From: a virus
IMG/VR virus record: IMGVR_UViG_3300028584_001241
Length of the DNA: 64,000 nucleotides
Reading direction: 5' to 3' (one strand)
Shown here: piece after piece, positions 1-64,000 of the stretch
Numbering within the stretch: the first letter of the stretch is position 1
How the letters are laid out: the number at the start of each line of letters is the position of its first letter
The notes under the pieces: generated by a model
What the model was told of the DNA's origin: nothing
The model's database searches: none
What the model saw: the letters and a program-made list of their open reading frames with translations, nothing else
Position numbers and translations under genes: made by a program

Positions 1-696
1 TTATTTTTTTGTTCTAAACTGTATTCTGAATATAGCTAATAAAATTAGACAAATCACAATATAAAACTGAATGGCATTTAATAGTTTTTCATACTGAACT
101 ACATATTTCAAATGAAGTTTTAATACATTGGCAAACGTATCATATTGTCCATCTTTCAATGCTTTAATATTATCAATTTTACTCAACAATGTTTCAAATG
201 AAGTCAAATATTTTACTTTGTTTTCATTGCTTGGAAATGCTAAATATCTATCATAATGTTCCTTTGTAGCTTCTAATACGCTTCTGCTTGTCCCTTCTGA
301 ATTTGTATACACTTGATTGTAAACATTCATAAATTCAATTTTCGTTTGTTCAACATATGATCTATCCTTATAATCTGCATAAGATAAGAAGGCTACAAAA
401 AATGTGCTGCATAGTAACAATAGAACACCCAACTTTTTAAAACCTTTGGTAATGGAATAGTTACTGATAATCGTCAATATCAATGAAATCGTAATAAAGA
501 CACCAGCAGTAAATAGCATAGCCGTAGGTAAATAGCCATTTAATAATGCGAGCATATTGGGATCGGTAGCAGATTGTGTGACATAGTTATCATATTGTGT
601 TTTTAGCGAGTTCATTTGGAAAACGTAAAAGAACACAAAAAATAGGAAGAACGATTGGAATAGCCAGAATGCTATTATTTTAATTCTATTAAACAT
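1..696 (-). CDS. Hypothetical multi-pass membrane protein
   Basis: 231-aa ORF with AGGAG RBS and about 4 hydrophobic segments. Confidence 0.75.
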   Translation of the reverse strand: MFNRIKIIAFWLFQSFFLFFVFFYVFQMNSLKTQYDNYVTQSATDPNMLALLNGYLPTAMLFTAGVFITISLILTIISNYSITKGFKKLGVLLLLCSTFFVAFLSYADYKDRSYVEQTKIEFMNVYNQVYTNSEGTSRSVLEATKEHYDRYLAFPSNENKVKYLTSFETLLSKIDNIKALKDGQYDTFANVLKLHLKYVVQYEKLLNAIQFYIVICLILLAIFRIQFRTKK

Positions 697-850
697 CTTT
701 TTTCTCCTGAAAAGTTATAGTTCATCATACAATCAGTATAAAAAAAGTCAATTGAAGTCAAAACGAATAAAAGATAAATATTGTAAAATCTATTGTTTTT
801 TGTGCTTTCTTGTGATATTATAGTAAACTAATTAAGAGCAAGGATATGAA

Positions 851-1627
851 ATGACTGAATTGACTCCCAAACCATTATTGAAAAAGATGACCGTTGGTCA
901 ACTTTCCGCTGATGTCACTCGAGAAATTCTTGAAGATGTCATGCATTCTGATTTTGTGGGTGTCGTTAAAAATTTTGTACCGGCATTTAAAAATAAAAAT
1001 TCAAAAACAGGTAGAGTTGTTTACAAATTCGACTTCTTAAATTATTTTACAATGGTATCCACAGATAAAGGTGAACAAAATACAGTCGTCAATATCAACG
1101 GCGATGTCAGAAAGGTAAAAGAAGTATTTACTAACACTGGATTTACTATTGATCACAATGATCAAGGATCATTAGATTACATCAAGAAGTTTATTAAAGA
1201 AGTTGGAGACATCTTACCAGAAACGATTAAAGATTATGACCATACAGAAGGTGATTTTGAAGTAACACAACAAGCAGGAAAGTTTAATTTTGAAGTCAAA
1301 GTGAAAACAGTCCTCTTTGTGAAATCTAGAACGTCTGTATCGGAAAGGATTAACTGCTCATTGTCTATTACATCAAAAGCGACTGGGTTGGTAGAACGGG
1401 TTAAGTTTAGAATTCAAGAAAGTAAGTTTATCTTTGGAACATCAGTGTATGATTTTGAAAATGTAAGACCTGATTTCTTTAAACATAAACTAAAAAAAGT
1501 ATTTTTAACATACAGTAAAAACATTATTGATGAATATGGGTTGATTGATACGACTAAACGCCCAAGTGAAGTGAATGATGAAGAATATGAACGCATGAAA
1601 ACAATTGTCAAAATGATTACCATCTAG
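851..1627 (+). CDS. Hypothetical protein with C-terminal MxxI tag
   Basis: 258 aa, AAGGA RBS; ends ...KTIVKMITI followed by TAG. Confidence 0.8.
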   Translation: MTELTPKPLLKKMTVGQLSADVTREILEDVMHSDFVGVVKNFVPAFKNKNSKTGRVVYKFDFLNYFTMVSTDKGEQNTVVNINGDVRKVKEVFTNTGFTIDHNDQGSLDYIKKFIKEVGDILPETIKDYDHTEGDFEVTQQAGKFNFEVKVKTVLFVKSRTSVSERINCSLSITSKATGLVERVKFRIQESKFIFGTSVYDFENVRPDFFKHKLKKVFLTYSKNIIDEYGLIDTTKRPSEVNDEEYERMKTIVKMITI

Positions 1628-1640
1628 GAGGAAACACATC

Positions 1641-1730
1641 ATGAAAGTCAGTCAACGTAAAAAGAACGCATTCAAAAAAACACTTAAAAAATATCTGCAA
1701 AAGATTAAGCAGATGAAAAAACTAGGCTGA
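1641..1730 (+). CDS. Small basic peptide (29 aa, MKVSQRKKNAFKKTLKKYLQKIKQMKKLG)
   Basis: AGGAGG RBS overlapping the previous stop; not in ORF track. Confidence 0.55.
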   Translation: MKVSQRKKNAFKKTLKKYLQKIKQMKKLG

Positions 1731-1776
1731 TAATATTTTATGCATAAATATTGTCGCCATTATTGGAGATTTATAT

Positions 1777-2385
1777 ATGCAACAGTATCCATCAATAGGT
1801 AAAGGCATTATTCAAGACGTTGACTACTACATTTTTGACAAATTAGACGGTTCAAACGTTCGAGTTGAATATTCGCTTAAAAAAGGCTTCGATAAATTTG
1901 GAACAAGAAAGAAATTAATGTCAGATGATTCAGGCATTCTTAATCAGTCAAAAGAGTTGATTATGGGTTATGAAAAAGCTGTTCATGATATCTTTAAAAA
2001 GAATAAATGGGAAAATGGAACGTTGTTTTTTGAGTTTCACGGCCCTAATTCTTTTGCTGGTTTCCATGATGAGAATGATACATTCAAAGTATCTCTTATT
2101 GACGCTCACATTGGTAAAATAGGTTACTTACCACCAAAAGAATACATCAAGACGTTTGATGGTTCAGTAGAAATGTCTGAATTTCTTCTTATTTCTAAGT
2201 TCAACAGAACAATGTTAGAGAAGATTAAAACGGGCACTCTCGATGGTGTGACATTTGAAGGTGTCATTGGTAAGGCCGTTGTAAGAAACAAGATAGTAAG
2301 GTGTAAAGTCAAAAATCAAGCTTGGATTGATAAGTTAAAAGCCAAGTGCGGTGATGATGAAACCCTATTCAATACCTTGGAATAA
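1777..2385 (+). CDS. Rnl2-like RNA ligase / covalent nucleotidyltransferase domain
   Basis: Motif I KLDGSN, motif III EFHG, motif IV EGVIGK, motif V KVKN. Confidence 0.75.
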   Translation: MQQYPSIGKGIIQDVDYYIFDKLDGSNVRVEYSLKKGFDKFGTRKKLMSDDSGILNQSKELIMGYEKAVHDIFKKNKWENGTLFFEFHGPNSFAGFHDENDTFKVSLIDAHIGKIGYLPPKEYIKTFDGSVEMSEFLLISKFNRTMLEKIKTGTLDGVTFEGVIGKAVVRNKIVRCKVKNQAWIDKLKAKCGDDETLFNTLE

Positions 2386-2386
2386 C

Positions 2387-2408
2387 AAAAAAGCCCTTCG
2401 GGGCTTTT
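2387..2408. terminator. Bidirectional intrinsic terminator
   Basis: aaaaaagccc-ttcg-gggcttttt between convergent genes. Confidence 0.85.
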
Positions 2409-3010
2409 TAGTTTTCATCTTTCTTAAAAATATTGATGGCTGCATTAATACCTTTGCTGCCAATATCTTTTGTTAAAGCACCTAACTCTTCTATTTTTCC
2501 TTTTGATGTTTTAAACGCTTCAATGGTTGAGCTATAAAGTCCACCAGACTGGGCGTTCGCTTTTTCTAAGATAGATAAGGCACCTTCTGAATTAGCTTGT
2601 TCTTTTAATTTAGATTTTTTTGCTAACTCTGCAGCTTCTTTTTTAACTTTTTCATCAATTTCCAAAAATTTAATGGCGTCTGAAACAGTAACCACTCCAT
2701 TTTTTTTGAGTTTTCCAGCAAGAAAATTTAATCCTTCGCTACTAATTTTATCTGATTCGGATACATCTTTTAGCCAACTGTCCGGCATATAAGTTTGATC
2801 AAGTCGTTCTTTTTTGTTGTAAGCTGACATAATTAAACCACTCAGCGTAAAAATAACAGCCAGTGGTGGATTTACAAAAAAGAAAAAAGGAGCTACATCC
2901 GCCATAAGGTCATGTTGACTATACTTATCACCGTGTTCTTGCCTAGATTTAACTTCATTTTCAATCATTTCCTCAATGGTTAACTCTTGTTCTTTATTAT
3001 TGAAAAACAT
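2408..3010 (-). CDS. Hypothetical membrane-anchored protein
   Basis: 200 aa, hydrophobic hairpin near N-terminus, AGGAG RBS. Confidence 0.75.
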   Translation of the reverse strand: MFFNNKEQELTIEEMIENEVKSRQEHGDKYSQHDLMADVAPFFFFVNPPLAVIFTLSGLIMSAYNKKERLDQTYMPDSWLKDVSESDKISSEGLNFLAGKLKKNGVVTVSDAIKFLEIDEKVKKEAAELAKKSKLKEQANSEGALSILEKANAQSGGLYSSTIEAFKTSKGKIEELGALTKDIGSKGINAAINIFKKDEN

Positions 3011-3102
3011 GCACGTCTCCTATTTTCATTTGTTGTATTATAGCACAAAAACAAAAAATCAGTCAAGATGACTGATAATATTTGCGACTCTATTGAATTT
3101 CC

Positions 3103-4380
3103 TTACATTTTTACTTTTTGAGTTCTCTTTACATCAAAGCGTTTAGATAAGTTATTCATGAAGTCTTTTTCTTCATCTTCAATATCAAAGAAATCATTAG
3201 AAGAACGAGCGTTCATTTTCTTTTCATGGATTTGCTTATCAAACACTTTTACATCAGTAATAACGTCACTTAACATTGCTTTCCCATTTTCCCATTGACC
3301 ATTAAACATCTTAGGCAGTAAAGGGATGATAGGTTCTATCCAACCAGCGTTAATGAAAACAGACTGATGTTTTTTATCCAGTTTCTCTATAACCTTATCG
3401 ACTTGTCTTTTTAAGTGATTTTTACCTAATTCAGTAAAGTCAGACATGATAATGATAAAATCTTTTTTAATCGCTTCATTAATGATATTTTCAAATAGTG
3501 CTCCACCTAAACCATGTCCACGGTAATTATTGCTGACCATGATACTGGATACTTTCAAAAACTTAGCAGCCATGTCTTTGGATGATTGTCCTAAATGAGC
3601 AATAGCCTTATCAACCACGACGCTGGTGTCAAGAACAGCAATGCCGCCTATTTCTAAATTGTTATGAGCAATCACCGCAAAACCATTTGTATTTTTAGGT
3701 TTAGATTCTTTTACAAAATATCTGAGGTCATAGTTTTTGTTAAGTGAGCTATACACATCATTGGTTGATTGTATCTTCACCGTATTGGCTAAGTAATTAT
3801 CTAATTCATCAAATGAAACAATATCAAAAGTAAGGTCGTGTTTTGACTTAACGATAATGCTTTGTTTAAGATCATTTTCTTCAAAGAGAACATTGTATAA
3901 TTCTGGATTAATTTCTTTCAATCTATTAATCACTGGAAGTATTTCTAAATTGCTGGTAACAAATATTTCATCCATCCCATTTTCTTCTGGTTGATCTATA
4001 CCTAAATCCACAACAGATGTAAAACCAGAAATAGGTAATTCACTGTTCAAAGGCATACGGCGTCTTGACTCTCCAAGAATTTTTTTAGTGTAGTCTGCAA
4101 TAAGAACATTTTCACCATCAACATTGATTGTGGCTTTTTCTAAATTCTTACTTGGAATTACTTTAAGGTAGTAATTATCTTCGTGATCGGTACCGATCTT
4201 TGAATATTGATAAAGTCCTTCAAAGTAATAAGAGTTGATAATACTATAAAGCGACGAAGCAATAATTTCAGAATCTTTTTTGGTTGCTTCTCTGCCATAT
4301 TCAATGTTGAATGCTTTCTTTATATCGCTGATATATCCAGTTAAGATAACTTCTTCATTATTATTGTTTGTCTTTTCCAT
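3103..4380 (-). CDS. GNAT acetyltransferase domain protein
   Basis: Motif A VSNNYRGHGLGGALF, later FTELGK; basic C-terminal tail. Confidence 0.7.
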   Translation of the reverse strand: MEKTNNNNEEVILTGYISDIKKAFNIEYGREATKKDSEIIASSLYSIINSYYFEGLYQYSKIGTDHEDNYYLKVIPSKNLEKATINVDGENVLIADYTKKILGESRRRMPLNSELPISGFTSVVDLGIDQPEENGMDEIFVTSNLEILPVINRLKEINPELYNVLFEENDLKQSIIVKSKHDLTFDIVSFDELDNYLANTVKIQSTNDVYSSLNKNYDLRYFVKESKPKNTNGFAVIAHNNLEIGGIAVLDTSVVVDKAIAHLGQSSKDMAAKFLKVSSIMVSNNYRGHGLGGALFENIINEAIKKDFIIIMSDFTELGKNHLKRQVDKVIEKLDKKHQSVFINAGWIEPIIPLLPKMFNGQWENGKAMLSDVITDVKVFDKQIHEKKMNARSSNDFFDIEDEEKDFMNNLSKRFDVKRTQKVKM

Positions 4381-4506
4381 TTTTTAACGAATACCTTGTG
4401 TTTTTTTTCAATTATAGCACAAAAATAACCAATCAAAAATACTAAACAATAAATTATTGATCAATAAGTCTGGCTATGATATACTTGCAAAATAAAGGAG
4501 TTATCT

Positions 4507-5199
4507 ATGTTATATGAAATTTATAAAGAGAATAAAGAAGGAAATGACTACTGTGTAGGCGACTTACACGGTAACTACACGGCTCTTTATGCATTATTGG
4601 AACAAATTGGTTTTAATAAAGAAAAAGACCGCCTATTTTGTTTAGGTGACTTAACTGACCGTGGATTAGACAGTAATAAAGTCCTTGAACTATTAAAAAA
4701 TAAATGGTTGTTCACTATTCGTGGAAATCATGAAGATATCCTTATCAAGCACGGTTTGAAACCTTATAACGAATGTTATCAAGACATTAACAAAGAAGGC
4801 AATCAATGGTTCTTTGCTGAAAGTCTAGAACATCGTCAAGCTATTATTAATAGACTTAATGAGCTTCCATATGCTATTCAAGTCGGTAAAGTTGGGCTTG
4901 TTCATGCTTACCCATTAGCTGATTGGAAAGATACATTGAAGGCGATTAAAAATAAAAACAAAATAGAGATTGGTAACATAATTTGGAGTAGAACTGCTTC
5001 GAAGGCTGTTCAAAAAGGTGAGAGAATTGATCCAATCACTAACATTGATGTCGTCTTTGTAGGTCATCATATCTTTAAAAATCCTGAACGTCATGCTAAC
5101 GTAATCTTTCTTGATACTGGCTATTACTCAGGTGGTTCATTGACTGCAGTAAACCTTAAAACCTTGAAAGTTGCTGGCCGTGTCTTCGCAAAAGGATAA
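4507..5199 (+). CDS. Metallophosphoesterase (lambda NinI/PphA-like Ser/Thr phosphatase)
   Basis: GDLHG, GDLTDRG, RGNHE, VHA, GHH, LDTG motifs. Confidence 0.9.
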   Translation: MLYEIYKENKEGNDYCVGDLHGNYTALYALLEQIGFNKEKDRLFCLGDLTDRGLDSNKVLELLKNKWLFTIRGNHEDILIKHGLKPYNECYQDINKEGNQWFFAESLEHRQAIINRLNELPYAIQVGKVGLVHAYPLADWKDTLKAIKNKNKIEIGNIIWSRTASKAVQKGERIDPITNIDVVFVGHHIFKNPERHANVIFLDTGYYSGGSLTAVNLKTLKVAGRVFAKG

Positions 5200-5203
5200 T
5201 AAA

Positions 5204-5635
5204 ATGAGAAGAATAAAAATAACAATGAAAGAAACTAAATGTGTTTTAGACTTCCATTTTGAAACAGAAGGTGATATAGGAGATTATGAGAAAGGACGTT
5301 TAATCAAATCAATGGAAACTATTTTATTGACTTTAATGGAAACTAATTTTTATGATATAAGAACATTGAAGTTTGAAATAAGTGATACACGGCCTATCAA
5401 AAGAATGCGTAAAAGAAACCGTAAACACGGATTATTTATTCAGTATTATAAAGATGTTCATGAAGGACTTGATGTATTCTTTTCATGGAATGGTAAGCGT
5501 GAGATGAAATCAAATCAACGTTATCTAATGAATGAGTTTCATAAAGATAATGGCATCTTTGAATATTTGGAAACGATGGGATATTTAAAAGAAACGATTG
5601 ATTTTGAGCTAAGAACTATCGAAAAATTCTATTAA
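5204..5635 (+). CDS. Hypothetical protein
   Basis: ORF; start moved to ATG after AAGGA RBS. Confidence 0.65.
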   Translation: MRRIKITMKETKCVLDFHFETEGDIGDYEKGRLIKSMETILLTLMETNFYDIRTLKFEISDTRPIKRMRKRNRKHGLFIQYYKDVHEGLDVFFSWNGKREMKSNQRYLMNEFHKDNGIFEYLETMGYLKETIDFELRTIEKFY

Positions 5636-5644
5636 TAAAGGGTT

Positions 5645-6226
5645 TTAAAGCCCTTTTACATTTATTTTTTCTTCTTTTTCAAGTTCTTTCATCTTTAAAT
5701 TAATATTTTTTTCAAACAGAGCTTTATATTCTTCTCGGGACTTAATCGCCAACTCATTATCTACATAAGAAATAGAGATATTATTTTTCTCTCTATCACA
5801 AGTGAGGTAGACTCGGGTTGTTAAGAGGTCATAGATGTAAGCGATATCTTTATCTTTAATAATATCACCTTTCAATTTAATTTCTTTGCTTTTATCCGTA
5901 ACAATATCTACCTTATAAAAGTCATATTTTTTATTCAAAAATTTATCAATTAAAGCCACATCTTCTTCACATGATGTTAAGACCTTACCAGACGCATTGA
6001 TCGAGTAAATCTTCTTAGTTTTAGGCGTTACTGACAGATGATATTCAGTAAACATAAAGAACTGTCGATCTTTCTCGGGAGTGACTTCTATTTTCTTGAA
6101 AGGTTCCTGAGCATCTTCTTGCGAGTAACGTAACTTATAACCAAAAGCATTGGTTACATCTTTAGTTTCGCCAGCCATCACTGATGTTGTTGCTAATGCG
6201 GCTATTAACACTGCTATTTTTTTCAT
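5645..6226 (-). CDS. Secreted protein (paralog of 49431..50045)
   Basis: Signal peptide; shared FG.kL, T..IY.I, C...L..KY pattern. Confidence 0.7.
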   Translation of the reverse strand: MKKIAVLIAALATTSVMAGETKDVTNAFGYKLRYSQEDAQEPFKKIEVTPEKDRQFFMFTEYHLSVTPKTKKIYSINASGKVLTSCEEDVALIDKFLNKKYDFYKVDIVTDKSKEIKLKGDIIKDKDIAYIYDLLTTRVYLTCDREKNNISISYVDNELAIKSREEYKALFEKNINLKMKELEKEEKINVKGL

Positions 6227-6343
6227 TAAATAATCCTTAAATATGAAACTATATTACAATAAATAGCCTCATTGTCAAACCGATAGAGAGCTTGATAGTC
6301 ATTGAGTATTATGATATAATTGCGTAAATTAAGGAGATGACGA

Positions 6344-7009
6344 ATGAACGCCACTGATGTGAATATTGATAAGGCTGATCATCATTTTAAATTAGCAATG
6401 AACGCATTAGTCGTAATGTGTGTTGTTTTGCCATTTCTACAAATCTTCTTTGGTGAATTTAAATGGTCAAACTTTTTTTCATCATTAAGCATTGCTTCAT
6501 CCATGACGATTGCTACGGTGTTCTTCAAAAGAACAATGATTAATGAAGGTTACAAGGTTAAAATGAACAGCTTCATTTACTTGGTCGCTTTAATCCCTAT
6601 TGTAACTGTTGGAACCATTGTATCAAGTTACTATTATACCCCTATAAAAATGATGTTAGATGTGTTCCCTGTGTATATGATGATGCCGTTGATTGTCTAC
6701 ATGGCCTGTATATTTAAATGTATTTATAAAACACTAGAATCACTTTGCTCCAAGGGTTCTATTATTCAAGCATTAGACTTAGAAAAAAAAGATTACACCG
6801 TTGTAATGAATTTTAGTGACAATGTTTTTTATGAAGTCTTTGGTAACATGAAAGTGTTCATTGGTATGGATACGGTCGCTGATTCAACAGTTTCCGTATC
6901 AAATATCAGTAATGCTACAAAAACTACCAAAGTGTCAGAGCTGACAGAAACACCGAGAAGTGAACTGACCGTTGATCACTTTACTATCGCTGATATGGAA
7001 AATATCTAA
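6344..7009 (+). CDS. Membrane protein with C-terminal MxxI tag
   Basis: About 4 TM helices; ends HFTIADMENI. Confidence 0.75.
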   Translation: MNATDVNIDKADHHFKLAMNALVVMCVVLPFLQIFFGEFKWSNFFSSLSIASSMTIATVFFKRTMINEGYKVKMNSFIYLVALIPIVTVGTIVSSYYYTPIKMMLDVFPVYMMMPLIVYMACIFKCIYKTLESLCSKGSIIQALDLEKKDYTVVMNFSDNVFYEVFGNMKVFIGMDTVADSTVSVSNISNATKTTKVSELTETPRSELTVDHFTIADMENI

Positions 7010-7023
7010 TAGGAGCAAACATA

Positions 7024-7551
7024 TTGAAAGAAGAAATTTGCCTACATTACAATAGGCACAAAAAAGAATGGTATCACAAAAAAGAAAAACTTTCTGATAT
7101 ACAATCTTACGAAGATAATCTATTCGCATCTATTAATGAAATAGTGACAATGATTGACTATATCAATAGTTTTTCATATACGCATATTGATAATTTGATC
7201 AATGCATTACCTATGACATTGATAAAAGAAGATAAGGTAAACTACCTTCATATTGATTTCTCTGATCCCATTATACAAATTAACAAGTATGACGTAGAAT
7301 TAGTGGTTCATCATCAATTATTTAATAAGCTTCCACCACTTCCTCATCAAATTCCTATTGATGAGAGATCAAAAAAATCAATGGATAAATTGTTTATAAT
7401 GAAAGTAGAAAAAGATGGTTTTATAAAAAAAGACGCTGTTATTTATAATTATTTATTCACATTTATTAAAATTATGTCAGGTATTGAATACAGCAGTGAT
7501 ATTGGAACAATTGCTGACTATATAAAACTTGCTGACATGAATAGAATCTAA
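7024..7551 (+). CDS. Hypothetical protein with C-terminal MxxI tag
   Basis: AGGAG RBS and TTG start; ends YIKLADMNRI. Confidence 0.75.
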   Translation: MKEEICLHYNRHKKEWYHKKEKLSDIQSYEDNLFASINEIVTMIDYINSFSYTHIDNLINALPMTLIKEDKVNYLHIDFSDPIIQINKYDVELVVHHQLFNKLPPLPHQIPIDERSKKSMDKLFIMKVEKDGFIKKDAVIYNYLFTFIKIMSGIEYSSDIGTIADYIKLADMNRI

Positions 7552-7560
7552 GGAGTTGTT

Positions 7561-8217
7561 ATGTTAAGTAAAAATGAGATGAAAGAGTTTGCTGAACAAT
7601 TTTTTATAGGGAAAATTAAACTAAAGAAAAACCCAACAATTTATGGAAAGGCCGATAGCTATTATTTTGCAAAAGATGGGTTATTTATGTCTTTTGAAAA
7701 TGATTCAATCTTGTTAAGCATCCCTGATGTTGGTTTTTTTACTGATAATACAGAAGAAATCACGCCTAAAATAAAAAATTGTGTCAATGCAATCAATACC
7801 ATTATAAAAATAGAAAACAATGTCAGAGGCAATGATTTAGCCAGAAAATTAGATGGTGATATCTACACAGAGATGTGTTTTAAAGTAAAGAATAAAAAAA
7901 TTGTTTTAGATTTGTTTACATTAAAAAGTTATTTCGCAATCAAAGAAGAAAAAACTAATTTTGGTCTTATATTTTTTGATGTGCCGTATTATTGTAATCA
8001 GAGCACTACTTTTAGTGTAAAAATAGATAATTTTGAAATTATATATCATCGTCGTCCAAGCAATGATTTTAGTGTAAAACCAACTCAGAATAAAAAGATA
8101 GGTGGTGATTTTGATATGTTTAACTCAAGTATTGTAAATGAAATTCTTGATTTCAATTATTTTCTAGATGATGTGTTTAACGATCAATTGAACACATTAG
8201 AAATGGCTCTATTATAG
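7561..8217 (+). CDS. Hypothetical protein with C-terminal MxxL tag
   Basis: AAGGAG RBS; ends QLNTLEMALL. Confidence 0.75.
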   Translation: MLSKNEMKEFAEQFFIGKIKLKKNPTIYGKADSYYFAKDGLFMSFENDSILLSIPDVGFFTDNTEEITPKIKNCVNAINTIIKIENNVRGNDLARKLDGDIYTEMCFKVKNKKIVLDLFTLKSYFAIKEEKTNFGLIFFDVPYYCNQSTTFSVKIDNFEIIYHRRPSNDFSVKPTQNKKIGGDFDMFNSSIVNEILDFNYFLDDVFNDQLNTLEMALL

Positions 8218-9129
8218 AGCCTTGTTCTTAATGTTTTTGAGGAAAGCTTTGAGTGTATAGAAAGCGTCATTACCACTGTTATGAAGTTGGCTGTAAGAGA
8301 TCTTGCTTTTCAATAACAAATTCTTTAAGCTAACTCTTTCATTAGGGTTAACAACCTTACCAGACTCAACAACGGGTTCTACATCAGAAAGCAACAATGA
8401 AGTGTCAATGATTTTTTTACTTGCAAACAATTCGGCCATGCCTAATGTTTCAATAACTTTCATGTCATTAGTGCTATCATGAAGTAAGATAACATCAGCT
8501 TGATTTGTAAACAAACTAATAAAGTCTTTAATAGTGTTAAGTTTTTTCACTTCTGTTTTACCAAAATTAAATGAAAAATATTTAGTATTTTCAGAAAACT
8601 GTTCTGGCATGTTTTCTTCCACAATAAAGTGATAATTTTTTTGAATATTCTTGTCAAAGTATGAAATACCGACATCAACAATGTTTTGGTTTTTATCATA
8701 AGAAAAGTCAAACGCAGTTACAGTCTTGGTCATTTTCAATTCTTTCAAAAACATACTGTCAAAAAAGTGCTTTTTATAAGTGCTATGACTGGTCATATAC
8801 TGGAAAGTAGCATCTAAATATTCAGCATGTTCTGCAGAACGAATAACAGTAAAGTCTGTTCCGTTAACATCAACAGAAATAAATGAAGAGACGTGGTAAT
8901 TTGTTTCATAGTTTGTATTGATGTAACTACACAACTTCACAAAGTCCATGAAGGGTATGTAACATTCCTTTTTATCAATATCTACATAATAGTTTCTAAT
9001 TGATATTTCAACAAACAAGTTGCGAATAGATATGAAATCAGCAATGTCTTGTCTGTTCTTTACAGATAGGCTATTGAATACCTTTTTCCTCATATCTTTT
9101 ATGGAATACGCTTTTATAATTTCATCCAT
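8212..9129 (-). CDS. DEDDh-like 3'-5' exonuclease fold protein (Exo I motif degenerate)
   Basis: AFDFSY, LLHDSTND, IIDT, LHNSGNDAFY; paralog of 13150..14157. Confidence 0.7.
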   Translation of the reverse strand: MDEIIKAYSIKDMRKKVFNSLSVKNRQDIADFISIRNLFVEISIRNYYVDIDKKECYIPFMDFVKLCSYINTNYETNYHVSSFISVDVNGTDFTVIRSAEHAEYLDATFQYMTSHSTYKKHFFDSMFLKELKMTKTVTAFDFSYDKNQNIVDVGISYFDKNIQKNYHFIVEENMPEQFSENTKYFSFNFGKTEVKKLNTIKDFISLFTNQADVILLHDSTNDMKVIETLGMAELFASKKIIDTSLLLSDVEPVVESGKVVNPNERVSLKNLLLKSKISYSQLHNSGNDAFYTLKAFLKNIKNKAL

Positions 9130-9298
9130 ATTTAAAACTCCTTTTAAGGGTATTGTAAATTGTAAAATATAACATTTACATTATGTTAATATTCTACATG
9201 CAAAAGAGGATTAGTCAAGGCGAAACCATTGATTTTAGAGGGTCTTCCTGATTTGTATCAATTTTTTTATACATAAAAAAAAGGACTTTTCAGTCCTT

Positions 9299-9949
9299 TC
9301 ATAATGTTATCTCTTGATGATGAATACTTTTTACATTGAGTGGAAAATTGCTCAAATCCAACTCGGAATTGTTTTCAATCCAGTCATAAACATCACAGAT
9401 ATCAAAAAATGTTAAGTCATTACTGCCCAACAATACTTGCATCTCAATATCAGAGATCTCGTCATTAGCCATTGAGTTAAGTTCGGCATCGTTAAACAAA
9501 ATGACTTTTAATTTTTCAACCAATTGTTTATTGAATGCCTCGACATCATCAACAACAAGACGAACCAAATCTATTTTAGTAGCACCTTCAAGAGCCGTAA
9601 GAATAAAATCATATTTTTCTGGGATGATAGGGTAGCTCAAAATCTCAGAAACAACAGGTTTTTCATCCAGAATGGCATAAAGCCCTTGTGTCATGTAAGA
9701 CGCAAGGAAAATATCCAAATCTAAGCCTTTATCAAAGATGGATACACCACAAGCCAAATCATCTTTATAAAACTTTAAAGATTTCTCAATTTTGCCAATA
9801 GGTTCATGGTCAGTGACAATGAACAAAATTGGGTTCTGACTTTGAGTGATTGCCAAACCAATACTTGGCAACTCATGTGAATACCTCACATATGTCCCAT
9901 CGGGTGTGGTTAACTCTGTGTCATATGATATCATATCTACAATTTTCAT
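9299..9949 (-). CDS. Hypothetical acidic protein
   Basis: 216-aa ORF with GAGG RBS and downstream terminator. Confidence 0.7.
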   Translation of the reverse strand: MKIVDMISYDTELTTPDGTYVRYSHELPSIGLAITQSQNPILFIVTDHEPIGKIEKSLKFYKDDLACGVSIFDKGLDLDIFLASYMTQGLYAILDEKPVVSEILSYPIIPEKYDFILTALEGATKIDLVRLVVDDVEAFNKQLVEKLKVILFNDAELNSMANDEISDIEMQVLLGSNDLTFFDICDVYDWIENNSELDLSNFPLNVKSIHHQEITL

Positions 9950-10063
9950 GGAATTACCTCTTAAATTTATTTTGTATATTATAACACTTTAATGGATTTG
10001 GTGTCAATAACTATTATTCTTTTTCAATATTTTAATGGATAAAAGGGGCATTGCCCCTCTATT

Positions 10064-11974
10064 TTAATGATGTTTTATTTTTGATTTCTTTTTTTGACTC
10101 TTATGGTTCATTTCTAACATGTTTTTATGAGATTGATACATCATGTAAGTAATGTCATTTTCATTGACATGTAAAGAACTTACTACTTTACGAATATTAT
10201 TTCGGATAGCACCCATAATAATACTTCTCAAAGGGAACTGTTTAAAACCGTGTTCTTCAATAACTTCGGCCATTTTTTCTTCAGCAATGATAGCTCTGTC
10301 TTTTTTGTTATTTAAATTTAGGCTGTAACGATCAACATAATTGGTCTTAACGTCTTCAAGTTGTCCTTTACTCTCATAGTAATCATACACTTTATTCATG
10401 GTTCTCTCATAGTTATCACCCATGATGTCTCTTAATGACAAATGACCGAACAACTCATGGCAGATAGTCTTTTCAAGTTCTTTTCTATTCATAATATTAG
10501 GTAGGTAAACATGAATAGAATGAGAATGGGTATCAAACCAACCTGTACAGGATTCAATATTTTTATCTTTACCGACAATAGAATGACTAATATCATCAAA
10601 ATTCGTATGTATTTCACACCTTGGCATATTTTTGTAGTGAAGTCCGATATCCTTAATGATATGTGAAGCCTCAGTGAAAGTAATAGCATTTTCTTTTAAA
10701 GTGAGGTCATGAGCATTCTTGCAAACTCTATGAAGAATATCAGGGTCAGTTAATGAATATTCGCCATTGTTGCCGATAGCACTTTTAATGTTTAATGGAT
10801 TAAATGAGATATAGTGAGTCGTTCCAACAACATGGTTCATGGCTCTAAATCTTTCTGATGGGTCCATCTTTATGGTGTCATAGCCCATTTCCTGTATTGC
10901 CATAGCAAACAATGCTCTTGATCCAGACACATGCATGTTATAGATATTGTCAACCTCAACATAACTGTCACAAAGAGCCATTTGTATGTCTTCATTTTCT
11001 ATGAAATCAAGAGCAGTAAATGTGCTTTCTAATTCTGAAAATTGAGTATTAAACGCTTCCCTAAACTGGTTGGCGTCTGATTCACAACCATTATTTTCTA
11101 ATATTTTAATAATATTATCTCTTAATGCTGGACCTTCACCGGATAGTTTATAGGTTAAGCAACGTTCATCATCTATTTCATAATATTTTTCAATATAGGC
11201 TTTCATTTCTTCTATTTTTTCGAGATCATCTTCGTCTTCTGTATCCATACAACTTGAATCAATCGCACTGTCTAACAAGCCTAACACCTCGTCTAACTCA
11301 GGATAAAGCTCATCTTCTGGATCTGAAAACAATGATTCCAGTTCAATTCTAAAATCAGATGAAATATCTGAGAAGTTTTCATCAAAGTGCTGAAGGAGTT
11401 CATTAAAATCACCATAATCTTCGTCAGCTTCAAACGTATGATTATCAACATCCATAAGTTTTCTTGCCACAAGGAATACTGGCATTACAAAGCCATCATG
11501 TGTTCTTTTTAATTTTTCTTTTTCATGAAATTCAAATAATTCATCCAATAACTCATCATCAATATCTTCACCATCCATTAATAAATCATAGATGTTTTTA
11601 ATTTTTTGATTCATTTCTGAATCTTCTGGATTCTCCAATTGATCTTTGTAGTTCATTTCTAAGAAGTTTTCAAGATCATCAGTGAGCTTATAGCGTTCAT
11701 TATCAGTGTTAACCACATGATCTGGACCTTCACGTCTAGCATAGTTGTCTGAAGCATCATCAAGGCTATCGCTGAAATAGAAACCTTGTCCGAAATAAGC
11801 TTCTGGACGGGTATGCGTGATATCAAAGCTTTCAAACTCCGAAAGAGTGCCTGAATAGAGAACTCTTGGTTCGTCGTCATCGTCCAAGATAGCGTCATTT
11901 TTTATCCATTTGGCAAAATTTGCAGCGGCTTCTTCTTTTTGTATTTTTTCGAGGTGCTTTTTTAAGTTAGACAT
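10064..11974 (-). CDS. Polyvalent protein: ART-PolyVal-like ADP-ribosyltransferase domain with acidic insert plus zincin metallopeptidase (MPTase-PolyVal-like)
   Basis: PRVLYSGT, FGQGFYFS, VMPVFL, GYDTI, FNPLNIKSAIGNNGEY; C-terminal HELFGHLSLR and IAEE. Confidence 0.7.
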   Translation of the reverse strand: MSNLKKHLEKIQKEEAAANFAKWIKNDAILDDDDEPRVLYSGTLSEFESFDITHTRPEAYFGQGFYFSDSLDDASDNYARREGPDHVVNTDNERYKLTDDLENFLEMNYKDQLENPEDSEMNQKIKNIYDLLMDGEDIDDELLDELFEFHEKEKLKRTHDGFVMPVFLVARKLMDVDNHTFEADEDYGDFNELLQHFDENFSDISSDFRIELESLFSDPEDELYPELDEVLGLLDSAIDSSCMDTEDEDDLEKIEEMKAYIEKYYEIDDERCLTYKLSGEGPALRDNIIKILENNGCESDANQFREAFNTQFSELESTFTALDFIENEDIQMALCDSYVEVDNIYNMHVSGSRALFAMAIQEMGYDTIKMDPSERFRAMNHVVGTTHYISFNPLNIKSAIGNNGEYSLTDPDILHRVCKNAHDLTLKENAITFTEASHIIKDIGLHYKNMPRCEIHTNFDDISHSIVGKDKNIESCTGWFDTHSHSIHVYLPNIMNRKELEKTICHELFGHLSLRDIMGDNYERTMNKVYDYYESKGQLEDVKTNYVDRYSLNLNNKKDRAIIAEEKMAEVIEEHGFKQFPLRSIIMGAIRNNIRKVVSSLHVNENDITYMMYQSHKNMLEMNHKSQKKKSKIKHH

Positions 11975-12035
11975 AGTTTATTTAATGTTAATATAAGTAT
12001 ATAATAACATTTAACAGAAAAATTGAAATACATGA

Positions 12036-12599
12036 TTAAAGAAATTGTAAAGTTTTCATGTATTGAATCTGCTGATTGACAGTCTCGCTTTCAACAAAAT
12101 GGTCATGAACGATTTTCAGGCAACAATCATTGGTGCCATCATATTCAGGAATAGTAATGACAATATCAGTTGGTGTTAGTTCTTTTTCATTAACCACATC
12201 ATCAATGAATACAATATGTCGTAATTCTGTATTCAATTTTGTAGCAACGAGTTGTAAGTTCTTTTTATGATAAATCAGTCTTTCTTTTTGATAAGGTACG
12301 ACTTCCTCAATACGCTGACAGTCTTCACGATGAAAGAGAGGTGTTGTAGGATAACCCAAGAATGTGATAATCTGTTGAGCATATTCTTGCGTGGCTCTTG
12401 TGTAGAAGAACACATTATACTTGGCATTGAGATAAGCTAGAAACTCATCCAGAAAAGGACGCTTGTAGAGGGCATATTTGAAAGGCCCACAAGCAAAATA
12501 AAACTCAGCGTCATCTTGACGGTCCATTAAGCACGAATACTGCTTCGTCTTGATTAATGTCTCATCAATGTCTAAACCCACATAAATTTTACCATTCAT
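12036..12599 (-). CDS. HAD phosphatase, NIF/FCP1-like
   Basis: LDIDETLI, KRPFLDEFL, YTRA, FIDD motifs. Confidence 0.85.
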   Translation of the reverse strand: MNGKIYVGLDIDETLIKTKQYSCLMDRQDDAEFYFACGPFKYALYKRPFLDEFLAYLNAKYNVFFYTRATQEYAQQIITFLGYPTTPLFHREDCQRIEEVVPYQKERLIYHKKNLQLVATKLNTELRHIVFIDDVVNEKELTPTDIVITIPEYDGTNDCCLKIVHDHFVESETVNQQIQYMKTLQFL

Positions 12600-12646
12600 A
12601 GCTAATTCCTCTTAGCCTATGATTTTAACACAAAAAAAAAGAACTA

Positions 12647-13084
12647 TCAAATAATTCTTTTCTGTAATAGGAGTGGAAACACTTTTTTAAAGCCTTCACT
12701 GCAATGTGATAACACATGATCAAAGGGCACATATTTAAAATCGTCTACTTCTGGTAATTGGGTTTCATAAATCTTACTGAAAAAAGTGCTTGTGCATATA
12801 GCTTGTTGGTCACAGAGATACTTCTCTCCCACATACTTGAATAAATAAAGATCTTTGCGTTCAGTGTATTCATATAACCCTAAATCAAATAATTCATGAT
12901 GGTTACATCTAAAACCTGATTCTTCTTCTAGTTCTCTAAGTGCAGCTTCAATGTAGTTTTCGTGGAGGTTCTTACCGCCTTTTGGAATGTCCCAGAATTT
13001 TTGTCCAGTAACATGAGCCATAAAGAGTTCTTTTGTTCCCATACGATCCCTAACTATGAGCGTCCCGCAGGATAATTTCTTCAT
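12647..13084 (-). CDS. NUDIX hydrolase
   Basis: WDIPKGG...AALRELEEESG Nudix box. Confidence 0.9.
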   Translation of the reverse strand: MKKLSCGTLIVRDRMGTKELFMAHVTGQKFWDIPKGGKNLHENYIEAALRELEEESGFRCNHHELFDLGLYEYTERKDLYLFKYVGEKYLCDQQAICTSTFFSKIYETQLPEVDDFKYVPFDHVLSHCSEGFKKVFPLLLQKRII

Positions 13085-13149
13085 AATATAAGTCCGTTAA
13101 TTGTTTATTATTATTATAACATATTGAATACAAATGTGAATATCCTATT

Positions 13150-14157
13150 CTATATTCTTAAAGATATTTTTTTCTTTATTTCTGGTTTAGGAATGTTCTC
13201 CATCATAGTTTGGAACACACCGAAAGTATGATAGGAATCATTACCAGCGTTATGGAGAAAAGTATAAGGAATGTCAAAGTGCTTTAACATGTGTGACAAG
13301 CGTTTCAGATTAGGCTCTTTTTCATCAAAATATTGTTTATATACTAACTGAGTATCATAAACTTCTAAATTCGAATAATCAATATTATTGACATCCATAA
13401 ATCGTAATTCAGTGGAATAACCATGCACAATCATGACTTCATTATCATTGATAGTATCTCTTAATACAGACTCAATATCCGCAATAGTAATCGTCTCTGT
13501 TTCTCCAAATAAGAACAGTTCTTGTAAGAATGCTTTACTGCTATACTTTCTATTTTCTTCAATGAGGTAATGTTTAGAAGTGGTAACGCCATCTTCATAA
13601 AAAGTAAACCCAATTTCAGAAATTTGAGATAACTGAAACATCTCCTTGTCATTAGGTTCAAATTCAAAATCAACGGAAACAATCTTTTTATTCATAACTG
13701 AGTTGTCTACGACACCATAGAGTGTATTAAGCTCACTTAACTTGGCCTTTTTACGTGCTCTTTCTTCTTCCATCTCTCTTATAACGCCAGAAATTTCATC
13801 AAGCTGTTTAAAGGCTAATACAGCATCTTTCAATTGAGAAGAGCTTTTGACGTTGTGGCTGTAATAATTGTCAACTTCAACACCTTTTATATTGCTGATG
13901 TCTATGTTGAAGCCTAGCCCCATATTCATTTTTGCAAAAAGATTAATTTTGGAAAGATGATCTTCATCAATGTGAAAAGTAAAATGAGGATCTTCACTGA
14001 TAATCATATAAACCTTGTCTACTGACAACTGATCAATAGCATAGCGTGTAGAATAAAGTTCACTTATTTTTTTGACAGCAATTTTCTTTTCATCACTAGA
14101 GCCTTTGAAGCTGTTGATTATTTGGTTTCTAACATCGGTTAAGTTATAAAGTATCAT
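13150..14157 (-). CDS. DEDDh 3'-5' exonuclease domain protein
   Basis: SVDFEF, VHG, YDTQ, LHNAGNDSY motifs. Confidence 0.75.
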   Translation of the reverse strand: MILYNLTDVRNQIINSFKGSSDEKKIAVKKISELYSTRYAIDQLSVDKVYMIISEDPHFTFHIDEDHLSKINLFAKMNMGLGFNIDISNIKGVEVDNYYSHNVKSSSQLKDAVLAFKQLDEISGVIREMEEERARKKAKLSELNTLYGVVDNSVMNKKIVSVDFEFEPNDKEMFQLSQISEIGFTFYEDGVTTSKHYLIEENRKYSSKAFLQELFLFGETETITIADIESVLRDTINDNEVMIVHGYSTELRFMDVNNIDYSNLEVYDTQLVYKQYFDEKEPNLKRLSHMLKHFDIPYTFLHNAGNDSYHTFGVFQTMMENIPKPEIKKKISLRI

Positions 14158-14216
14158 GATAAATTAATAATAGTTAATATCATAATATCATATTATATAA
14201 AAAAAACTAGCCGAAG

Positions 14217-15041
14217 CTAGTTTTCTATACGTTTAAATTCATTGACTATTTCGTGATATTCCTCGATGGAAATGTCTAAACGTTTAAGCCAATTATTGAA
14301 ATATTCATCCAGCCTTTCTTTCTTCGGATGTGTCTTTGAATGATAAATAATAAAATCAGCATAGTTCTGGATTTTATCAGCTATCAACATATCATTAACT
14401 TCTTTCAATGGACTGAGTTCTATTTCACTGATGTTACTGATCGTTCTGTTCGACAAATAAGCATTAGCTATGTTTCGATATTCCATTGTAAGACCAATCA
14501 CTTCTGCAGAAAAAGTGTCTTTGACGTATTCCCAGTTTTTAGCTAAATCATTAGCACTTTGTATCAATGGGTGTAGACAAAATGCCTTCATTGCACTTTC
14601 AGTCGCTCCAATACGGTGAAGAATATAAATACCTTCATCAATATGGTTCATGAGGTAACACTGACTACGTTCTGCTTTCTGATCACCATAGAAATCTTGG
14701 ACAGCTTTGTATTCAAGCGTCTCCGTAAATAAGGCACCTAAAACATACGCTTTCTTTTTAGCAATCAAAAATTCTTCAATATGGCAATCAGGAGACGTAA
14801 CGATACGTTCGTTGATCGAACCAATAACACTGCTAGAAAAACCTTTCCCTCGGGATGAAGCATAGCAATAATAAGATTTAAAGGCTTCATTATCTTTTAT
14901 AAAAGTTGTGATCAATCCACCGGGAGCTTCCGTAATATCCTTCTGCCATACAAAACCATACGGTAATAGTTGTCGGGCACGAGTTTGAAAATAGTTGATA
15001 ACTTCTTCTTTTGTATCCGCATCATATTCTAAACGTTTCAT
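14217..15041 (-). CDS. Hypothetical protein: GNAT-like fragment plus degenerate RelA/SpoT-type HD domain
   Basis: SSRGKG; YGDQKAERS..YLMNH, FCLHP, LIADKIQN. Confidence 0.55.
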   Translation of the reverse strand: MKRLEYDADTKEEVINYFQTRARQLLPYGFVWQKDITEAPGGLITTFIKDNEAFKSYYCYASSRGKGFSSSVIGSINERIVTSPDCHIEEFLIAKKKAYVLGALFTETLEYKAVQDFYGDQKAERSQCYLMNHIDEGIYILHRIGATESAMKAFCLHPLIQSANDLAKNWEYVKDTFSAEVIGLTMEYRNIANAYLSNRTISNISEIELSPLKEVNDMLIADKIQNYADFIIYHSKTHPKKERLDEYFNNWLKRLDISIEEYHEIVNEFKRIEN

Positions 15042-15090
15042 GAAAAACTCCTATAAAAAGAACTTACGAATAAGCTCTTTTGTCGATTAA

Positions 15091-15546
15091 TTAAATACCA
15101 GCTTCCGTGAAAACATAATCCCAGTTACGTGAGAACTTGATGACTTGACCACCATGATCTGCAAAAGAATTAGCATTGGCCCATTCTGGATGGTCGTCAA
15201 TAAGAATATGACCTTCTTGTCCTAACGCACCTTTATCGGGTGAAATAATAATACGATCAGCAAATTCAGGAAAATGCTCTTGAACCCAGAAAATCTTTTC
15301 GGAAGCTGCATAAGGGTTCGCTGTTGGAATTTTTGTTAGAATGAATATCTCATAACCTGCTTCAATAAAACGCTTAACCGCTTCTTTTGCACCTTCCATG
15401 ACTGGAAGATGGCGGTAAGCATCAATCTTCACTTTAAGTTCGTTAAAAGGAATGTTACGGTCAATCGCTTCCTTCTCAAAGTCAGCCAACACACCATCCA
15501 TATCAAAGTAAACTCGTTTTTCGTTTGTGTAAGTTTTTACGCCCAT
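15091..15546 (-). CDS. 5'(3')-deoxyribonucleotidase (HAD family)
   Basis: YFDMDGVLADF, EKIFWV, ILIDDHP; start moved to ATG after TAAGGAG RBS. Confidence 0.85.
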   Translation of the reverse strand: MGVKTYTNEKRVYFDMDGVLADFEKEAIDRNIPFNELKVKIDAYRHLPVMEGAKEAVKRFIEAGYEIFILTKIPTANPYAASEKIFWVQEHFPEFADRIIISPDKGALGQEGHILIDDHPEWANANSFADHGGQVIKFSRNWDYVFTEAGI

Positions 15547-15652
15547 AATGAAACTCCTTATATTTAATGCCTCTATTATAGTAAATTTTGCATGGAATGT
15601 CAACGAACACAAGGTGTAAAGTGTTATTTCTACAAAATTAATAGTGATTTGG

Positions 15653-16420
15653 TTAGAATTCAAAAGCTATTGTTCCTGCTGGAATAACTCCCTTGTTACC
15701 TAAACAAATATCTTCGTCTATTGTTTTATCATCAATGATTTGTGAATTAATAATAATTCTAGAAAAATTTTTCTTAAATTCTATATTACTGTATCCATCG
15801 ATCAAGGATCTACAAAAAGGCCCGTAGTAATAACCATTATAAGTAATGATATTCTTTAAAGGTAAGTTGGTTACTTTATCTTTTATATCTTTCTCATAGG
15901 TTACTTCACCGGGGATTTTATTAACTTCCGTAATACAATCATAAATAGAACCTATGTTTCTAGTCTTAATACATTTTTTATTTTTGATAGAATCGTGTAA
16001 ACGGGTCAACTCACTTGTAATCAGTTGAGTGTTTTTAAGTTCATATTGTTGATCAAGTATATAAAAGGTTGGAATGGAAACAAGAAATAAGAAGACACCA
16101 ATAATACAGTAAACCTTTTGTGGATAATGACGCTTATCATCATTTTTGTCGTCCATTAATACAAAAATTTTCATATAACGATTTAGAATGACAAATAAAA
16201 AGAAACTCACTACAAATGTTAATATGTAACATAAACCTAATGCAAAAGGAATACGGTTAATCATTTCATGAGCGATATACTTACTGGTCGTATAGGAGTC
16301 AAGCAAGTTAGCTCCTAAAAATATACTGACAATCATGGTAGGGAACAAAACAAAAAACCATTTCGTTAAACCATTGATAAATTTTATATAAGTTGCTTTG
16401 ATGTTTTTCATATTGTTCAC
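15653..16420 (-). CDS. 3-TM membrane protein with Cys-containing, possibly pilin-like periplasmic domain (paralog of 21699..22481)
   Basis: Shared ITYN...FCR.L...F..I.I motif and terminal Cys. Confidence 0.7.
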   Translation of the reverse strand: MNNMKNIKATYIKFINGLTKWFFVLFPTMIVSIFLGANLLDSYTTSKYIAHEMINRIPFALGLCYILTFVVSFFLFVILNRYMKIFVLMDDKNDDKRHYPQKVYCIIGVFLFLVSIPTFYILDQQYELKNTQLITSELTRLHDSIKNKKCIKTRNIGSIYDCITEVNKIPGEVTYEKDIKDKVTNLPLKNIITYNGYYYGPFCRSLIDGYSNIEFKKNFSRIIINSQIIDDKTIDEDICLGNKGVIPAGTIAFEF

Positions 16421-16643
16421 CTATTTTCAATTAACATTGATTAAATAATTAGAACAAGAAATCCATTTGTTCCGACACAAAGGTTGCTTTATGATATCAT
16501 GCCGGAAATTCTTACATCTGTTTTAACACAATTTTGAGAACTTACAACTTGAACTGACGACTAGCTGTCTAATTTAAGTCATTTTAATGGTTGACAAAAA
16601 ATAGTAAAAAATGTAAAATCGACCTACTTTTAGGGCTTAAAAT

Positions 16644-17399
16644 ATGAATATTATTAACTTTTTTAAATACAAATATAATATATCGTTATTATTCATAATG
16701 ACTATCATTACCAATACCATCATTAATAGTCAATTCATCAACACAAGTCTAAGTGACTTTATCGTTTACAACAGTATTATTGTTGGGATTTTTTTAATAT
16801 CAATCATTTATAAAAAAGATCGAAAGAAGACATTAATACAACATAACACTTATGAAAAAGTAGGGAAATTAATAATGCTGGTTTTGGGGATTTGTTTAAC
16901 ATCAACAATGACTTCAATATTAATGGCTTTCAACTTTTTTCAAGCAAATGAACTTATGATGACGTATCATCAAACTATCATCATTACTCCAATGATTGCT
17001 TTAACAATAATGGGATTAGCACACGTTAAAAATCTTCTTTATCTCTTTATTTGCATGATTAACCCTGCAATAACATTAGTCATGATGAAAGATACTGATA
17101 ATATAAACAAAAAGTTAGAAAAAGAACTAAAAAAAATAAGACGTTTTTTTAAAGACAAATCAATATACTTTCAACATACACCCCCTAATTATTTAGTAGA
17201 CATATTGAATTGTGTATCATTTAAAGCGGTTTCAAAGAAAAATAAAGCAACCTATAAATTTGATTACAATACATTTTACTATAATGATAACGAATTTAAC
17301 AAACTGGAACTGTACAATTACTTAAAAACAGAAAAGTTAAAAATAGATACAATGTCGGAAGAAGATTGGAAAATTGCTGAGATGTATTTAATTCATTGA
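16644..17399 (+). CDS. Membrane protein with C-terminal tag domain
   Basis: TM helices; ends EEDWKIAEMYLIH; TTGACA-N17-TAAAAT promoter upstream. Confidence 0.75.
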   Translation: MNIINFFKYKYNISLLFIMTIITNTIINSQFINTSLSDFIVYNSIIVGIFLISIIYKKDRKKTLIQHNTYEKVGKLIMLVLGICLTSTMTSILMAFNFFQANELMMTYHQTIIITPMIALTIMGLAHVKNLLYLFICMINPAITLVMMKDTDNINKKLEKELKKIRRFFKDKSIYFQHTPPNYLVDILNCVSFKAVSKKNKATYKFDYNTFYYNDNEFNKLELYNYLKTEKLKIDTMSEEDWKIAEMYLIH

Positions 17400-17413
17400 A
17401 TTGGAGTTATAAA

Positions 17414-18082
17414 ATGAAAAAGTATTCACTGTTTAAATTTTTTGTAAAAAACACACTGGCATTAACATTACTGATACTAATCCCCGATGTGTTATTCACA
17501 CTCTATCTAATAACCCAGCAAGTAGCTGAGTATAATGCAGATGGATTAAGTGCATTAAGTTTAATCATGTTATTGATTAAGTGTGTTGCCTTGGAATTTG
17601 CTATACGTTCTCTTAGAAAAGATTATAAGGAGAAAATGATTTTCACTATTTTTAAACCTTATATTAATTTAATCTTCATACCTGTTTGTTTATCGTATTA
17701 TTATATAATTTTATCAGGTCTTTTTGTGGATAAGTTTTATGAAAGCCTAATCGGCATTATCTCTGTTCTCATACTGGGGCTTCAAGTGATTGTCATTGTT
17801 AAAAGATTGGGGACATACAATATCTATAAGGATAGATTTCAAAATTTGAAGAACGTAAAACAACTGATACATTTTGATGGTTATGTTGAAATCAGCATTG
17901 ATATGAAATTAGAATCACTAAACTTCCGATTAGGTGATTTTAAGGTTGATGAGGAACAACTTTACTACAAAACACATATCTTTAATTATGACAGGTTTAC
18001 AAATTACATAAAAGACTTCAATATCAATATAACAAAGATGACAGATGATGATTTTATGATTGCTAAAATGTATTGTATTTAA
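17414..18082 (+). CDS. Membrane protein with C-terminal MxxI tag (paralog of 16644)
   Basis: 4 TM; ends DDDFMIAKMYCI; GGAG RBS before ATG 17414. Confidence 0.75.
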   Translation: MKKYSLFKFFVKNTLALTLLILIPDVLFTLYLITQQVAEYNADGLSALSLIMLLIKCVALEFAIRSLRKDYKEKMIFTIFKPYINLIFIPVCLSYYYIILSGLFVDKFYESLIGIISVLILGLQVIVIVKRLGTYNIYKDRFQNLKNVKQLIHFDGYVEISIDMKLESLNFRLGDFKVDEEQLYYKTHIFNYDRFTNYIKDFNINITKMTDDDFMIAKMYCI

Positions 18083-18159
18083 TTGAAGTCTAACGATAGT
18101 GATTGACATTTAAATAAAATAATTATATCATAAAGAGCTTAATTAGAGGTGTAAATAAC

Positions 18160-18330
18160 ATGAACGTAAAAAATGATAACGTATCTCCCGAAGAAGAACT
18201 ACTTGATAAAAAATTAGAATTTATTTTTGGTGTCGATGAGATAAAACAAAAAGACTTATTAAAAATAAAAAGTCTTTTGGTTGATTTGTATGAAGAAAAA
18301 TATGGAAGTATACCTATTTTAAATCTTTAA
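18160..18330 (+). CDS. Small protein (56 aa)
   Basis: GAGGT RBS and TTGACA-N17-TATCAT promoter; not in ORF track. Confidence 0.6.
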   Translation: MNVKNDNVSPEEELLDKKLEFIFGVDEIKQKDLLKIKSLLVDLYEEKYGSIPILNL

Positions 18331-19757
18331 CCTTGTTTTACTTTTGGCATAAAGTTTTGATGGTGTATGTTAACTTGATCAGAGCGTTTTCTCTTATCTG
18401 TATCAAGAACACTTAAATCATATTCCATACCATCAAATTTTTGAACACGTTTAAACTCATTCGTTTTTGTGAAATGATTTCTAAACATAGCCAACAAATC
18501 GGGTGTCTTCTCAAATAATTTGGTTACTTTCTCTTTATAGGATTTAACCATTTTCTTAGCTTCTTCAAATTCCTTCTGGAATGTTTCTGTTCTAGCAACA
18601 CCACGATAGCTAGTATTAAACAAATCTTTTGATTCTAATGTATTAAGACTTTTACCATGTCTCAACAATTCATTGTTACCAGACTGATTGATAGAATGCG
18701 GGGTAATGTCATAGAATGGAGCAAATTCAAAGTCTGGCTTATTAGTCAAAGGATTTGAGTTCTGGTTCAATAAGACTTTAAGATTACCACCATGCATATC
18801 AGTGTTACCAATAAGAAGGTTAAAAGACATTGCTTTCATTAAATCTTTTTGAACTTTATTCTTCTTGGCTTCTACATATTCCTTAGTATCACCATCAAGA
18901 TTAGACGAATCATGAACAGCATTAGCAAGCTTCATAGCAACAAGGTAGGAATGTTCATAGTTCTCATCATTTAACTTGGCTGTATTGTTTGAGAAACACT
19001 TAGCCATATCATTCATGTCATACGATAATTTGGTGCTGTAAAAAGCATTGTTATCTGCTACCTGAATAGCTGTACCTCTCTCATCTTTAATCACATTAAG
19101 TTCAAATGAATTCGATTTGTTGAAGTTTTCCATGATCAAGTAAGGACGATTATCAATGGTTTCTAATCTGTATTTAGGCACATTCAATCCGCTTTCTTTT
19201 AATGTTTCAAGAGCAGCGAATTCTAACAATGTTTTGTAGTCATTAGCAGGGTCTGCTGCAGCTTTAATCATAATGTGACTGCCCATTACTTTGTTGCCAT
19301 CTTTACTTAACTGAATAGATTTAACAACAAGACTTTCTTTATCACCTTCTAAGTCGGATTTAACTGCATTATCGAACACACTTGATATAGAATCATTGTT
19401 AGTCACAAACTGCCCTTTTCTGAGGTAGATTTGTTCATTTGAAATATCACCAATTGATAATTCAGTAAAACCTTTCTTAGCTGTGTTCTTGACGAAATCA
19501 AACACACTACCCACATCAGTCATAGGTCTGCCATAATAAGCATCAACTTCTCTTTTGTTGGTTTTCAACAGTGTTAAGATGTCGCTTCTGTCCAAGTAAT
19601 CTTTCTTAGCCAGTTCACGAAATGAATTTTGTCCATCAATAGTAAACGATACTTTAGCTTTGTCATCGTTGATATGTTTTATAGTGCCGATTGTCTGTTT
19701 CTTGCCATTTATATCGTAATAAGCAATTTCTTCGCCAATTAATTTGTAATAATCCAT
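18327..19757 (-). CDS. HipA-like Ser/Thr kinase
   Basis: IMIK, LEFAAL..L...GL.VP, NLLIGNTDMHGGNL, FAPFYDI. Confidence 0.8.
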   Translation of the reverse strand: MDYYKLIGEEIAYYDINGKKQTIGTIKHINDDKAKVSFTIDGQNSFRELAKKDYLDRSDILTLLKTNKREVDAYYGRPMTDVGSVFDFVKNTAKKGFTELSIGDISNEQIYLRKGQFVTNNDSISSVFDNAVKSDLEGDKESLVVKSIQLSKDGNKVMGSHIMIKAAADPANDYKTLLEFAALETLKESGLNVPKYRLETIDNRPYLIMENFNKSNSFELNVIKDERGTAIQVADNNAFYSTKLSYDMNDMAKCFSNNTAKLNDENYEHSYLVAMKLANAVHDSSNLDGDTKEYVEAKKNKVQKDLMKAMSFNLLIGNTDMHGGNLKVLLNQNSNPLTNKPDFEFAPFYDITPHSINQSGNNELLRHGKSLNTLESKDLFNTSYRGVARTETFQKEFEEAKKMVKSYKEKVTKLFEKTPDLLAMFRNHFTKTNEFKRVQKFDGMEYDLSVLDTDKRKRSDQVNIHHQNFMPKVKQG

Positions 19758-19814
19758 TGTTATTTTCTATTGTTTTCTATATAATATTGTAGCACATTGA
19801 GGCAAATATAAAAG

Positions 19815-20267
19815 ATGAATAATATAATATTTCTAGATATAGATGGCGTATTAAAACATCCCACCAAGAATAGCTGGTATCCAGAGGCCGTTGCTTGTCT
19901 TAATGCTTACTGCAGCTATAACAATATAGACATAGTTATCTCATCGACATGGAGACTGATTAAAGATATTGAATTCTTTAATACACTGCTCAATAATCGA
20001 GTCATAGGTATAACGCCTGACTTATCAAAATATCATGAAAAACATACCCGAGAAATCGAATGCAGTCTGTATGTAAAAGACAATCAGATTAAACACTATG
20101 CCATGATTGATGATAAAACAGATGACTATAAGAATCTCTCAAACGTCATTAAAACAAATGCTCAGATAGGTATTGATTTAAGTATACTTTTTAAAGTAAA
20201 CGAAATATTGAAAGGCAGTCTTGATTATTTGATTACTGAAAGAATTGATATAGTGGATAAGTTTTAA
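19815..20267 (+). CDS. HAD phosphatase, Swiss-Army-Knife RNA-repair type
   Basis: FLDIDGVL, IVISSTWR, IGITPDL, MIDD. Confidence 0.8.
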   Translation: MNNIIFLDIDGVLKHPTKNSWYPEAVACLNAYCSYNNIDIVISSTWRLIKDIEFFNTLLNNRVIGITPDLSKYHEKHTREIECSLYVKDNQIKHYAMIDDKTDDYKNLSNVIKTNAQIGIDLSILFKVNEILKGSLDYLITERIDIVDKF

Positions 20268-20269
20268 GA

Positions 20270-20980
20270 TCAGATGGCAATCATTTTAATAAGTTCAAGC
20301 TGTTCATCATTCATATCAAATAACTTTAAATGATACTCGTTCTGCATGTCCATAACAATACTTGAAGAAATACTAATGCCATCCACAACAAACTGAGAAT
20401 TCTCATAATTAAACTGAATTTTTTTACCACCTGAAAAAATACTGATAGACCCTAAATCAAAATTACAGTTATCAACAATGTAATAGGACGAATTTGTAAT
20501 TTTTTTAATAATATCATTAACAGCATTCCAATTGAATTTAATGATGTTTGGACTGGAGAACATAACACTACCGTTAACTTGACTCATAATATTTTTTAAC
20601 ATTTTCATGGGATATGTAAAAGTCATCTCAAAACTTTTTATAAAAAAAGGAACAACAAACAAAATAAATGCAAGATACGTACTGCATTGAACAAATAATT
20701 GTATAGAATCTGTAGTATTAAAAACCCATGAGAACAGTAGCAATAGAATAGGAAAAAATTTATAAACAATGTCTTTTTTTGTAAAGTATGCTCGAATTAA
20801 TACATACTGATAAAGACTAACACTCCATTGGATAATAGGATAGAGCGTTGAAATGATGAGTAGTATAGCGAAGAAATAAAAGCTATAATTAGAAGGTTCA
20901 TAAGTAAAGATTAAGAATGCGACACTAAATATCAAATAGTAAAAAGCATTCAAAATAGAGATAGTAACATTCTTAATCAT
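20270..20980 (-). CDS. Membrane protein with C-terminal MxxI tag
   Basis: 4 TM; ends EQLELIKMIAI. Confidence 0.75.
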   Translation of the reverse strand: MIKNVTISILNAFYYLIFSVAFLIFTYEPSNYSFYFFAILLIISTLYPIIQWSVSLYQYVLIRAYFTKKDIVYKFFPILLLLFSWVFNTTDSIQLFVQCSTYLAFILFVVPFFIKSFEMTFTYPMKMLKNIMSQVNGSVMFSSPNIIKFNWNAVNDIIKKITNSSYYIVDNCNFDLGSISIFSGGKKIQFNYENSQFVVDGISISSSIVMDMQNEYHLKLFDMNDEQLELIKMIAI

Positions 20981-20985
20981 ATTGT

Positions 20986-21597
20986 TTACTTAATGTCTTT
21001 TGCATTTTCAATCGTGAATTTCTGGAAATTTTTATACTCTTTACGAGTAATAATTTCATCTTCATAGATCTTTTTAAATTCCTGATTGACGACTGGATTA
21101 TTTAAGACGTTGACATACGTCACTAACTCATATTTATCTTTATCATTGATTTCTGAGAAATTGTCGAAACCATTGTCTTTTAAATATTCTTTCAGATAAT
21201 CTTTATCTTTAGTAGAATAAGCCAGTTCAAAATCTTTGTAAGGTTGAGTTATTTTAATTTTTTCATGTTGGTTTGCACTAATATTCACATCAAAATAACT
21301 GAGATTTGTAATAAGGTTAATAACAGGAGATTTGAAAGAAAACATAAAAAGAGAAGCAACTGCACCCGAGAGAATCATTATCATAATCTTTTTTGATAAA
21401 CTAAATGTTTTTATAGAGTCTGTAAGAACCATAAACGTAAAAAATAAAAACCCTAATGCAAGAATGAAAAAGAAGTCAATGGATTTGGTTGTATGCTCAT
21501 AAGGTGAAATAGACACCAAATTAAATGGAAGAACCATCATTAATGCGAATATGAACAATAGCGTAATAAATCCTAATTTTTCTAATTTCTTTGTCAT
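20986..21597 (-). CDS. 3-TM membrane protein (paralog of 52272..53018)
   Basis: Shared V..eF..IY.D..ITR.EYK.F motif. Confidence 0.75.
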   Translation of the reverse strand: MTKKLEKLGFITLLFIFALMMVLPFNLVSISPYEHTTKSIDFFFILALGFLFFTFMVLTDSIKTFSLSKKIMIMILSGAVASLFMFSFKSPVINLITNLSYFDVNISANQHEKIKITQPYKDFELAYSTKDKDYLKEYLKDNGFDNFSEINDKDKYELVTYVNVLNNPVVNQEFKKIYEDEIITRKEYKNFQKFTIENAKDIK

Positions 21598-21698
21598 GTG
21601 ACACCTCTATAATAATTTATGACTATAACAAAATATAAGTATTAATGTCAATAGAAAAAAAGAGAACTCGAAAGTTCTCTTTAATATAATCAATGCAG

Positions 21699-22481
21699 TT
21701 ATTTAAACATGAATTGAATTTGACCTTGATTTTTATGTTCTTCACAAGAAGAAACCTTAAAATCAGGTGATAATGCATTAATTCCATGAACTTCGATGAC
21801 ATTAAATTCTTTATATAAGGAATTGTCTTTGTCCGCTAATGTTCTACAAAAACTAGGTAAGTATTCATTATAGGTGATTGTGTTAGGTTTATCCATCGTT
21901 ACAACAGTATTGACATCATCTTTCTTCACACTCTTTGTAAACTTACCAGCACTGAGGAACCAAAGATCACCGGGCATTTTTTCTTGTACAGTACCACAAT
22001 CAGAAACCCTTCCATATGAAACGCTGGAATCTTTTGTTTTTTCTAATGAACATTTTCCTGCAACAAGATTGTTTTTAACATCAATGAGTTTTGTAATAAT
22101 GAATGCGTTATTTTTACTTTCATAATTAGAATTCATGAAATATAATGAAATAGTGGGCACTAAAAATATTAACAATAAAATCAAAAGATTAAACTTATAG
22201 GCATAAGGTCCAGTCTTTGTCTTACCAAGAAAATATCTTCTTAACAAATTGTAAACAATGAAAATAACAATAAATGCTATGCTAAATAAGTGCAAGAAAC
22301 GAAATACATCAGAATACTCAACATAATCGACCCGTAAACCAGTTGTATAAGCATTGTAAGTATAGCTTTCGATTAATGCGGGGACCAATATCATGGATGG
22401 AATCAGTACAATCATAATATAAAAAAGTGCTGTGACTATTGATTTATCGTATTTTAATACTAAGTTTTTTAATAAACTCAT
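21699..22481 (-). CDS. 3-TM membrane protein, possibly pilin-like periplasmic domain (paralog of 15653)
   Basis: ITYNEYLPSFCRTLA; AAGGAG RBS. Confidence 0.7.
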   Translation of the reverse strand: MSLLKNLVLKYDKSIVTALFYIMIVLIPSMILVPALIESYTYNAYTTGLRVDYVEYSDVFRFLHLFSIAFIVIFIVYNLLRRYFLGKTKTGPYAYKFNLLILLLIFLVPTISLYFMNSNYESKNNAFIITKLIDVKNNLVAGKCSLEKTKDSSVSYGRVSDCGTVQEKMPGDLWFLSAGKFTKSVKKDDVNTVVTMDKPNTITYNEYLPSFCRTLADKDNSLYKEFNVIEVHGINALSPDFKVSSCEEHKNQGQIQFMFK

Positions 22482-22653
22482 TTGTTAATTCTCCTTTAAG
22501 TTTATGACATAATACTGTAAAAAAAACATTTTACAAGAACAATTTTTAAAATGTTCACATATGAAAAGGTTAAATTAAAATCAACAAAATAAACCATTGA
22601 AGGCATGATTTGTCTTTAATAGACTTCAATGGTTTTGATTAACAAATTTTAAA

Positions 22654-23598
22654 TTAAATGATTGCCATTTTGATCAAATTAAAGTTTTCAATAACGTTAT
22701 TCTTTGAGTCAGCTTCAAAGGTGTCGTCTAATTTATAAAAAACAGCAGATTTATGATTAATTAGAACACCAATTTCAATCATCCACTTTTCAAATATAAG
22801 CTCCAATTTATCAATTTTTTTAATTACTTGGTTTTGTTTGATCCCAAATAGTTGATAATTGTCATCCCTGCTATTCGTTTGGAAGTTTACTTTAGGATAA
22901 TAACCTACCTCTTCTATCACAAAAAAATTAGAAAATGAAGGCTTGCCAAACATAGCAGGGATAGTAAAATGGTTCATTTCTATAGGTTTCTGTTGATAAA
23001 AACTTTGATAAGCTACAAATTGAGATTCACCAAAACGAATTTCATTTGTTGAATAATCATAATAAACAATTAATTTTCCAAAATCACTGAATTCAAAATT
23101 AATTTTCATTCTGGGTTTTAATTGACTGCTTTCATTAACATAATACTGAAATCCCATTGAAATTTTGAAACCAATAGGAGCTATCTTTTTAAATTCCTGT
23201 TTAAGTTTTTGTGATTGAATAACGGATTCTTCTTGTTCAAACATGTATTCCATTAATTTAAAAGGTTCTTTAAATGAGATTATTTCTTTAAAAATAGTAT
23301 TACTATAAAATAAATCTAATACTTGTTGATAATAGTCCAAATTTTTAAGTGGTTCTAATGTTGGAAAAATTTTATTGTATATATCTTTATAAAGTGGAGA
23401 ATTAACAAATCCTGTTAAAATAGCTCCATCTTCTTTGACATACTTAAATTGAGCAATAGGCTGGTTATTAAAGTCTTTAATAACAAGAAAATCTGCTGAA
23501 CCAGACGTATAAGATCGAACCCGACTGAACACATCGAATGGTTTTGGGTAGCTTGTTCTAAGAACTTTTTTAATTTCTTTTAATGAACTTCTGAACAA
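22654..23598 (-). CDS. Tandem paralog family A, copy 3, C-terminal KMAII
   Basis: Aligns with 23661 and 24640; TTG start after GAGG gives MFRSSLKEIKK like its paralogs. Confidence 0.75.
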   Translation of the reverse strand: MFRSSLKEIKKVLRTSYPKPFDVFSRVRSYTSGSADFLVIKDFNNQPIAQFKYVKEDGAILTGFVNSPLYKDIYNKIFPTLEPLKNLDYYQQVLDLFYSNTIFKEIISFKEPFKLMEYMFEQEESVIQSQKLKQEFKKIAPIGFKISMGFQYYVNESSQLKPRMKINFEFSDFGKLIVYYDYSTNEIRFGESQFVAYQSFYQQKPIEMNHFTIPAMFGKPSFSNFFVIEEVGYYPKVNFQTNSRDDNYQLFGIKQNQVIKKIDKLELIFEKWMIEIGVLINHKSAVFYKLDDTFEADSKNNVIENFNLIKMAII

Positions 23599-23660
23599 AA
23601 TTAAATCCTCGAAAAAATAATAATTAATGATAAATAATATTAAATAAGCAAACAATAAAA

Positions 23661-24584
23661 CTAAATGAGTGCCATCTTAACAAGATTAAAATTTTCAATC
23701 ACTTTATCTTTGGCTTCGGCTTCAAAAGTATCATCTAGCTTATGAATAATAGCTAATTTTTTATTGATTAGGATACCAATTTCAGACATCCAACTATTAA
23801 AAACTGCTTCTAGTTTTTGGAAATTCTCTATTGGGTCTTGTTTGTTAATATTCATCAATTGATAAGTAGACTCATTATCAAATTTGTAAAAAATAATTTT
23901 AACCGGCTTCAATTCAATACCTAATAATCTTAATTGTATTTGAGTTAAACGGAAAGGCCCATAATTATTGAAAGCAGGTTCCTGAAAATCTTTAAAAGTA
24001 TCACTGTCTACAAACTGAACTTCACCAAAATGAATAATATTGGTGTCATAATCATAATAAAGAATCAAACTGCCCAAATCTTCAAATTCAAAATTAATTT
24101 TCATTCTTGGTTTTAAAGAAAAATTTTCGTTAACATAATACTGAAAACCAATAGAAATATGTAATCCATTAGGAGCGAGTTTTTTAAAATCGTTATTAAG
24201 ATCTAATTTTTGAATGCAGTCTTCTTTCAATTTAAACATATCTTCGGTTAATTTTAAAGATTCTTGTTCATAAGAAAATAATTCTTTAAAAATAGAATTA
24301 TTGTGAAAAATATCAATTATATCTTGATAGTAGGCCATATGTTCATTTGTATGAAGATCTGGAAAATTTTTTTCATAATATGGCCGGTATTTTGGAGAAT
24401 TTTCATAACCTATTAATATAGCCCCATCTTTTGGAACATATTTAAATTCAGCAACCGGCTGCTTATTAAAGTCTTTAATCATGATCATAGTAGTTTCATT
24501 TTTAAAGGATGTGGAGACATCAAAAGGTTTTGGATACTTTCTTCTAAGGTTTTTTTTGATTTCTTGTAATGTATTTCTAATCAC
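23661..24584 (-). CDS. Tandem paralog family A, copy 2, C-terminal KMALI
   Basis: GTG start; DGAIL.G..NSP, IGFQYY, PRMKI.F.F motifs. Confidence 0.8.
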   Translation of the reverse strand: MIRNTLQEIKKNLRRKYPKPFDVSTSFKNETTMIMIKDFNKQPVAEFKYVPKDGAILIGYENSPKYRPYYEKNFPDLHTNEHMAYYQDIIDIFHNNSIFKELFSYEQESLKLTEDMFKLKEDCIQKLDLNNDFKKLAPNGLHISIGFQYYVNENFSLKPRMKINFEFEDLGSLILYYDYDTNIIHFGEVQFVDSDTFKDFQEPAFNNYGPFRLTQIQLRLLGIELKPVKIIFYKFDNESTYQLMNINKQDPIENFQKLEAVFNSWMSEIGILINKKLAIIHKLDDTFEAEAKDKVIENFNLVKMALI

Positions 24585-24639
24585 ATTGATATCCTATTTA
24601 TGCTAAGAGTTAATAAAATTTAAATACGACACACTACGA

Positions 24640-25470
24640 TTAAATAAGTGCCATTTTAATCAGCTTTAAATGTTCAAGCACTTTATTTTTATCAATAGGT
24701 TCAATCAACTCATTCATTTCATAAGCAATAAAAAACTCTTTGTTTAAACGCCCACCCATTTCTAACATCCAATAAGTAAATACGGAATTTAAATGTTCAT
24801 CATCACAGAATGAATCATCTGCCTTAATATTAAATAATTCAGTATTTGTTTTATCATCAAGAATAACAACCGTATTGTCTTCAATCAGAGTGACATCACC
24901 AAAATGAAAGCATTGATTAGAATAATCATAATAGATAATAAGGCTGCCACACGTTCTAAATGAAAACTCAATTTTCATTCTAGGGGTTATTTCACTTTTT
25001 GCATTAAGATAATACTGCAATCCAATAGCAGTGTCACTGCGTCCACTATTACCTAAGAAAGAAAACAGATCAATTAAAGGAACACCACGTCGATGGTCGT
25101 CACTAATATCAAACATATTTTTATTCACAACGCCTAATGAATGATTTTGAACATACTCTTTAACAACCGCATTATTATAAAATAAGTCAAAGACTTTCTG
25201 ATAAGTTGTTAAATGCTGGGCGTCATAATATTCTGGAAAGTGTTGTTCACGTTCTTTTTTATATAATGGTGAGTCATTGTAACCTGAAATGATGGCACCA
25301 TCTTCTTTGAGATATTGAAAACGAGCAAGTGTTCGATTATTAATATCCTCAATAACAACAAAATTTGCCATTTCCCCTTCAAGTTCTTCATTATAGCTCG
25401 ATACCTTAAATGGACTTTTATAAATATTTTTAATAGCTTTTTTAATGTCTTTCAATGAGCTTCTAATCAC
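24640..25470 (-). CDS. Tandem paralog family A, copy 1, C-terminal KMALI
   Basis: GTG start; same motifs as the other two copies. Confidence 0.8.
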   Translation of the reverse strand: MIRSSLKDIKKAIKNIYKSPFKVSSYNEELEGEMANFVVIEDINNRTLARFQYLKEDGAIISGYNDSPLYKKEREQHFPEYYDAQHLTTYQKVFDLFYNNAVVKEYVQNHSLGVVNKNMFDISDDHRRGVPLIDLFSFLGNSGRSDTAIGLQYYLNAKSEITPRMKIEFSFRTCGSLIIYYDYSNQCFHFGDVTLIEDNTVVILDDKTNTELFNIKADDSFCDDEHLNSVFTYWMLEMGGRLNKEFFIAYEMNELIEPIDKNKVLEHLKLIKMALI

Positions 25471-25565
25471 GATTAATTCCTTATGTTAAAATAATGGCTA
25501 ATTATATCATGAAACAAAAAAATAGGCAATAAAAAAGAGAACACGCAAGTTCTCTTTATTTAATT

Positions 25566-25640
25566 TGGTGGACCTGATGGGATTCGAACCCACGACCTCT
25601 TGTATGCCATACAAGCGTTCCCCCTCTGAACTACAAGCCC
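25566..25640 (-). tRNA. tRNA-Ala (GGC)
   Basis: Cloverleaf, CTTGT-ATGGCAT-ACAAG anticodon arm, G3:U70, encoded CCA. Confidence 0.9.
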
Positions 25641-25651
25641 AAAAATAAAAG

Positions 25652-25775
25652 TAGAAAGGAATGGATTCGAACCATTATCACTATCCACATGGCCTATAAA
25701 TCACGAAAATTTATCTGACATGGGATTTAAAGTTACCGGGTCATCCCGGCTGCTCGCCCGTTAAGCTACCTTTCT
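25652..25775 (-). ncRNA. tRNA-like RNA with 4-6 nt anticodon loop and 58-nt extra arm, no encoded CCA
   Basis: Acceptor AGAAAGG/CCTTTCT, D-arm, GCCGGG-ATGA-CCCGGT, T-arm AATGG-TTCGAAT-CCATT. Confidence 0.7.
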
Positions 25776-25782
25776 ATCAATC

Positions 25783-25857
25783 TGGTGGTTCTGCAAGGAA
25801 TCGAACCTTAATCATCCCGTTATGAGCGGGGTGCATTTACCGTTATGCTACAGAACC
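25783..25857 (-). tRNA. tRNA with CAT anticodon (elongator Met or Ile2)
   Basis: CCCG-CTCATAA-CGGG arm; G1:C72 so not initiator; encoded CCA. Confidence 0.85.
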
Positions 25858-25874
25858 ATAATTTACATCTAATT

Positions 25875-25951
25875 TGGTGGGACTTGTAAGACTTGAACTT
25901 ACGACCTGCCGATTATGAGTCGGATGCTCTAACCAACTGAGCTAAAATCCC
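25875..25951 (-). tRNA. tRNA-Ile2 (CAT, lysidine type; reads AUA)
   Basis: CCGA-CTCATAA-TCGG arm and body resemble enterobacterial ileX (recalled); CCA. Confidence 0.8.
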
Positions 25952-26029
25952 ATATTGAATGAACGCCCCCGGAAACCACGGCTTCAATCCAGTCTTACCT
26001 TTAAAGTAAAACCCCCTTATTCTTTTAAA

Positions 26030-26563
26030 TCATTTAAACTCGATAAAAGACAATTCCAGATCAGTCAATTTAGCTCGTATAGAAGCAACAACTTCTGGTC
26101 TAATCTTGTTTCTCTCTGTTGCTTTGTCTTTTTCACGTTTGCGTTTTCTTTCTGCTCGTTCTTTTGTTAAATCAATAGAAAATTTAAGCGATTCAATGCT
26201 GCCAAGCACTTCATCTTCAAATTCTTCATAAATATATTTTGACGGAAACTTATTAAAATAAAGATCAATTACTTTATTTTTATATTCCAAATCATCAATA
26301 TCACTGAAAAACATAAATGTATCAATATAACGTTGATAATCATAGTGTCCAACATCCACACCTTGATAGCTTTCTAAATCAACAGTATCAAAAACAACCC
26401 ATGTATATTTCAAATTCAACAGTGTAGCAATTTTATCAAAAACATACAAAGCACGATTAATAATTTTGTCAGAAATTTCCTTGCTTTCTTTAATTGTTCT
26501 AAAGTCTGCTTTCGCATTAATATATTCATCTTTTGTTAAAGGTGAAACATAATCAATTGACAT
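26030..26563 (-). CDS. Hypothetical protein inside tRNA array
   Basis: 177 aa, GAGG RBS. Confidence 0.7.
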   Translation of the reverse strand: MSIDYVSPLTKDEYINAKADFRTIKESKEISDKIINRALYVFDKIATLLNLKYTWVVFDTVDLESYQGVDVGHYDYQRYIDTFMFFSDIDDLEYKNKVIDLYFNKFPSKYIYEEFEDEVLGSIESLKFSIDLTKERAERKRKREKDKATERNKIRPEVVASIRAKLTDLELSFIEFK

Positions 26564-26596
26564 TATTACATCCTCTATATGGTCTAAACATAAAAT

Positions 26597-26673
26597 TGGC
26601 GTCCGTGATAGGGATCGAACCTACGACCTTCCGCTTAGGAGGCAGACGCTCTATCCAACTGAGCTACACGGAC
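26597..26673 (-). tRNA. tRNA-Arg (CCT)
   Basis: TCTGC-CTCCTAA-GCGGA anticodon arm, CCA. Confidence 0.92.
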
Positions 26674-26683
26674 AAACAAAAAC

Positions 26684-26758
26684 TGGTGGACCGTCAGGGA
26701 CTCGAACCCAGCACTCCTGCGTGCAAGGCAGGTATTTTCCCAGCTAAACTAACAGCCC
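26684..26758 (-). tRNA. tRNA-Ala (TGC)
   Basis: CCTGC-CTTGCAC-GCAGG, G3:U70, CCA. Confidence 0.92.
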
Positions 26759-26764
26759 ATAGTA

Positions 26765-26951
26765 GTATTTCTTCTAACGCTTCACGGATGCAAGCATCTC
26801 CACGCTTCGAAGTGTCGGTAAATACCTACCGGATATACTTATCAGAGGTCAAACTACAGTGATTAAGCTGTTTCAATCATACTTGACCAGTATACTAGTT
26901 GCTAATCAGGCAACACGGCTCTTTTTAAGTTAGCTTACAACAAACTAACTC
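26765..26951 (-). ncRNA. Candidate structured ncRNA between tRNAs
   Basis: About 190 nt without a credible ORF; several nested or adjacent hairpins. Confidence 0.45.
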
Positions 26952-26956
26952 GTGAT

Positions 26957-27032
26957 TGGTATTCCCAGTAGGACTCGAACCTACAACCTATGACTTAGAA
27001 GGTCATTGCTCTTCCAATTGAGCTATGAGAAC
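26957..27032 (-). tRNA. tRNA-Arg (TCT)
   Basis: ATGAC-CTTCTAA-GTCAT, CCA. Confidence 0.92.
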
Positions 27033-27047
27033 ATTAAAACTATAATA

Positions 27048-27122
27048 TGGTGGACCAACAGAGAATCGAACTCTGAATTCCTGCGTGCAAGGCAGGTGTT
27101 TTCCCAATTAAACTATCAGCCC
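27048..27122 (-). tRNA. tRNA-Ala (TGC)
   Basis: CCTGC-CTTGCAC-GCAGG, G3:U70, CCA. Confidence 0.92.
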
Positions 27123-27133
27123 ATATTTAAATC

Positions 27134-27205
27134 TGGTGGAGCCTCGTGGCCTCGAACCACGTTCATTTATTGCTAAATGGTTTTTCCCGTTAAACTAAAC
27201 GCCCC
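27134..27205 (-). tRNA. Atypical or pseudo tRNA with Ala acceptor identity and collapsed anticodon loop
   Basis: G3:U70, ACCA end and intact T-arm, but anticodon arm is CATTT-AGCAAT-AAATG (6-nt loop). Confidence 0.6.
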
Positions 27206-27210
27206 AAATT

Positions 27211-27287
27211 TGGTGTCTGCGGCTGGATTCGAACCAGCGACCATCCGCTTAGAAGGCGGATGCTCTATCCAACTGAGCTACGCAGAC
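27211..27287 (-). tRNA. tRNA-Arg (TCT)
   Basis: TCCGC-CTTCTAA-GCGGA, CCA. Confidence 0.92.
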
Positions 27288-27312
27288 ATATTTCTTTATT
27301 CTACAACTAATA

Positions 27313-27387
27313 TGGTGGACCGTCAGAGAATCGAACTCTGAACATCTGCGTGCAAGGCAGGTATTTTCCCAGTTAAACTAACAGCCC
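27313..27387 (-). tRNA. tRNA-Ala (TGC)
   Basis: CTGC-CTTGCAC-GCAG, G3:U70, CCA. Confidence 0.92.
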
Positions 27388-27392
27388 ATATT

Positions 27393-27653
27393 TTAAATTT
27401 GTTCTACAATTTCCCATTTTCTATCTAATAAGTCAACAAGATAATTATGTCCCGCATATTCTACCACTATCATCGAAGATGTGTCAATCATCCCAGCAAC
27501 ACCATCGAAATCATTCTCATGTTGCTCAGGTTCTGGTGTAACACCTTCAACAACCTTATACTCTCCTTCCGGCAACCCCAGAAGTTCACCTATTTTAGTT
27601 GCAAGCCAAATGGTATCACCAGCTTTTAATATCTTAGGTTCTGGAGCATTCAT
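27393..27653 (-). CDS. Small hypothetical protein (86 aa) inside tRNA array
   Basis: GAGGT RBS before MNAPEPK; the longer track ORF overlaps a tRNA. Confidence 0.7.
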   Translation of the reverse strand: MNAPEPKILKAGDTIWLATKIGELLGLPEGEYKVVEGVTPEPEQHENDFDGVAGMIDTSSMIVVEYAGHNYLVDLLDRKWEIVEQI

Positions 27654-27676
27654 AGACACCTCTACGTTAACAAATC

Positions 27677-27754
27677 TGGTGGAGACAAAGAGAATCGAAC
27701 TCTTCACAGTCTGCGTGCAAGGCAAACTCGCCATCCCTTGGAACATGTGCCCCC
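27677..27754 (-). tRNA. tRNA-Ala (TGC) with atypical D-arm
   Basis: TTTGC-CTTGCAC-GCAGA, G3:U70, CCA; D-arm pairs poorly. Confidence 0.8.
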
Positions 27755-27811
27755 ATATTTATTCTTTTATGAAGCGTTTTTCTTTTTGCTTCTCAACTCT
27801 TCATGTTTAAC

Positions 27812-27840
27812 ATCTTACCAACTCTTTTCTTCTTTGTCAA
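27812..27840 (-). promoter_or_regulatory. sigma70 promoter P2, proximal to tRNA array
   Basis: TTGACA-N17-TAAGAT with AT-rich upstream region. Confidence 0.75.
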
Positions 27841-27931
27841 CAACTATTTTAAATTATTTTAAACTATTTTTCCTTTTAAATCAATAATATACAAACATTA
27901 GGGTAATACAATACCCTTCTCAAATAGGCAT

Positions 27932-27966
27932 AAAAAAAGCCTTTGAGTTATTACCCTCAAAGGCTC
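27932..27966 (-). terminator. Attenuator terminator hairpin
   Basis: AGCCTTTGAG-GGTAATAA-CTCAAAGGCT followed by U-tract. Confidence 0.9.
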
Positions 27967-28024
27967 CACATTCGTTTGCCAGAGGGTTTAGCGTGTGCTA
28001 ATCCCTCTCAATGAGATTAGCTCA

Positions 28025-28066
28025 CTAAGATATCGCTCTGGCTCTTATAGTTAATTGAATGTTCAT
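28025..28066 (-). CDS. Leader peptide MNIQLTIRARAIS
   Basis: AGGA RBS; ATG AAC ATT CAA TTA ACT ATA AGA GCC AGA GCG ATA TCT TAG. Confidence 0.8.
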   Translation of the reverse strand: MNIQLTIRARAIS

Positions 28067-28094
28067 AAAATAAATTCCTATTTAATATTATCAA

Positions 28095-28123
28095 ATTATA
28101 AACCTATTTTTCAAAAAAGTCAA
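28095..28123 (-). promoter_or_regulatory. sigma70 promoter P1 driving the leader/attenuator
   Basis: TTGACT-N17-TATAAT. Confidence 0.85.
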
Positions 28124-29397
28124 TGCAATAAGATATTTTTCTTAACTTCTATAATCTGTTGTGGAGATCTCGGCTTATTAAGATAGCCAGCCAAGTTTTG
28201 GCCTCTTTTCTTATCATGGCATCTTGGGCACCAAGACTTTCGATGCTTAATAGATGAATAAGTAGTATTCCACACATGTCCATCAGCACATTCAAATGTT
28301 AAGGGAGATCGGCCATTCACATATTCAGTAGAAATAAATTTACCACCTTTACTCATAGCATGTTCGTTCATCTCTTTAATAGGATCAACCAATTTGTTGT
28401 TAGCACAATAAGGGCACCACTGATCGTTATAAATAATACCATCGCTGGCCTTTTCAAATGAATGTCCTTCCGAACAAACAAAACTTAATTTTTCTTTTAA
28501 GTTTTTGAAACTAGTAGAGATGCATTGACCGCCTTTTGAAATAGCAATGGCCGAGACTTCTTCTAATGTATCACCTTCTCGCAATCGTCCATTACAATAA
28601 GGACACCAATGACCTTTTTTAATAGATTTAGGCACTGCTTCCCATTCATGTCCTTTTTCACATTTCCATTTCGCTTTTGAATTATTCCCTAAATACTTAA
28701 CAGATAAGCATTCACCATTCATTTTTTTTGCCAATTCCTTGAGTTCATTAATTTTGGAACTTGAGAAAGGTAGTTTTTTAAATTTGCTAATTTGATCTGG
28801 TGTAACAGTGATATTTAAATCTTTTTGAAAAATGCTAGTTAAATAATTAATGAAGGTATCTCGTGAATAGCCATCTTCCAAATATTTAATTTCAATAAGA
28901 TGAACACTATTTTCCTTACACAAGGTTCTTACTTTTTCATCACGTTCTTTTTGATGTTCAAAGGTCTTATGATTTCGATCATGAAAATGGGGGATATGGT
29001 GATAGTGTTGTTCACCATGATATTCAAATGCAATCCCAAGATCGGTATTGAATCCATCTAGAATACATTTACGTTCGCCTTCAACTTGAAGCCATTCTGG
29101 GCTAGATCCTTTAAAGGGTTTATCAAATACTGTTTCAAAAAATTGACGAACAAGGTTTTCGGTTTTATTCGAACGGCAAGATGGACACCATGTTCCACGC
29201 TTAATATCATTAGGACGTGCAGACCATTCATGCTGATCAATACATCTGAAATTCATCTTAATATGACTGGCTACATATTCATTATCCAGACATTCACCAC
29301 CATTTTCGGCAGCAATAGAGGTGATTTCAAGATAATGGTCTTGTTTTGTTTTCAGATGTTTTGCTTTATGGGCTGATAATTTTACAGTATTAGTCAT
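28120..29397 (-). CDS. Zinc-ribbon repeat protein with PD-(D/E)xK/Vsr-like nuclease domain (putative homing endonuclease)
   Basis: Four C-x2-3-H...WCPxC repeats; LDGF..IAFEYHGEQHY..D..VR core. Confidence 0.75.
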   Translation of the reverse strand: MTNTVKLSAHKAKHLKTKQDHYLEITSIAAENGGECLDNEYVASHIKMNFRCIDQHEWSARPNDIKRGTWCPSCRSNKTENLVRQFFETVFDKPFKGSSPEWLQVEGERKCILDGFNTDLGIAFEYHGEQHYHHIPHFHDRNHKTFEHQKERDEKVRTLCKENSVHLIEIKYLEDGYSRDTFINYLTSIFQKDLNITVTPDQISKFKKLPFSSSKINELKELAKKMNGECLSVKYLGNNSKAKWKCEKGHEWEAVPKSIKKGHWCPYCNGRLREGDTLEEVSAIAISKGGQCISTSFKNLKEKLSFVCSEGHSFEKASDGIIYNDQWCPYCANNKLVDPIKEMNEHAMSKGGKFISTEYVNGRSPLTFECADGHVWNTTYSSIKHRKSWCPRCHDKKRGQNLAGYLNKPRSPQQIIEVKKNILLH

Positions 29398-29514
29398 ACG
29401 TTAAATTCCTTAAATTTGAGCTATTATATCATAATATTTAATGATTATCTACAGGTTTTAAATTGATATTTATATTTTCATATGATATTATTATGAACAA
29501 TTAGGAGAATAATA

Positions 29515-30177
29515 ATGACGGCAAATGATTTCCCACCAATAGTTACCCATATGAGCACACAAGTTGGTAAAAAAAGTGAACTGAACATCATAATACCAAG
29601 AACTAGTAAACTCTATTATGATTTTACCAAAGAAGAAGATCCTTTTTTGAAAGATGATCGTCGGTTTCAAAATAAGACAACATCTTGGGTTAACCATGCA
29701 TTATTGGATAAAAACATCACCAGTATAGAAAAAAACCAAGACTCCATTACCTTAAAATTAAACACAGAAAACATTCCCTATCAGGTCATCAGAGTAGTAG
29801 AAGACTATAATAAGGATAATCAATTTATTTTTGACTACTCTATTGGTCATGGTTATGTAGTAAATATAGAAATATTTCTTAATAATGAAGGTTTTGCTGA
29901 TGAAATGGTTGTATTTGAAGAGGTTAAATATATCACTAAAAAATATGTAACTGCGTTGTTAAGCCTTGGTTATAAAACAGGTATATTCGATGGTGATAAG
30001 TTTAAAAACGATAAAAATGTTATTATAAATAAAATTACGATGAAAAATACAAGTTATACATATAGTTTAACGATTTATGAAAAAGATGTGTATAAAAATT
30101 ATAAAAAAATAAAAGAAGAAATAGAAGAAAGCGATATTGATAGTAAATATAAAATACTAAATACAATTTTAAAATAA
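29515..30177 (+). CDS. Hypothetical protein (paralog of 30191..30964)
   Basis: Shared C-terminal LTI....Y.NY.KI......D..YK.LN.ILK. Confidence 0.75.
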   Translation: MTANDFPPIVTHMSTQVGKKSELNIIIPRTSKLYYDFTKEEDPFLKDDRRFQNKTTSWVNHALLDKNITSIEKNQDSITLKLNTENIPYQVIRVVEDYNKDNQFIFDYSIGHGYVVNIEIFLNNEGFADEMVVFEEVKYITKKYVTALLSLGYKTGIFDGDKFKNDKNVIINKITMKNTSYTYSLTIYEKDVYKNYKKIKEEIEESDIDSKYKILNTILK

Positions 30178-30190
30178 ATGGAGATGTAGA

Positions 30191-30964
30191 ATGATAACAA
30201 AAAACCTAAAATATTTTGTCTTGTCGTTATTAATGTTGTCACCTTCATTAATATACGCCACTGAACAAGAAATTAATACCCCGCCGAATGTTGAAAGCTT
30301 TCCGATGACTTTTACTCAAATGGCAAAAATAGTCGGTCCAAGAGACACCGTAGACATCTTTATTCCAAAAGATTCATACCTAATGGACACTTTATTTGCT
30401 AATGAAACTAATACTAAACGTGTCTATGGAATTGACTTTGGTAAACTTAGAAGAGGTGTTGTCTCCTATGCCGACGATAAACTATCTCAACGTATTATTA
30501 ATACTGTGCCAAAAGACAATGGCACTTTAATCACACTTAATCTGAAAGCCCTGAAACCTCAAACACTAAGAGTCATAGATGACAAATCAGATAACATGTT
30601 TTTTAATGAATATGAATTAGGTGACAGCATTGTATTAAAAGCCAATTTAGTTTTATCACAAGGAGCATTAGGGACGGATTACGATACCTTAAATAGACAA
30701 TATAAATATTTAGCTGAACGCTATAAAATGTTTTTTAATGATAAACACTATTTTAGCTTCCTTTTTGCTGACGGACGTGCTGACTATCCTGCAAAAATAT
30801 ATACAAACACCACCATAGACAACGAAAGAAATGCTCCCGCATCCAGAATAACGTTGACAATCATGAATATGAAGACTTATGAGAATTATGATAAGATCAT
30901 GGATAAAATGGCTGACAGAGCTTTTGATGAAAACTATAAACAATTAAATGACATCTTAAAATAA
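30191..30964 (+). CDS. Secreted protein (paralog of 29515)
   Basis: Signal peptide and shared motifs. Confidence 0.75.
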   Translation: MITKNLKYFVLSLLMLSPSLIYATEQEINTPPNVESFPMTFTQMAKIVGPRDTVDIFIPKDSYLMDTLFANETNTKRVYGIDFGKLRRGVVSYADDKLSQRIINTVPKDNGTLITLNLKALKPQTLRVIDDKSDNMFFNEYELGDSIVLKANLVLSQGALGTDYDTLNRQYKYLAERYKMFFNDKHYFSFLFADGRADYPAKIYTNTTIDNERNAPASRITLTIMNMKTYENYDKIMDKMADRAFDENYKQLNDILK

Positions 30965-31003
30965 GAAACCGCCTAGGCGGTTTTTTATATTATAAATTTT
31001 TTT

Positions 31004-31537
31004 TTACTTGAAAACACCAGCTTTTAACCAGTCTTTATAACGTTGTTCTATTTTCTGAGATGCTTCTGGGTGAATCTTATCACACATGGCTAGAGTATTA
31101 TCACCGCTGTCGAGAACAGCAATTTTATAATCGAATTGTCTATCATCACAATCCCTAGTCGAACCTAACAAGTAAAGTCTTCTTGAATCAGGTTGGTCGT
31201 AATTAAAGTAAGGTCTGCATTCAAACGATAATGATTCACCTTTATTCTGGAATGAATAGATGTTTGTTCTAGGGCTATATTTACTGATGGTAGTGCATGG
31301 AGATGATTCCATTGTGTAGTCATAATCAGCAAATAGACGTTTGTCACCATTTTCATTGAAGTCAGCTTGAACATACATGGTTCTTAAATATATTTTATAA
31401 TCATTTGATGACCACTTCAAACTTCCTAATGTTGGTTCTTTCTCAACATGTTGAGCTAAGTGATTATCAATGCTTGAACAACCAGACGCTAATAGTGCAA
31501 TAGCAAGGGCTGAAAAAATTCTTATTTTTTGTTTCAT
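31004..31537 (-). CDS. Lipoprotein
   Basis: Lipobox LASGC; GGAG RBS before MKQKIR. Confidence 0.75.
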   Translation of the reverse strand: MKQKIRIFSALAIALLASGCSSIDNHLAQHVEKEPTLGSLKWSSNDYKIYLRTMYVQADFNENGDKRLFADYDYTMESSPCTTISKYSPRTNIYSFQNKGESLSFECRPYFNYDQPDSRRLYLLGSTRDCDDRQFDYKIAVLDSGDNTLAMCDKIHPEASQKIEQRYKDWLKAGVFK

Positions 31538-31671
31538 TTTTCTCTCCAATAATAATAAAATATTAACTGCTAACAAGTTAAAGTCAAGTGTTAAGCAATG
31601 TATCGTATAGATTTTAAATTATATTAATTATTGAAATCTATAAAAAAGACCGCTTAGAGCGGCCTTAGTGT

Positions 31672-32277
31672 TTATTTGTAATTATTTACATCATTTTTAA
31701 TTCTTATTTCTACATAAGGTATCGTTGGATCAATCAAAGGTGGAACTGGAATAGCTTCTGCTTTAAATGATATCTTGTTTTGGTTAACTCTACGAGATAT
31801 TAAATAATCATTAGTCACTCTGGCTCTTACTTCACTGATGTTAAAGTTAGGATCTTGATGACCACCTACACCATCATAGACCGAAACAACAAATTCACTG
31901 AATTCTTGATCCAACATGTCCAAACCAATTTTGTTTAAAACAGTGTAACCATAAGAAGTTAATTGAAATCCATTGTAGCTGAAAGCATCTAATACAGGGA
32001 TGTATAATAATAAGTCATTACCTTGTTTATTAATGATAACCCCAGTTTTGTCTAAATCTTTTGTAAATTCAGCTTGTTGAGTTTCAAGATAAGCTCGTTT
32101 CTCAATACTCATTTCAGCCGGTATTGCCGCTGGTGCTACTACGGGTGGAGTCACAACTTGATCATTACTGATAATTTCTGAATAACCACTTTGTTCTGTA
32201 TAATAGTTGGTCGTCACTGCACACCCACTGACAGCAAGTGCCAGTGATGAACAGATAAATAAGGTTAACTTATTCAT
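31672..32277 (-). CDS. Divergent OmpA-like domain lipoprotein
   Basis: Lipobox VSGC; NISEVRA..YL, VEIRI. Confidence 0.7.
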   Translation of the reverse strand: MNKLTLFICSSLALAVSGCAVTTNYYTEQSGYSEIISNDQVVTPPVVAPAAIPAEMSIEKRAYLETQQAEFTKDLDKTGVIINKQGNDLLLYIPVLDAFSYNGFQLTSYGYTVLNKIGLDMLDQEFSEFVVSVYDGVGGHQDPNFNISEVRARVTNDYLISRRVNQNKISFKAEAIPVPPLIDPTIPYVEIRIKNDVNNYK

Positions 32278-32283
32278 ATTATA

Positions 32284-32940
32284 TTACTGCTGTTGCTTGT
32301 TGATGATTTGAATCTCAACACGGCGATTGGTTTGTCTACCTTCTTCGGTACCATTGTCAGCAATCGGTTGACGTGGGCCATAGCCAACAGCTTGTACGCG
32401 ATCTTGTGTAATGCCTTCTGAGACAAAATAGTTAGCCACTGAATAAGCACGTTTTTCAGACAAGACTTGGTTCTTTTCAAAAGTGCCAGTATTGTCAGTA
32501 TGACCAATTACCACAATGCTACTGGTGTTGTACTCTTTTAATGAAGTTGCAATGGATTTCAAGACTGGGTAGAAAGATGAAGCTATGTCTGATTGTGCTG
32601 TATTGAATGTAATGTTACCCGGCATAATCAAATGGAGCGTATCGCCTTCACGTTGAAGTTGAACACCAGTTCCTCTTAGCTGGTCAGCTAGTTTCTTTTC
32701 TTGTACATCAGTGTAATAACCATAACCTGCACCAGAAGCACCACCCACAGCGGCCCCAATCAATGCACCTTTCTTACCACCTACCAACGCACCTACGGCA
32801 GCACCACCAAGGGCACCGAAACCACCATATTTAGCACTTTTAGCAGCTTGACTTTCACCAGTATATGGATTGCTTGTGCAACCAGCTAAACCACCCATTA
32901 AAAGTGCTGCTGTTAAAACTGATATTGTAAATTTACGCAT
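32284..32940 (-). CDS. OmpA-family lipoprotein (YiaD/PA0833-like) with glycine zipper
   Basis: LAGC lipobox, Gly zipper, GHTDNTG, LSEKRA, NRRVEI. Confidence 0.92.
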   Translation of the reverse strand: MRKFTISVLTAALLMGGLAGCTSNPYTGESQAAKSAKYGGFGALGGAAVGALVGGKKGALIGAAVGGASGAGYGYYTDVQEKKLADQLRGTGVQLQREGDTLHLIMPGNITFNTAQSDIASSFYPVLKSIATSLKEYNTSSIVVIGHTDNTGTFEKNQVLSEKRAYSVANYFVSEGITQDRVQAVGYGPRQPIADNGTEEGRQTNRRVEIQIINKQQQ

Positions 32941-32978
32941 AAGTTATTCTCCTGATTTATTTATTGTTTGTTCAATGA

Positions 32979-33518
32979 TTAGATATTGTTTATTTGTATT
33001 TCAATTCGTCTATTTTTAATTTTATCTTCACTATCCGGGTCTTTAATGATAGGGAATTCACTTCCTACACCATAAAAACTTATTCTTTTTTCTCTAATGT
33101 TTTTAGCTTGCATGTAATCTTTCAATTCTAAAGATTTTCGTGTTGTAATGACTAATCCAGCATAGAATTCAAGTTTATTATCAGTATGCGATACAATTTT
33201 CAACTGGCTATGTGGAGAAATAACAACCATATCAGCAATAATATCCAAATCTCTTATTATGGATGGCTTGATGGTTTCATTGTCACTTTCAAAAACATCT
33301 AAATCACTCGCCGTTAATACCAAACTCGTTGAGTTTTTGGCGATATCCCACTTATTACTTAATCGTTGTGTCAATTCTTTCTCTTGATAATCTGTTACAA
33401 CACTCATTGTCACATTATCTTCAAGTAGAAAAGCAGGTGGTGTGGTGGCTTGATTACTGGAACAAGCTCCTAGTAGTAAAGAACTACACAACACAGCACC
33501 TATTATCATTTTATTCAT
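32979..33518 (-). CDS. Divergent OmpA-like domain lipoprotein
   Basis: LGAC lipobox; SHTDN, GVGSEFP, NRRIEI. Confidence 0.8.
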   Translation of the reverse strand: MNKMIIGAVLCSSLLLGACSSNQATTPPAFLLEDNVTMSVVTDYQEKELTQRLSNKWDIAKNSTSLVLTASDLDVFESDNETIKPSIIRDLDIIADMVVISPHSQLKIVSHTDNKLEFYAGLVITTRKSLELKDYMQAKNIREKRISFYGVGSEFPIIKDPDSEDKIKNRRIEIQINNI

Positions 33519-33531
33519 TTTTTATTTACTC

Positions 33532-34125
33532 CTAACAAACTTTTCCACCATGTTTATGTGGGCGGCTCACATTATATTCATGTTTAATATCAAGAATTTC
33601 TGTCATATTCCAACCTTTCTTATGGAAGAAATAAGCTATTTTAACCACTGTTTCAGCTAAAAACAAGAACTCCTTCTCAGTTTTTTTCATGTGTGACTTT
33701 GCAGCATCACAAATAGAGATAGCCACAGATATATGAAATTCTAAATCACTGTGTAAATCTTGTAATTCTTCATAACAACGTATGTTATTCAACTGAGCAA
33801 CTTCTACAATTAAATCATTAATGGTGTTAATCGGATTGAATGATACAAAAAATTGAGTTTCTAAGAATTTAGAAAAATTGACGTTAGCATAACCTGAGTA
33901 GTCAAATATACGAATTAAGACATCAACTAGCTCAACTGACTGTCCTTCTGGTTTGCCATCTACGAGATAAAAATCCTCTTTTGATGAACGAACTTCCTCA
34001 GTAGCTTCTGAGATTTCAGATAACATTAATGCAAATCTTTCAATAGATGTTGTGGGTCTTTCATACCAACCCTTGTTAACGGAATTCTCGTAAGATTGTT
34101 TCAAATAGTCTTGTATTTTTTTCAT
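33532..34125 (-). CDS. MazG-like NTP pyrophosphohydrolase (internally duplicated fold)
   Basis: ALMLSEISEATEE, ELVDVLIR, K..YN.SR..KHG. Confidence 0.75.
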   Translation of the reverse strand: MKKIQDYLKQSYENSVNKGWYERPTTSIERFALMLSEISEATEEVRSSKEDFYLVDGKPEGQSVELVDVLIRIFDYSGYANVNFSKFLETQFFVSFNPINTINDLIVEVAQLNNIRCYEELQDLHSDLEFHISVAISICDAAKSHMKKTEKEFLFLAETVVKIAYFFHKKGWNMTEILDIKHEYNVSRPHKHGGKVC

Positions 34126-34252
34126 GTAATATATACCATTATTAATGAAAATAATTTACTACAAATATAAAAAAAGTCAAACAAGAAAACCTATTAGTTT
34201 GACTTGCCTTCTACATTAATGTATAATAATGGACATTTAAGGAGTTTGCTTA

Positions 34253-34975
34253 ATGGATAGATTTAGTGTTAGAGAGGATAAATTTCCATACAGTAGCAGC
34301 GTAGGTGGCTTATACCTTAACCATGCGATTGATGATAAACAATCTGTTCAAATTGCAAGAAAGCTCTCTGAAAAATGGTTGCCTGATGGGAATTGTCTGC
34401 TTGAATTAGAAATGGATATACCCCAAGCCAAACAAATTAGAGAATTAGGTAAAAAATATGTTTCATTGGTTCAAGGTAAATATGAGAAGAATAAAAAGAT
34501 TAGAAAAGTTTATTTGAATAAACTCATTGAACTGGGTTGTATTGATATGAGTGAGATATCCAAAATGTATCACGCTGACAGTATTACAGAAGACGAATAT
34601 TTAGAAAAAACAGTAATGAGAGTGCCCTTTGACTTCAACGGCATTAAAAAGATATATACAAACCTGACACTGAATAAAATGTTTTATCATATTCAACTAG
34701 ATAGGATTATAGAGTTTGTGTGTGTTGAATTATTTGTTTATAACGCTAAAATGACATTTCTCAGTAGTGACTTTGAAGGCTTAGAGTTTTGCAAGCTGTT
34801 AAAAAGTGTAGAAGTTGCGTCACCAAAAGAAACTCAAGATGAGATGTTGCATGCATGCATTAACGAACGATTACATAAGAGAATTACTAAAAAAATTGGT
34901 ATGGATGTTGATATGAATGATTTTCAAAAGAACTTCGACAGCTATAAAGCCATTTATGACATGTGGAAGGTATAA
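34253..34975 (+). CDS. Tandem paralog family B, copy 1, C-terminal DMWKV
   Basis: LPDG.CLLEL, VPFD.NG, FQ.NFD.YK..YDMW. Confidence 0.8.
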   Translation: MDRFSVREDKFPYSSSVGGLYLNHAIDDKQSVQIARKLSEKWLPDGNCLLELEMDIPQAKQIRELGKKYVSLVQGKYEKNKKIRKVYLNKLIELGCIDMSEISKMYHADSITEDEYLEKTVMRVPFDFNGIKKIYTNLTLNKMFYHIQLDRIIEFVCVELFVYNAKMTFLSSDFEGLEFCKLLKSVEVASPKETQDEMLHACINERLHKRITKKIGMDVDMNDFQKNFDSYKAIYDMWKV

Positions 34976-34977
34976 TT

Positions 34978-35709
34978 ATGACTAAGTTTATAGTAAAAGA
35001 ATACAGTTCACCTTATCTATCAACATCTGTTAAAAATTTGATGCTAACGATAAACAACAACAATTCAGACAGAATTGCTTATGTTCATACAAAAAAATAT
35101 TTACCTGATGGAAGTTGTCTATTAGAACTCGATAGTGAAGATTTCAAAAGAGAGAGTGCAGAAAAATGGGCACCCAATAATTTTTTACAAATTAAAGACT
35201 ATGCTAAAAAATGCAGAGAGATCCGTGAAATCTATGTCAATAAATTGGTAGAATTAGGTTGTTTTAATCTTGAAGATGTTAGAATGCTTAATACATCAAA
35301 ATTTAGGTTAAAAGAAACAGAAGATACCGCTTACTTAACACGAGTACAAATACAGGTTCCTTTTGACATTAATGGTAAAAGAACAATCTATAAGAATTTA
35401 ACAGAATCGCGTTTCTATTATCATCTTGAGACAGACAGATTGATAGAGTTTATGTACAGTGAACTGTATGTTTACAATTCAAAGATGTTTTTTTTAACAA
35501 GTGATATAGAAGGATTAGAATTGTTAAACCCATTAAAACAAATTGAAGTGGCTTCAACAGAAGAAAATAGGCATAAATTTATAGAAAACTGTATTTATAC
35601 AAGGTTGTACAAAAAAATGACTAAAAAAATAGGTATAGAGGTGAGTCTGGAAGACTTTCAGAATAACTTCGACAGATACAAAATGGTATACGACATGTGG
35701 AGAGTTTAA
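34978..35709 (+). CDS. Tandem paralog family B, copy 2, C-terminal DMWRV
   Basis: Aligns along its length with 34253. Confidence 0.8.
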   Translation: MTKFIVKEYSSPYLSTSVKNLMLTINNNNSDRIAYVHTKKYLPDGSCLLELDSEDFKRESAEKWAPNNFLQIKDYAKKCREIREIYVNKLVELGCFNLEDVRMLNTSKFRLKETEDTAYLTRVQIQVPFDINGKRTIYKNLTESRFYYHLETDRLIEFMYSELYVYNSKMFFLTSDIEGLELLNPLKQIEVASTEENRHKFIENCIYTRLYKKMTKKIGIEVSLEDFQNNFDRYKMVYDMWRV

Positions 35710-35712
35710 ATT

Positions 35713-36744
35713 ATGTATTTTATTGAATTTGAAAAATTAAGCAAGCTAACACCCAGCGATTGGAAAAACTCACCTGTTGGGGTTAATGCATTAAGTATAT
35801 TTAAAAGCTTGTATGAAACAAGTAAAAATCGTGACTTTCTTATTCCAAAAGCCTCTCTTCAAATAACAGAAGATTTCTTATTTGTGACATCAGCTAATAA
35901 GAATATGGTTACATTTAATCCTACCGCTGAAGACGAAAAGAAAGAATATATGAGTCATTCTTTCATTGTTAATAAAAACCACAGTAAATTTCCAACGTCT
36001 AGAATTTATGGATTAAAAGAACAACTAGAATCAAGTCCTAATATTTTGTTAGCTAAGGACGTATTCAAGTCTACTTACCGTTCTGATTTAATTCCTGAAT
36101 ACAATTATAATATAACCCTCGATTATATGACCAAGTATAAACACAATAAAGCTAACGAACATAGAAAAATATTTGATGAACAAATAAAACCGATTGCGGA
36201 TCACTGTATTAAAGAAATCATTGATGTCTTTTCTCAATATGGTGAGGTGGAATTATCACCACCCAGAAAACAAAACAGTCGAACATTAAACTATTTTATT
36301 AAAAATTCTATAAATTTCATTGTTGAAATCGCACAGAAAGAAGAATTCAAAATTGGTTCCAATGGAGAGTTGATACCTAATTTAAAACTTGAAGTTCGTT
36401 TACAACAGTCTGACGTTTATGAAAAGAAGGTAAAAGAGAAAGATGGTACCATTGTTGTTAAAAAATTTAACGAGCGGTATATAAAACAATCAGGTTATAA
36501 ACATTTCACAATTGAAATCAGAAACTTTGAATTTTTAAAGAAGCCTGCTTACTATGCTATATCAATGACACCACATGGCTATCTTCGTTTGAAAAAATCT
36601 TACTCAAAAGAATTCTTCAAAAAGATTATTTTCCATTACCAGTTCAAAAAGTATTTCGAAAAATACGAAATTGAGCTGGAATTAGACGAATTAGAAGACA
36701 ATCCACAAGCGTTTTTTGATTTAGTAGCAATGTTGAATTTTTAA
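35713..36744 (+). CDS. Hypothetical protein with C-terminal MxxF tag
   Basis: 343 aa; ends AFFDLVAMLNF. Confidence 0.75.
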   Translation: MYFIEFEKLSKLTPSDWKNSPVGVNALSIFKSLYETSKNRDFLIPKASLQITEDFLFVTSANKNMVTFNPTAEDEKKEYMSHSFIVNKNHSKFPTSRIYGLKEQLESSPNILLAKDVFKSTYRSDLIPEYNYNITLDYMTKYKHNKANEHRKIFDEQIKPIADHCIKEIIDVFSQYGEVELSPPRKQNSRTLNYFIKNSINFIVEIAQKEEFKIGSNGELIPNLKLEVRLQQSDVYEKKVKEKDGTIVVKKFNERYIKQSGYKHFTIEIRNFEFLKKPAYYAISMTPHGYLRLKKSYSKEFFKKIIFHYQFKKYFEKYEIELELDELEDNPQAFFDLVAMLNF

Positions 36745-36941
36745 CTTGATTTTTTGTTTAAATTGCTTTAAGATAGAAGAATATTCACACATTAATGGAG
36801 AAATCTCATGTAACTAATTATATCACGCTAATAAATGACGAATGCATAACTAAACATATAGCATAACTATAAATCCATTTTGATGGAAGTTATCTTATGT
36901 CCTTAAAAGTCGTTTATTGCTTAATAATTAGGAGATTTCAC

Positions 36942-37700
36942 ATGGTCACATATAGTAATGCAGTAAGACACCTCAGTAATTCCAAATGCAAAGAATTTAA
37001 CAAAAAATTTACAAATAAGATAGCCCTTGAAATATGGGGTGACGATTCATGTTGTGATTCATTTTGTTGTTGTTATGATGATGACGACTATTTAAGTGAT
37101 GAGCAATATGAATGGTCGTATGAATATATGGAAAAAAGAAGTCATTTGTTTTACGAGAACATTTCAAGTTTGAAAACTGTATTCACAACAGATTTCTTGG
37201 ATGACGTAAAAGCAAGACAATCTGCAGAAATAGACGCATTAACAGTTTATCTTAAAGTTAAAGCAAAAGATTTGATAGAAGGTTATAATTCAGAATTTTT
37301 TGCAGAGTTTTTTGATGAAGGTAATAAATATAATTTAGAATTATATGCAATGGTCAATTATAAAGATTTCGATTTAACAAAAATTAGAAGTATAGATATA
37401 GCGGTTATGAATCCTTTCAATCGTGAGGAAGGTGATTCATATGGTATGGGGCGTAATTCAATGTACAAATTTAATGTATATTATGAGAAACATACGAACA
37501 TCATGTTCTCTACGATTTCATTTTTTTATAGAAATATGCAAAGAAGAGAAATTCCAGAGTGGTGTGAGACAATGGAAGAAACGATTATGTATATGTATCT
37601 AGATGCACCGCAATATAAAAAGTTAAAAGAAATTTTTGATATAAAAGAAGTTATAAAAGATATAAGCATGTTTGATGTGTTAAAAATGTATATGGTTTAA
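36942..37700 (+). CDS. Hypothetical protein with C-terminal MxxV tag
   Basis: AGGAG RBS before MVTYS; Cys/Asp patch; ends MFDVLKMYMV. Confidence 0.75.
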   Translation: MVTYSNAVRHLSNSKCKEFNKKFTNKIALEIWGDDSCCDSFCCCYDDDDYLSDEQYEWSYEYMEKRSHLFYENISSLKTVFTTDFLDDVKARQSAEIDALTVYLKVKAKDLIEGYNSEFFAEFFDEGNKYNLELYAMVNYKDFDLTKIRSIDIAVMNPFNREEGDSYGMGRNSMYKFNVYYEKHTNIMFSTISFFYRNMQRREIPEWCETMEETIMYMYLDAPQYKKLKEIFDIKEVIKDISMFDVLKMYMV

Positions 37701-37880
37701 TATAATCCCTCAGTAGAGGGATTATTCCTTTGTAGTCTTTCTATATTTTAAACAAGTACTTATATTTTACATTCTTAAAAGTTCAATGAAAATGTGTAAA
37801 TATCATTATTTAAATAGTATTTTAATATTTTGTTTTGATTTTTTTATAGTATAATAATACTATCAAACAAAGATTTTTTT

Positions 37881-38504
37881 ATGATTTACGAGCATTACAA
37901 GGTTAATAAAAAAAGTTTATTAGAAAATATAAGTACAGCAACAATTGTAAAGTTAGCCATACTGCTTGCACTCATATTAATATTAGCTTCTATATTAATT
38001 ACACGAGATGTTATTAACTACAAACAAAGTGTTAATCAGACCATATTAAAAGGCTATCTACAATCATTAGAATTAAAGACAGCCTATGGTTACAACCACC
38101 CAGAACAAAAAGTTGATATCGCATTAACTGAGTATGCATTGAACTATTTGGTCACTGAAAGTCAACTATGTAATAAAAAAACTCAATTAACACTAAAAGA
38201 AGACGATAAGAAAATATCCTTTATAGAGTGCCAAGAAATAACCAGAATAAGTCAAGATCCAATGGGTAAACATATAAGTGTTTTTATCCCTCAAAGGAAT
38301 AACAATGACCAATATGCTAATACACTAACAACCGTTTCTGAGTATAGATTTTTTATTGACTTTCGTGAAGGGGAACCCTCATTACTTAACTACAAATGGA
38401 ACTTGATTGATAGAAAAGGTAAGCTTAGGTCATTAGAATTCTGTGAAACACATCCTAACTTGTGTAAATACATCTATGTTGCAAAAGGAAAAAATAAGCC
38501 CTAG
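37881..38504 (+). CDS. Single-pass membrane protein
   Basis: N-terminal TM followed by periplasmic domain. Confidence 0.7.
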   Translation: MIYEHYKVNKKSLLENISTATIVKLAILLALILILASILITRDVINYKQSVNQTILKGYLQSLELKTAYGYNHPEQKVDIALTEYALNYLVTESQLCNKKTQLTLKEDDKKISFIECQEITRISQDPMGKHISVFIPQRNNNDQYANTLTTVSEYRFFIDFREGEPSLLNYKWNLIDRKGKLRSLEFCETHPNLCKYIYVAKGKNKP

Positions 38505-38515
38505 AAAGGGCTTTT

Positions 38516-39094
38516 TTAATTTAAAATATTAATTATTTTACTATTTACAAACTTATATTCTTTATCAAGATAGCCATCGGCTAATTCTAGATCCAGTCCA
38601 TATGTTTTTGATTCTTCACTTCTCAATAAAATATCGTTGATATTTAATTGATGTTCAATCATATCAGCTATTTCTAAGAATTCTTTTTGATTATCAATCG
38701 TTTTTCTCAAACTAGACACTAATTTATTCGTTTTCTTTGCATTTATTTTAAACTTACGATTCGTTTTATAATATTTAAAAAGTTTAATTAACCATTTCAA
38801 AGAAAAGAATGCTCCAACCATTGTTAAAAAATACATTAATACCTTGCTTAAACTCTCAAAGTTATAATTGTTAATTTGTGGTGTCACTTCTTTGACAACG
38901 ACTTTAACAGGATCAGCCTTCACAACCGGCTCAGCAATAACTTTTTTGGGTAATGTTGTTGGTCTTTCAGTCTGCATTTCAATTGCTGAATTAGGTTGAT
39001 CAACTTGTTTACGACCTTCGTCTAGTGCATGGGGTGCTGAAGCAATTGCAACAACTACCATAATTGAAATGAACATTACAATAATAAGCAACAT
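38516..39094 (-). CDS. Tandem paralog family C (2-TM, NxYxFxxL motif), copy 4
   Basis: NNYNFESL precedes second TM. Confidence 0.75.
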   Translation of the reverse strand: MLLIIVMFISIMVVVAIASAPHALDEGRKQVDQPNSAIEMQTERPTTLPKKVIAEPVVKADPVKVVVKEVTPQINNYNFESLSKVLMYFLTMVGAFFSLKWLIKLFKYYKTNRKFKINAKKTNKLVSSLRKTIDNQKEFLEIADMIEHQLNINDILLRSEESKTYGLDLELADGYLDKEYKFVNSKIINILN

Positions 39095-39095
39095 A

Positions 39096-40124
39096 TTATA
39101 CCTCCTTAAGATTGCTAATTAAATTGTTATTGATAAATTGACTGGTATCTTTCATTTTTTCGTTCACAGCCATCAGTTCTACAACATTATTGTTTTTGTT
39201 TAATCGCTCAATTAAAATATTATTAATAACAATTTGATCATTAATATGCTGGCTGATAGCGAGTTGGTTATCTTGATTACTGATAGATAAATTAAAACTA
39301 TCAATAAGTTGTTTACTTTTTTTAATTTCTCTTCTAAGTTTAAATGATTTACTAAAAGATGACAAACCTTTGAAAGAAACAAAAGCCGCGAAACAAGCCA
39401 ATAAAGAATAACCCAAGGTTGTTAACCCACTGTTCAATTTATCAAAATTATAGTTGTTCACCACTGATGGAACTGGTGTAGGCGGTTCTGCTTTAACTAT
39501 ATCTTGCTTAATAGAAATAGGCTGATTATTTTTATGAATTTTTTGTCTTAATTCTGCTATATTTTCTGGACTTATTGAGCGTTCATCTTTCTTTAATATT
39601 CCATTTTGTGAAATATAGACAGATGACTCAACACCCGTATTATAAAGGGATGAATAAACAACAAGGAGGAAAGAAGCAAAAAATATAAATCCTACCAATG
39701 TAGCGACTTTAAATTGTTTATCTTTTGTTATTTGTTTAGCTTCCATATTGGCTATGTAATAACTTTTCACATAATCAAATCCAGCAATTTCGTCGTCACT
39801 AAATGTTGATTCTGATTTAATCTTTGACTTCTTAGCTGTCTTTTTGTAAGTATCGAATAAACGTTCATACTGTTTATCATAGTGTTTACGCTGTTCATGC
39901 ATTTCATAGTCTGTAAGATATTCAAAATCCTCAGAGGTTACATCATCTTGATCACCTTCATAATGAAATGAAACTGAATCATCTGAAGGTGGATCTGAAC
40001 GTTCAAAGTCATAATCAAAATCGTGAGTGTCATGACTCGTTTTAAGCCCACTATCACCCTGTGAGCCGACATCACCCACCTTGTGGTTTTCTTCAATATA
40101 TTTATCAAATTCACTCATATTCAT
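39096..40124 (-). CDS. Tandem paralog family C, copy 3, acidic N-terminal extension
   Basis: NNYNFDKLNSG, TM, helical C-terminal domain. Confidence 0.75.
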   Translation of the reverse strand: MNMSEFDKYIEENHKVGDVGSQGDSGLKTSHDTHDFDYDFERSDPPSDDSVSFHYEGDQDDVTSEDFEYLTDYEMHEQRKHYDKQYERLFDTYKKTAKKSKIKSESTFSDDEIAGFDYVKSYYIANMEAKQITKDKQFKVATLVGFIFFASFLLVVYSSLYNTGVESSVYISQNGILKKDERSISPENIAELRQKIHKNNQPISIKQDIVKAEPPTPVPSVVNNYNFDKLNSGLTTLGYSLLACFAAFVSFKGLSSFSKSFKLRREIKKSKQLIDSFNLSISNQDNQLAISQHINDQIVINNILIERLNKNNNVVELMAVNEKMKDTSQFINNNLISNLKEV

Positions 40125-40149
40125 TGTACACCTATTATTCTCATTGTTA

Positions 40150-40839
40150 TTAACTTAAATTATACACAAGGCTACGTTCTGCAAATGTAAGGCTAGCTTG
40201 TAATTTATCATTCACTACACTTAATTCTGGTATATGATAGCTATTTTTATTTTGGTCAATGACTGCATTGTTAAAACGTAACTGGTCTGTAATTATCTTG
40301 CTATAATCAAGATAGGTTGTTGAGTTATTAATATCAGTTTCAAAAGCTGTCAATATATGTTTACTTTTTTTGATTGCATTTTTAACCGATAGATTTTTAG
40401 CAACTTTACCAATACCTTTAAATGAACAGAAAAATACAAAAATAGCGAGTATAATACTGGCTAAATAAGTAATACCTGAATTCAAGTCTTCAAAATGATA
40501 ATGGTTTTCATTTTGTTCAATAATCGGTTGTGGAGCTTTAACGACAACAGGTTCAGGAGCTACTGGTTGAATAGGATCTTTTCTCATTTCTGGTATAGTC
40601 ACAGGTCTGAGTTTTAAAGATCCAGAAGCATTGCTGGACATCCCCTTATAGTCCTTTAACTCAGTCACCACTGGTTGCAATAGTTCATGTTTAACTTCAG
40701 CGACTTCTGGTGGCGTGATATCAGGTTCAGGTGATTTACTAAGGATTCCAAGAGCAATTGAAGTTGAAATAGTAAAGACCGACATAAGTACCATTAGATC
40801 GAGCAATGAAAAACCTGCTTGTTTAGTTTTTGAAATCAT
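40150..40839 (-). CDS. Tandem paralog family C, copy 2, prepilin-like N-terminus
   Basis: KQAG|FSLLDLMV; NHYHFEDLNSG. Confidence 0.75.
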   Translation of the reverse strand: MISKTKQAGFSLLDLMVLMSVFTISTSIALGILSKSPEPDITPPEVAEVKHELLQPVVTELKDYKGMSSNASGSLKLRPVTIPEMRKDPIQPVAPEPVVVKAPQPIIEQNENHYHFEDLNSGITYLASIILAIFVFFCSFKGIGKVAKNLSVKNAIKKSKHILTAFETDINNSTTYLDYSKIITDQLRFNNAVIDQNKNSYHIPELSVVNDKLQASLTFAERSLVYNLS

Positions 40840-41446
40840 TTAATATTTTCCTTTCAATAAAAATGAGTTTATCTTTCATCATCTGGTTACTGACAATAAG
40901 AGGGCTAACTGATGGATTGTTTTTATTAATTTGAAGCAATAAATTATTAAAAGCCACTTGTTCAACGATTTTCTTATTATAATCAATAGAACGTTTAACA
41001 TCATCAACCACATTATCAAATTCAGCCAAAAGTTGATTACTTTTCTTTTTTGCTTTGGCTAAAACGAATGATGTTCTACCAAATCCAATAATTTTATAAA
41101 GAATAAAGAACATTAAGGCCGCACCACCTAAGCCAGCAAACGCCATCAATCCAGTATTCAATTCTTTAAAATGATAATGATTTTCAACGATCTCTTCTTT
41201 CATAACAACAGGAACATTCTCAGATTTTGGTTTAATTATTTCTAATGGTTTTTTATTAATAGCTACAATAGTTTTTTCATCAAACTCTTTACTAGTGTGG
41301 AGTTCTTTTTTATAGCATGAACTATCCACACACTTATAAGAAGCTTCTGGCTGAGATTCATGTTTATTTTGTACCATAGCTCCTGCTCCAATCATACAGC
41401 CGACTGTAATAGCAAGGATAATAAAAACTTCGAGAATACTGATCAT
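40823..41446 (-). CDS. Tandem paralog family C, copy 1, pilin-like N-terminal helix
   Basis: GGAG RBS before MISILEVFIILAI; NHYHFKELNTG. Confidence 0.75.
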   Translation of the reverse strand: MISILEVFIILAITVGCMIGAGAMVQNKHESQPEASYKCVDSSCYKKELHTSKEFDEKTIVAINKKPLEIIKPKSENVPVVMKEEIVENHYHFKELNTGLMAFAGLGGAALMFFILYKIIGFGRTSFVLAKAKKKSNQLLAEFDNVVDDVKRSIDYNKKIVEQVAFNNLLLQINKNNPSVSPLIVSNQMMKDKLIFIERKILNDFKN

Positions 41447-41609
41447 TTTTTTTCTCCGAGATCCATCTGTCCCAGTTAAAAACAGATGAATGAAATAATA
41501 GCAGATTGTAATCACCTTTTCAATCCCTTATTGCCTTTTTTTAAAGATATTATCAATTTTTGTTGTAAATATTTTATTGAAATATTTTAATAATATGGTT
41601 AAAAAAGTG

Positions 41610-41638
41610 TTGACTTTGATAAAAATAAGGCGTAGAAT
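41610..41638 (+). promoter_or_regulatory. sigma70 promoter of pth2-HD operon
   Basis: TTGACT-N17-TAGAAT. Confidence 0.75.
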
Positions 41639-41671
41639 TATAACTGTAAATCAAACAAAGGAGATTACATC

Positions 41672-42133
41672 ATGTTGTAGATTGATAATACTGAATTCGA
41701 CTTCATCACAAAAGAGGCTATTCTTAGCCAATACACTCAATTTGTTCCTTCGGACAAAGACTCACATTACTACATCTATTCAATCATTCGCGGCGATTTA
41801 AATATGCCAACAGGTAAGCTCGCAGCTCAAGCTGGTCACGCTTATACAGATGCATTGACAAACGCACAAGAATCACACCCAGATAACGTTAAACATTATA
41901 GAAATCGTCAATCAGGCGGCTCTAAGGTTACGTTAAAAGCCAAAAACGAAGATCATTTAATTAAAGCATACAACCAAGCTGTTGCTGCTGGATTGCCATG
42001 CTCAATTATTGTCGATCAAGGCCACGTTTTACCACCACACTTTGATGGTTCGCCAATCATTACCGCTCTCGGTATTGGGCCTTGCACCAAAGAACAAGTA
42101 AAACAAATCACCAAGAAATTTCAGTGTGTATAA
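41672..42133 (+). CDS. pth2: Peptidyl-tRNA hydrolase Pth2 with in-frame TAG at codon 3 (41678-41680)
   Basis: YIYSIIRGDLNMPTGKLAAQAGHA, KVTLK, IVDQG, TALGIGP; AAGGAG RBS precedes ATG 41672. Confidence 0.85.
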
Positions 42134-42142
42134 GGGGGACTT

Positions 42143-42910
42143 ATGAATAAAGAATTACTATTAACTATTATTCGTGAGCACAACATCACATTAACTGAAA
42201 CATCCATTCAACGATTAATAGAGTTGGCTGAAATTCAGGCCAACTGGGATGGTCGTGATGCAGAACCTATGGATGAGAATTCCTGCAGAGATCTCTGTCA
42301 TTTTTTAAGCACTGTAAAAGAAGCTATCCCAACTGACATTGGATTTTTCTTTAATCATGAAGGATCTATGAGCATTAACTGGATGTTAGGTGAAAGATTA
42401 GTGGACGTTTGCTTCGAACCAGAAGCTACTTATCTTTACATGACAGGTTATGACGATGGTATTGCACTCCCTAGGTCAGTGTTTAAACATTTCAAATACA
42501 CCGATCCAGAAAGCTGCTTTATCAGCTATAAAACAAAATTGGAGATGGTTTCTGGAATGTTATATAAATTGAGACAAGAGACAGCTAAAAATTTAGTTGA
42601 AGTGATTGCTTATGACTATGGTTGGGGCGAACATGGAGATGAATTAGAAATGAATACAGATGCCTTACATTCATTTGTTCATTTTATAGATAACTTAGAG
42701 GTGTTACCGGAAAAAATAATTATTTTTTTAACCCACGAAGGATTCTTAGAAGTCGTGTTGATGGATTATGATCCGCGTCACGAAATAGAATTTACACCAG
42801 AAGGGTTGCTTTTTTTCTTAGCCCCCGAATATGACATGACAGAAGTCAGCAAAAACAATTTTAACCAATATAAAGATATTAACGATTTTCTAACAGGAGA
42901 AACAAAATGA
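42143..42910 (+). CDS. Hypothetical protein with internally duplicated domain
   Basis: NWDGRDAEPM / GWGEHGDEL and FFNHEG / FLTHEG repeats. Confidence 0.75.
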   Translation: MNKELLLTIIREHNITLTETSIQRLIELAEIQANWDGRDAEPMDENSCRDLCHFLSTVKEAIPTDIGFFFNHEGSMSINWMLGERLVDVCFEPEATYLYMTGYDDGIALPRSVFKHFKYTDPESCFISYKTKLEMVSGMLYKLRQETAKNLVEVIAYDYGWGEHGDELEMNTDALHSFVHFIDNLEVLPEKIIIFLTHEGFLEVVLMDYDPRHEIEFTPEGLLFFLAPEYDMTEVSKNNFNQYKDINDFLTGETK

Positions 42911-43269
42911 GCAGATTAGCAATGATAAACACCATGAAAATTTTTTTAAAAACAGAAAGACCGCATCGTGACGGTGATGGACACAAAGTTAAAGTATTAT
43001 TCTTAAAAGACTATGTGTTGTATGCATTATTAAGAGAGAAAAAAGACTTTACTAACTGTGCTACTGATAAATCGCAAGCTATTTCGATTGCTCTAGACTG
43101 GTTAAGTGCTGTCGAAAGATCCAGAAAACAACTAGAACTTAATAACTTAGAATCGTGGGATTTAAAAGCATTAAAATATAAAATAGGTGTTGACTTCACT
43201 GTTGAAGATTTGGTACAATTAGAACACGCAATAAAGAACCAAATAGATAAACTAAATGTTGAAAAGTAA
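42907..43269 (+). CDS. Hypothetical protein (related to 43900..44328)
   Basis: YVLYALLREK versus FMLYAIIKGK. Confidence 0.7.
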   Translation: MSRLAMINTMKIFLKTERPHRDGDGHKVKVLFLKDYVLYALLREKKDFTNCATDKSQAISIALDWLSAVERSRKQLELNNLESWDLKALKYKIGVDFTVEDLVQLEHAIKNQIDKLNVEK

Positions 43270-43297
43270 TCAAAAACTAACCATTAGGAGAATGACC

Positions 43298-43897
43298 ATG
43301 ACTATGTAGATTGATAAAATTGAAAACCTTAGCTTCAACGATCTTGTTAAAGAGATGAAAGCTTGTGAACAAACACAAGGCATGAATGTTCTTCAACATG
43401 GATTGTCAGTCAATAAATACTTTCAGGATTTGAAAGATCACATTATTGATGGAAAACCATTAGCTCTCGAATGGAGACTTCCTGATTGGATTTACAATAA
43501 ATCTATCTGGAGTAACTTGGCAGATGACAAAGACATCAAAACCTATCAGATTTATCACGACTGTGGTAAGCCATTCTGTTTGACAATTGATGAAAATGGT
43601 AACCGTCACTTCCCTGACCATGCACAAGCATCTGGTCTAATCTGGCGTAAAATCGGTGGCACTGAACTTCAAGCTCAATTGATGGAGCATGATATGGATA
43701 TTCATTTGCTTAAAATGGATGACTTTGAAGATTTCTATGCACTTCCGTTCGCTGCAACCCTATTGATTACTGGTTTCTGTGAGATTCACAGCAATGCTGC
43801 TATGTTTGGTGGTATTGAATCAACAAGTTTTAAAATCAAGTGGAAAAAGATTAACAAAATCGGCAAAAAATTTAATGATAAACTATTAGGAGAATAA
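43298..43897 (+). CDS. HD-domain phosphohydrolase (CCA-adding-enzyme-type HD) with in-frame TAG at 43307-43309
   Basis: VLQHG, YHDCGKP, RHFPDHAQAS, HDM; AGGAG RBS precedes ATG ACT ATG TAG. Confidence 0.75.
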
Positions 43898-43899
43898 TC

Positions 43900-44328
43900 A
43901 TGAACGCTATTGAAAAAAATGAAACTATCGAAACAACTGAAATGAATAAAAGAGACTTAATTAAAAAAGCGGTTGTCACATTCCGTGAAGGCTATAAAGA
44001 GAATAAACATGTTTGCACCTTAGAAGTCTTTATGTTGTATGCAATCATCAAAGGAAAACATGTGGATGTAACCATTAAGGATAATCACTACAAAGAAGGC
44101 TGCAATCCATTTGATCACCACCCAGTATTCAAATATAACATTGAAAAGGTATCAAATATCAATGCGGGTATTTTGCTGGAGTATGGACAAGGTGCAATCA
44201 GAATTATTTCGAAGAGTAATTATATGGTTAACTCAGTCAATGAAAAAGTTAAATACTTCTTCGGGCTAACACCAGTGGAATTTGAGTTCTTGCTCAATCA
44301 ATATGTAGAAGAAAGAAAAGCCTCTTAA
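43900..44328 (+). CDS. Hypothetical protein
   Basis: AGGAG RBS; last gene of operon. Confidence 0.75.
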   Translation: MNAIEKNETIETTEMNKRDLIKKAVVTFREGYKENKHVCTLEVFMLYAIIKGKHVDVTIKDNHYKEGCNPFDHHPVFKYNIEKVSNINAGILLEYGQGAIRIISKSNYMVNSVNEKVKYFFGLTPVEFEFLLNQYVEERKAS

Positions 44329-45059
44329 TGAGGCTTTCTTTTTGATACGTGAGGTAACTCATAATCTATGACAGAAACAATAGTATTTGGTAAGAACTCA
44401 AACGCATTTTCATCGTGTGCATAATGAAGATTAATAAAGTTAGCTTGTATGTATTCTTTGAATTCAGCAACATCATTGAAAACAATTCCATTTACTGGTT
44501 TCTTCTCCATAATGATTTGATTAACCGTTTTTTCATAATCGTGAGGATAAGATGCTGTTGGCTTATCAATCGGTATTAAGTCGCCCACTCTAAAACTGGT
44601 AAAGTTTGGATAACCATATTCAAATGGAATACCATAGGGTGCGGCTTGCCTCATCTCTTCCAAGGAGTATGACTTAGTATTACTGTTAATAAAGAAAAGA
44701 GAATGCCCAGATTGACCTTGCCATTCGCCATTTTTAGGAATGTTATGTGTGTCTAATTCAACAATATTTTGACTGATGTAGTCAACAATAAAGCGTACAT
44801 TTTTCCCCTTTTTGTCGTTCTTAGTAGCACTCATGGAAAACTTGTTAATGACATATCCTCTGACTTCTGAATTTCGATTAACATAGTCCACTAATCTTAT
44901 TAAGGTATCGGGTTTTTCGTAATCAAATTTTTTCATGAGATACACTATCTCTTCATCAAGCTCGGCCTGAGAGGTTATTCGTTGGTGTCTATTTTCTGTT
45001 TGTGCAAATGAAGTTGTAGTAATTAAAAATAAGCTAGTAAGTAATATGCGTTTTAACAT
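44325..45059 (-). CDS. Secreted protein
   Basis: Signal peptide ending SFA|Q. Confidence 0.7.
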   Translation of the reverse strand: MLKRILLTSLFLITTTSFAQTENRHQRITSQAELDEEIVYLMKKFDYEKPDTLIRLVDYVNRNSEVRGYVINKFSMSATKNDKKGKNVRFIVDYISQNIVELDTHNIPKNGEWQGQSGHSLFFINSNTKSYSLEEMRQAAPYGIPFEYGYPNFTSFRVGDLIPIDKPTASYPHDYEKTVNQIIMEKKPVNGIVFNDVAEFKEYIQANFINLHYAHDENAFEFLPNTIVSVIDYELPHVSKRKPH

Positions 45060-45207
45060 TATTTTCTATGTGTGTTTATATAAAATATTACACTATAATA
45101 CTAAAAAGTCAAAATTAGATTTAATTATTTATTGTTATTTTTTTATAAAGTGTTAAGCTTGAAAATGAAAGGATCTCTAAATGATAATTTAAAAAAGGTG
45201 GTTAATT

Positions 45208-45870
45208 ATGATTTTTAAAACTCTTGCTGAAAATGAAGAACATTCCAATCTACTTGAAATAGCTCAGCATATTACAATAGATCAAACAAATATATTCCCA
45301 GAGAAGTTTTTGTTCTATGTGTTTTCAAAATATGATTTACACAGTCTTTCAATGGAGTTTAGAAACAAAAAAACAATTTCAATACGTTCTCTGGTTGACC
45401 ATAAGTTAACCGAAATTGCAATACTTGAATACATGAATAATGGTGATTCAATTATTTTGACAGATGAAATATTATTTGAACCGGGCGAAATAAAAAATAT
45501 AAGTGATCCATTAATAAGAGAGAATGGTTTTGCTAACTACAACAATTATAACAATGTTAAAAAATTCTTAACAGTTCCTTTCTTTGGTGATTTAGACTAT
45601 CGAGTGAGTGCTCAAGCTGCTTACCCTTATGGTGGAGACGCATCCTTACGTTTTGTTAGACATCATAAAATAAATAATTGGTCATCCACAATAAGTATAC
45701 TATTAGATTACATAGATAAAACACAAACAAAGTTAACAGACCAAAATCTAAACTCATTTAAAGTCATATTGTCTGATTTGTTACTTATTGATCTATCTGA
45801 TGAAAATCATGAATCGTTCATCAGAAATAGTAGTAATTATAATAAATTAATTGGAATGAAACAAATTTAA
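45208..45870 (+). CDS. Hypothetical protein with C-terminal MxxI tag
   Basis: Ends NYNKLIGMKQI. Confidence 0.7.
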   Translation: MIFKTLAENEEHSNLLEIAQHITIDQTNIFPEKFLFYVFSKYDLHSLSMEFRNKKTISIRSLVDHKLTEIAILEYMNNGDSIILTDEILFEPGEIKNISDPLIRENGFANYNNYNNVKKFLTVPFFGDLDYRVSAQAAYPYGGDASLRFVRHHKINNWSSTISILLDYIDKTQTKLTDQNLNSFKVILSDLLLIDLSDENHESFIRNSSNYNKLIGMKQI

Positions 45871-45948
45871 AAAATAAATTGAATACCTTACAAATTGACA
45901 TTTATTCTAAATATTCTAGTATAATAGTAATAAACTTGGATTAGTAAA

Positions 45949-46458
45949 ATGATAAAAAATAATTGTTTGTTAGATATCAATAACAATCTTGAAGTTAAAT
46001 TATTATTGTTATCAGTTTATGATGATATTTCTGAAGAAATAAAGAGATTAGATACAATTGCCTATACTCATACTGAATTACCTGTCGATCCTGATCTTTT
46101 AATCAAAATCAGAAATATATTCTTTGTCATAGGGAATAGAGATAAATTTAAAGAATTAAACTCTGAAATTTATGGTTATCATGAGAGTGATACGCTACCT
46201 GAATATAGACACATTGCGGTGTATCAAGAACAATCAGAACACTCTTCGGTGCCGGATGGCCGTCATTCTTTATATCCTAAAGAAAACTATGTAAAAATTG
46301 AAGCCTATAACTGTCGTCTACCTGTCATAAAAATCTACGAAAAAGCAAAAGAAGAACATACTCGTAAAGAAATACAAAAAGAAATATACCAGAATGTCTT
46401 AAATAGTGCTCATGATTACCTTTGGTATATAATGGAAGAATGTTTTCAAGAAGAATAA
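45949..46458 (+). CDS. Hypothetical protein
   Basis: TTGACA..TATAAT promoter upstream. Confidence 0.7.
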   Translation: MIKNNCLLDINNNLEVKLLLLSVYDDISEEIKRLDTIAYTHTELPVDPDLLIKIRNIFFVIGNRDKFKELNSEIYGYHESDTLPEYRHIAVYQEQSEHSSVPDGRHSLYPKENYVKIEAYNCRLPVIKIYEKAKEEHTRKEIQKEIYQNVLNSAHDYLWYIMEECFQEE

Positions 46459-46570
46459 AAAAGAGTTCAATACTCTTTTTTTTTAAATCATATAGAAAAA
46501 ATGGAGTGTTATTGTTGAATTATGTTTTGCTTTGTGTTAAGCTTAAAGGACTTTTTTAGGGGCTATAATA

Positions 46571-47440
46571 ATGTTAGAATTACATATAGAAAATTACAAG
46601 GAATTTCTTGAGGCAAAAACAGAAATTATAAGTAATGAACAATACAAAATAGTCGAATATGAACAGCTTTTATTGGTAAAAAAAGCTGAGCAAGTCAAAC
46701 GTTCGTTTCTTAAAAAGTTTTTTGATAAAAATGAGCATACAAAAGTTAATGAAATTATTGAAGCCATTCAGTCTTCTACCCATACAATCGAAAAAACAAA
46801 AAAAGAAATTGAAGAACGAAAGGTTTTTCTTATTGAATATGGCAAGAACGCTATTATCGCCAGTAATGATGCGAATGGTGAAAAAAATAGAAGACTGATA
46901 GCTGAAAAAGAAGCTTGTTTTGAAATTAATAGAGTAACCAAAGAAATTGAAGATATTTGTATTATGGCAATAAAAGCTCTTGAAAATGGTATTCGATTAT
47001 TAAACGACCTCAACGTTGCTTATCATAAAGGCTTGTATGAACAAGACTATAATGTCTACATGGTTTCGATAAATAAGAATTTTGGTGAAGCTATTGCGAC
47101 GGTATCAAGGTTTAAGAAAGCCGTAAAATATAGTAAAGACCAAATGTTAAATTATGATCCTAAGATTGATACCAGTTTTTATGAGCCGTTAATTAATATC
47201 ATCAATGATGACAACTCAGAGAGTATTGTTCTTCAAGAAAATATGTCATCATCGAATAAATACATACCGATAGTCAATAATACATTGGCAGTTATTCATG
47301 CTAGTTATAAACTGGTTAAAAATCTAAATGAAAAACATACAAAAAGATACAAAGAAAAAGAAGCAGAAGTGAGCAATTATACTATGGACATCGAGTTAAT
47401 AACCAGAAAAATGTTAAAAGACAGTGGTATAAAATTATAA
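46571..47440 (+). CDS. Coiled-coil hypothetical protein
   Basis: 289-aa helical, charged ORF. Confidence 0.7.
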   Translation: MLELHIENYKEFLEAKTEIISNEQYKIVEYEQLLLVKKAEQVKRSFLKKFFDKNEHTKVNEIIEAIQSSTHTIEKTKKEIEERKVFLIEYGKNAIIASNDANGEKNRRLIAEKEACFEINRVTKEIEDICIMAIKALENGIRLLNDLNVAYHKGLYEQDYNVYMVSINKNFGEAIATVSRFKKAVKYSKDQMLNYDPKIDTSFYEPLINIINDDNSESIVLQENMSSSNKYIPIVNNTLAVIHASYKLVKNLNEKHTKRYKEKEAEVSNYTMDIELITRKMLKDSGIKL

Positions 47441-47448
47441 AGGAGCTA

Positions 47449-48258
47449 TCAAGCTCCTTTTTTCTCTTTAAATTTTTCAACCATTTCTGTTGCTTGCTCG
47501 ATAAGTGTAGGATATAAGGTATTCAACCCATTAATAGCTGTCTCTTTAACATGATTAAATTTGTGACGATACATGGTTTCAATATCGTTAGGGTCAACCA
47601 GATAAAACTCTCTCATTCCATTACCTTCGGCAACCAACGAAGCGGCTGGGTTTACTTGTAAGCTGCTGCCTATCACAATAAATAAATCAGATTCTCTAAT
47701 ATGTCTTCTTGATTCATAAAATATTTCTTCATCCAGATTTTCATTAAACAAAACAACATGAGGTCTTAATTGTGAATTGGTAGCTGGACATCTATCGCCT
47801 ACGTTGATGTCTTCTAATTGATCATAGAATATCTTTGTATTGGCAATCGGTCTTGATTTCATGATTTCACCATGAAGATGTAATACTTTAGTGCTTCCTG
47901 CTTTTTCATGCAAGTTGTCAACGTTTTGAGTGACAATAACCACATCAAAATATTCTTCAAGCTTTTTAAGTAATAGATGAGCTTCATTAGGTTCTGCTGA
48001 AATAACCTCACGGCGTCTCATGTTATAAAAATCATTAACTTTGGGGAAATTATTACGAATAGCACTGGCGGTGGCTATTTCGTCAATAGAATGGTTATTC
48101 CACAAACCATCGCTGTCCCTGAACGTTTCAAGGCCACTTTCACGAGAAATACCCGCACCTGTAAAGATGGTAATTTTTGGTTTGTAATTTTCAACGCTTA
48201 TATTTTCTTCTAAGGTTTGCTCGTATTTTTTCTTAATACCTAATATTTTACTGAACAT
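47449..48258 (-). CDS. cobB: Sir2/CobB-family NAD-dependent protein deacylase
   Basis: TGAGISRESGLETFR, PNEAH, TQNVDNLHE.AG, HLHG, LRPHVVLF, IGSSLQV.PAA. Confidence 0.9.
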   Translation of the reverse strand: MFSKILGIKKKYEQTLEENISVENYKPKITIFTGAGISRESGLETFRDSDGLWNNHSIDEIATASAIRNNFPKVNDFYNMRRREVISAEPNEAHLLLKKLEEYFDVVIVTQNVDNLHEKAGSTKVLHLHGEIMKSRPIANTKIFYDQLEDINVGDRCPATNSQLRPHVVLFNENLDEEIFYESRRHIRESDLFIVIGSSLQVNPAASLVAEGNGMREFYLVDPNDIETMYRHKFNHVKETAINGLNTLYPTLIEQATEMVEKFKEKKGA

Positions 48259-48376
48259 AGCTCATCCTTTTTTATATTTTTGTATTATACATCTTTTAGA
48301 CATTAAAGTCAATTATGTTGAATTGACAACAAATATAAATTGTTATATAGTCTCAAGATTATTAGAGGTAAATACT

Positions 48377-48667
48377 ATGGCTTATTTTATGAAATTACAA
48401 TATGCAGCAACAGGAGAGGGTGCTCGAAATTACTATGTATTATCAACAGTGAACAGTAAAGAAGAACTTTATAACAAGTGTATAGAAGATGGCATTGACA
48501 GCTATTTCATGCAATGTGCTGAATTTATTCATGTTGATGACTTAACTGAAAATGATTTGAAATTCATTTTAGCAAACATACCTAAAATGCATATGGTTAT
48601 TCAGAATAAAATCTATAAAAAAGGTACGGTTTGGATACGGTATGATGATTATCTAAATTTCTCTTGA
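48377..48667 (+). CDS. Hypothetical protein
   Basis: GAGG RBS before MAYFMK. Confidence 0.65.
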   Translation: MAYFMKLQYAATGEGARNYYVLSTVNSKEELYNKCIEDGIDSYFMQCAEFIHVDDLTENDLKFILANIPKMHMVIQNKIYKKGTVWIRYDDYLNFS

Positions 48668-48750
48668 ATTATTTTTCAAAATAATCAAAGAACCAGATTG
48701 ATATAATTTCAGTTTATTGTATAATAACTGAAAACAATGAGAGTCGTAAA

Positions 48751-49353
48751 ATGAAAATAGTTAAAGGGTTTCTTAATCCCTTACTGGTCACCTTTGCACT
48801 TTTAACAATAACTGGGTGTTCCACTGCAAGTAAGACAACAACCTTTGACTTTACAAAGTTATCCTGCGGAACAAGTTTTGTTAAACATTTCAAATATGAT
48901 GAAGTAGAAATTTTAAAATTTAAAAGCCATCAAAACAAATCTGTCTTTTTGATGGGTAAGATAGACGGTATTGAAAAATGTGAAAAGTATCCCTGCACAA
49001 CTTGCAAACTTTTTATGTGTAAAGATCCACAATTCACTGATATTAAATACTACAACGAAGCTGAAAATAAAATATACAGCATGAATGGTAAGAAAACTAA
49101 TGACAGAAACAGTAATTACGTTGATAAATGGATACATAGAGATATCGTTAAAGGCAGTAATGCAGATTATGTATTTAATATTTCTCACAGAGAGGGTTAT
49201 GAATATGAGCAAGTCTTCAACATTAACAATGGCTACTTAGTCTATGAAATAGCAACCCCTATTAAAGTAGACAAAGAAATATATATAAGTCCCTGTGATG
49301 TGAAAGCACTCGACACCTATAACAGTTTTTACAGTTCATATCATTTACCATAA
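48751..49353 (+). CDS. Lipoprotein
   Basis: Lipobox ITGC; Cys-rich. Confidence 0.7.
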   Translation: MKIVKGFLNPLLVTFALLTITGCSTASKTTTFDFTKLSCGTSFVKHFKYDEVEILKFKSHQNKSVFLMGKIDGIEKCEKYPCTTCKLFMCKDPQFTDIKYYNEAENKIYSMNGKKTNDRNSNYVDKWIHRDIVKGSNADYVFNISHREGYEYEQVFNINNGYLVYEIATPIKVDKEIYISPCDVKALDTYNSFYSSYHLP

Positions 49354-49430
49354 GAGCCTTCTGGCTCTTTTTTGTTAACTTGACAAAAATCATATAAATA
49401 CTATTATTATAACTTTACAGGAGTTTTCTC

Positions 49431-50045
49431 ATGGCGTTAAACAAAAAAGACATTACAATCGGTTTTCTACTCATTTCGGTTGTTCTAATCGTTATCACAA
49501 TGTATTATGGTTTCATAAAATTAGCTGAATTAAAAGATTTAGAAACTAGAAATGAACCTATAGGTGGAATGTATGGCGTCAATCTTGGTGACAATGTTGA
49601 GACACTATTCAAAAATCCAAACCTATTTGCTATTGATAAAACAAGTGATAGCGAAACTAAATATGATTATATTACAACATCAGTCAGTGGAAGTGATGGA
49701 GAAAGTAATAAATTAATTATCTATGCAACAAAAGAAAGTGGTACGATTTATGAGATAATTTATAAAAAATACATTGAAAATGATTGTGAAATTGCTAATG
49801 TCGCTATCAAAAAATTAAGAAATCAATATGGTCTTGGTAATTACAATATAATGGATGCAATATTCAATATGAAATCAATTGATAAGGATAACCGATCAAT
49901 TTATGTTTCGTGTGGAACAGAGATTTTGGAAAGACAGAAGAAAATGAAAATTTATTATAACGACAAGATAATTGAAGACAAAATTAATGAAGAGTATGAG
50001 CAGTATAAAATAAAAAGACTAAACGTAGATTTAAAGATCAATTAA
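49431..50045 (+). CDS. Membrane-anchored protein (paralog of 5645)
   Basis: N-terminal TM; MYGVNLG, GTIYEI, LRNQY. Confidence 0.7.
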   Translation: MALNKKDITIGFLLISVVLIVITMYYGFIKLAELKDLETRNEPIGGMYGVNLGDNVETLFKNPNLFAIDKTSDSETKYDYITTSVSGSDGESNKLIIYATKESGTIYEIIYKKYIENDCEIANVAIKKLRNQYGLGNYNIMDAIFNMKSIDKDNRSIYVSCGTEILERQKKMKIYYNDKIIEDKINEEYEQYKIKRLNVDLKIN

Positions 50046-50128
50046 ATATATATGTTCAATATACTTGACAGTTTTTGGCAGTAATGGTAATATCGGTGGT
50101 AAATAGATAGCCAATTAGGAGCTTTAAA

Positions 50129-50278
50129 ATGAAACGCCAAGAAAAAGAAACAAACTATGTTTGTGACTTTATAAGTAAAATATTTGAATCATTCTTTCCT
50201 GCTGAGCCATATAATATTATGGAATCAAAAGAAAATAAACGTAAAAAAGAACGTTATTACAAAATGGAACAACGATAA
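50129..50278 (+). CDS. Small protein (49 aa)
   Basis: AGGAG RBS, upstream TTGACA, downstream terminator; not in ORF track. Confidence 0.55.
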   Translation: MKRQEKETNYVCDFISKIFESFFPAEPYNIMESKENKRKKERYYKMEQR

Positions 50279-50361
50279 GGCACTTAGGTGCTTTATTTTT
50301 TTTACAATTGATTATTTTTTTTAAAGGGGTAAAATTAGAGCATTCTAATAGGAACTGAACT

Positions 50362-50739
50362 ATGACACCAAAAGAAAAAATATTAAAAGAATTAAAACTC
50401 TACAACAGTGATGACGAATTGCTGTATGATTACATATTATCCAGAAAAAGAGATCTTAACATTTTACCAGAAGAAGATCGAAATCCAACAAACAAAATAT
50501 CGGGCTGTATGAGCATGGTTCATGTCTTAGTAACAAAGACAGATGAAGGCACTTTATTACAAGGTTTTTCAGATTCTGAAATTATTAGTGGCATATTAGG
50601 TATAATGTGTGCTATAATAAAGACAGATAAAGAGCCAAAATACAAAGAATATGAAGATATTCTGAGTGAGATTAAATTAGCTTTAAGTCAAAATAGACGT
50701 TTAGGTTTTGCAAGCATAATTAGTAAGATATTCCATTAA
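50362..50739 (+). CDS. sufE: SufE-family Fe-S cluster sulfur acceptor
   Basis: NKISGCMS.V, GFSDSEIISG, LSQNRRLGF. Confidence 0.8.
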   Translation: MTPKEKILKELKLYNSDDELLYDYILSRKRDLNILPEEDRNPTNKISGCMSMVHVLVTKTDEGTLLQGFSDSEIISGILGIMCAIIKTDKEPKYKEYEDILSEIKLALSQNRRLGFASIISKIFH

Positions 50740-50834
50740 AAGGTATTGAATTAAATATCTAAGTAGTGTAATATAATATAAAAGGTGGCGAATCATTTCG
50801 TAGCCTTTTTAAAGGCTATAAATGAGGAAAACCT

Positions 50835-51005
50835 ATGAGCAAAATTGATGTGAAGGATATTGATCTTGACAAATTAGATGAACTTGCCGAAGATGATTAT
50901 TTCCACTCAAAAGAAAGAGTTGTAAAAGGGCAAAGGGCACTTGAAGAGTTAAAGGACAATGGGAGACACAAAAAACAAAGCCCAAGAAAAATTAAATCTC
51001 AATAA
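50835..51005 (+). CDS. Small protein (56 aa; acidic N-half, basic C-half)
   Basis: GAGG RBS; MSKIDVKD...RKIKSQ; not in ORF track. Confidence 0.6.
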   Translation: MSKIDVKDIDLDKLDELAEDDYFHSKERVVKGQRALEELKDNGRHKKQSPRKIKSQ

Positions 51006-51079
51006 CCCCCGTTTTAATCAACAAATTAATGCACTCGTCAGAGAGCATTTTTTAATAACACAAATTGGAGATATATATC

Positions 51080-52213
51080 ATGACTACTGCTGTTTACGCA
51101 CTATCTGGCGACCCTATCACCTTCGGTCATATTGACATCATTAACCGTGCTGCTGCAGGCTTTGATAAGCTTATTGTTGGTCTTGGTGTAAACCCTAACA
51201 AAAAATATATGTTGACTCCTGATGAACGTTTAACGGTTGCCAAACAATCGCTCTCACACCTTACTAACGTTACCGTGATGTTCTTTGAAGGACTGTTGGT
51301 TGACTTCGCTTTTGAACAAGGTGCTAGCATTATTGTTCGTGGTATTCGAAATGCTTCTGATGCAGTAGATGAGCAAGCACTTGACCAGATCAACGGTTCT
51401 CAAATGGATATTGATACTTTCTTTATGTTTTCACGCTCTAAACTCGCTCATGTAAGTTCTAGCAACGTCAAAGCAATTCAAGCTGAGAATGGTCTAATTC
51501 ATGAGTATGTTCCACTTCCAGTTAAAAAACTACTTGAACGTAAAATTTCAAGTCAACTTGTCTATGGTATTACTGGTGTGATGGGTTCTGGTAAGTCGTA
51601 TGTTGCCGACCAATTGGCTTTGTTCTCTGAACAACAACATGCTGAGTCCGAAAGCAACCCACTGGTGTTTAACATTGAGCTGGATAAATTGGCACATCAG
51701 GTATACAGCTCAGATAAGCCACGTTACAAAGAGATTCGTGAACGCATTAGAAAACGTTTCGGTACCCTTGACCGTGCTAAAATTGGTCAAATAGCATTCG
51801 GCACAGAAGACAGTAAAGAACACGTTGATTTCTTGAATGAGATCTTCAAAGAACCCGTAATGGTTCTGCTTCGTAAAGAGCTTCGTGGTAAAAAAGGCAT
51901 TGTGCTGATTAACTCTGCGTTACTGGTGGAAAGTGATATGCTGAACTTATGCAACAACCATGTTATTTTGGTCGATGCTGAAGAGTCGGTTCGTCATGCT
52001 CGGTTGGTCGAATTTAGAAACATTGATCCAGTTGTCGCTGAAAACCGTATCAAGCACATGAAAAGCAATGGTGCCAAGAAAGCACAAATTAAATCGGCAA
52101 TCGCCAGTGTGCAATTTGGTAAAATTGTTAAGTTCAATAACACAGCAAGTGAATTGACTGATATTGCTAAATTATACGAACAACTTAAAGCTGACTACAA
52201 CGGCGAGCAATGA
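51080..52213 (+). CDS. coaD-coaE: Fused phosphopantetheine adenylyltransferase (CoaD) and dephospho-CoA kinase (CoaE)
   Basis: SGDPITFGHIDII, IVRGIR, VSSSNVK; then GITGVMGSGKS, D.LAH, LDRAKIG, ALLVE. Confidence 0.85.
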   Translation: MTTAVYALSGDPITFGHIDIINRAAAGFDKLIVGLGVNPNKKYMLTPDERLTVAKQSLSHLTNVTVMFFEGLLVDFAFEQGASIIVRGIRNASDAVDEQALDQINGSQMDIDTFFMFSRSKLAHVSSSNVKAIQAENGLIHEYVPLPVKKLLERKISSQLVYGITGVMGSGKSYVADQLALFSEQQHAESESNPLVFNIELDKLAHQVYSSDKPRYKEIRERIRKRFGTLDRAKIGQIAFGTEDSKEHVDFLNEIFKEPVMVLLRKELRGKKGIVLINSALLVESDMLNLCNNHVILVDAEESVRHARLVEFRNIDPVVAENRIKHMKSNGAKKAQIKSAIASVQFGKIVKFNNTASELTDIAKLYEQLKADYNGEQ

Positions 52214-52271
52214 AGATAAAAAACCCACTGAGAAGTGGGATTTTTTTTGTTTTTTTTAATGAATATCATTG

Positions 52272-53018
52272 TTAAAGATTAGTAATTAACATTTTATCAT
52301 TACCTGAATTAACCGGGACATCAGCAGCCAACGTTTGCATAATACTATTCATCGCGTTATCTTTAAATGATTTGTATTCTTCTCGTGTAATGAATCGATC
52401 ACTGTATATTTGATTAAAATCATCACGAACTGATTTATTAGAAATGTTTTGAACCGTTAACAATTTATTAAACATATCAGCTTCATCCAAACCTTTAATT
52501 TTATTCGGATTGTTGATAAATACTTTTAATGCTTCAAAGTTTTTTGTTTCCAATGCTAATTGAAACTCTTTTGCTGGAATAGAATTGGTAAATACTGTTT
52601 TATCTTCATATCTGTTAGCGATTTGATTATAAATTTCATTGCTTGCTTTCACTAATGCGGTTTCTTTTGTATTAAAGTTAACAACAAATACTGTAAATAC
52701 TAAAAATACAAATGAAATAGAAACTACCAATTTATTAAAATGTTTTTTGAAATCATCATAACAAATAAATCCTGACATGAAACAAAGAAATATTCCAATT
52801 AAAAGAGTTGCAAGACCAAAGAAGCCTATAAAAAAAGGATCAGCAACTGTGTTTGAATGAGCATTAAAATTAAAGCCATCTTGTTTAAGATTGTAACTAT
52901 TAAAAGCATCATAACTGATCGAAAATGCATAAGCAAGAATCACTGCTCCTAAAAGACCAAGACAAACGGTTATAATCATAGGCAGTAAATTAGAACTTTT
53001 CTTAGATGATTTTTCCAT
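52272..53018 (-). CDS. 3-TM membrane protein (paralog of 20986)
   Basis: IYSDRFITREEYKSF. Confidence 0.75.
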   Translation of the reverse strand: MEKSSKKSSNLLPMIITVCLGLLGAVILAYAFSISYDAFNSYNLKQDGFNFNAHSNTVADPFFIGFFGLATLLIGIFLCFMSGFICYDDFKKHFNKLVVSISFVFLVFTVFVVNFNTKETALVKASNEIYNQIANRYEDKTVFTNSIPAKEFQLALETKNFEALKVFINNPNKIKGLDEADMFNKLLTVQNISNKSVRDDFNQIYSDRFITREEYKSFKDNAMNSIMQTLAADVPVNSGNDKMLITNL

Positions 53019-53124
53019 ATAATTCTCCTTTTTTTAGTAAAAATATAAAAATCTCTTATATAATAATCGAGAACTGCCATTTGTCAAAAAAACATTAAAC
53101 AAAAAAAATCGCTTGATTTATTAA

Positions 53125-53742
53125 ATGTTCACTGTTATAATTGCGGACATGAAAAATACTATAATAGAAATACCTCAAAAAACATTCATCATCACTGACA
53201 TCGAAGCCACTTGTGATGACCAATCAAATACGCAATCAACCTTTAGCAGAGACTTATCTGAACCGATAGAAATTGGTGCAGTTGCTGTTAATGAGCAATT
53301 TGAAATACTGGGTGAATTCCAAACCTTTATCAAACCACTTAACTACAATACAGTGTTAACACCTTTCTGTATGCAGCTTACTAAAATTAAGCAATCAAAT
53401 GTAGACAATGCTCCTTTGTACAAAGACGCTTATCAATCCTTCGAAGACTGGTTCTTAAAATATCCCAACCCAGAATTCTGCTCTTGGGGTCGATATGATT
53501 TTTATGAGTTGAAAAAGTTTTGTGAACGAAATGGACAAAAGTTTCACTTTGATGCAGGTGTTAACTTAAAAAACTTGTTTGCTAAGAAACAAAAGATTGG
53601 TCGAGAAATTGGATTAGGTCGAGCGTTGACTAAAAGTGGACTACAATTCATCGGCACACCACACCGTGGCATTGATGATGCGAAAAACATTGCCAGATTG
53701 TTACCATACACTTATTATGATAAAAAAATCGAAAATAAATAA
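53125..53742 (+). CDS. ERI-1/KapD-like DEDDh 3'-5' exonuclease
   Basis: DIEATC, IEIGAV, FC..LT.I, SWGRYD, HRGIDDA.N. Confidence 0.9.
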   Translation: MFTVIIADMKNTIIEIPQKTFIITDIEATCDDQSNTQSTFSRDLSEPIEIGAVAVNEQFEILGEFQTFIKPLNYNTVLTPFCMQLTKIKQSNVDNAPLYKDAYQSFEDWFLKYPNPEFCSWGRYDFYELKKFCERNGQKFHFDAGVNLKNLFAKKQKIGREIGLGRALTKSGLQFIGTPHRGIDDAKNIARLLPYTYYDKKIENK

Positions 53743-53821
53743 TAATAAAGATCTATCGAAAATCCAATTTGATAAAATATAAACAAAGTGTTATAATTTA
53801 TAGATAACTAGGAGCTATCCA

Positions 53822-54703
53822 ATGAGCGATATTATTAGAAAACAAAGTCAAATAGACCAATCCTTAAACATCATCTATCCAGCATCTCAAATCGGCCAAT
53901 ACGAAGCTCGTTTCGTTCGTCGTGAAGATGATTACTTCATCATTTACGTGTCCTCTCAATCAGGTTGTGATCAAGCCTGCAGAATGTGTCACTTAACAGC
54001 CACAGGTCAAAACAAGCTTGAAAATGCTTCTTATGAAGAATTGGTTAAACAAGCTGCTCTTGTTTATGAACATTATGACATTCAAGAAAAGAAAGCAAAA
54101 CTTGTGCATTACAATTTCATGGCACGAGGTGAAGCATTAAATAACCCAGTTATTCTAAATGATAACGAACGTCTGCTTGGAACTTATGGTGAGATGGCCC
54201 GTATTCGTGGACTGGATGCAAAGTATCTTATTTCAACAATTATGCCGGATAGTATGGGTGATCGTACATTGGTTGATATCTTCCCTAATACCTTACCAGA
54301 GATCTACTACTCCATTTACAGCACTAATGAAAAATTTAGAAAGAAATGGTTAGCCAGAGCATTACCTTATCAAAAAAGTTTAGAGCTTCTGAAAGAATGG
54401 CAAGATTACAATGGTAAGACACCAAAAATCCACTTTGCTTTCATTAAAGGTGAAAATGATTCTGAACAAGATATGGTCAATATGGCCGAAGCTATTAATA
54501 AACTTGACCTAAAAGTCAACTTGAATATTGTAAGATACAACCCTTTTTCTGATAAATACGGTGTAGAGTCTGATGAAGCTGTAATTGACAGAAACGTAGC
54601 GATATTGGTCGATCTTTTAAAACCTGCTCAATATAGAGTAGTACCCAAAGTAGGCTTTGATGTAAAGGCTTCTTGTGGTATGTTTGTAGGAAAAAATAAA
54701 TAA
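53822..54703 (+). CDS. RlmN/Cfr-like radical SAM RNA methyltransferase
   Basis: VSSQSGCDQACRMC..T, FMARGE.L.N, NDS, NI.RYNP, DVKASCG. Confidence 0.8.
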   Translation: MSDIIRKQSQIDQSLNIIYPASQIGQYEARFVRREDDYFIIYVSSQSGCDQACRMCHLTATGQNKLENASYEELVKQAALVYEHYDIQEKKAKLVHYNFMARGEALNNPVILNDNERLLGTYGEMARIRGLDAKYLISTIMPDSMGDRTLVDIFPNTLPEIYYSIYSTNEKFRKKWLARALPYQKSLELLKEWQDYNGKTPKIHFAFIKGENDSEQDMVNMAEAINKLDLKVNLNIVRYNPFSDKYGVESDEAVIDRNVAILVDLLKPAQYRVVPKVGFDVKASCGMFVGKNK

Positions 54704-54801
54704 TTAAGGATTACCGTGCGATGAACGGTATAGTTCATAATATTGACAATATCATTATTCTATGCTAATATTTAGACAATTAACAAATAGAGGTATATGT
54801 T

Positions 54802-55038
54802 ATGAATACAGAAATTAAAGACATCAAAGGTAAGGAATTATTAAAAGATGACCAAATCTTATATGCTACTACTCACGGCACGTTACAAATAGGCCGAGTG
54901 TTGGAGATAACCGAAGATGGTTCATTGAAAGTAATTGGTAAAGGCAACAAAAGAGAACTTACGATTAAAGAATCTGACAAACAAGTTTATCTTGTTTCAA
55001 AAGGTTACTACGCAAGAGTCAAAAAACGTGCTGCTTAA
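54802..55038 (+). CDS. Small SH3/KOW-like domain protein
   Basis: DIKGKEL..DDQI.YA...L.IG.V; same module repeated in 55144..55656. Confidence 0.7.
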   Translation: MNTEIKDIKGKELLKDDQILYATTHGTLQIGRVLEITEDGSLKVIGKGNKRELTIKESDKQVYLVSKGYYARVKKRAA

Positions 55039-55143
55039 CGTGTAATACAAAGACCCGCCTATGCGGGTTTTTTGTTAGGTGCCGATAATTTGACATTTGT
55101 GGCTTGTCAAGTTAAAATTTTACAAAATGAAATGGAGATATTT

Positions 55144-55656
55144 ATGAATGAAATAGTCGATATTGTTGGTAAAGTTATTGAAAAAGAAAAAGAAGCTATA
55201 TTTATAGGCGACAATGGTGTTGTTTATAAGGGTGTTGTTAAAGCATTCAATAAAATAGGCCAAGTGCAAATCGAAGAATCAATGACCGCCAAATACATTG
55301 TGGTGAAGACACCTTCAAAAAGTATTTATGTCATTCCTGACCCGATTGATTTGGAAGATGTCTTTGACATGAAGTTTGAAGTAAAAGAAAAGAAACCAAC
55401 AGAACGTGATTTCTTTCGTCAGTTGTCTGTAGCGAAATCAATTTTGGGTGATGGCGTGCTTGATGGTGACAAAGTATTATTTGCTGATGGTCAAGAATTG
55501 AAGTTAGGCAGAACGATCAGAGTTGTTAAAGACAGTTCTGTTGTGATAGTTAATGGCAATAAAGATAAAGCAGATGTGACAATTGAAACAAATGGTAAAA
55601 ATCTGTATTTACTTGTCAAAGATTATTACATCAAAGAAAAAGCAGCTTACATTTAA
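55144..55656 (+). CDS. Protein with two copies of the 54802-type module
   Basis: DIVGK.. and SILGD..LDGDKVLFA..LKLG repeats; LYLL.KDYY tail. Confidence 0.7.
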   Translation: MNEIVDIVGKVIEKEKEAIFIGDNGVVYKGVVKAFNKIGQVQIEESMTAKYIVVKTPSKSIYVIPDPIDLEDVFDMKFEVKEKKPTERDFFRQLSVAKSILGDGVLDGDKVLFADGQELKLGRTIRVVKDSSVVIVNGNKDKADVTIETNGKNLYLLVKDYYIKEKAAYI

Positions 55657-55814
55657 ATAAGCGTTCTAAACAACATGGCTTACTTTAATCAGTAGGCCAT
55701 TTTTTTCATATTTAACAATGATTTTTAATCATAATAATTAGCAATTATTTCGTCTAAAAAGATGTAATTATATTTCGTTGTGTTACAATGTAATAATAGA
55801 CAAATTGAGATCAA

Positions 55815-56477
55815 ATGACAATATTAGAAAAGTTTTATACAGGGATTGGTTCCCGAGAAACGCCTGCTGAATATTTAGCCATAATGACTGAACTGGCAAC
55901 CTATCTCAATAAAACAGGATGGACATTAAGAAGTGGCGGATCATGGGGAGCTGACGAAGCTTTTCAAAAAGGGGTATCTAACTATTCAAATATCTTTTTA
56001 CCTCGCTTAAACTGGCGAAAAGATGATGGTATTGTGGGAAGATTCATAGACGACACTGAATTAGTTAGGGATGCAATGTATATTGTTTCAAAATATGATT
56101 TACATGAAGACTGGGATAACTTATTGAATAGTCGTGGTGATGGCGGGCTAATGACAGTTAAACTTCATACCAGAAATGTTTTTCAAGTCTTAGGTGATAA
56201 TTTAAGAAATCCTTCAAAGTTTTTAGTTTGCTATACGAATGACGGAGCTATTGATTTGTCTGAGATGAGTAGAAGTACAGGTGGTACCCGAACCGCTATG
56301 AGATTAGCTTGCCATTTTCAAGTGCCTATATTCAACCTTAGAAGACCTGAACATAAATTAAGAATACTTAATTGGATTGAAGAAATGAAGGAAATAGAAT
56401 TAAAAAAAAATAATAAAATAATTACAAATCTCAGCGAAGATCCTTCGATGAAAAGAACAACTCGATTAAAAATTTAA
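55815..56477 (+). CDS. SLOG-superfamily (DprA-like) protein
   Basis: YTGIGSRETP, LRSGG..GAD.AF, RNVFQVLG, GGT.TA.R.A....VPIFNL. Confidence 0.8.
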   Translation: MTILEKFYTGIGSRETPAEYLAIMTELATYLNKTGWTLRSGGSWGADEAFQKGVSNYSNIFLPRLNWRKDDGIVGRFIDDTELVRDAMYIVSKYDLHEDWDNLLNSRGDGGLMTVKLHTRNVFQVLGDNLRNPSKFLVCYTNDGAIDLSEMSRSTGGTRTAMRLACHFQVPIFNLRRPEHKLRILNWIEEMKEIELKKNNKIITNLSEDPSMKRTTRLKI

Positions 56478-56553
56478 CAAAATAGTTACAATATAACGTT
56501 GATTTATCACTTTTTTTAGTCTAACATGTAAAAACAAAACAATCGAGTAAGTA

Positions 56554-57258
56554 ATGTTAAGCCTCAAGTTAATATTACCAGCAGTAATAGCTGGTTTATT
56601 GTCAACAGTCGCAATGGCTGAAGACTCTATCATAGTAGAGGGTGGGGCTGCATCTAAATTAAGCAATGTGACAACACAAGGTTCCAGTAAACTAAACTAC
56701 AATACAATTGCTCAATCTTTTTACTTAGATCTCAAAACAGAAATGGGTGTTCCTAATTTCAAATTAGAATACACTAACAATGCTTATTCCACCAACTACG
56801 GTGAAGTCAATAAATCCTATATTAACAACCAAGCAAACTTTGTAGACGTTAACCTTCAATACGGTGACGTAGTAAGTTATTACACACTCTTTGCAAATGA
56901 CTATAACGTAGGCATGAACTTAGGTGGTGGATTAAGACAATACATGGGTGATATAGAATCATCACAAGCTGGTAAAGAATCACTAAATGCAACCATTCCA
57001 TTAAGTTATCTTGATATGTTCTACAGTCTTGACAAGAATGAATATGTAGGATTATATACAAAAGAATCACAACTAGCGACTGAGAAAGTTCAAGAATCCG
57101 GTCTTTACTATAAAAACAATATTACTAAGGTTGACAATTTAAGTTTCATTGCTACTTACGCTTTATCCAATTTATCGTTTGCAGATGATTACAGTGCTGT
57201 TAATGGTGCCGGACTAAAAACCAGTGGTCTTAACTTTCAGTTAAAATTAAGTTACTAA
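56554..57258 (+). CDS. Outer-membrane beta-barrel protein
   Basis: Signal peptide, PNFKL.Y, D...YY.LF, IPLSY, terminal aromatic (LSY). Confidence 0.7.
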   Translation: MLSLKLILPAVIAGLLSTVAMAEDSIIVEGGAASKLSNVTTQGSSKLNYNTIAQSFYLDLKTEMGVPNFKLEYTNNAYSTNYGEVNKSYINNQANFVDVNLQYGDVVSYYTLFANDYNVGMNLGGGLRQYMGDIESSQAGKESLNATIPLSYLDMFYSLDKNEYVGLYTKESQLATEKVQESGLYYKNNITKVDNLSFIATYALSNLSFADDYSAVNGAGLKTSGLNFQLKLSY

Positions 57259-57314
57259 AAAATAAAGACAAAAAAAATAAGCCATCAGGCTTATTTTTAA
57301 TATTGACACTCAAC

Positions 57315-58388
57315 TTATTTCTTTAAATCATTTTCTAAATCGTCATACAAACTGTTTTCGGCTTTGATAGCATTTAATTTTTCAGCTTCTTTTGCAGCGG
57401 CTGCAGCTTTAATCTTATCTTTTTCTGCTTTAATGGCTGCTTCTTTGGCTGCTATCTCATCGGCAGCTATCTTCTTAAAGTCAACGGCAATCACTGGCTT
57501 AACATAAGGTAATACACGGCCCATTACAATTTCTAAGTAATGCTTATCATCAACTTTGATAGATTGTTTTGAATCTGTTTCCAATTTTATCCAGAATACG
57601 TTTGAGGTAACAGATGATTTAATCGCTGGAATCTTAACCTTAGTAAGAACACCTTCTGTTGTTATGACTTCTGTTTCTTCATATGAAGAAATTGCTTTAT
57701 TTGTATAGTCCAATCTAACAGAAACTCTATTATTCTTTTTGTCATACTCTTTTATTTGAATAATATAACCATAACCATACACCAAAGTGCCTAATTCTTC
57801 TTTAACTGTTGCTTTACCTGTCACTTTATCAATGTTTGTTTTTGTGCCGATATAAACATTAGGTTCTTCAACGTAGTTTGAAAAACTAACAATTTTATTT
57901 TTATTGGCTTCATCAGCAAAGGCAACAACTTCTTTATCTGCTTTGTGATCATCAGCAACGCCCGTCATAATACCCATTGCAATTTCATCTTTGCTTAATG
58001 TCTTAGTAATGATGCTTTTGTTAAGTCTTTTAACATTCAGTACAAAGTTAGTGCCAGAAACTGGAACAACAAGCGTAGGCATAGTTTTTGATTTCTCAAC
58101 GACTGGACCAACAACAGCCTTGTCTACATCAATAGGAGTAACAGTCGCTTCTGGTTTTGAAACTTTGGTTTCTTTAACAGGTGTGGAAGCTTTCTTTTCT
58201 ACTTTAACGGTTTCTGTTTTTTTTGTTTCAACGGGTTTCATTTTCTCTTTTTCTGGTGTTTTTGCTGGTGCTGTTGGTGTGTCATTAAGAATATCCGAGA
58301 TATCCATTAAATCATCACCAGACAATTGTGCATTCGCCTGAAAAGAGATACCACTCAATATTGCGAGTGCCAAAATTGTTTTTCTCAT
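57315..58388 (-). CDS. Secreted protein with K/E/P/T-rich linker
   Basis: Signal peptide ANA|Q; AGGAG RBS. Confidence 0.75.
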   Translation of the reverse strand: MRKTILALAILSGISFQANAQLSGDDLMDISDILNDTPTAPAKTPEKEKMKPVETKKTETVKVEKKASTPVKETKVSKPEATVTPIDVDKAVVGPVVEKSKTMPTLVVPVSGTNFVLNVKRLNKSIITKTLSKDEIAMGIMTGVADDHKADKEVVAFADEANKNKIVSFSNYVEEPNVYIGTKTNIDKVTGKATVKEELGTLVYGYGYIIQIKEYDKKNNRVSVRLDYTNKAISSYEETEVITTEGVLTKVKIPAIKSSVTSNVFWIKLETDSKQSIKVDDKHYLEIVMGRVLPYVKPVIAVDFKKIAADEIAAKEAAIKAEKDKIKAAAAAKEAEKLNAIKAENSLYDDLENDLKK

Positions 58389-58438
58389 AAAATTCTCCTG
58401 AAATATATTTTATTAGTGTAATTTATAAAGAATAAAAG

Positions 58439-58648
58439 TCAATTTATACTGTATAGTTTTTTCACCAACTCTTCTGCTAATGCTCGATGTTCCAGAGAGA
58501 AGTTGATTTCAAAGATAACTGAAAGGTCAGTAGACTGTTCACAAGAATAAACAAGTTTTAATTCAGGATGATTTTGATTGACGGAAGTTAAGAACTTTTC
58601 ACAAATGTTTTGTTGTTGGAGATTTTTTTCTATATAGAGTGTGTGCAT
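58439..58648 (-). CDS. Small hypothetical protein
   Basis: 69-aa ORF filling an intergenic gap. Confidence 0.5.
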   Translation of the reverse strand: MHTLYIEKNLQQQNICEKFLTSVNQNHPELKLVYSCEQSTDLSVIFEINFSLEHRALAEELVKKLYSIN

Positions 58649-58850
58649 ATTTTCTTAAATATAGTTGGCTTTATTTTCAGAATAGCATACGGAACATAAA
58701 AAGAAAGCTAATTATTTTTAAACTCATTTATACTTGAATTCATCTAAAAATACAATATCAAACCTTAACCATAACTTAAATTTCAATTCAAAAACTTGAT
58801 TTTTTCATTTTTTCATGTATTATAAGTAAGAAATAACCGGAGGATATCTT

Positions 58851-59144
58851 ATGAAAAAGATCGTATTAGCATTAGCAGCAATTATGGCTTCAGGTGTAGC
58901 ATTTGCAGATGTCAGTGATTCGGAAGCTATTAAATTAAGAGAAAGCGGAACGATTAAAGATGTTAAAGTCTTAAATGATATTGCTATCAAACAATATCCC
59001 GGCACAACAGTAGAATCAACAGAACTTGATCTTGATAATGGAATTTATGTCTATGATGTGGATCTAGTAGACGCTAATAAAGCAGACTTCAACGTCAAAC
59101 TAAATGCGGCAACTGGTGAAGTAATCAAGAAAGAAGTCGATTAA
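58851..59144 (+). CDS. PepSY-domain secreted protein
   Basis: Signal peptide; YPG.V...ELD...G.YVY.V.L...VKLNAATGEV. Confidence 0.85.
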   Translation: MKKIVLALAAIMASGVAFADVSDSEAIKLRESGTIKDVKVLNDIAIKQYPGTTVESTELDLDNGIYVYDVDLVDANKADFNVKLNAATGEVIKKEVD

Positions 59145-59255
59145 AAATAATAAAATGTAAATAAAAGCCTATTAGTAGGCTTTTTTTATTGTTGACTTAT
59201 GGATTGCTAAAGTTACTATATTAGTCAAGTAAGACTACTATAGGAATGATGGATA

Positions 59256-59972
59256 ATGACAAAAGAAACGAGATCTTTATATTTTAAAAATTGGTATGTG
59301 TATGACGTTTTCATTAATTTGGCTTTTTTGATACTAGCGATTGCTTTCTTACAAGTCAACGTTTCACCTGTATTCAACTCAATTTTGATAGTCTTGTATG
59401 GAACTATCTTCATCGCCTCATTACACAATGCATACATCTCAATAAAACATCGAATAATGCCAGACGTGTATTCAGCACTATTTACCAGAACGTTTAAAAC
59501 TGTCATCAAACTCATAGAATTAACCGTCTATTTGAAAGTCGCTTATTACATGTATAAGGTAGATGGAGTATTATTCTTTATCAGTATGGTTATATTAGTA
59601 TTTGCCATGATAAGAATACTATTAACATTAGCTTATATTGGTATGAAATTAAGAGATGAAGGACATCTTTATATTGAAAGCCTAAGAATACCTGTCGAAT
59701 TGAAAAATTATTTAACACTAAACAGATTAATAATTGAAGATTTTGTAAGTGATTTCGATAACGATCCGAGAAACATTATTGATGGCGATCTAAAATTTTC
59801 TAAAATAACAGATCCTGCTCCCGTCAGTTATCATAAATTTAAACCTGAAATATTTATTCTAGATTATAGAAATAATCAGTACAATGTGTTACTTATGAAT
59901 GAATATATTGAAAGGAATAATAAATCATTTAAAGATTTAACAATCAATGAATTAGAAAATTTCAAAATTTAA
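59256..59972 (+). CDS. 4-TM membrane protein of the 16644/17414/20270 family, lacking the final Met tag
   Basis: C-terminus NEYIERNNKSFKDLTINELENFKI. Confidence 0.7.
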   Translation: MTKETRSLYFKNWYVYDVFINLAFLILAIAFLQVNVSPVFNSILIVLYGTIFIASLHNAYISIKHRIMPDVYSALFTRTFKTVIKLIELTVYLKVAYYMYKVDGVLFFISMVILVFAMIRILLTLAYIGMKLRDEGHLYIESLRIPVELKNYLTLNRLIIEDFVSDFDNDPRNIIDGDLKFSKITDPAPVSYHKFKPEIFILDYRNNQYNVLLMNEYIERNNKSFKDLTINELENFKI

Positions 59973-60017
59973 AATAAAAAAAAGAGGCCGAAGCCTCTTT
60001 AAAATTTTTAGAAGTAA

Positions 60018-60392
60018 TTATTCATCAAACATTCCCATCCGTGAGAAATGACGGCCAGCATTACGATCAAAGTTGCAATCAAGTTCTTTAACTTCACCAT
60101 CATCGTCATCATCTTTTTTACGAACGCTCACATATTCAGATGAAGAAATTTTGTTGCCAAATCTAACGTTTTCAATGTATTTTGTGATACGCTTCATCAG
60201 TTTTTTATCAATATCACTGAGTTCTAAATCTTCTACACCATCTACGTCAACTTTTAATACATCAGAGTAGTCTTCTTCAATTTTAGCAAGTTGTTTACGG
60301 GTTGGACCACGATCATCTTTAAGGCCAGTTTCAAATTCAGCCATTGCTTCTTCTAGTTCTTCGATGTCGATGTTGTTATTTTCTGTGATCAT
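60018..60392 (-). CDS. Acidic hypothetical protein
   Basis: 124 aa, AGGAG RBS. Confidence 0.7.
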   Translation of the reverse strand: MITENNNIDIEELEEAMAEFETGLKDDRGPTRKQLAKIEEDYSDVLKVDVDGVEDLELSDIDKKLMKRITKYIENVRFGNKISSSEYVSVRKKDDDDDGEVKELDCNFDRNAGRHFSRMGMFDE

Positions 60393-60641
60393 ACTAATTA
60401 CTCCTGATTTCTAATTTAGTGAGGCTATTCTATCATAACAGTTATACTAAGACAATACTTTAATGCTTATTTTTTAAAAATATTTTATAAATAGGAAAAA
60501 GAAGAGTGTATGTCTAGCACCTGATTTTTTTCTTCTATATATAGCATGGAACTATATTAAAATGAATTGAAAAAAAAGATTGACATATGTGATTTTTCCA
60601 TCATATAATAGCGGAAAGAATTGAAAACAAAAGGAGATTCT

Positions 60642-62921
60642 ATGAGCAATGCTAATATGTCTGAAAGCCTAATTAAAATTTTTGCAGCAATCCGTGGTCA
60701 AGTATTCGATGAGAATAACGGTCTACTTTCTCCTGAATATCTCTTACTGAAAATGGTTGACTTCAGTGATGAGTTCCGAAACATCCTTAATGTTAACAAA
60801 ATTAACGTACATGAACTTCAAAACAATTTGAAAACAACTGTTGAGGTTAACAAACCTCGCACACTAAGTAAAGATCTAAAACATTCCGCAACAATGGAAA
60901 AAATCATGCAACGTACCATTATGAAAATTTTGAGTATTGGTCGCACCGAGCTTGATGAAATCGACTTGTTGATTACTATCCTCGAAACATCACACTTGCC
61001 AGCACAAGAAGCTTTGACTAAGAGCAATGTAAGAATTGAACAACTTGTAGAATACGATAACCAACGCAACAAAGCTGTAATGGAAGAAGAACGTCATGGC
61101 AACAACACTAACGTAAGTCAGTTGGTTCGTTCATTCGTGACGGACCTTACTGAACAAGCAGCACAAGGTAAACTTGAACCAATGATCGGTCGTGTTGAAG
61201 AAGTTGATCGTATTGAGGAAATCCTTTCTCGCCGTAAGAAAAACAACCCAATCATCGTTGGTGATGCTGGTGTTGGTAAAACTGCTGTGGTTGAAGGTTT
61301 GGCTCAAAAAATCGCTTCTGGTAACGTCCATGAATCATTGAAAGGTTTTAAAGTTCTTTCTCTTGATGTTAACGGCATGGTAGCGGGTACTAAGTTCCGT
61401 GGTGATTTGGAAGATCGTGTTAAAAAGATTATTGATGCAGTGTCAAACAACAACACTATTCTTTTCATTGACGAAATCCATAGCATTATCAGTTCTGGTA
61501 AATCCGAAGGTGGCATGGACATTGGTAACACATTGAAGCCTTACTTGTCTTCTGGTAAAATCCGTTGCATCGGTGCTACAACTACTGAGGAATATCGTCA
61601 GGTTTTCGAAAAGAACTCTGCACTTTCTCGCCGTTTCAACAAGGTTGACTTGGATGAACTTTCACCAGAAGCTACTTTGCATGTATTGAAGCAAATCAAA
61701 AGTCAATACGAAAAAGGTCATGGTGTAACGTATGAAGATGCAGCTATCGCTAGTATTGTTAACCTTTCAGCTCGTTTCTTGCACAACAAGAAGTTCCCTG
61801 ATAAGGCCATCGACGTTCTCGATGAAACCGGTGCTTACGCTAAACTTCGTATGACTGAAAAAGTGGTTACTGTTGCTCTTGTAGAAGAAGTTATTTCTAA
61901 AATGGCTAAACAACCTGTTAAAGAAGTTGAAGGTGTTATCAGCGAACAATTGAAAAACCTTGACGCAAATATCAAGAAACAAATTTTCGGTCAAGATGGT
62001 GCTGTTGAAAAGATTGTTGACGCAATCGTGTTGAACAAAAGTGGTTTCGGCTCTGCTGAAAAGCCTATCGGTTCTTACTTGTTCATCGGTCCTACTGGTG
62101 TTGGTAAAACTGAATTGGCTAAACAACTTGCCAAAGAAATGAACATGAGCTTGCTACGTTTTGACATGTCAGAATACATGGAATCTCATACTGTTTCTAA
62201 GTTGATCGGTGCTCCGGCTGGTTATGTGGGTCATGGTAAAGGTGGTTTGCTTACTGAGCAAGTCAACAAGAACCCTTACTCTGTTATCCTCTTGGACGAA
62301 TTTGAGAAGGCTAACCCTGATGTATTTAACGCTTTCTTGCAAGTGCTTGATTATGGTTTCATGACGGACTCAGAAGGTCGTAAAATCGACTTCCGTAACA
62401 CTGTTATCATCATGACATCAAACGCGGGTATCAAGTTGTCTGCACAAGAGAAAAACGGTATCGGTTTTGTTAAGAATGAACAAATAGTAAGCAGTTTGGT
62501 AAACTGGGATCAAGTGAATAAAATCTTTGCTCCTGAATTCCGTAACCGTCTTGATGGCATGGTAGAGTTTAAAGCGATTGATAAAGAGATGATCTTGAAC
62601 ATCGTGAACAAAAACCTTGCTCCAATCTATGCAGAAGCGGCTAAAAAAGGCTTTACACTTGAAGTTGAAAAAGCAGTGTTGGATGAGTTGTCAGCGAAGG
62701 GTTATGAGCCAGCAATGGGTGCCCGTCCAGTAGCTCGTGTTGTGAGAGAGCTTATTGCTCTACCACTTGCCAAGCTTGTAACCTTCACACAGTTGCCAGA
62801 GAAATCTGTCATTCAAGCTGTAATGAAAGATGGTAAAGTTGAATTTGTGATTGGTTGCGATGTTGAGGTCAAAAAACCTGCAACTCGCCGTTCAAAAGCA
62901 AAAGTAGCGACTACTGAGTAA
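60642..62921 (+). CDS. clpA: ATP-dependent Clp protease ATPase subunit, ClpA-like
   Basis: Two AAA+ modules ([16 protein letters not shown]), [19 protein letters not shown] ClpP-docking loop, no ClpB M-domain; AAGGAG RBS. Confidence 0.9.
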
Positions 62922-62942
62922 TCAATAGTAAAGCAACACAAG

Positions 62943-62968
62943 AAAGAGCCAGCGATGGCTCTTTTTTT
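62943..62968 (+). terminator. Intrinsic terminator after clpA
   Basis: aaagagcca-gcga-tggctctttttt. Confidence 0.85.
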
Positions 62969-63064
62969 ATTGGTATAAATTAACGTATAGAATTTCGTAT
63001 ACGATATTTATTTTAATTGACATGGGCCTAAAAAATGTTTAAATAATGTAAAATAGGTTAAAAA

Positions 63065-63913
63065 ATGATAGATAAAAAAGATGAATGGTTAAAAGAAGCA
63101 ACTTATAAATTAGCATTATTAACAGAGTTTGAGGGGCATTTTCTAGTTCCTGATGGAAAGACACTTAACGCATTTTTAAAACGACCTACCTTAATATTAA
63201 AAATGATGAATAAAGGATATCCAGATATATGTCAAGAAGCCTTGGACCAATATGAGAATTTTGAAAAAAATAAAAGTTCTATAACACTAGATAAAGATGA
63301 TCTGAAAGAATTAGAGCAATCTTATGAAAAAGGATTATCACCAAGTGAAGCTGCCATTAATATCATTAAGTTTTGTGACACACCAGCAGAAGCGGGTAGA
63401 TACATAGCAAGTTATAATCCAGATATGTTTTCTACATTATTCATAATAGGTATATTCATCGGTATATTAGGCACTGCTTTTTATTTGTATGGAGCGGTAA
63501 AGGAAAAGGTTGCTGTCAGAGATGCATCAGAACATATGTTAACTGTTTACAAGAATGCTGAAGAGTTTAATGAAAAACAGAATGACAATTTAAATAATGA
63601 AAAAGCCATTAAATCTGGGATAGTTCCAAAAGAAATGAAAGTTGAAGAGAATAAAATAACCAATGCATGGGAAGGTGCTGTTGTAATTGAAAGCACTCCA
63701 AGCTTTTTTAAATTAACTTATGCTCATGTGCCCACTCATGATAGCTGTGTAGAATTTTTAGAAAAACAAAAAAATACAGGATGGAATTCGGTTGTTGTAG
63801 GAACTCAAAAATTTGAAAATTACAGTGAGATAACTAAATTAGAACTTTTAAAAGCCTGTGATTTAGAAGATGATCATGTTGATATGATTTTCGAAAAAAA
63901 TAAAACGATGTAA
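63065..63913 (+). CDS. Membrane protein with C-terminal PilS-like type IVb pilin domain
   Basis: TM, then AIKSGIVP, ITNAWEGAV.I, FKLTYAHVP..SC..F, terminal C. Confidence 0.7.
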   Translation: MIDKKDEWLKEATYKLALLTEFEGHFLVPDGKTLNAFLKRPTLILKMMNKGYPDICQEALDQYENFEKNKSSITLDKDDLKELEQSYEKGLSPSEAAINIIKFCDTPAEAGRYIASYNPDMFSTLFIIGIFIGILGTAFYLYGAVKEKVAVRDASEHMLTVYKNAEEFNEKQNDNLNNEKAIKSGIVPKEMKVEENKITNAWEGAVVIESTPSFFKLTYAHVPTHDSCVEFLEKQKNTGWNSVVVGTQKFENYSEITKLELLKACDLEDDHVDMIFEKNKTM

Positions 63914-64000
63914 ATTAGAACAAAAAAAGAACTTGTTAACCAAGTTCTTTTTCAACAAGCCCTTTTAATTTACTCATGTCTGTTTTACCATTCAATTGAC

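Follow-up and report, generated by a model that had tools for sequence, protein, structure and literature searches.

The stretch of DNA analysed here, a 64,000-nt viral record hereafter called the window, has a G+C content of about 31%, and most of the ORFs scanned in it had no Pfam or PHROG match. Its minus strand contains a tRNA operon that runs from promoter to terminator, with the genes in the order Ala(TGC), a small ORF, Ala(TGC), Arg(TCT), a degenerate Ala-like tRNA, Ala(TGC), Arg(TCT), a 190-nt spacer, Ala(TGC), Arg(CCT), a 177-aa ORF, two CAT tRNAs, a 124-nt tRNA-like RNA gene (from here on, the element) and Ala(GGC). The signals of the operon are the following:

28095..28123, minus strand: promoter-like site TTGACT-17-TATAAT, with 11 of 12 matches
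27967-27936, minus strand: attenuator-type terminator
25534..25557, minus strand: intrinsic terminator closing the operon, past tRNA-Ala(GGC)

The element is thus the second-last gene of the operon, lying 7 nt past the CCA of the second CAT tRNA and 11 nt ahead of tRNA-Ala(GGC). We found no promoter or terminator of its own at the locus, indicating that it would be co-transcribed with the tRNAs and would have to be cut out by the same enzymes; from its position in the operon, its transcription is very likely. Its parts, given in the order in which they are transcribed after the entry for the whole gene, are:

25652..25775, minus strand: whole tRNA-like RNA gene, 124 nt, from A1 to the discriminator A73, with no CCA encoded; matched by the Rfam tRNA model
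25776, minus strand: U at position -1 of the element; T in 5/5 variants, the remaining spacer bases being variable
25769..25775, minus strand: 5' strand of the acceptor stem, AGAAAGG; pairs 1-6 invariant, pair 7:66 being G-C, G.U or G.G
25752..25766, minus strand: D arm, GCTT-AACGGGC-GAGC; A14, A15, G18 and G19 invariant, 20/21 variable
25735..25750, minus strand: sealed arm at the anticodon-arm position, GCCGGG-AUGA-CCCGGU; identical in 5/5 variants
25727..25734, minus strand: single-stranded 8-nt linker, AACTTTAA = AACUUUAA; AAC-GUAA in variant L123
25683..25726, minus strand: extra 44-nt arm, ATCC-CATG-[TCAG]-ATAAAT-TTTCGTG-ATTTAT-[AGGC]-CATG-T-GGAT; from RNAalifold and the alignment of variants
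25677..25682, minus strand: AGUGAU, read as one extra A plus a class I variable loop, G44 U45 G46 R47 U48 (inferred numbering)
25660..25676, minus strand: T arm, AATGG-TTCGAAT-CCATT; loop invariant
25652..25659, minus strand: 3' strand of the acceptor stem, CCTTTCT (25659-25653), and discriminator A (25652); followed by CTT in all variants

The acceptor stem AGAAAGG/CCTTTCT, the D arm and the canonical T arm reported in the first-pass annotation are therefore all present on the minus strand, with U8-A9 between the acceptor stem and the D arm and A26 after the D arm. The sequence likewise bears out the description of a GC-rich arm of 6 bp (one G.U and five G-C pairs) that closes only the 4-nt loop AUGA at the place of the anticodon arm. 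This sealed arm has no 7-nt loop, no U33 and no purine 37, so that normal decoding is impossible. The same annotation assigned a nested hairpin of 58 nt to the variable region. There is indeed a 58-nt insert between the sealed arm and the T arm, and it contains a 44-nt hairpin, but we place it differently: the GUGAU that precedes the T stem resembles an ordinary class I variable loop (G46, U48), which suggests that this loop is retained and that the insert sits at the 43/44 junction instead of being a class II variable arm. Defined in this way the insert has 53 nt, made of the 8-nt linker, the 44-nt hairpin and one A. The hairpin consists of 4 bp, a U bulge, 4 bp, a 4x4 internal loop (UCAG/AGGC), an A-U stem of 6-7 bp and a loop of 5-7 nt. 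Finally, the lack of an encoded CCA, also noted before, is real: the discriminator A is followed by CTTTT, whereas CCA is encoded in each of the 11 remaining tRNA or tRNA-like genes of the array.

The Rfam tRNA model (RF00005) matched the element from end to end with 36.9 bits (E=9e-07; gathering score 29), a match that emerges only when a short region is searched, because the scan of the whole window filtered the element out. In this alignment, 55 nt of the variable region are treated as an insertion, and the anticodon arm was locally skipped and left unaligned. The possibility raised at the outset that the RNA belongs to a known Rfam family was thus not borne out, since only the generic tRNA model matched it. 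ARAGORN in default mode made no call at the element. The minimum free energy fold of the single sequence had a z-score of -2.79, and RNAalifold, run unaided on five variants, returned the same five-helix cloverleaf. A covariance model built here from the element, R1, scored 142-156 bits across the five variants; with it, the element was single-copy in the window and in a related 181-kb contig, the search of both yielding no paralogue.

Relatives were reached from one IMG/VR contig and from the two ORFs flanking this segment of the array. They comprise five sequence variants, with identities of 100, 97.6, 95.2, 92.8 and 92%, spread over about 17 metagenomic contigs, which range in length from 181 kb to 1.86 Mb and include some of 1.28-1.86 Mb. 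In IMG/VR, only one contig contains the element; we found no similar sequence in GenBank phages, PLSDB plasmids or GTDB genome contigs, and literature searches returned no description of the 124-nt RNA. A diverged array, L167 (ENA ERZ27271673), lacks the element, and R1 detected no remote homologue there. In its place, a gap of about 190 nt between Arg(CCT) and Ala(GGC) (L167:5626-5812, plus strand) contains two other structured RNAs, neither with an Rfam match; the first combines an acceptor-like helix of 7 bp (AACAGAA/TTCTGTT) with a T arm (CTAGG-TTCAAGT-CCTAG) and lacks a D arm. These arrays seem to collect RNAs made of a minihelix plus a payload.

To evaluate conservation, we compared the element with its immediate surroundings. 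When the last four genes were aligned jointly, variable columns numbered 15/124 in the element, 10/76 in tRNA-Ala(GGC), 0/77 and 0/75 in the two CAT tRNAs and 13/35 in the three short spacers, so that the spacers touching the element vary three times as often as the element itself (Fisher p=0.0017). Among the same relatives, both CAT tRNAs were 100% identical and the Arg and Ala tRNAs 88-100% identical. Conversely, the degenerate Ala-like tRNA of the same operon showed 72-74% identity (L001, L123), against 92-97.6% for the element, and the DNA of the next ORF 75-81% identity, falling to 63% at four-fold degenerate sites (against L125 and L123). Judged by these comparisons, the element evolves like a real tRNA. 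That a relic within the same transcript drifts and the element does not argues against simple hitch-hiking, although the whole array is more conserved than the flanking genes, and part of the conservation of the element could thus reflect recent exchange of the cassette.

The degenerate Ala-like gene (window 27134-27205, minus strand) is the second tRNA-like gene of the operon. It encodes CCA, has G3:U70, and its anticodon arm has shrunk to CATTTA-GCAA-TAAATG. The corresponding position in L001 and L123 is taken by a different, longer arm, which ARAGORN reports as '???(tt)' or Lys(ttt), suggesting that this gene, unlike the 124-nt element, evolves fast. Two spacers of the operon are also conserved in relatives. 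The 78-nt spacer from the stop of the 177-aa ORF to the first CAT tRNA (25952-26029, minus strand) is 89-99% identical, above most other spacers compared, and may serve in processing, as an internal promoter or as a small structured RNA. The structured spacer of about 190 nt between Arg(TCT) and Ala(TGC) (26759-26956, minus strand), with no ORF, is 78-99% identical.

The changes found among the five variants largely preserve the structure, with 99.5% of the pair cells in the five-helix fold being standard pairs. In L133, the T-stem pair 49:65 is G-C instead of A-U, both bases having changed in a compensatory way. L123 combines a C-to-A change with the loss of one G, which turns ATCC..T-GGAT into ATCA..TGAT, keeps the four pairs and absorbs the bulge, and three C-to-U or A-to-G stem changes produce G.U pairs. 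The sole broken pair is the last of the acceptor stem, G.G in the variant found on the largest contigs. Altogether, 5/6 one-sided stem changes keep pairing (p=0.018, assuming that one in three would do so by chance). The covariation score itself was not significant, being reached in 106/500 shuffles, a control with little power for variants that are at least 92% identical, and paired and unpaired columns did not differ in how frequently they vary. The structure is therefore well supported by thermodynamics, the tRNA model and the pattern of change, and is not proven by covariation.

Variation is concentrated in D-loop positions 20/21, position 47 (A/G), the linker and the apical loop, which reads TTTCGTG, TTTCGTA, TCTCGTA, TTTTGTA or TCTAGTA. 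On the contrary, no change is seen at U8, A14, A15, G18, G19, G46 or U48, in the T loop, in the sealed arm or in the UCAG/AGGC internal loop, with the tRNA tertiary-contact positions constant throughout. This is the pattern expected of an RNA that folds into the tRNA L-shape while keeping two extra features. The comparisons of variable columns, of the relic and of stem changes thus agree with the earlier proposal that the structure is under selection and not in decay.

None of the known systems that we compared combines a class I core, a sealed arm and a fifth arm at 43/44, and the nearest are functional analogues, not relatives. With class I tRNAs (RF00005) the element shares the 7-bp acceptor stem, U8, A14, a 4-bp D stem, G18G19, a 5-bp T stem with the TTCGAAT loop, a 5-nt segment resembling the variable loop, the discriminator base and the place in a tRNA operon; it differs in the 4-nt loop on a 6-bp stem, the 53-nt insert and the absence of CCA. 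In the tRNA cluster of phage T4, small stable RNAs that are not tRNAs are co-transcribed and co-processed with tRNAs, a parallel that we take as a lead only. The mascRNA/MEN-beta and gammaherpesvirus tRNA-like RNAs are also tRNA-shaped, excised by tRNA-processing enzymes, non-decoding and devoid of a normal anticodon loop, but they are eukaryotic or from eukaryotic viruses, have no sequence relation to the element, and lack a large extra arm and a tRNA operon; Rfam RF01684 did not match the element. Class II variable arms have about 3-7 bp and are far shorter than the 44-nt arm. Class II tRNAs (Leu, Ser, bacterial Tyr and Sec) and allo-tRNAs (PMC5389517) resemble the element in having a helical arm between the anticodon and T arms. 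However, in class II tRNAs the arm begins one or two bases past 44, ends 1-2 nt short of the T stem and is accompanied by a class II D arm and a normal anticodon loop, and we rejected this assignment because the element has unpaired linkers of 8 and 6 nt, a class I D arm (4-bp stem, 7-nt loop), a complete class I variable loop of five bases and no anticodon loop. The tRNA-like domain of tmRNA is likewise an acceptor and T-arm module without anticodon, present in bacteria and mobile elements, but tmRNA has G3:U70, no D stem, pseudoknots and a tag frame, none of which occurs in the element: its 3:70 pair is A-U, it has no reading frame, and neither ARAGORN nor Rfam made a tmRNA call on it. YrlA-type Y RNAs (RF02553; PMC4201824) are also tRNA mimics of bacteria and mobile elements, although permuted and ending in a Ro60-binding stem at the place of the anticodon arm. 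The ends of the element form a normal acceptor stem, as in a tRNA, and RF02553 did not match it up to E 10.

The proposal that the element is a decoding tRNA after all would require a short intron or editing, or the use of the linker CUUUAAA (anticodon UUA) or of the apical loop as anticodon, for example to read the in-frame stop codons at the head of the pth2 operon; genes that begin with amber exist in the window, where we found no suppressor tRNA. We enumerated all single excisions between A26 and the T stem, and none restored a normal anticodon arm, so the possibility of an intron-containing tRNA that splices to a normal tRNA, raised initially as a way in which the annotation could fail, did not materialize. 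A 7-nt loop on a 5-bp stem remains after only two excisions, neither of which combines U33 with purine 37; the better one uses the apical loop, and its 'anticodon' reads UCG, UUG or UAG among close relatives. The intron mode of ARAGORN gave only an implausible Phe(aaa) with a poor stem, and its calls on deletion derivatives are to be read with the caveat that it accepts almost anything with an intact frame, mostly with a 2-nt 'anticodon' on the sealed arm. The bulge needed for a bulge-helix-bulge motif is lost in L123. A group I intron would be much longer than the 53-nt insert. The linker fits the C32-U33-NNN-A37-A38 pattern, but it has no closing stem and is altered to C-GUAAA in L123. As for the apical loop, its middle base and position 33 (U or C) change among close relatives, and an anticodon at the tip of a helix of about 19 bp does not fit the geometry of a tRNA. 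A CUA anticodon occurs in no loop. This reading is largely refuted, and we consider it extremely improbable.

If the element does not decode, it could still be a relic, that is, a tRNA duplicate, probably of a CAT tRNA, that lost its anticodon loop, gained a hairpin and persists inside a tolerant, conserved operon. The adjacent CAT tRNA is indeed the best R1 match after the element (24.4 bits), another clearly degenerate tRNA exists in the array, and the covariation statistics are weak. Nevertheless, the genuine relic of the operon retains much lower identity than the element, the adjoining spacers vary more often, stem changes are compensated, and neither the sealed arm nor the internal loop differs between variants, making decay an unlikely account of the locus. 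A duplicate of the adjacent CAT tRNA gene is the likeliest ancestor, although the inference is weak; the two genes have in common the D arm (TAGC-T-AACGG) and the stretch running from the variable loop through the T arm. The main functional rival is a charged, non-decoding carrier: after addition of CCA, a synthetase that ignores the anticodon, LeuRS being the best fit, would load the RNA, which would then serve as an amino-acid donor off the ribosome or as a sink. The identity of E. coli tRNA-Leu resides in A73, A14, A15-U48, G18G19 and A20a, the sequence of the variable arm being immaterial and the anticodon arm dispensable for leucylation (PMC9976931). In the element, A73, A14, G18G19 and an A15-U48 Levitt pair (in our numbering) are present and invariant, and the same family of replicons has a large tRNA-Leu array. 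On the other hand, CCA is unencoded in 5/5 variants, contrary to every neighbour, A20a is absent from the 7-nt D loop, A15-U48 is common to the adjacent CAT tRNA and may only reflect ancestry, and we saw no tRNA-dependent transferase in the window; taken over all possibilities, we consider such a carrier quite unlikely.

By contrast, the reading that we favour is that of a functional RNA. Its tRNA frame is under purifying selection and it is unable to decode, which places it among the tRNA-like non-coding RNAs, a functional class and not a sequence family; the core of the original annotation, a tRNA-shaped non-coding RNA with a conserved frame and no decoding arm, is thereby sustained. The element is probably a functional, non-decoding tRNA mimic that is cut out by tRNA-processing enzymes and acts through its tRNA-shaped top half and its extra arms. 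It would be transcribed within the polycistronic tRNA operon and RNase P would free its 5' end, given the invariant U at -1 and the standard acceptor and T minihelix. An acceptor/T minihelix, an elbow and U at -1 are the features that make a normal substrate for RNase P and 3' maturation. The 3' end could be produced by trimming or by RNase Z, and the conserved lack of CCA, in comparison with eleven neighbours, suggests a different 3' fate, either CCA addition by the host enzyme or an end that stays without CCA. The product, presumably stable, would keep a complete class I core, with the acceptor, D and T arms, the elbow and the bases for tertiary contacts, and a second conserved arm would project from the 43/44 junction. 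Such an RNA would most likely occupy a protein that recognizes the shape of tRNA through the acceptor and the elbow, with specificity provided by two invariant features that tRNAs lack, the sealed arm and the internal loop in the extra arm, and would act as a decoy, sponge or adaptor in the tRNA-centred conflicts for which this genetic element is equipped.

Several observations narrow these roles. A decoy for anticodon nucleases in the strict sense is unlikely, because the RNA has no anticodon loop to offer, and a decoy that acts stoichiometrically would do little against a nuclease with multiple turnover. However, immune nucleases have been described that read the anticodon stem or the body of the tRNA instead of the anticodon (PMC12445682, PMC13056530), which makes a decoy or adaptor role plausible. 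We rejected mimicry of a target of the P2-OLD type: the sealed arm has a paired CNG motif (CCG/CGG, positions 28-30/40-42), but the motif is common to several ordinary tRNAs of the array and is not discriminating. We also considered a 'codon display', in which AUGA complements U33-CAU and the GCAA of the second mimic complements U33-UGC, as T-box specifiers do, and rejected it as a general rule because the GCAA loop is not conserved in relatives. The resemblance of the insert to CRISPR-DR43 (Rfam, 14.8 bits, E=5.6) was noise, and as an antisense against the window the insert stayed at chance level, its best match being 11 nt (E=0.58) within a coding region. Provided that the RNA is functional, a decoy or adaptor for a tRNA-binding protein is a reasonable but tentative option, and some other role carries just as much weight; an amino-acid carrier outside decoding and a structural or processing role within the operon transcript would both be rather unlikely.

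The neighbourhood of the operon is devoted to tRNA supply, repair and mimicry. A nearby gene for a PTH2 peptidyl-tRNA hydrolase opens with an in-frame TAG, and a HipA-like kinase and the HAD_SAK_2 protein lie about 5 kb downstream. The HipA_C-like kinase (18327-19757, minus strand) adjoins the RNA-repair HAD domain protein HAD_SAK_2 (19815-20267, plus strand), and the pair is syntenic with a 276-aa ORF in those relatives with contigs long enough to cover it, among them L131, where the tRNA array is absent. This conserved 276-aa ORF, adjacent to the array, was considered as a possible partner; it had no match in Pfam, PHROG, the ESM Atlas or Foldseek, and its structure model was poor (pLDDT 60.5). 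The roles first suggested for the RNA, a decoy for nucleases or tRNA-sensing defences or a scaffold processed by RNase P, would fit this setting of PTH2, HAD, HipA and mimic genes and the position in the operon, which are circumstantial evidence.

Other features of the region were recorded in passing. A 13-nt amber cassette opens pth2 and downstream genes, and a third near-copy of it, with one mismatch (TGTAGAATGATAA), lies at window 30185-30197 (plus strand), at the start of ORF 30191-30964. Directly upstream of the tRNA operon there is an HNH homing-endonuclease-like gene (28120-29397, minus strand; PHROG 559, 7e-50) with a DUF4379 zinc finger, in a position that recalls the homing endonuclease SegB inside the T4 tRNA cluster (PMC2330249). 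In L133, an IS605-family OrfB/TnpB gene (L133:855-2003, plus strand) is inserted directly after the array, between tRNA-Ala(GGC) and the homolog of the 276-aa ORF. A second array, at 77.6-79.5 kb of G001 (the IMG/VR contig of L001) and at L144:1027-2913, contains eleven tRNA-Leu, with anticodons TAG, TAA, CAA, CAG and AAG, plus one Gln(TTG), a class II tRNA with an 8-nt anticodon loop (ARAGORN 'cgct') and a Y-RNA-like permuted mimic.

tRNAs are a main battleground between bacteria and mobile elements. PARIS, retron effectors, bacterial Schlafens and P2 OLD all illustrate conflicts over tRNAs, including cutting of the anticodon stem (PMC11464382, PMC11555353, PMC13056530, PMC12445682), and the replies known from mobile elements are replacement tRNAs and repair enzymes. 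The RNA described here would add a different reply, a full tRNA frame that is unable to decode, lying beside genes for RNA repair and tRNA recycling, in a setting of megabase-sized elements with several other tRNA mimics. A more specific proposal, which we regard as doubtful although worth stating, is that a giant plasmid-like element uses this RNA in conflict or anti-defence: matured by host tRNA-processing enzymes, it would act as a decoy or adaptor whose sealed and extra arms trap or redirect a protein that reads tRNA shape. Candidates for such a protein would be a toxin that modifies tRNAs or an immune nuclease that cleaves them in the anticodon stem. At present, the value of the element is that of a well-defined candidate in a narrow family and not of a solved mechanism. 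It offers a compact, natural five-arm tRNA frame and a defined substrate for processing enzymes, synthetases and tRNA-binding immune proteins, and, if its role as a conflict RNA is true, it would be a bacterial counterpart of the viral tRNA mimics and a new RNA-based form of counter-defence.

Follow-up and report, generated by a model that had tools for sequence, protein, structure and literature searches.

A candidate ribosome-mediated attenuator with leader codons that match the tRNA array behind it

Why mobile elements carry tRNA genes is an open question, with compensation for codon usage and replacement of tRNAs cut by host defenses as the alternatives under discussion (PMC10264068). The locus described here raises this question in a narrower form. 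In the window, by which we mean the whole stretch of 64,000 nucleotides that was analyzed, an array of tRNA genes is preceded by a short open reading frame (ORF) containing a run of codons that the array itself reads. Is the array regulated by the decoding of these codons? We consider it likely that the intervening sequence is a ribosome-mediated transcription attenuator that tunes the array to the decoding of its own codons.

Leader anatomy and the tRNA array

All elements of the original prediction, namely, promoter P1, the AGGA ribosome-binding site (RBS), the 13-codon leader with its run of six array-read codons, helices A:B to E:F, and a second promoter, P2, are in place on the minus strand (Table 1). 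P1 is one of the two best sigma-70 matches within 10 kb, and its hexamers are invariant across five close loci in which the spacer varies; a promoter-like site is found in distant loci too. The terminator helix E:F comprises 12 pairs, its hairpin (27967-27936) being followed by a U tract, and the 166-nt leader RNA folds far better than its shuffled counterparts (z = -4.95). When the nucleotides of the leader were shuffled 200,000 times, no shuffle produced a run of six array-read codons, and in the compared loci none of the remaining RBS-led small ORFs (83 in all) has such a run longer than three. The predicted list of helices was incomplete in one respect, as it overlooked the pairing of segment S (codons 9 and 10) with 27983-27978, the helix that sets the default OFF state. 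This S helix is fully kept in five close loci and is weak or absent in distant ones.

Table 1. Features of the locus and of matching leaders elsewhere (window coordinates unless a locus is named)
Feature	Coordinates	Strand	Remarks
Upstream zinc-finger/HNH-like endonuclease gene (neighbor only)	28120..29397	-	Other genes in its place in five relatives
P1, sigma-70-type promoter, 17-nt spacer	28095..28123	-	Score 11/12
Shine-Dalgarno core AGGA, 9 nt before start codon	28076..28079	-	RBS core in all homologues
Leader ORF, 13 codons plus stop	28025..28066	-	Frame open in 8 loci (13, 15, 16, or 18 codons)
Sensor block, codons 7-12: Ile(ATA), Arg(AGA), Ala(GCC), Arg(AGA), Ala(GCG), Ile(ATA)	28031..28048	-	6-8 such codons in all homologues
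Segment S (codons 9-10), predicted to pair with 27983-27978 when ribosome-free; default OFF helix	28037..28042	-	Folding
Hairpin A:B, 10 bp, overlaps stop codon	28006..28030	-	10/10 pairs in all 8 loci
Alternative hairpin B:C, 9 bp	27997..28021	-	All cells paired, one double change
Hairpin C:D, anti-antiterminator	27981..28008	-	Folding and relatives
Antiterminator D:E	27953..27987	-	Re-formed in shifted register in L035 and L037
Intrinsic terminator E:F and U tract	27932..27967	-	10/10 pairs in all 8 loci, one double change
P2 module: IHF-consensus-like 13-mer (27891-27879), A/T tract, promoter P2 (27840-27812)	27812..27891	-	Common to all three leader-bearing array types
tRNA array: ten genes, degenerate tRNA-like RNAs, inserted ORFs	25566..27752	-	Ala, Arg, and CAT only
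Terminator closing the array	25534..25557	-	Sequence scan
Leu-codon leader attenuator	L012:2797-2857	-	Also in L022, L025, L028, and L030
Ser/Tyr-codon leader attenuator	L047:343-396 (G002)		17 codons, eight consecutive Ser/Tyr

The array comprises genes for Ala(TGC) (four copies), Ala(GGC), Arg(TCT) (two copies), Arg(CCT), and tRNAs with the anticodon CAT (two copies). The G3-U70 pair is present in all its Ala tRNA genes. One CAT tRNA (25951-25875) has the same anticodon arm as E. coli tRNA-Ile(CAT), and tRNA-Ile accounts for most of its top-scoring counterparts in E. coli, which suggests that this gene is Ile2-like. The one-to-one correspondence originally proposed between leader codons and array tRNAs does not hold, as the leader lacks an AGG codon although the array carries Arg(CCT), and the Ile2-like assignment applies to a single CAT gene.

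The array also holds less canonical elements, all on the minus strand. Its first Ala(TGC) gene (27752-27677) has an aberrant D arm, yet is near-invariant across relatives. A tRNA-like gene (27203-27130) combines Ala-type acceptor and T arms with a collapsed anticodon loop, and similar degenerate copies with other loops occur in L001, L009, L033, and L035. At 25775-25652 lies a tRNA-like RNA of about 124 nt, in which the anticodon loop is short and the extra arm long and structured; this RNA is conserved in L001 and detected by the tRNA model in the nearest relative, G001. A long structured noncoding spacer (26951-26765) is likewise conserved in L001. Of the ORFs between tRNA genes, 27653-27393 is missing from L001 and L009 and 26563-26030 is missing from L009. 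Elsewhere in the window, a Pth2 peptidyl-tRNA hydrolase operon (41804-44328) is conserved near the array in the distant relatives L033, L035, and L037.

As predicted, P2 lies downstream of the terminator and so bypasses the switch; it is strong and is kept in every locus. In the Ala/Arg/Ile2 and Leu arrays (the latter described below), the IHF-consensus-like 13-mer lies 37 to 38 nt upstream of the -35 box. Ahead of this 13-mer, right behind the terminator, is a 16-nt motif that is loosely conserved, and a weak additional match to the P2 module is present at 57618-57671 of G001. The discriminators of P1 and P2 are both A+T-rich, in contrast to those of host stable-RNA promoters.

Folding model and proposed switch

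Equilibrium folding with the complete terminator favors termination in every ribosome state, and the same is true for hisL and thrL. Since these proven attenuators fail it too, equilibrium folding was dropped as a test, and since the terminator wins at equilibrium, the switch must be kinetic. The metric used here was the energy cost of releasing the 5' arm of the terminator at the point where its pairing partner is about to be transcribed, with the RNA under the ribosome masked. This cost is 3.3 kcal/mol for the ribosome-free leader or with a ribosome at early codons and rises to 8 to 9 kcal/mol at codons ~6 to 11; it is 3.5 to 5 kcal/mol at the stop codon, where the outcome, as at the last sensor codon, depends on the footprint assumed. 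By the same metric E. coli hisL shows the same stall-position profile (~1.6 to 1.9 kcal/mol, 6 to 7 over the His codons, and 2 to 3.8 at the stop codon). None of 300 spacer shuffles matched the switch. Breaking D in the model abolished most of the effect, and synonymous swaps of codons 9 and 10 disrupted the S:D helix and raised the predicted basal read-through. For L033, L035, and L030, the model gives a weaker or narrower switching window. In the original prediction stalling acts by masking A. That a stall favors the antiterminator is borne out by the model, but at codons 7 to 9 the switch would be thrown mainly by unmasking D from the S helix rather than by masking A.

The course of events that we infer, from leader translation through stalling and read-through to feedback and its trigger, is as follows. 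RNA polymerase would start at P1, with a ribosome following on the leader. With no ribosome on the leader, or upon release at the stop codon, A:B and C:D would form, assisted by pairing of codons 9 and 10 with D, leaving the 5' arm of the terminator free, and transcription would stop near 27932. If charged Ile2, Arg(UCU), or Ala tRNA ran low, the ribosome would linger at codons ~6 to 11, and B:C and the antiterminator D:E would form before the 3' arm of the terminator is made. P1 transcripts could then extend into the array and add to the output of P2, and the new tRNAs would relieve the stall, closing a negative feedback loop. In terms of the model, more array tRNA is probably made when ribosomes read these codons slowly. 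Wastewater metatranscriptome contigs cover the leader and array of relatives; they are possibly derived from DNA and give neither transcript ends nor levels.

Conservation and matching leaders at other arrays

Conservation in homologous loci, which the prediction had required, extends to both the codon class of the leader and its helices in eight related loci. Leader length (13 to 18 codons) and codon order shift among them, while the leader always ends in six to eight Ile(ATA), Arg(AGA), or Ala codons. In the close relatives L001/L008, L009, L010, and L015 the unit is nearly unchanged, and the leader differs only in codons 5 and 6, before the sensor block; beside it, the in-array ORF of 177 codons is only 70% identical between the window and L010/L015. 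In the distant relatives L033, L035, and L037 (23 to 31% G+C), the leaders are 18, 15, and 16 codons long, and their N termini are unrelated. Their RBS is kept, and they end in seven to eight ATA, AGA, or Ala codons that are reordered but lie at the same distance to the stop codon. As RBS, frame, and codon class are retained despite changes in length, N terminus, and order, this pattern points to selection on translation of the leader.

The helices behave similarly. All substitutions in A:B, B:C, and E:F preserve pairing, and for B:C and E:F together 151 of 151 cells are paired, versus at most 63% in slid registers. Covariation is thin, with two double changes and an equally high value in 38 of 500 shuffles. 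In L035 and L037, segments D, E, and F are jointly changed such that the antiterminator can form again, in a shifted register.

Other tRNA clusters might be expected to have leaders that match their own anticodons, as had been suggested, and two further array types do. In G001, a second array, in which 11 of 13 tRNA genes are Leu, is preceded by a promoter, an RBS, a Leu-codon ORF, alternative helices, and a terminator. This leader has nine Leu codons among 19 to 20 and uses all six Leu codons (binomial P, ~1e-5), and its relatives differ by synonymous Leu swaps and an in-frame deletion. The anticodons of the Leu array are TAA, CAA, TAG, CAG, and the unusual AAG. A deaminase gene near this array was considered as a TadA for Leu(AAG), which is unsupported, as the protein scores as ComEB/dCMP-deaminase-like. 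The third array, in G002, contains four Ser genes, including Ser(AGA), and two Tyr genes and follows a leader of Ser and Tyr codons. Counted against the Ala-Arg-Ile2, Leu, and Ser-Tyr sets, cognate codons number 6/1/1 in the window leader, 0/9/4 in the Leu leader, and 1/1/8 in the Ser/Tyr leader. The rule is limited, in that scattered tRNA genes lack leaders: no matching leader is present at ten other tRNA loci of G002 or at the lone Arg(CCG) gene of L015/L019. Elsewhere in G002 (L052 to L054; 381200-389600), repeated G+C-richer noncoding units of 200 to 260 nt lie between promoters and Cys, Pro, or Asn tRNA genes; they resemble structured RNAs and have no leader ORF. The P2 module is the one feature that suggests kinship between G002 and the element in the window, and two window proteins have no match in G002.

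What exactly the leaders sense is a further question. The same attenuator could act as a multivalent sensor of amino acid starvation (Ile, Arg, and Ala) or of slow translation in general rather than of individual isoacceptors, which we regard as a possible though less probable reading. It is favored by part of the codon usage. The prediction had called the leader codons rare, and relative to an E. coli-like host this is correct for ATA and AGA (2.2 and 1.1 per 1,000 in a sample of 7,133 codons), but GCC and GCG are common there (26.8 and 37.7 per 1,000, versus 6.9 and 3.8 on the element). Likewise, the Leu leader includes all six Leu codons, Tyr codons are not rare, and in the model a stall at almost any internal codon of the Leu and Ser/Tyr leaders favors antitermination, with these leaders OFF at the last codons as well. 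Against starvation sensing, Ile in the sensor block is ATA and Arg is AGA in every lineage, codons that need Ile2 and Arg(UCU), even though the element uses ATT twice as often; furthermore, the controlled genes yield tRNA, not an amino acid. On the element itself ATA and AGA are abundant (22.1 and 14.8 per 1,000), AGA being its commonest Arg codon. The starvation and isoacceptor readings share a common mechanism and are not mutually exclusive.

It is unlikely that the terminator is constitutive, ending the endonuclease or P1 transcript, with the array transcribed from P2 only and the P1 product being a small RNA or a peptide with another role. The dominance of the terminator at equilibrium would fit such an arrangement, P2 could supply the array by itself, and the near-invariant 150-nt leader of the close relatives could signify a structured RNA. 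However, five relatives retain the attenuator unit even though another gene lies upstream of it, and in L010 and L015 a separate terminator-like hairpin precedes P1. Together these observations remove the interpretation that the terminator merely ends the endonuclease transcript, which the prediction had listed among the outcomes that would refute it. The N terminus of the peptide is not conserved, and a product acting in trans would leave unexplained both the codon content that tracks the adjacent array in three unrelated leaders and the antiterminator kept by joint changes. The idea that a small ORF and hairpins came together by chance in A+T-rich DNA, for which one might cite that promoter-like sites in the region are at shuffle level (63 versus 52) and that the codon set was chosen with the array already in view, is refuted by the codon and spacer shuffles, by leader conservation next to a much more divergent 177-codon gene, and by confirmation of the prediction on two independent array types. 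Thus, with codons read by the downstream tRNAs, pair-keeping changes, hisL-like switching, and two further arrays in its favor, the his-type layout originally proposed is upheld, and the candidate attenuator is conserved and very probably functional.

Known systems, the replicon, and significance

The window leader has those defining features of the attenuator class that can be read from sequence: a short RBS-led ORF between promoter and genes, related tandem control codons, a mutually exclusive antiterminator and terminator, and, in the model, a spacing by which the antiterminator is favored when the ribosome stalls at the control codons but not when it has reached the stop codon. It shares with E. 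coli hisL (and with trpL, pheL, and leuL) the order of promoter, short ORF with tandem control codons, six-segment alternative helices, and intrinsic terminator. Leader-peptide attenuation is known for genes of amino acid synthesis and for synthetase genes; unlike hisL-type attenuators, which control amino acid synthesis, the window leader precedes tRNA genes and has a second promoter behind its terminator. Multivalent attenuators are exemplified by thrL (Thr and Ile) and ilvL of ilvGMEDA (Ile, Leu, and Val), in which, as here, several codon classes feed one switch, and pheM, the attenuator of pheST, similarly controls part of the translation machinery. In contrast to all three, the output in the window would be tRNA itself, so that the loop closes on the decoding molecule, and the codons are isoacceptor specific (ATA and AGA). 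No Rfam or NCBIfam model matches the window leader or the Leu leader; the window leader does not belong to the His, Thr, Leu, Trp, or Phe leader families of Rfam, and its downstream genes are tRNA genes, not biosynthetic or synthetase genes.

T-box riboswitches also let the state of a tRNA set the choice between terminator and antiterminator, but they do so by direct tRNA-RNA binding without translation (PMC4695836), and the window leader gave no Rfam match to a T-box at the gathering threshold or at E <= 10. Of the published ways in which plasmid tRNA operons are controlled, the closest is the repression of a trn operon by TrcR in Anabaena (PMC10272220). This megaplasmid trn operon is likewise induced under translational stress; it differs in being a single operon of 26 genes under a protein repressor, with no leader peptide and no codon specificity (PMC10272220). 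Neither leader-peptide control of tRNA genes nor T-boxes ahead of tRNA genes were found in the literature, within a largely open-access scope. What would be new here is the application of ribosome-mediated attenuation to tRNA genes, the his-type mechanism itself being known already.

The window has a G+C content of 32% and carries mostly unknown genes, in addition to genes for ClpA, an OmpA-type lipoprotein, Pth2, and a CoaD-like protein. Its relatives lie on contigs of 1.54 to 1.86 Mb, the closest on contigs of 1.84 to 1.86 Mb with ~32% G+C. A homologue of the in-array ORF with 64% identity occurs in L015 and in sequencing runs SRR6439512 and SRR6439514, which are listed as pMEGA2-like and as covering ~94% of pMEGA2 (bioRxiv 10.1101/2025.09.30.679422). 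The pMEGAs are low-G+C megaplasmids of Enterobacteriaceae with 104 to 208 tRNAs in amino acid-specific blocks; attenuators and leaders are nowhere mentioned in the preprint that describes them (bioRxiv 10.1101/2025.09.30.679422). They appear to resemble the relatives of the window in their low G+C content, megabase size, and block-arranged tRNAs, but the 20 pMEGAs are smaller and poorer in G+C than the closest relatives (1.31 to 1.58 Mb and 25.7 to 29.6%) (bioRxiv 10.1101/2025.09.30.679422). Via the shared sequencing runs, the replicon is probably a relative of these megaplasmids; we infer a larger sister clade, with a host that is probably gammaproteobacterial. As IMG/VR files fragments of relatives as viral, the replicon may alternatively be a giant phage. 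Scans of GTDB genomes with the P2-module and Leu-leader patterns gave no match, and PLSDB, INPHARED, and E. coli genomes yielded generic tRNA matches only.

If the leaders function as proposed, attenuation would extend to feedback on tRNA abundance itself, and a leader that reports on the codons of its own array would imply that the element treats its tRNAs as a supply on demand. The leader also offers a ready reporter for the kind of stress that calls up the array tRNAs. The relatives seem to be part of megaplasmids that were obtained from E. coli isolates. Tentatively, such leaders might serve as counter-defense sensors in a megaplasmid family of E. coli and other Enterobacteriaceae: by stalling, they would detect destruction or inactivation of host tRNAs by anticodon nucleases or tRNA-modifying toxins and, array by array, switch on sequence-diverged replacement tRNAs.

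What the first reader, a model, noticed from the sequence alone, without database searches (positions are those of the whole stretch)
41659..43320. Two genes in one operon start with a minigene ending in an in-frame amber in identical context (TG-TAG-ATT-GAT-AA): candidate programmed readthrough gating Pth2
Seen: AAGGAG-N8-ATG TTG TAG ATT GAT AAT (41672) continues in frame for 41 sense codons into the Pth2 ORF. This stretch includes YIYSIIRGDL, which matches the conserved first beta strand of Pth2 that precedes M..GK.AAQ..HA, so the track ORF starting at 41804 is truncated. Independently, AGGAG-N7-ATG ACT ATG TAG ATT GAT AAA (43298) continues in frame into the HD hydrolase. The 13-mer TGTAGATTGATAA is identical in two unrelated genes, which argues against sequencing error or random decay. 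It also has tandem TGA TAA stops in a shifted frame. TAG is a real stop elsewhere in the window (paralogs end KMALI-TAG and KMALI-TAA). Established: very short minigenes cause peptidyl-tRNA drop-off, the substrate of Pth, and UAG is read only by RF1. Inference: full-length Pth2 and HD are made only when amber termination fails (RF1 limited or inhibited, or a suppressor tRNA encoded elsewhere), or by re-initiation at the adjacent ATT. Either would be a translation-stress switch for a tRNA-rescue operon.
Basis: partly seen in the sequence, partly recalled or inferred. Interest (0 to 1): 0.85.

Follow-up and report, generated by a model that had tools for sequence, protein, structure and literature searches.

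The report
Stop-codon-gated Pth2 and HD genes
Two tRNA-end enzyme genes in one operon each carry a real, conserved UAG stop two or three codons after their start. In dozens of giant phages and mobile elements the same genes show the same layout beside a stop-reading tRNA of matching anticodon, so they are probably made only when such a tRNA overrides the stop.

Summary
SD-ATG-TTG-TAG (41672-41680) and SD-ATG-ACT-ATG-TAG (43298-43309) are in frame with a PTH2 hydrolase and an HD-fold gene. The sequence between each TAG and the first Met is coding: it is homologous to relatives, under purifying selection, and structurally needed.

The layout is gene-specific, with only these two sites in 64 kb plus 181 kb of a relative. 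It is widespread: 47 of 68 dereplicated HD loci and 9 of 11 Pth2 loci start with ATG, 1-7 sense codons and an in-frame stop. The codon after the stop varies, which rules out AUU re-initiation as the general mechanism.

The decisive result is codon-anticodon covariation. Seven TAG-gated elements checked here carry a tRNA(CUA), and two more do according to their papers. All three TGA-gated elements carry a tRNA(UCA) and no CUA. The tRNA(CUA) often lies within 3 kb of the gene.

The main caveat is that no tRNA(CUA) was found in this window or in 181 kb of its closest relative. The parent replicon is about 1.86 Mb and could not be searched.

This scan has found the same module before on other DNA. 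I found no publication of it. The XacN1 paper says the targets of its suppressor tRNAs are unknown, yet its HD homolog carries the gate.

The parts
41610..41638 (+). sigma-70-like promoter TTGACT-17-TAGAAT upstream of the operon
   Evidence: the hexamers are conserved in the relative L001
41658..41663 (+). Shine-Dalgarno AAGGAG, 8 nt before ATG 41672
41672..41680 (+). leader ATG TTG TAG: the start codon, one sense codon and the in-frame amber gate of Pth2
   Evidence: identical in L001 and L130
41681..42133 (+). PTH2-family peptidyl-tRNA hydrolase body: 150 codons after the TAG, then a TAA stop
   Evidence: Pfam PF01981 at 89.4 bits over residues 32-148. NCBIfam Pth2 models match below their cut-offs. 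dN/dS 0.02-0.06, and the 41-codon extension is also under purifying selection. Atu_ph07 homology starts at residue 1
42143..42910 (+). 255-aa ORF of unknown function in the operon
   Evidence: no Pfam, PHROG or NCBIfam hit
42907..43269 (+). 120-aa ORF of unknown function
   Evidence: no family hit
43286..43290 (+). Shine-Dalgarno AGGAG, 7 nt before ATG 43298
43298..43309 (+). leader ATG ACT ATG TAG: the in-frame amber gate of the HD-like gene
   Evidence: conserved in L001/L010 and L130
43310..43897 (+). HD-fold protein (phrog_14850), 195 codons after the TAG
   Evidence: phrog_14850 at E 5.5e-65. AlphaFold model at pLDDT 97.1, with helix 9-18 spanning Met16. Best fold and profile matches are the tRNA nucleotidyltransferase entries 3wfo-3wfs, then HD enzymes. 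Invariant H30, H83-D84, H104, D128, H132. dN/dS 0.08-0.10
43900..44328 (+). 142-aa ORF of unknown function, last gene of the operon
   Evidence: no family hit
44317..44345 (+). intrinsic-terminator-like hairpin followed by a T run
41676..41688 (+). first copy of the 13-mer TGTAGATTGATAA
43305..43317 (+). second copy of the 13-mer TGTAGATTGATAA

Best explanation
Ribosomes start at the SD-positioned ATG, read one or two sense codons and meet UAG. Release factor 1 ends translation there unless a UAG-reading suppressor tRNA (anticodon CUA) inserts an amino acid. If it does, translation continues in frame into the full-length Pth2 or HD-fold protein. The two enzymes are therefore made in proportion to suppressor-tRNA activity relative to RF1. 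Both probably act on tRNA 3' ends, and in other elements they are fused into one protein. Shown here: the gates are real, conserved, specific to these genes, and lie in front of sequence that is translated. In relatives, the stop codon used in the gate matches the anticodon of the element's own suppressor tRNA. Inferred: this replicon or its host supplies a tRNA(CUA) outside the DNA I could see. Also inferred is that the early position serves as a cheap on/off gate. Termination on very short nascent chains is known to be inefficient, which would favour the tRNA; this point rests on my own knowledge of the minigene literature. The purpose of the gate is not established. It could time expression, keep it tight, or match the supply of tRNA-recycling enzymes to the amount of read-through.
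For: 1. The sites are real and conserved in three lineages.
2. The sequence after each TAG is coding. Pfam PTH2 begins 10 residues before the first Met. Atu_ph07 and ME3 homologs align from residues 1 and 4. The 41-codon Pth2 extension has dN 0.01-0.02 against dS 0.09-0.19. HD helix 9-18 would be cut by a start at Met16.
3. The gate is gene-specific. Only these two genes carry it in the window and in G001. In 1168 other ORFs of the related loci, 39 have a TAG gate against 2 with TAA and 7 with TGA. Of the 39, 36 are same-strand neighbours of the HD or Pth2 gene. Of the 10 scanned, 5 matched Pfam PTH2 at E up to 0.01 and 4 passed the Pfam cut-off.
4. The gate is widespread. 45 TAG-gated and 2 TGA-gated of 68 dereplicated HD loci; 8 TAG and 1 TGA of 11 Pth2 loci; 57 of 68 HD loci hold at least one gated gene.
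5. The base after TAG is A in 27, G in 13, C in 5 and T in 0. A purine there is the known favourable context for amber suppression (my own knowledge).
6. A suppressor tRNA is linked to the genes. A tRNA(CUA) lies within 2.5-3 kb in 32 of 68 HD loci and is often the only tRNA there.
7. Covariation. TAG-gated pT24, Phosso and G002-G006 carry a tRNA(CUA). XacN1 and RsoM2USA do too, according to PMC5852040 and PMC8504454. TGA-gated Atu_ph07, G007 and G008 carry a tRNA(UCA) and no CUA was detected. That is 12 of 12 concordant.
8. Pth2-HD fusions sit behind a single N-terminal TAG in pT24, L023 and L041.
Against: No tRNA with a CUA anticodon was found in the 64-kb window. None was found in the 181-kb related contig G001, which CheckV rates 58% complete, or in L130 and L131. 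The parent contig of about 1.86 Mb is not held, so it could not be searched. TAG is a genuine stop for 7 of the 84 stop-to-stop frames of 100 or more codons in the window, so a strong suppressor would extend other proteins. Nothing here is experimental. Whether any of these tRNAs is expressed or charged is unknown, and nearest-neighbour typing could not tell which amino acid it would carry. ATT follows the stop far more often than chance would give (15 of 45 HD gates, 4 of 8 Pth2 gates), and suppression alone does not explain this.
Confidence: 0.62

Rival explanations
1. Read-through without a dedicated suppressor. In this lineage the UAG is read at a low level by near-cognate host tRNAs, and more often when RF1 activity falls. 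The operon would then sense termination capacity.
For: No tRNA(CUA) in 64 kb plus 181 kb of this lineage. UAG followed by A, after a very short leader, is a leaky context (my own knowledge).
Against: Every gated element whose tRNAs were checked here (10) or are reported in its paper (2) has the cognate suppressor. The stop type covaries with the anticodon. Strong purifying selection suggests more than trace expression.
Confidence: 0.17
2. Termination followed by re-initiation. The leader is a coupling mini-ORF, and after release at UAG the ribosome restarts at the adjacent AUU, so the proteins begin at codons 41681 and 43310.
For: ATT directly follows the stop at both sites. It is the commonest codon after the stop in homologs (15 of 45 HD, 4 of 8 Pth2). 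One homolog has TAG ATG (L019).
Against: Most homologs have codons after the stop that cannot initiate, such as GTT, GTA, CTT, ACT, ACG, AAC, AGT and GGC. Re-initiation would not require strict in-frame conservation. It would not predict covariation of the stop with the tRNA anticodon. The ATT lies 17 nt from the SD.
Confidence: 0.1
3. The genes are effectively silenced, or are expressed only as N-terminally truncated proteins from Met 41804 and Met 43355, and the leaders are decaying remnants.
For: Gene callers pick these Met starts, and published relatives are annotated that way (Atu_ph07, XacN1, Phosso).
Against: dN/dS is 0.02-0.10, and the pre-Met extension of Pth2 is also constrained. A Met start removes the first PTH2 strand and cuts HD helix 1. 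The gates are conserved across dozens of distant elements.
Confidence: 0.05

Closest known systems
Stop-codon recoding in phages with their own suppressor tRNAs (TAG or TGA reassigned; Ivanova 2014 and Borges 2022, cited from my own knowledge)
   Same: In-frame stop codons lie inside conserved genes and are read by a suppressor tRNA that the element encodes. The design has been proposed to control when genes are translated.
   Different: Here the code is otherwise standard, and TAG ends ordinary genes. Only two genes in about 245 kb are affected. There is a single stop per gene, placed at codon 2-8 right after the start. The targets are tRNA-end enzymes, not late or lysis genes.
Orphan amber suppressor tRNAs of jumbo phages (XacN1, PMC5852040; RsoM2USA, PMC8504454; Summit, PMC9022506)
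   Same: The same kind of tRNA(CUA) occurs in phages that use the standard code.
   Different: The XacN1 and Summit papers report that no target genes could be identified, and the RsoM2USA paper names none. The gate described here sits in the XacN1 HD homolog ORF364 as ATG AAG TAG ACC and in front of the RsoM2USA homolog.
Lambda bar minigenes (SD-AUG-one sense codon-stop), whose peptidyl-tRNA drop-off is toxic when Pth is limiting (my own knowledge)
   Same: The anatomy is identical: a strong SD, then ATG, one or two sense codons and a stop. It sits in front of a peptidyl-tRNA hydrolase gene.
   Different: bar minigenes stand alone. Here the stop is in frame with a long conserved ORF, and the stop type tracks a suppressor tRNA. 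Drop-off was not tested.
prfB (RF2) autoregulation through an early in-frame UGA
   Same: An early in-frame stop makes the output depend on competition with a release factor.
   Different: There is no +1 frameshift and no internal SD, and the product is not the release factor.
Synthetic gates and feed-forward loops built on suppressor tRNAs in E. coli (PMC7969014)
   Same: An amber codon near the start of a gene, combined with a separately expressed suppressor tRNA, gives tight AND-type control.
   Different: That system is engineered. This would be a natural counterpart.

Membership tests
PTH2 peptidyl-tRNA hydrolase (Pfam PF01981) | Profile match above the curated cut-off over the whole domain | tested here: met
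   89.4 bits against a cut-off of 23; residues 32-148 match profile positions 3-113 of 115. The NCBIfam Pth2 equivalog models match below their own cut-offs, so this is a divergent member.
HD-domain metal-dependent phosphohydrolase superfamily | H...HD...D metal-binding residues on an all-helical HD fold | tested here: inconclusive
   H30, H83-D84 and D128 are invariant, as are H104 and H132. The model has pLDDT 97.1 and is all-helical. The best Foldseek hits are the tRNA nucleotidyltransferase entries 3wfo-3wfs (TMq about 0.6, E 3e-3), then PhnZ, YfbR and PgpH. There is no Pfam HD hit. No activity was tested.
Suppressor-tRNA-dependent stop-codon recoding | In-frame stop inside a conserved coding sequence | tested here: met
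Suppressor-tRNA-dependent stop-codon recoding | A cognate suppressor tRNA encoded by the same element | tested here: inconclusive
   None in the window or in 181 kb of its relative, and the rest of the 1.86-Mb replicon was unavailable. The feature is met in all 10 relatives checked here and in 2 more according to their papers.
Suppressor-tRNA-dependent stop-codon recoding | Genome-wide recoding of many genes (code 15 or code 4 type) | tested here: not met
   The standard code gives 60 kb of long stop-to-stop frames in the 64-kb window, and TAG ends 7 of those 84 frames. Only two gated genes were found in 245 kb.
bar-type minigene | SD-ATG followed by 1-2 sense codons and a stop | tested here: met
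bar-type minigene | Expression causes peptidyl-tRNA drop-off and toxicity when Pth is limiting | not testable with these tools
   This needs genetics or biochemistry.
AUU-initiated genes (infC type) | AUU at proper SD spacing, and conserved as the start in homologs | tested here: not met
   The spacing from the SD is 17 nt. The codon after the stop varies widely in homologs.
prfB-type programmed frameshift | The frame changes at the early stop | tested here: not met
   The downstream ORF is in the zero frame at both sites.

The most novel reading that the evidence does not exclude
A natural translational switch operated by a tRNA. Giant phages and mega-elements that use the standard code keep a dedicated suppressor tRNA whose only targets are an early stop codon in the genes for two tRNA-3'-end enzymes, Pth2 and an HD-fold protein. 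Enzyme output would then report and perhaps feed back on suppressor activity. In this replicon the tRNA would act in trans from a distant site. This would explain the 'orphan' suppressor tRNAs of jumbo phages.
Probability: 0.45. Interest if true: 0.85.

Novelty: new variant of a known kind. Interest (0 to 1): 0.74.

Why it matters
Suppressor tRNAs keep turning up in jumbo phages that use the standard code, and the published genome papers I read could not name their targets. The gate described here supplies a concrete and testable target set: Pth2 and an HD-fold protein, which are sometimes fused. It also supplies a mechanism. If confirmed, it would be a natural example of gene control by competition between a tRNA and a release factor, and a ready-made orthogonal switch for engineering. 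It would also link stop-codon read-through to enzymes that clean tRNA 3' ends. In practice it shows that gene callers systematically truncate these genes, for example in Atu_ph07, Phosso, XacN1 and pT24.

Tried and rejected
- AUU re-initiation was my first idea after seeing TGA-ATT in Atu_ph07. I rejected it when 68 HD loci showed 16 different codons after the stop.
- Ribosome hopping from TTG to the TTG inside ATTGAT lands in the wrong frame. I checked this by hand.
- TTG 41682 as a start leads into a +1-frame ORF that ends at 41801. That ORF is not the conserved frame, since substitutions are synonymous in the Pth2 frame.
- TTGATA as a -35 box has no -10 partner. The similar CAG ATT GAT ATA at 48697 is simply a promoter.
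- A general TAG reassignment is rejected by ORF statistics.
- Sequencing error and decay are rejected by three lineages and by dN/dS.
- I looked for a CUA tRNA in the window and its relatives with ARAGORN, Rfam, a covariance model built from 32 tRNA(CUA) genes, and a hand-written scan for anticodon stem-loops. All were negative.
- No whole genome is held for the window, and the two metagenome contigs that carry the leader are not held either.
- Typing the suppressor tRNAs by nearest neighbour gave no consistent amino-acid identity.
- The 13-mer search allowing 2 mismatches is uninformative, with 7 found against 6.2 expected.
- The Pseudomonas megaplasmid homolog (L132) has ATG TTG TAG in a different frame from its HD ORF. 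I did not resolve this.
Full report
**1. The observation**

The sequence is as described. AAGGAG at 41658-41663 is followed after 8 nt by ATG TTG TAG ATT GAT AAT, starting at 41672. AGGAG at 43286-43290 is followed after 7 nt by ATG ACT ATG TAG ATT GAT AAA, starting at 43298. Both TAGs are in frame with the long ORFs behind them.

The exact 13-mer TGTAGATTGATAA occurs only at these two places. The paralogs ending KMALI-TAA and KMALI-TAG exist. The standard code fits the window: 84 stop-to-stop frames of 100 or more codons cover 60 kb, and 7 of them end in TAG.

The operon has these parts:
- a TTGACT-17-TAGAAT promoter-like site at 41610-41638;
- five ORFs (Pth2, 255 aa, 120 aa, HD-like, 142 aa);
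- a terminator-like hairpin at 44317-44337.

**2. The stretch after each TAG is coding**

- Pfam PTH2 (89.4 bits) begins at residue 32 of the protein counted from ATT 41681. That is 10 residues before Met 41804.
- tblastn against phage genomes aligns Agrobacterium phage Atu_ph07 from residue 1 of the Pth2 extension. It aligns Acinetobacter phage ME3, which has an ordinary SD-ATG start, from residue 4 of the HD extension.
- Two further lineages about 80-87% identical in DNA keep both leaders letter for letter. They are G001/L001, a 181-kb IMG/VR contig cut from a 1,859,102-bp metagenome contig, and L130 from a 113.9-kb contig.
- Among the three lineages dN/dS is 0.02-0.06 for Pth2 and 0.08-0.10 for HD. 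The 41 codons between the TAG and the first Met of Pth2 have dN 0.01-0.02 against dS 0.09-0.19.
- An AlphaFold model of the HD-like protein (36-sequence alignment, pLDDT 97.1) places residues 9-18 in the first helix. A start at Met16 (43355) would cut that helix.

Sequencing error, decay and the Met starts are therefore poor explanations.

**3. Specificity**

I scanned all six frames for SD-ATG, up to 8 codons, TAG, then at least 100 open codons. Only these two sites turn up in the window, and only the same two in the 181-kb relative.

**4. Spread**

The search for related loci and tblastn gave 90 HD-like loci (68 after dereplication) and 19 Pth2 loci (11 after dereplication). They come from IMG/VR, GTDB genomes and named phages.

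| Family | Dereplicated loci | TAG-gated | TGA-gated |
|---|---|---|---|
| HD-like | 68 | 45 | 2 |
| Pth2 | 11 | 8 | 1 |

A gated gene is preceded in frame by ATG, 0-7 further sense codons and a stop. The commonest form is ATG plus one codon. Homology resumes right after the stop.

Among 1168 other long ORFs in the same loci, 39 carry a TAG gate, against 2 with TAA and 7 with TGA. Of the 39, 36 are same-strand neighbours of the target gene. Ten were scanned: 5 matched Pfam PTH2 at E up to 0.01, and 4 of those passed the Pfam cut-off. In all, 57 of 68 HD loci hold at least one gated gene.

In pT24, L023 and L041 a PTH2 domain and the HD domain form one protein behind a single N-terminal TAG. 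This links the two enzymes functionally. GAP32-like phages gate the small upstream gene and couple the HD gene to it through TAA-ATG.

**5. Mechanism**

Atu_ph07 has ATG plus five codons, then TGA ATT. At first this suggested re-initiation at AUU. The wider sample rejects that idea. The codon after the stop is ATT in 15 of 45 HD gates, but GTA, GTT, CTT, CTG, CTC, ACT, ACG, ACC, AAC, AAT, AGT, GGC, ATA, ATC or ATG in the others. The first base after TAG is A in 27, G in 13, C in 5 and T in 0. A purine there is the context known to favour amber suppression (my own knowledge).

A tRNA with anticodon CUA lies within 2.5-3 kb of the HD gene in 32 of 68 loci and is often the only tRNA there. In seven contigs binned with Obscuribacterales or other Cyanobacteria, it sits about 120 nt behind the gated gene.

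The stop codon of each gate matches the anticodon of the element's own suppressor tRNA:

| Gate | Element | Suppressor tRNA found | Source |
|---|---|---|---|
| TAG | pT24 | CUA, one of only four tRNA matches, 2.7 kb from the gene | |
| TAG | Phosso | CUA | |
| TAG | G002, G003, G004, G006 | CUA elsewhere on the contig | |
| TAG | G005 | unusual CUA, missed by ARAGORN, found with my covariance model | |
| TAG | XacN1, RsoM2USA | CUA | PMC5852040, PMC8504454 |
| TGA | Atu_ph07, G007, G008 | UCA; no CUA detected | |

That is 12 of 12 concordant. If the three UCA tRNAs were spread at random over the 12 elements, the odds of this pattern would be 1 in 220 (hand calculation). This covariation is the strongest evidence that the stop is decoded by a cognate suppressor tRNA.

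**6. The gap for this window**

I found no CUA tRNA in the window, in the 181 kb of G001, or in L130 and L131. The tools used were ARAGORN, Rfam, the covariance model R1 and a custom scan for anticodon stem-loops.

No whole genome is held for the window, and the 1.86-Mb parent contig is not held. The nearest relative with a visible suppressor is L014/L146 (Pth2 68% identical, TAG ATT GAT context), with a tRNA(CUA) about 1 kb upstream. For this lineage, decoding by a suppressor is therefore inferred, not shown.

**7. What the proteins are**

Pth2 is a divergent PTH2-family member. The HD-like protein belongs to phrog_14850, of unknown function, and has no Pfam hit. It keeps invariant H30, H83-D84, H104, D128 and H132.

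Its best profile and fold matches are the tRNA nucleotidyltransferase structures 3wfo-3wfs (hmmsearch E 3e-4; Foldseek TMq about 0.6). HD enzymes follow. A role at tRNA 3' ends is plausible but untested.

**8. Comparison with what is known**

Phage stop-codon recoding with suppressor tRNAs is known. It involves many genes in recoded genomes. Here the code is standard and the stop is a single early gate on two particular genes.

The XacN1 paper states that targets of its two CUA tRNAs could not be identified. Its HD homolog ORF364 starts ATG AAG TAG ACC, upstream of the annotated start. The Summit announcement says the same about its own suppressor tRNA.

I found no paper describing the gate. 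The closest design is synthetic (PMC7969014).

This scan has reported the same module repeatedly on other DNA. I reached my reading before consulting those notes, and it agrees with them. New in this analysis:
- the TGA-UCA covariation;
- the case of a large replicon with no suppressor tRNA in view;
- the identical 13-nt cassette on both genes.

**9. Verdict**

I rate this a new variant of a known kind.

Noticed in passing
window 25652-25775 (-): A 124-nt tRNA-like gene scores 36.9 bits against Rfam tRNA. It has a roughly 55-nt insert after the anticodon arm and a 4-nt loop where the anticodon loop should be. ARAGORN does not call it.
   Followed up: partly
window 27134-27204 (-): A further tRNA-like element inside the tRNA array scores 32.6 bits with model R1. 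Its anticodon loop reads AGCAATA, with G at position 33. ARAGORN does not call it. G001 has similar odd members, which ARAGORN labels '???' with anticodons (tt) and (cgct).
   Followed up: partly
window 25566-27752 (-); G001 77.6-79.5 kb and 156.1-158.2 kb: The tRNA arrays are highly redundant. The window has 5 Ala, 3 Arg and 2 Met. The relative has 11 Leu tRNAs covering five different anticodons plus one Gln. This is an unusual composition for codon supply.
   Followed up: no
L132 2950-3010 (Pseudomonas fluorescens megaplasmid pMPCFBP13716, 971 kb): The HD homolog is preceded by ATG TTG TAG, but in a different frame from the HD ORF. No canonical start lies before the conserved Met. This could be a frameshifted or decaying gate.
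   Followed up: partly
L004 40-630 (Ralstonia phage RsoM2USA): The HD homolog follows, in frame, an annotated 186-aa CDS that ends ATG AAA TCG TAG. Read-through of that CDS would give a fusion protein. The upstream protein has no Pfam hit.
   Followed up: partly
L159 2395-2900: A gated Pth2 gene (ATG ACC GCG TAG ATT GAT) is flanked by two tRNA(CUA) genes. The 3' end of the upstream tRNA supplies the AGGAG of its ribosome-binding site.
   Followed up: no
L002 580-700, L007 260-435, L164 1490-1515, L005/L060: Published annotations of Atu_ph07, Phosso, XacN1 ORF364 and pT24 start these genes at a downstream Met. They therefore miss the leader, the gate and the N-terminal extension.
   Followed up: yes
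HD and Pth2 gates across loci L010-L164: ATT is strongly over-represented right after the stop, and U at the second position of that codon occurs in about 78% of the 45 TAG-gated HD genes. TAG ATT GAT recurs in unrelated genes and phages, for example L038, L070, L146 and L159. Suppression alone does not explain this.
   Followed up: partly
window 43190-43219 (+): A second promoter-like site, TTGACT-18-TACAAT with an upstream TG, lies inside the 120-aa ORF just before the HD leader. The HD gene might have its own transcript.
   Followed up: no
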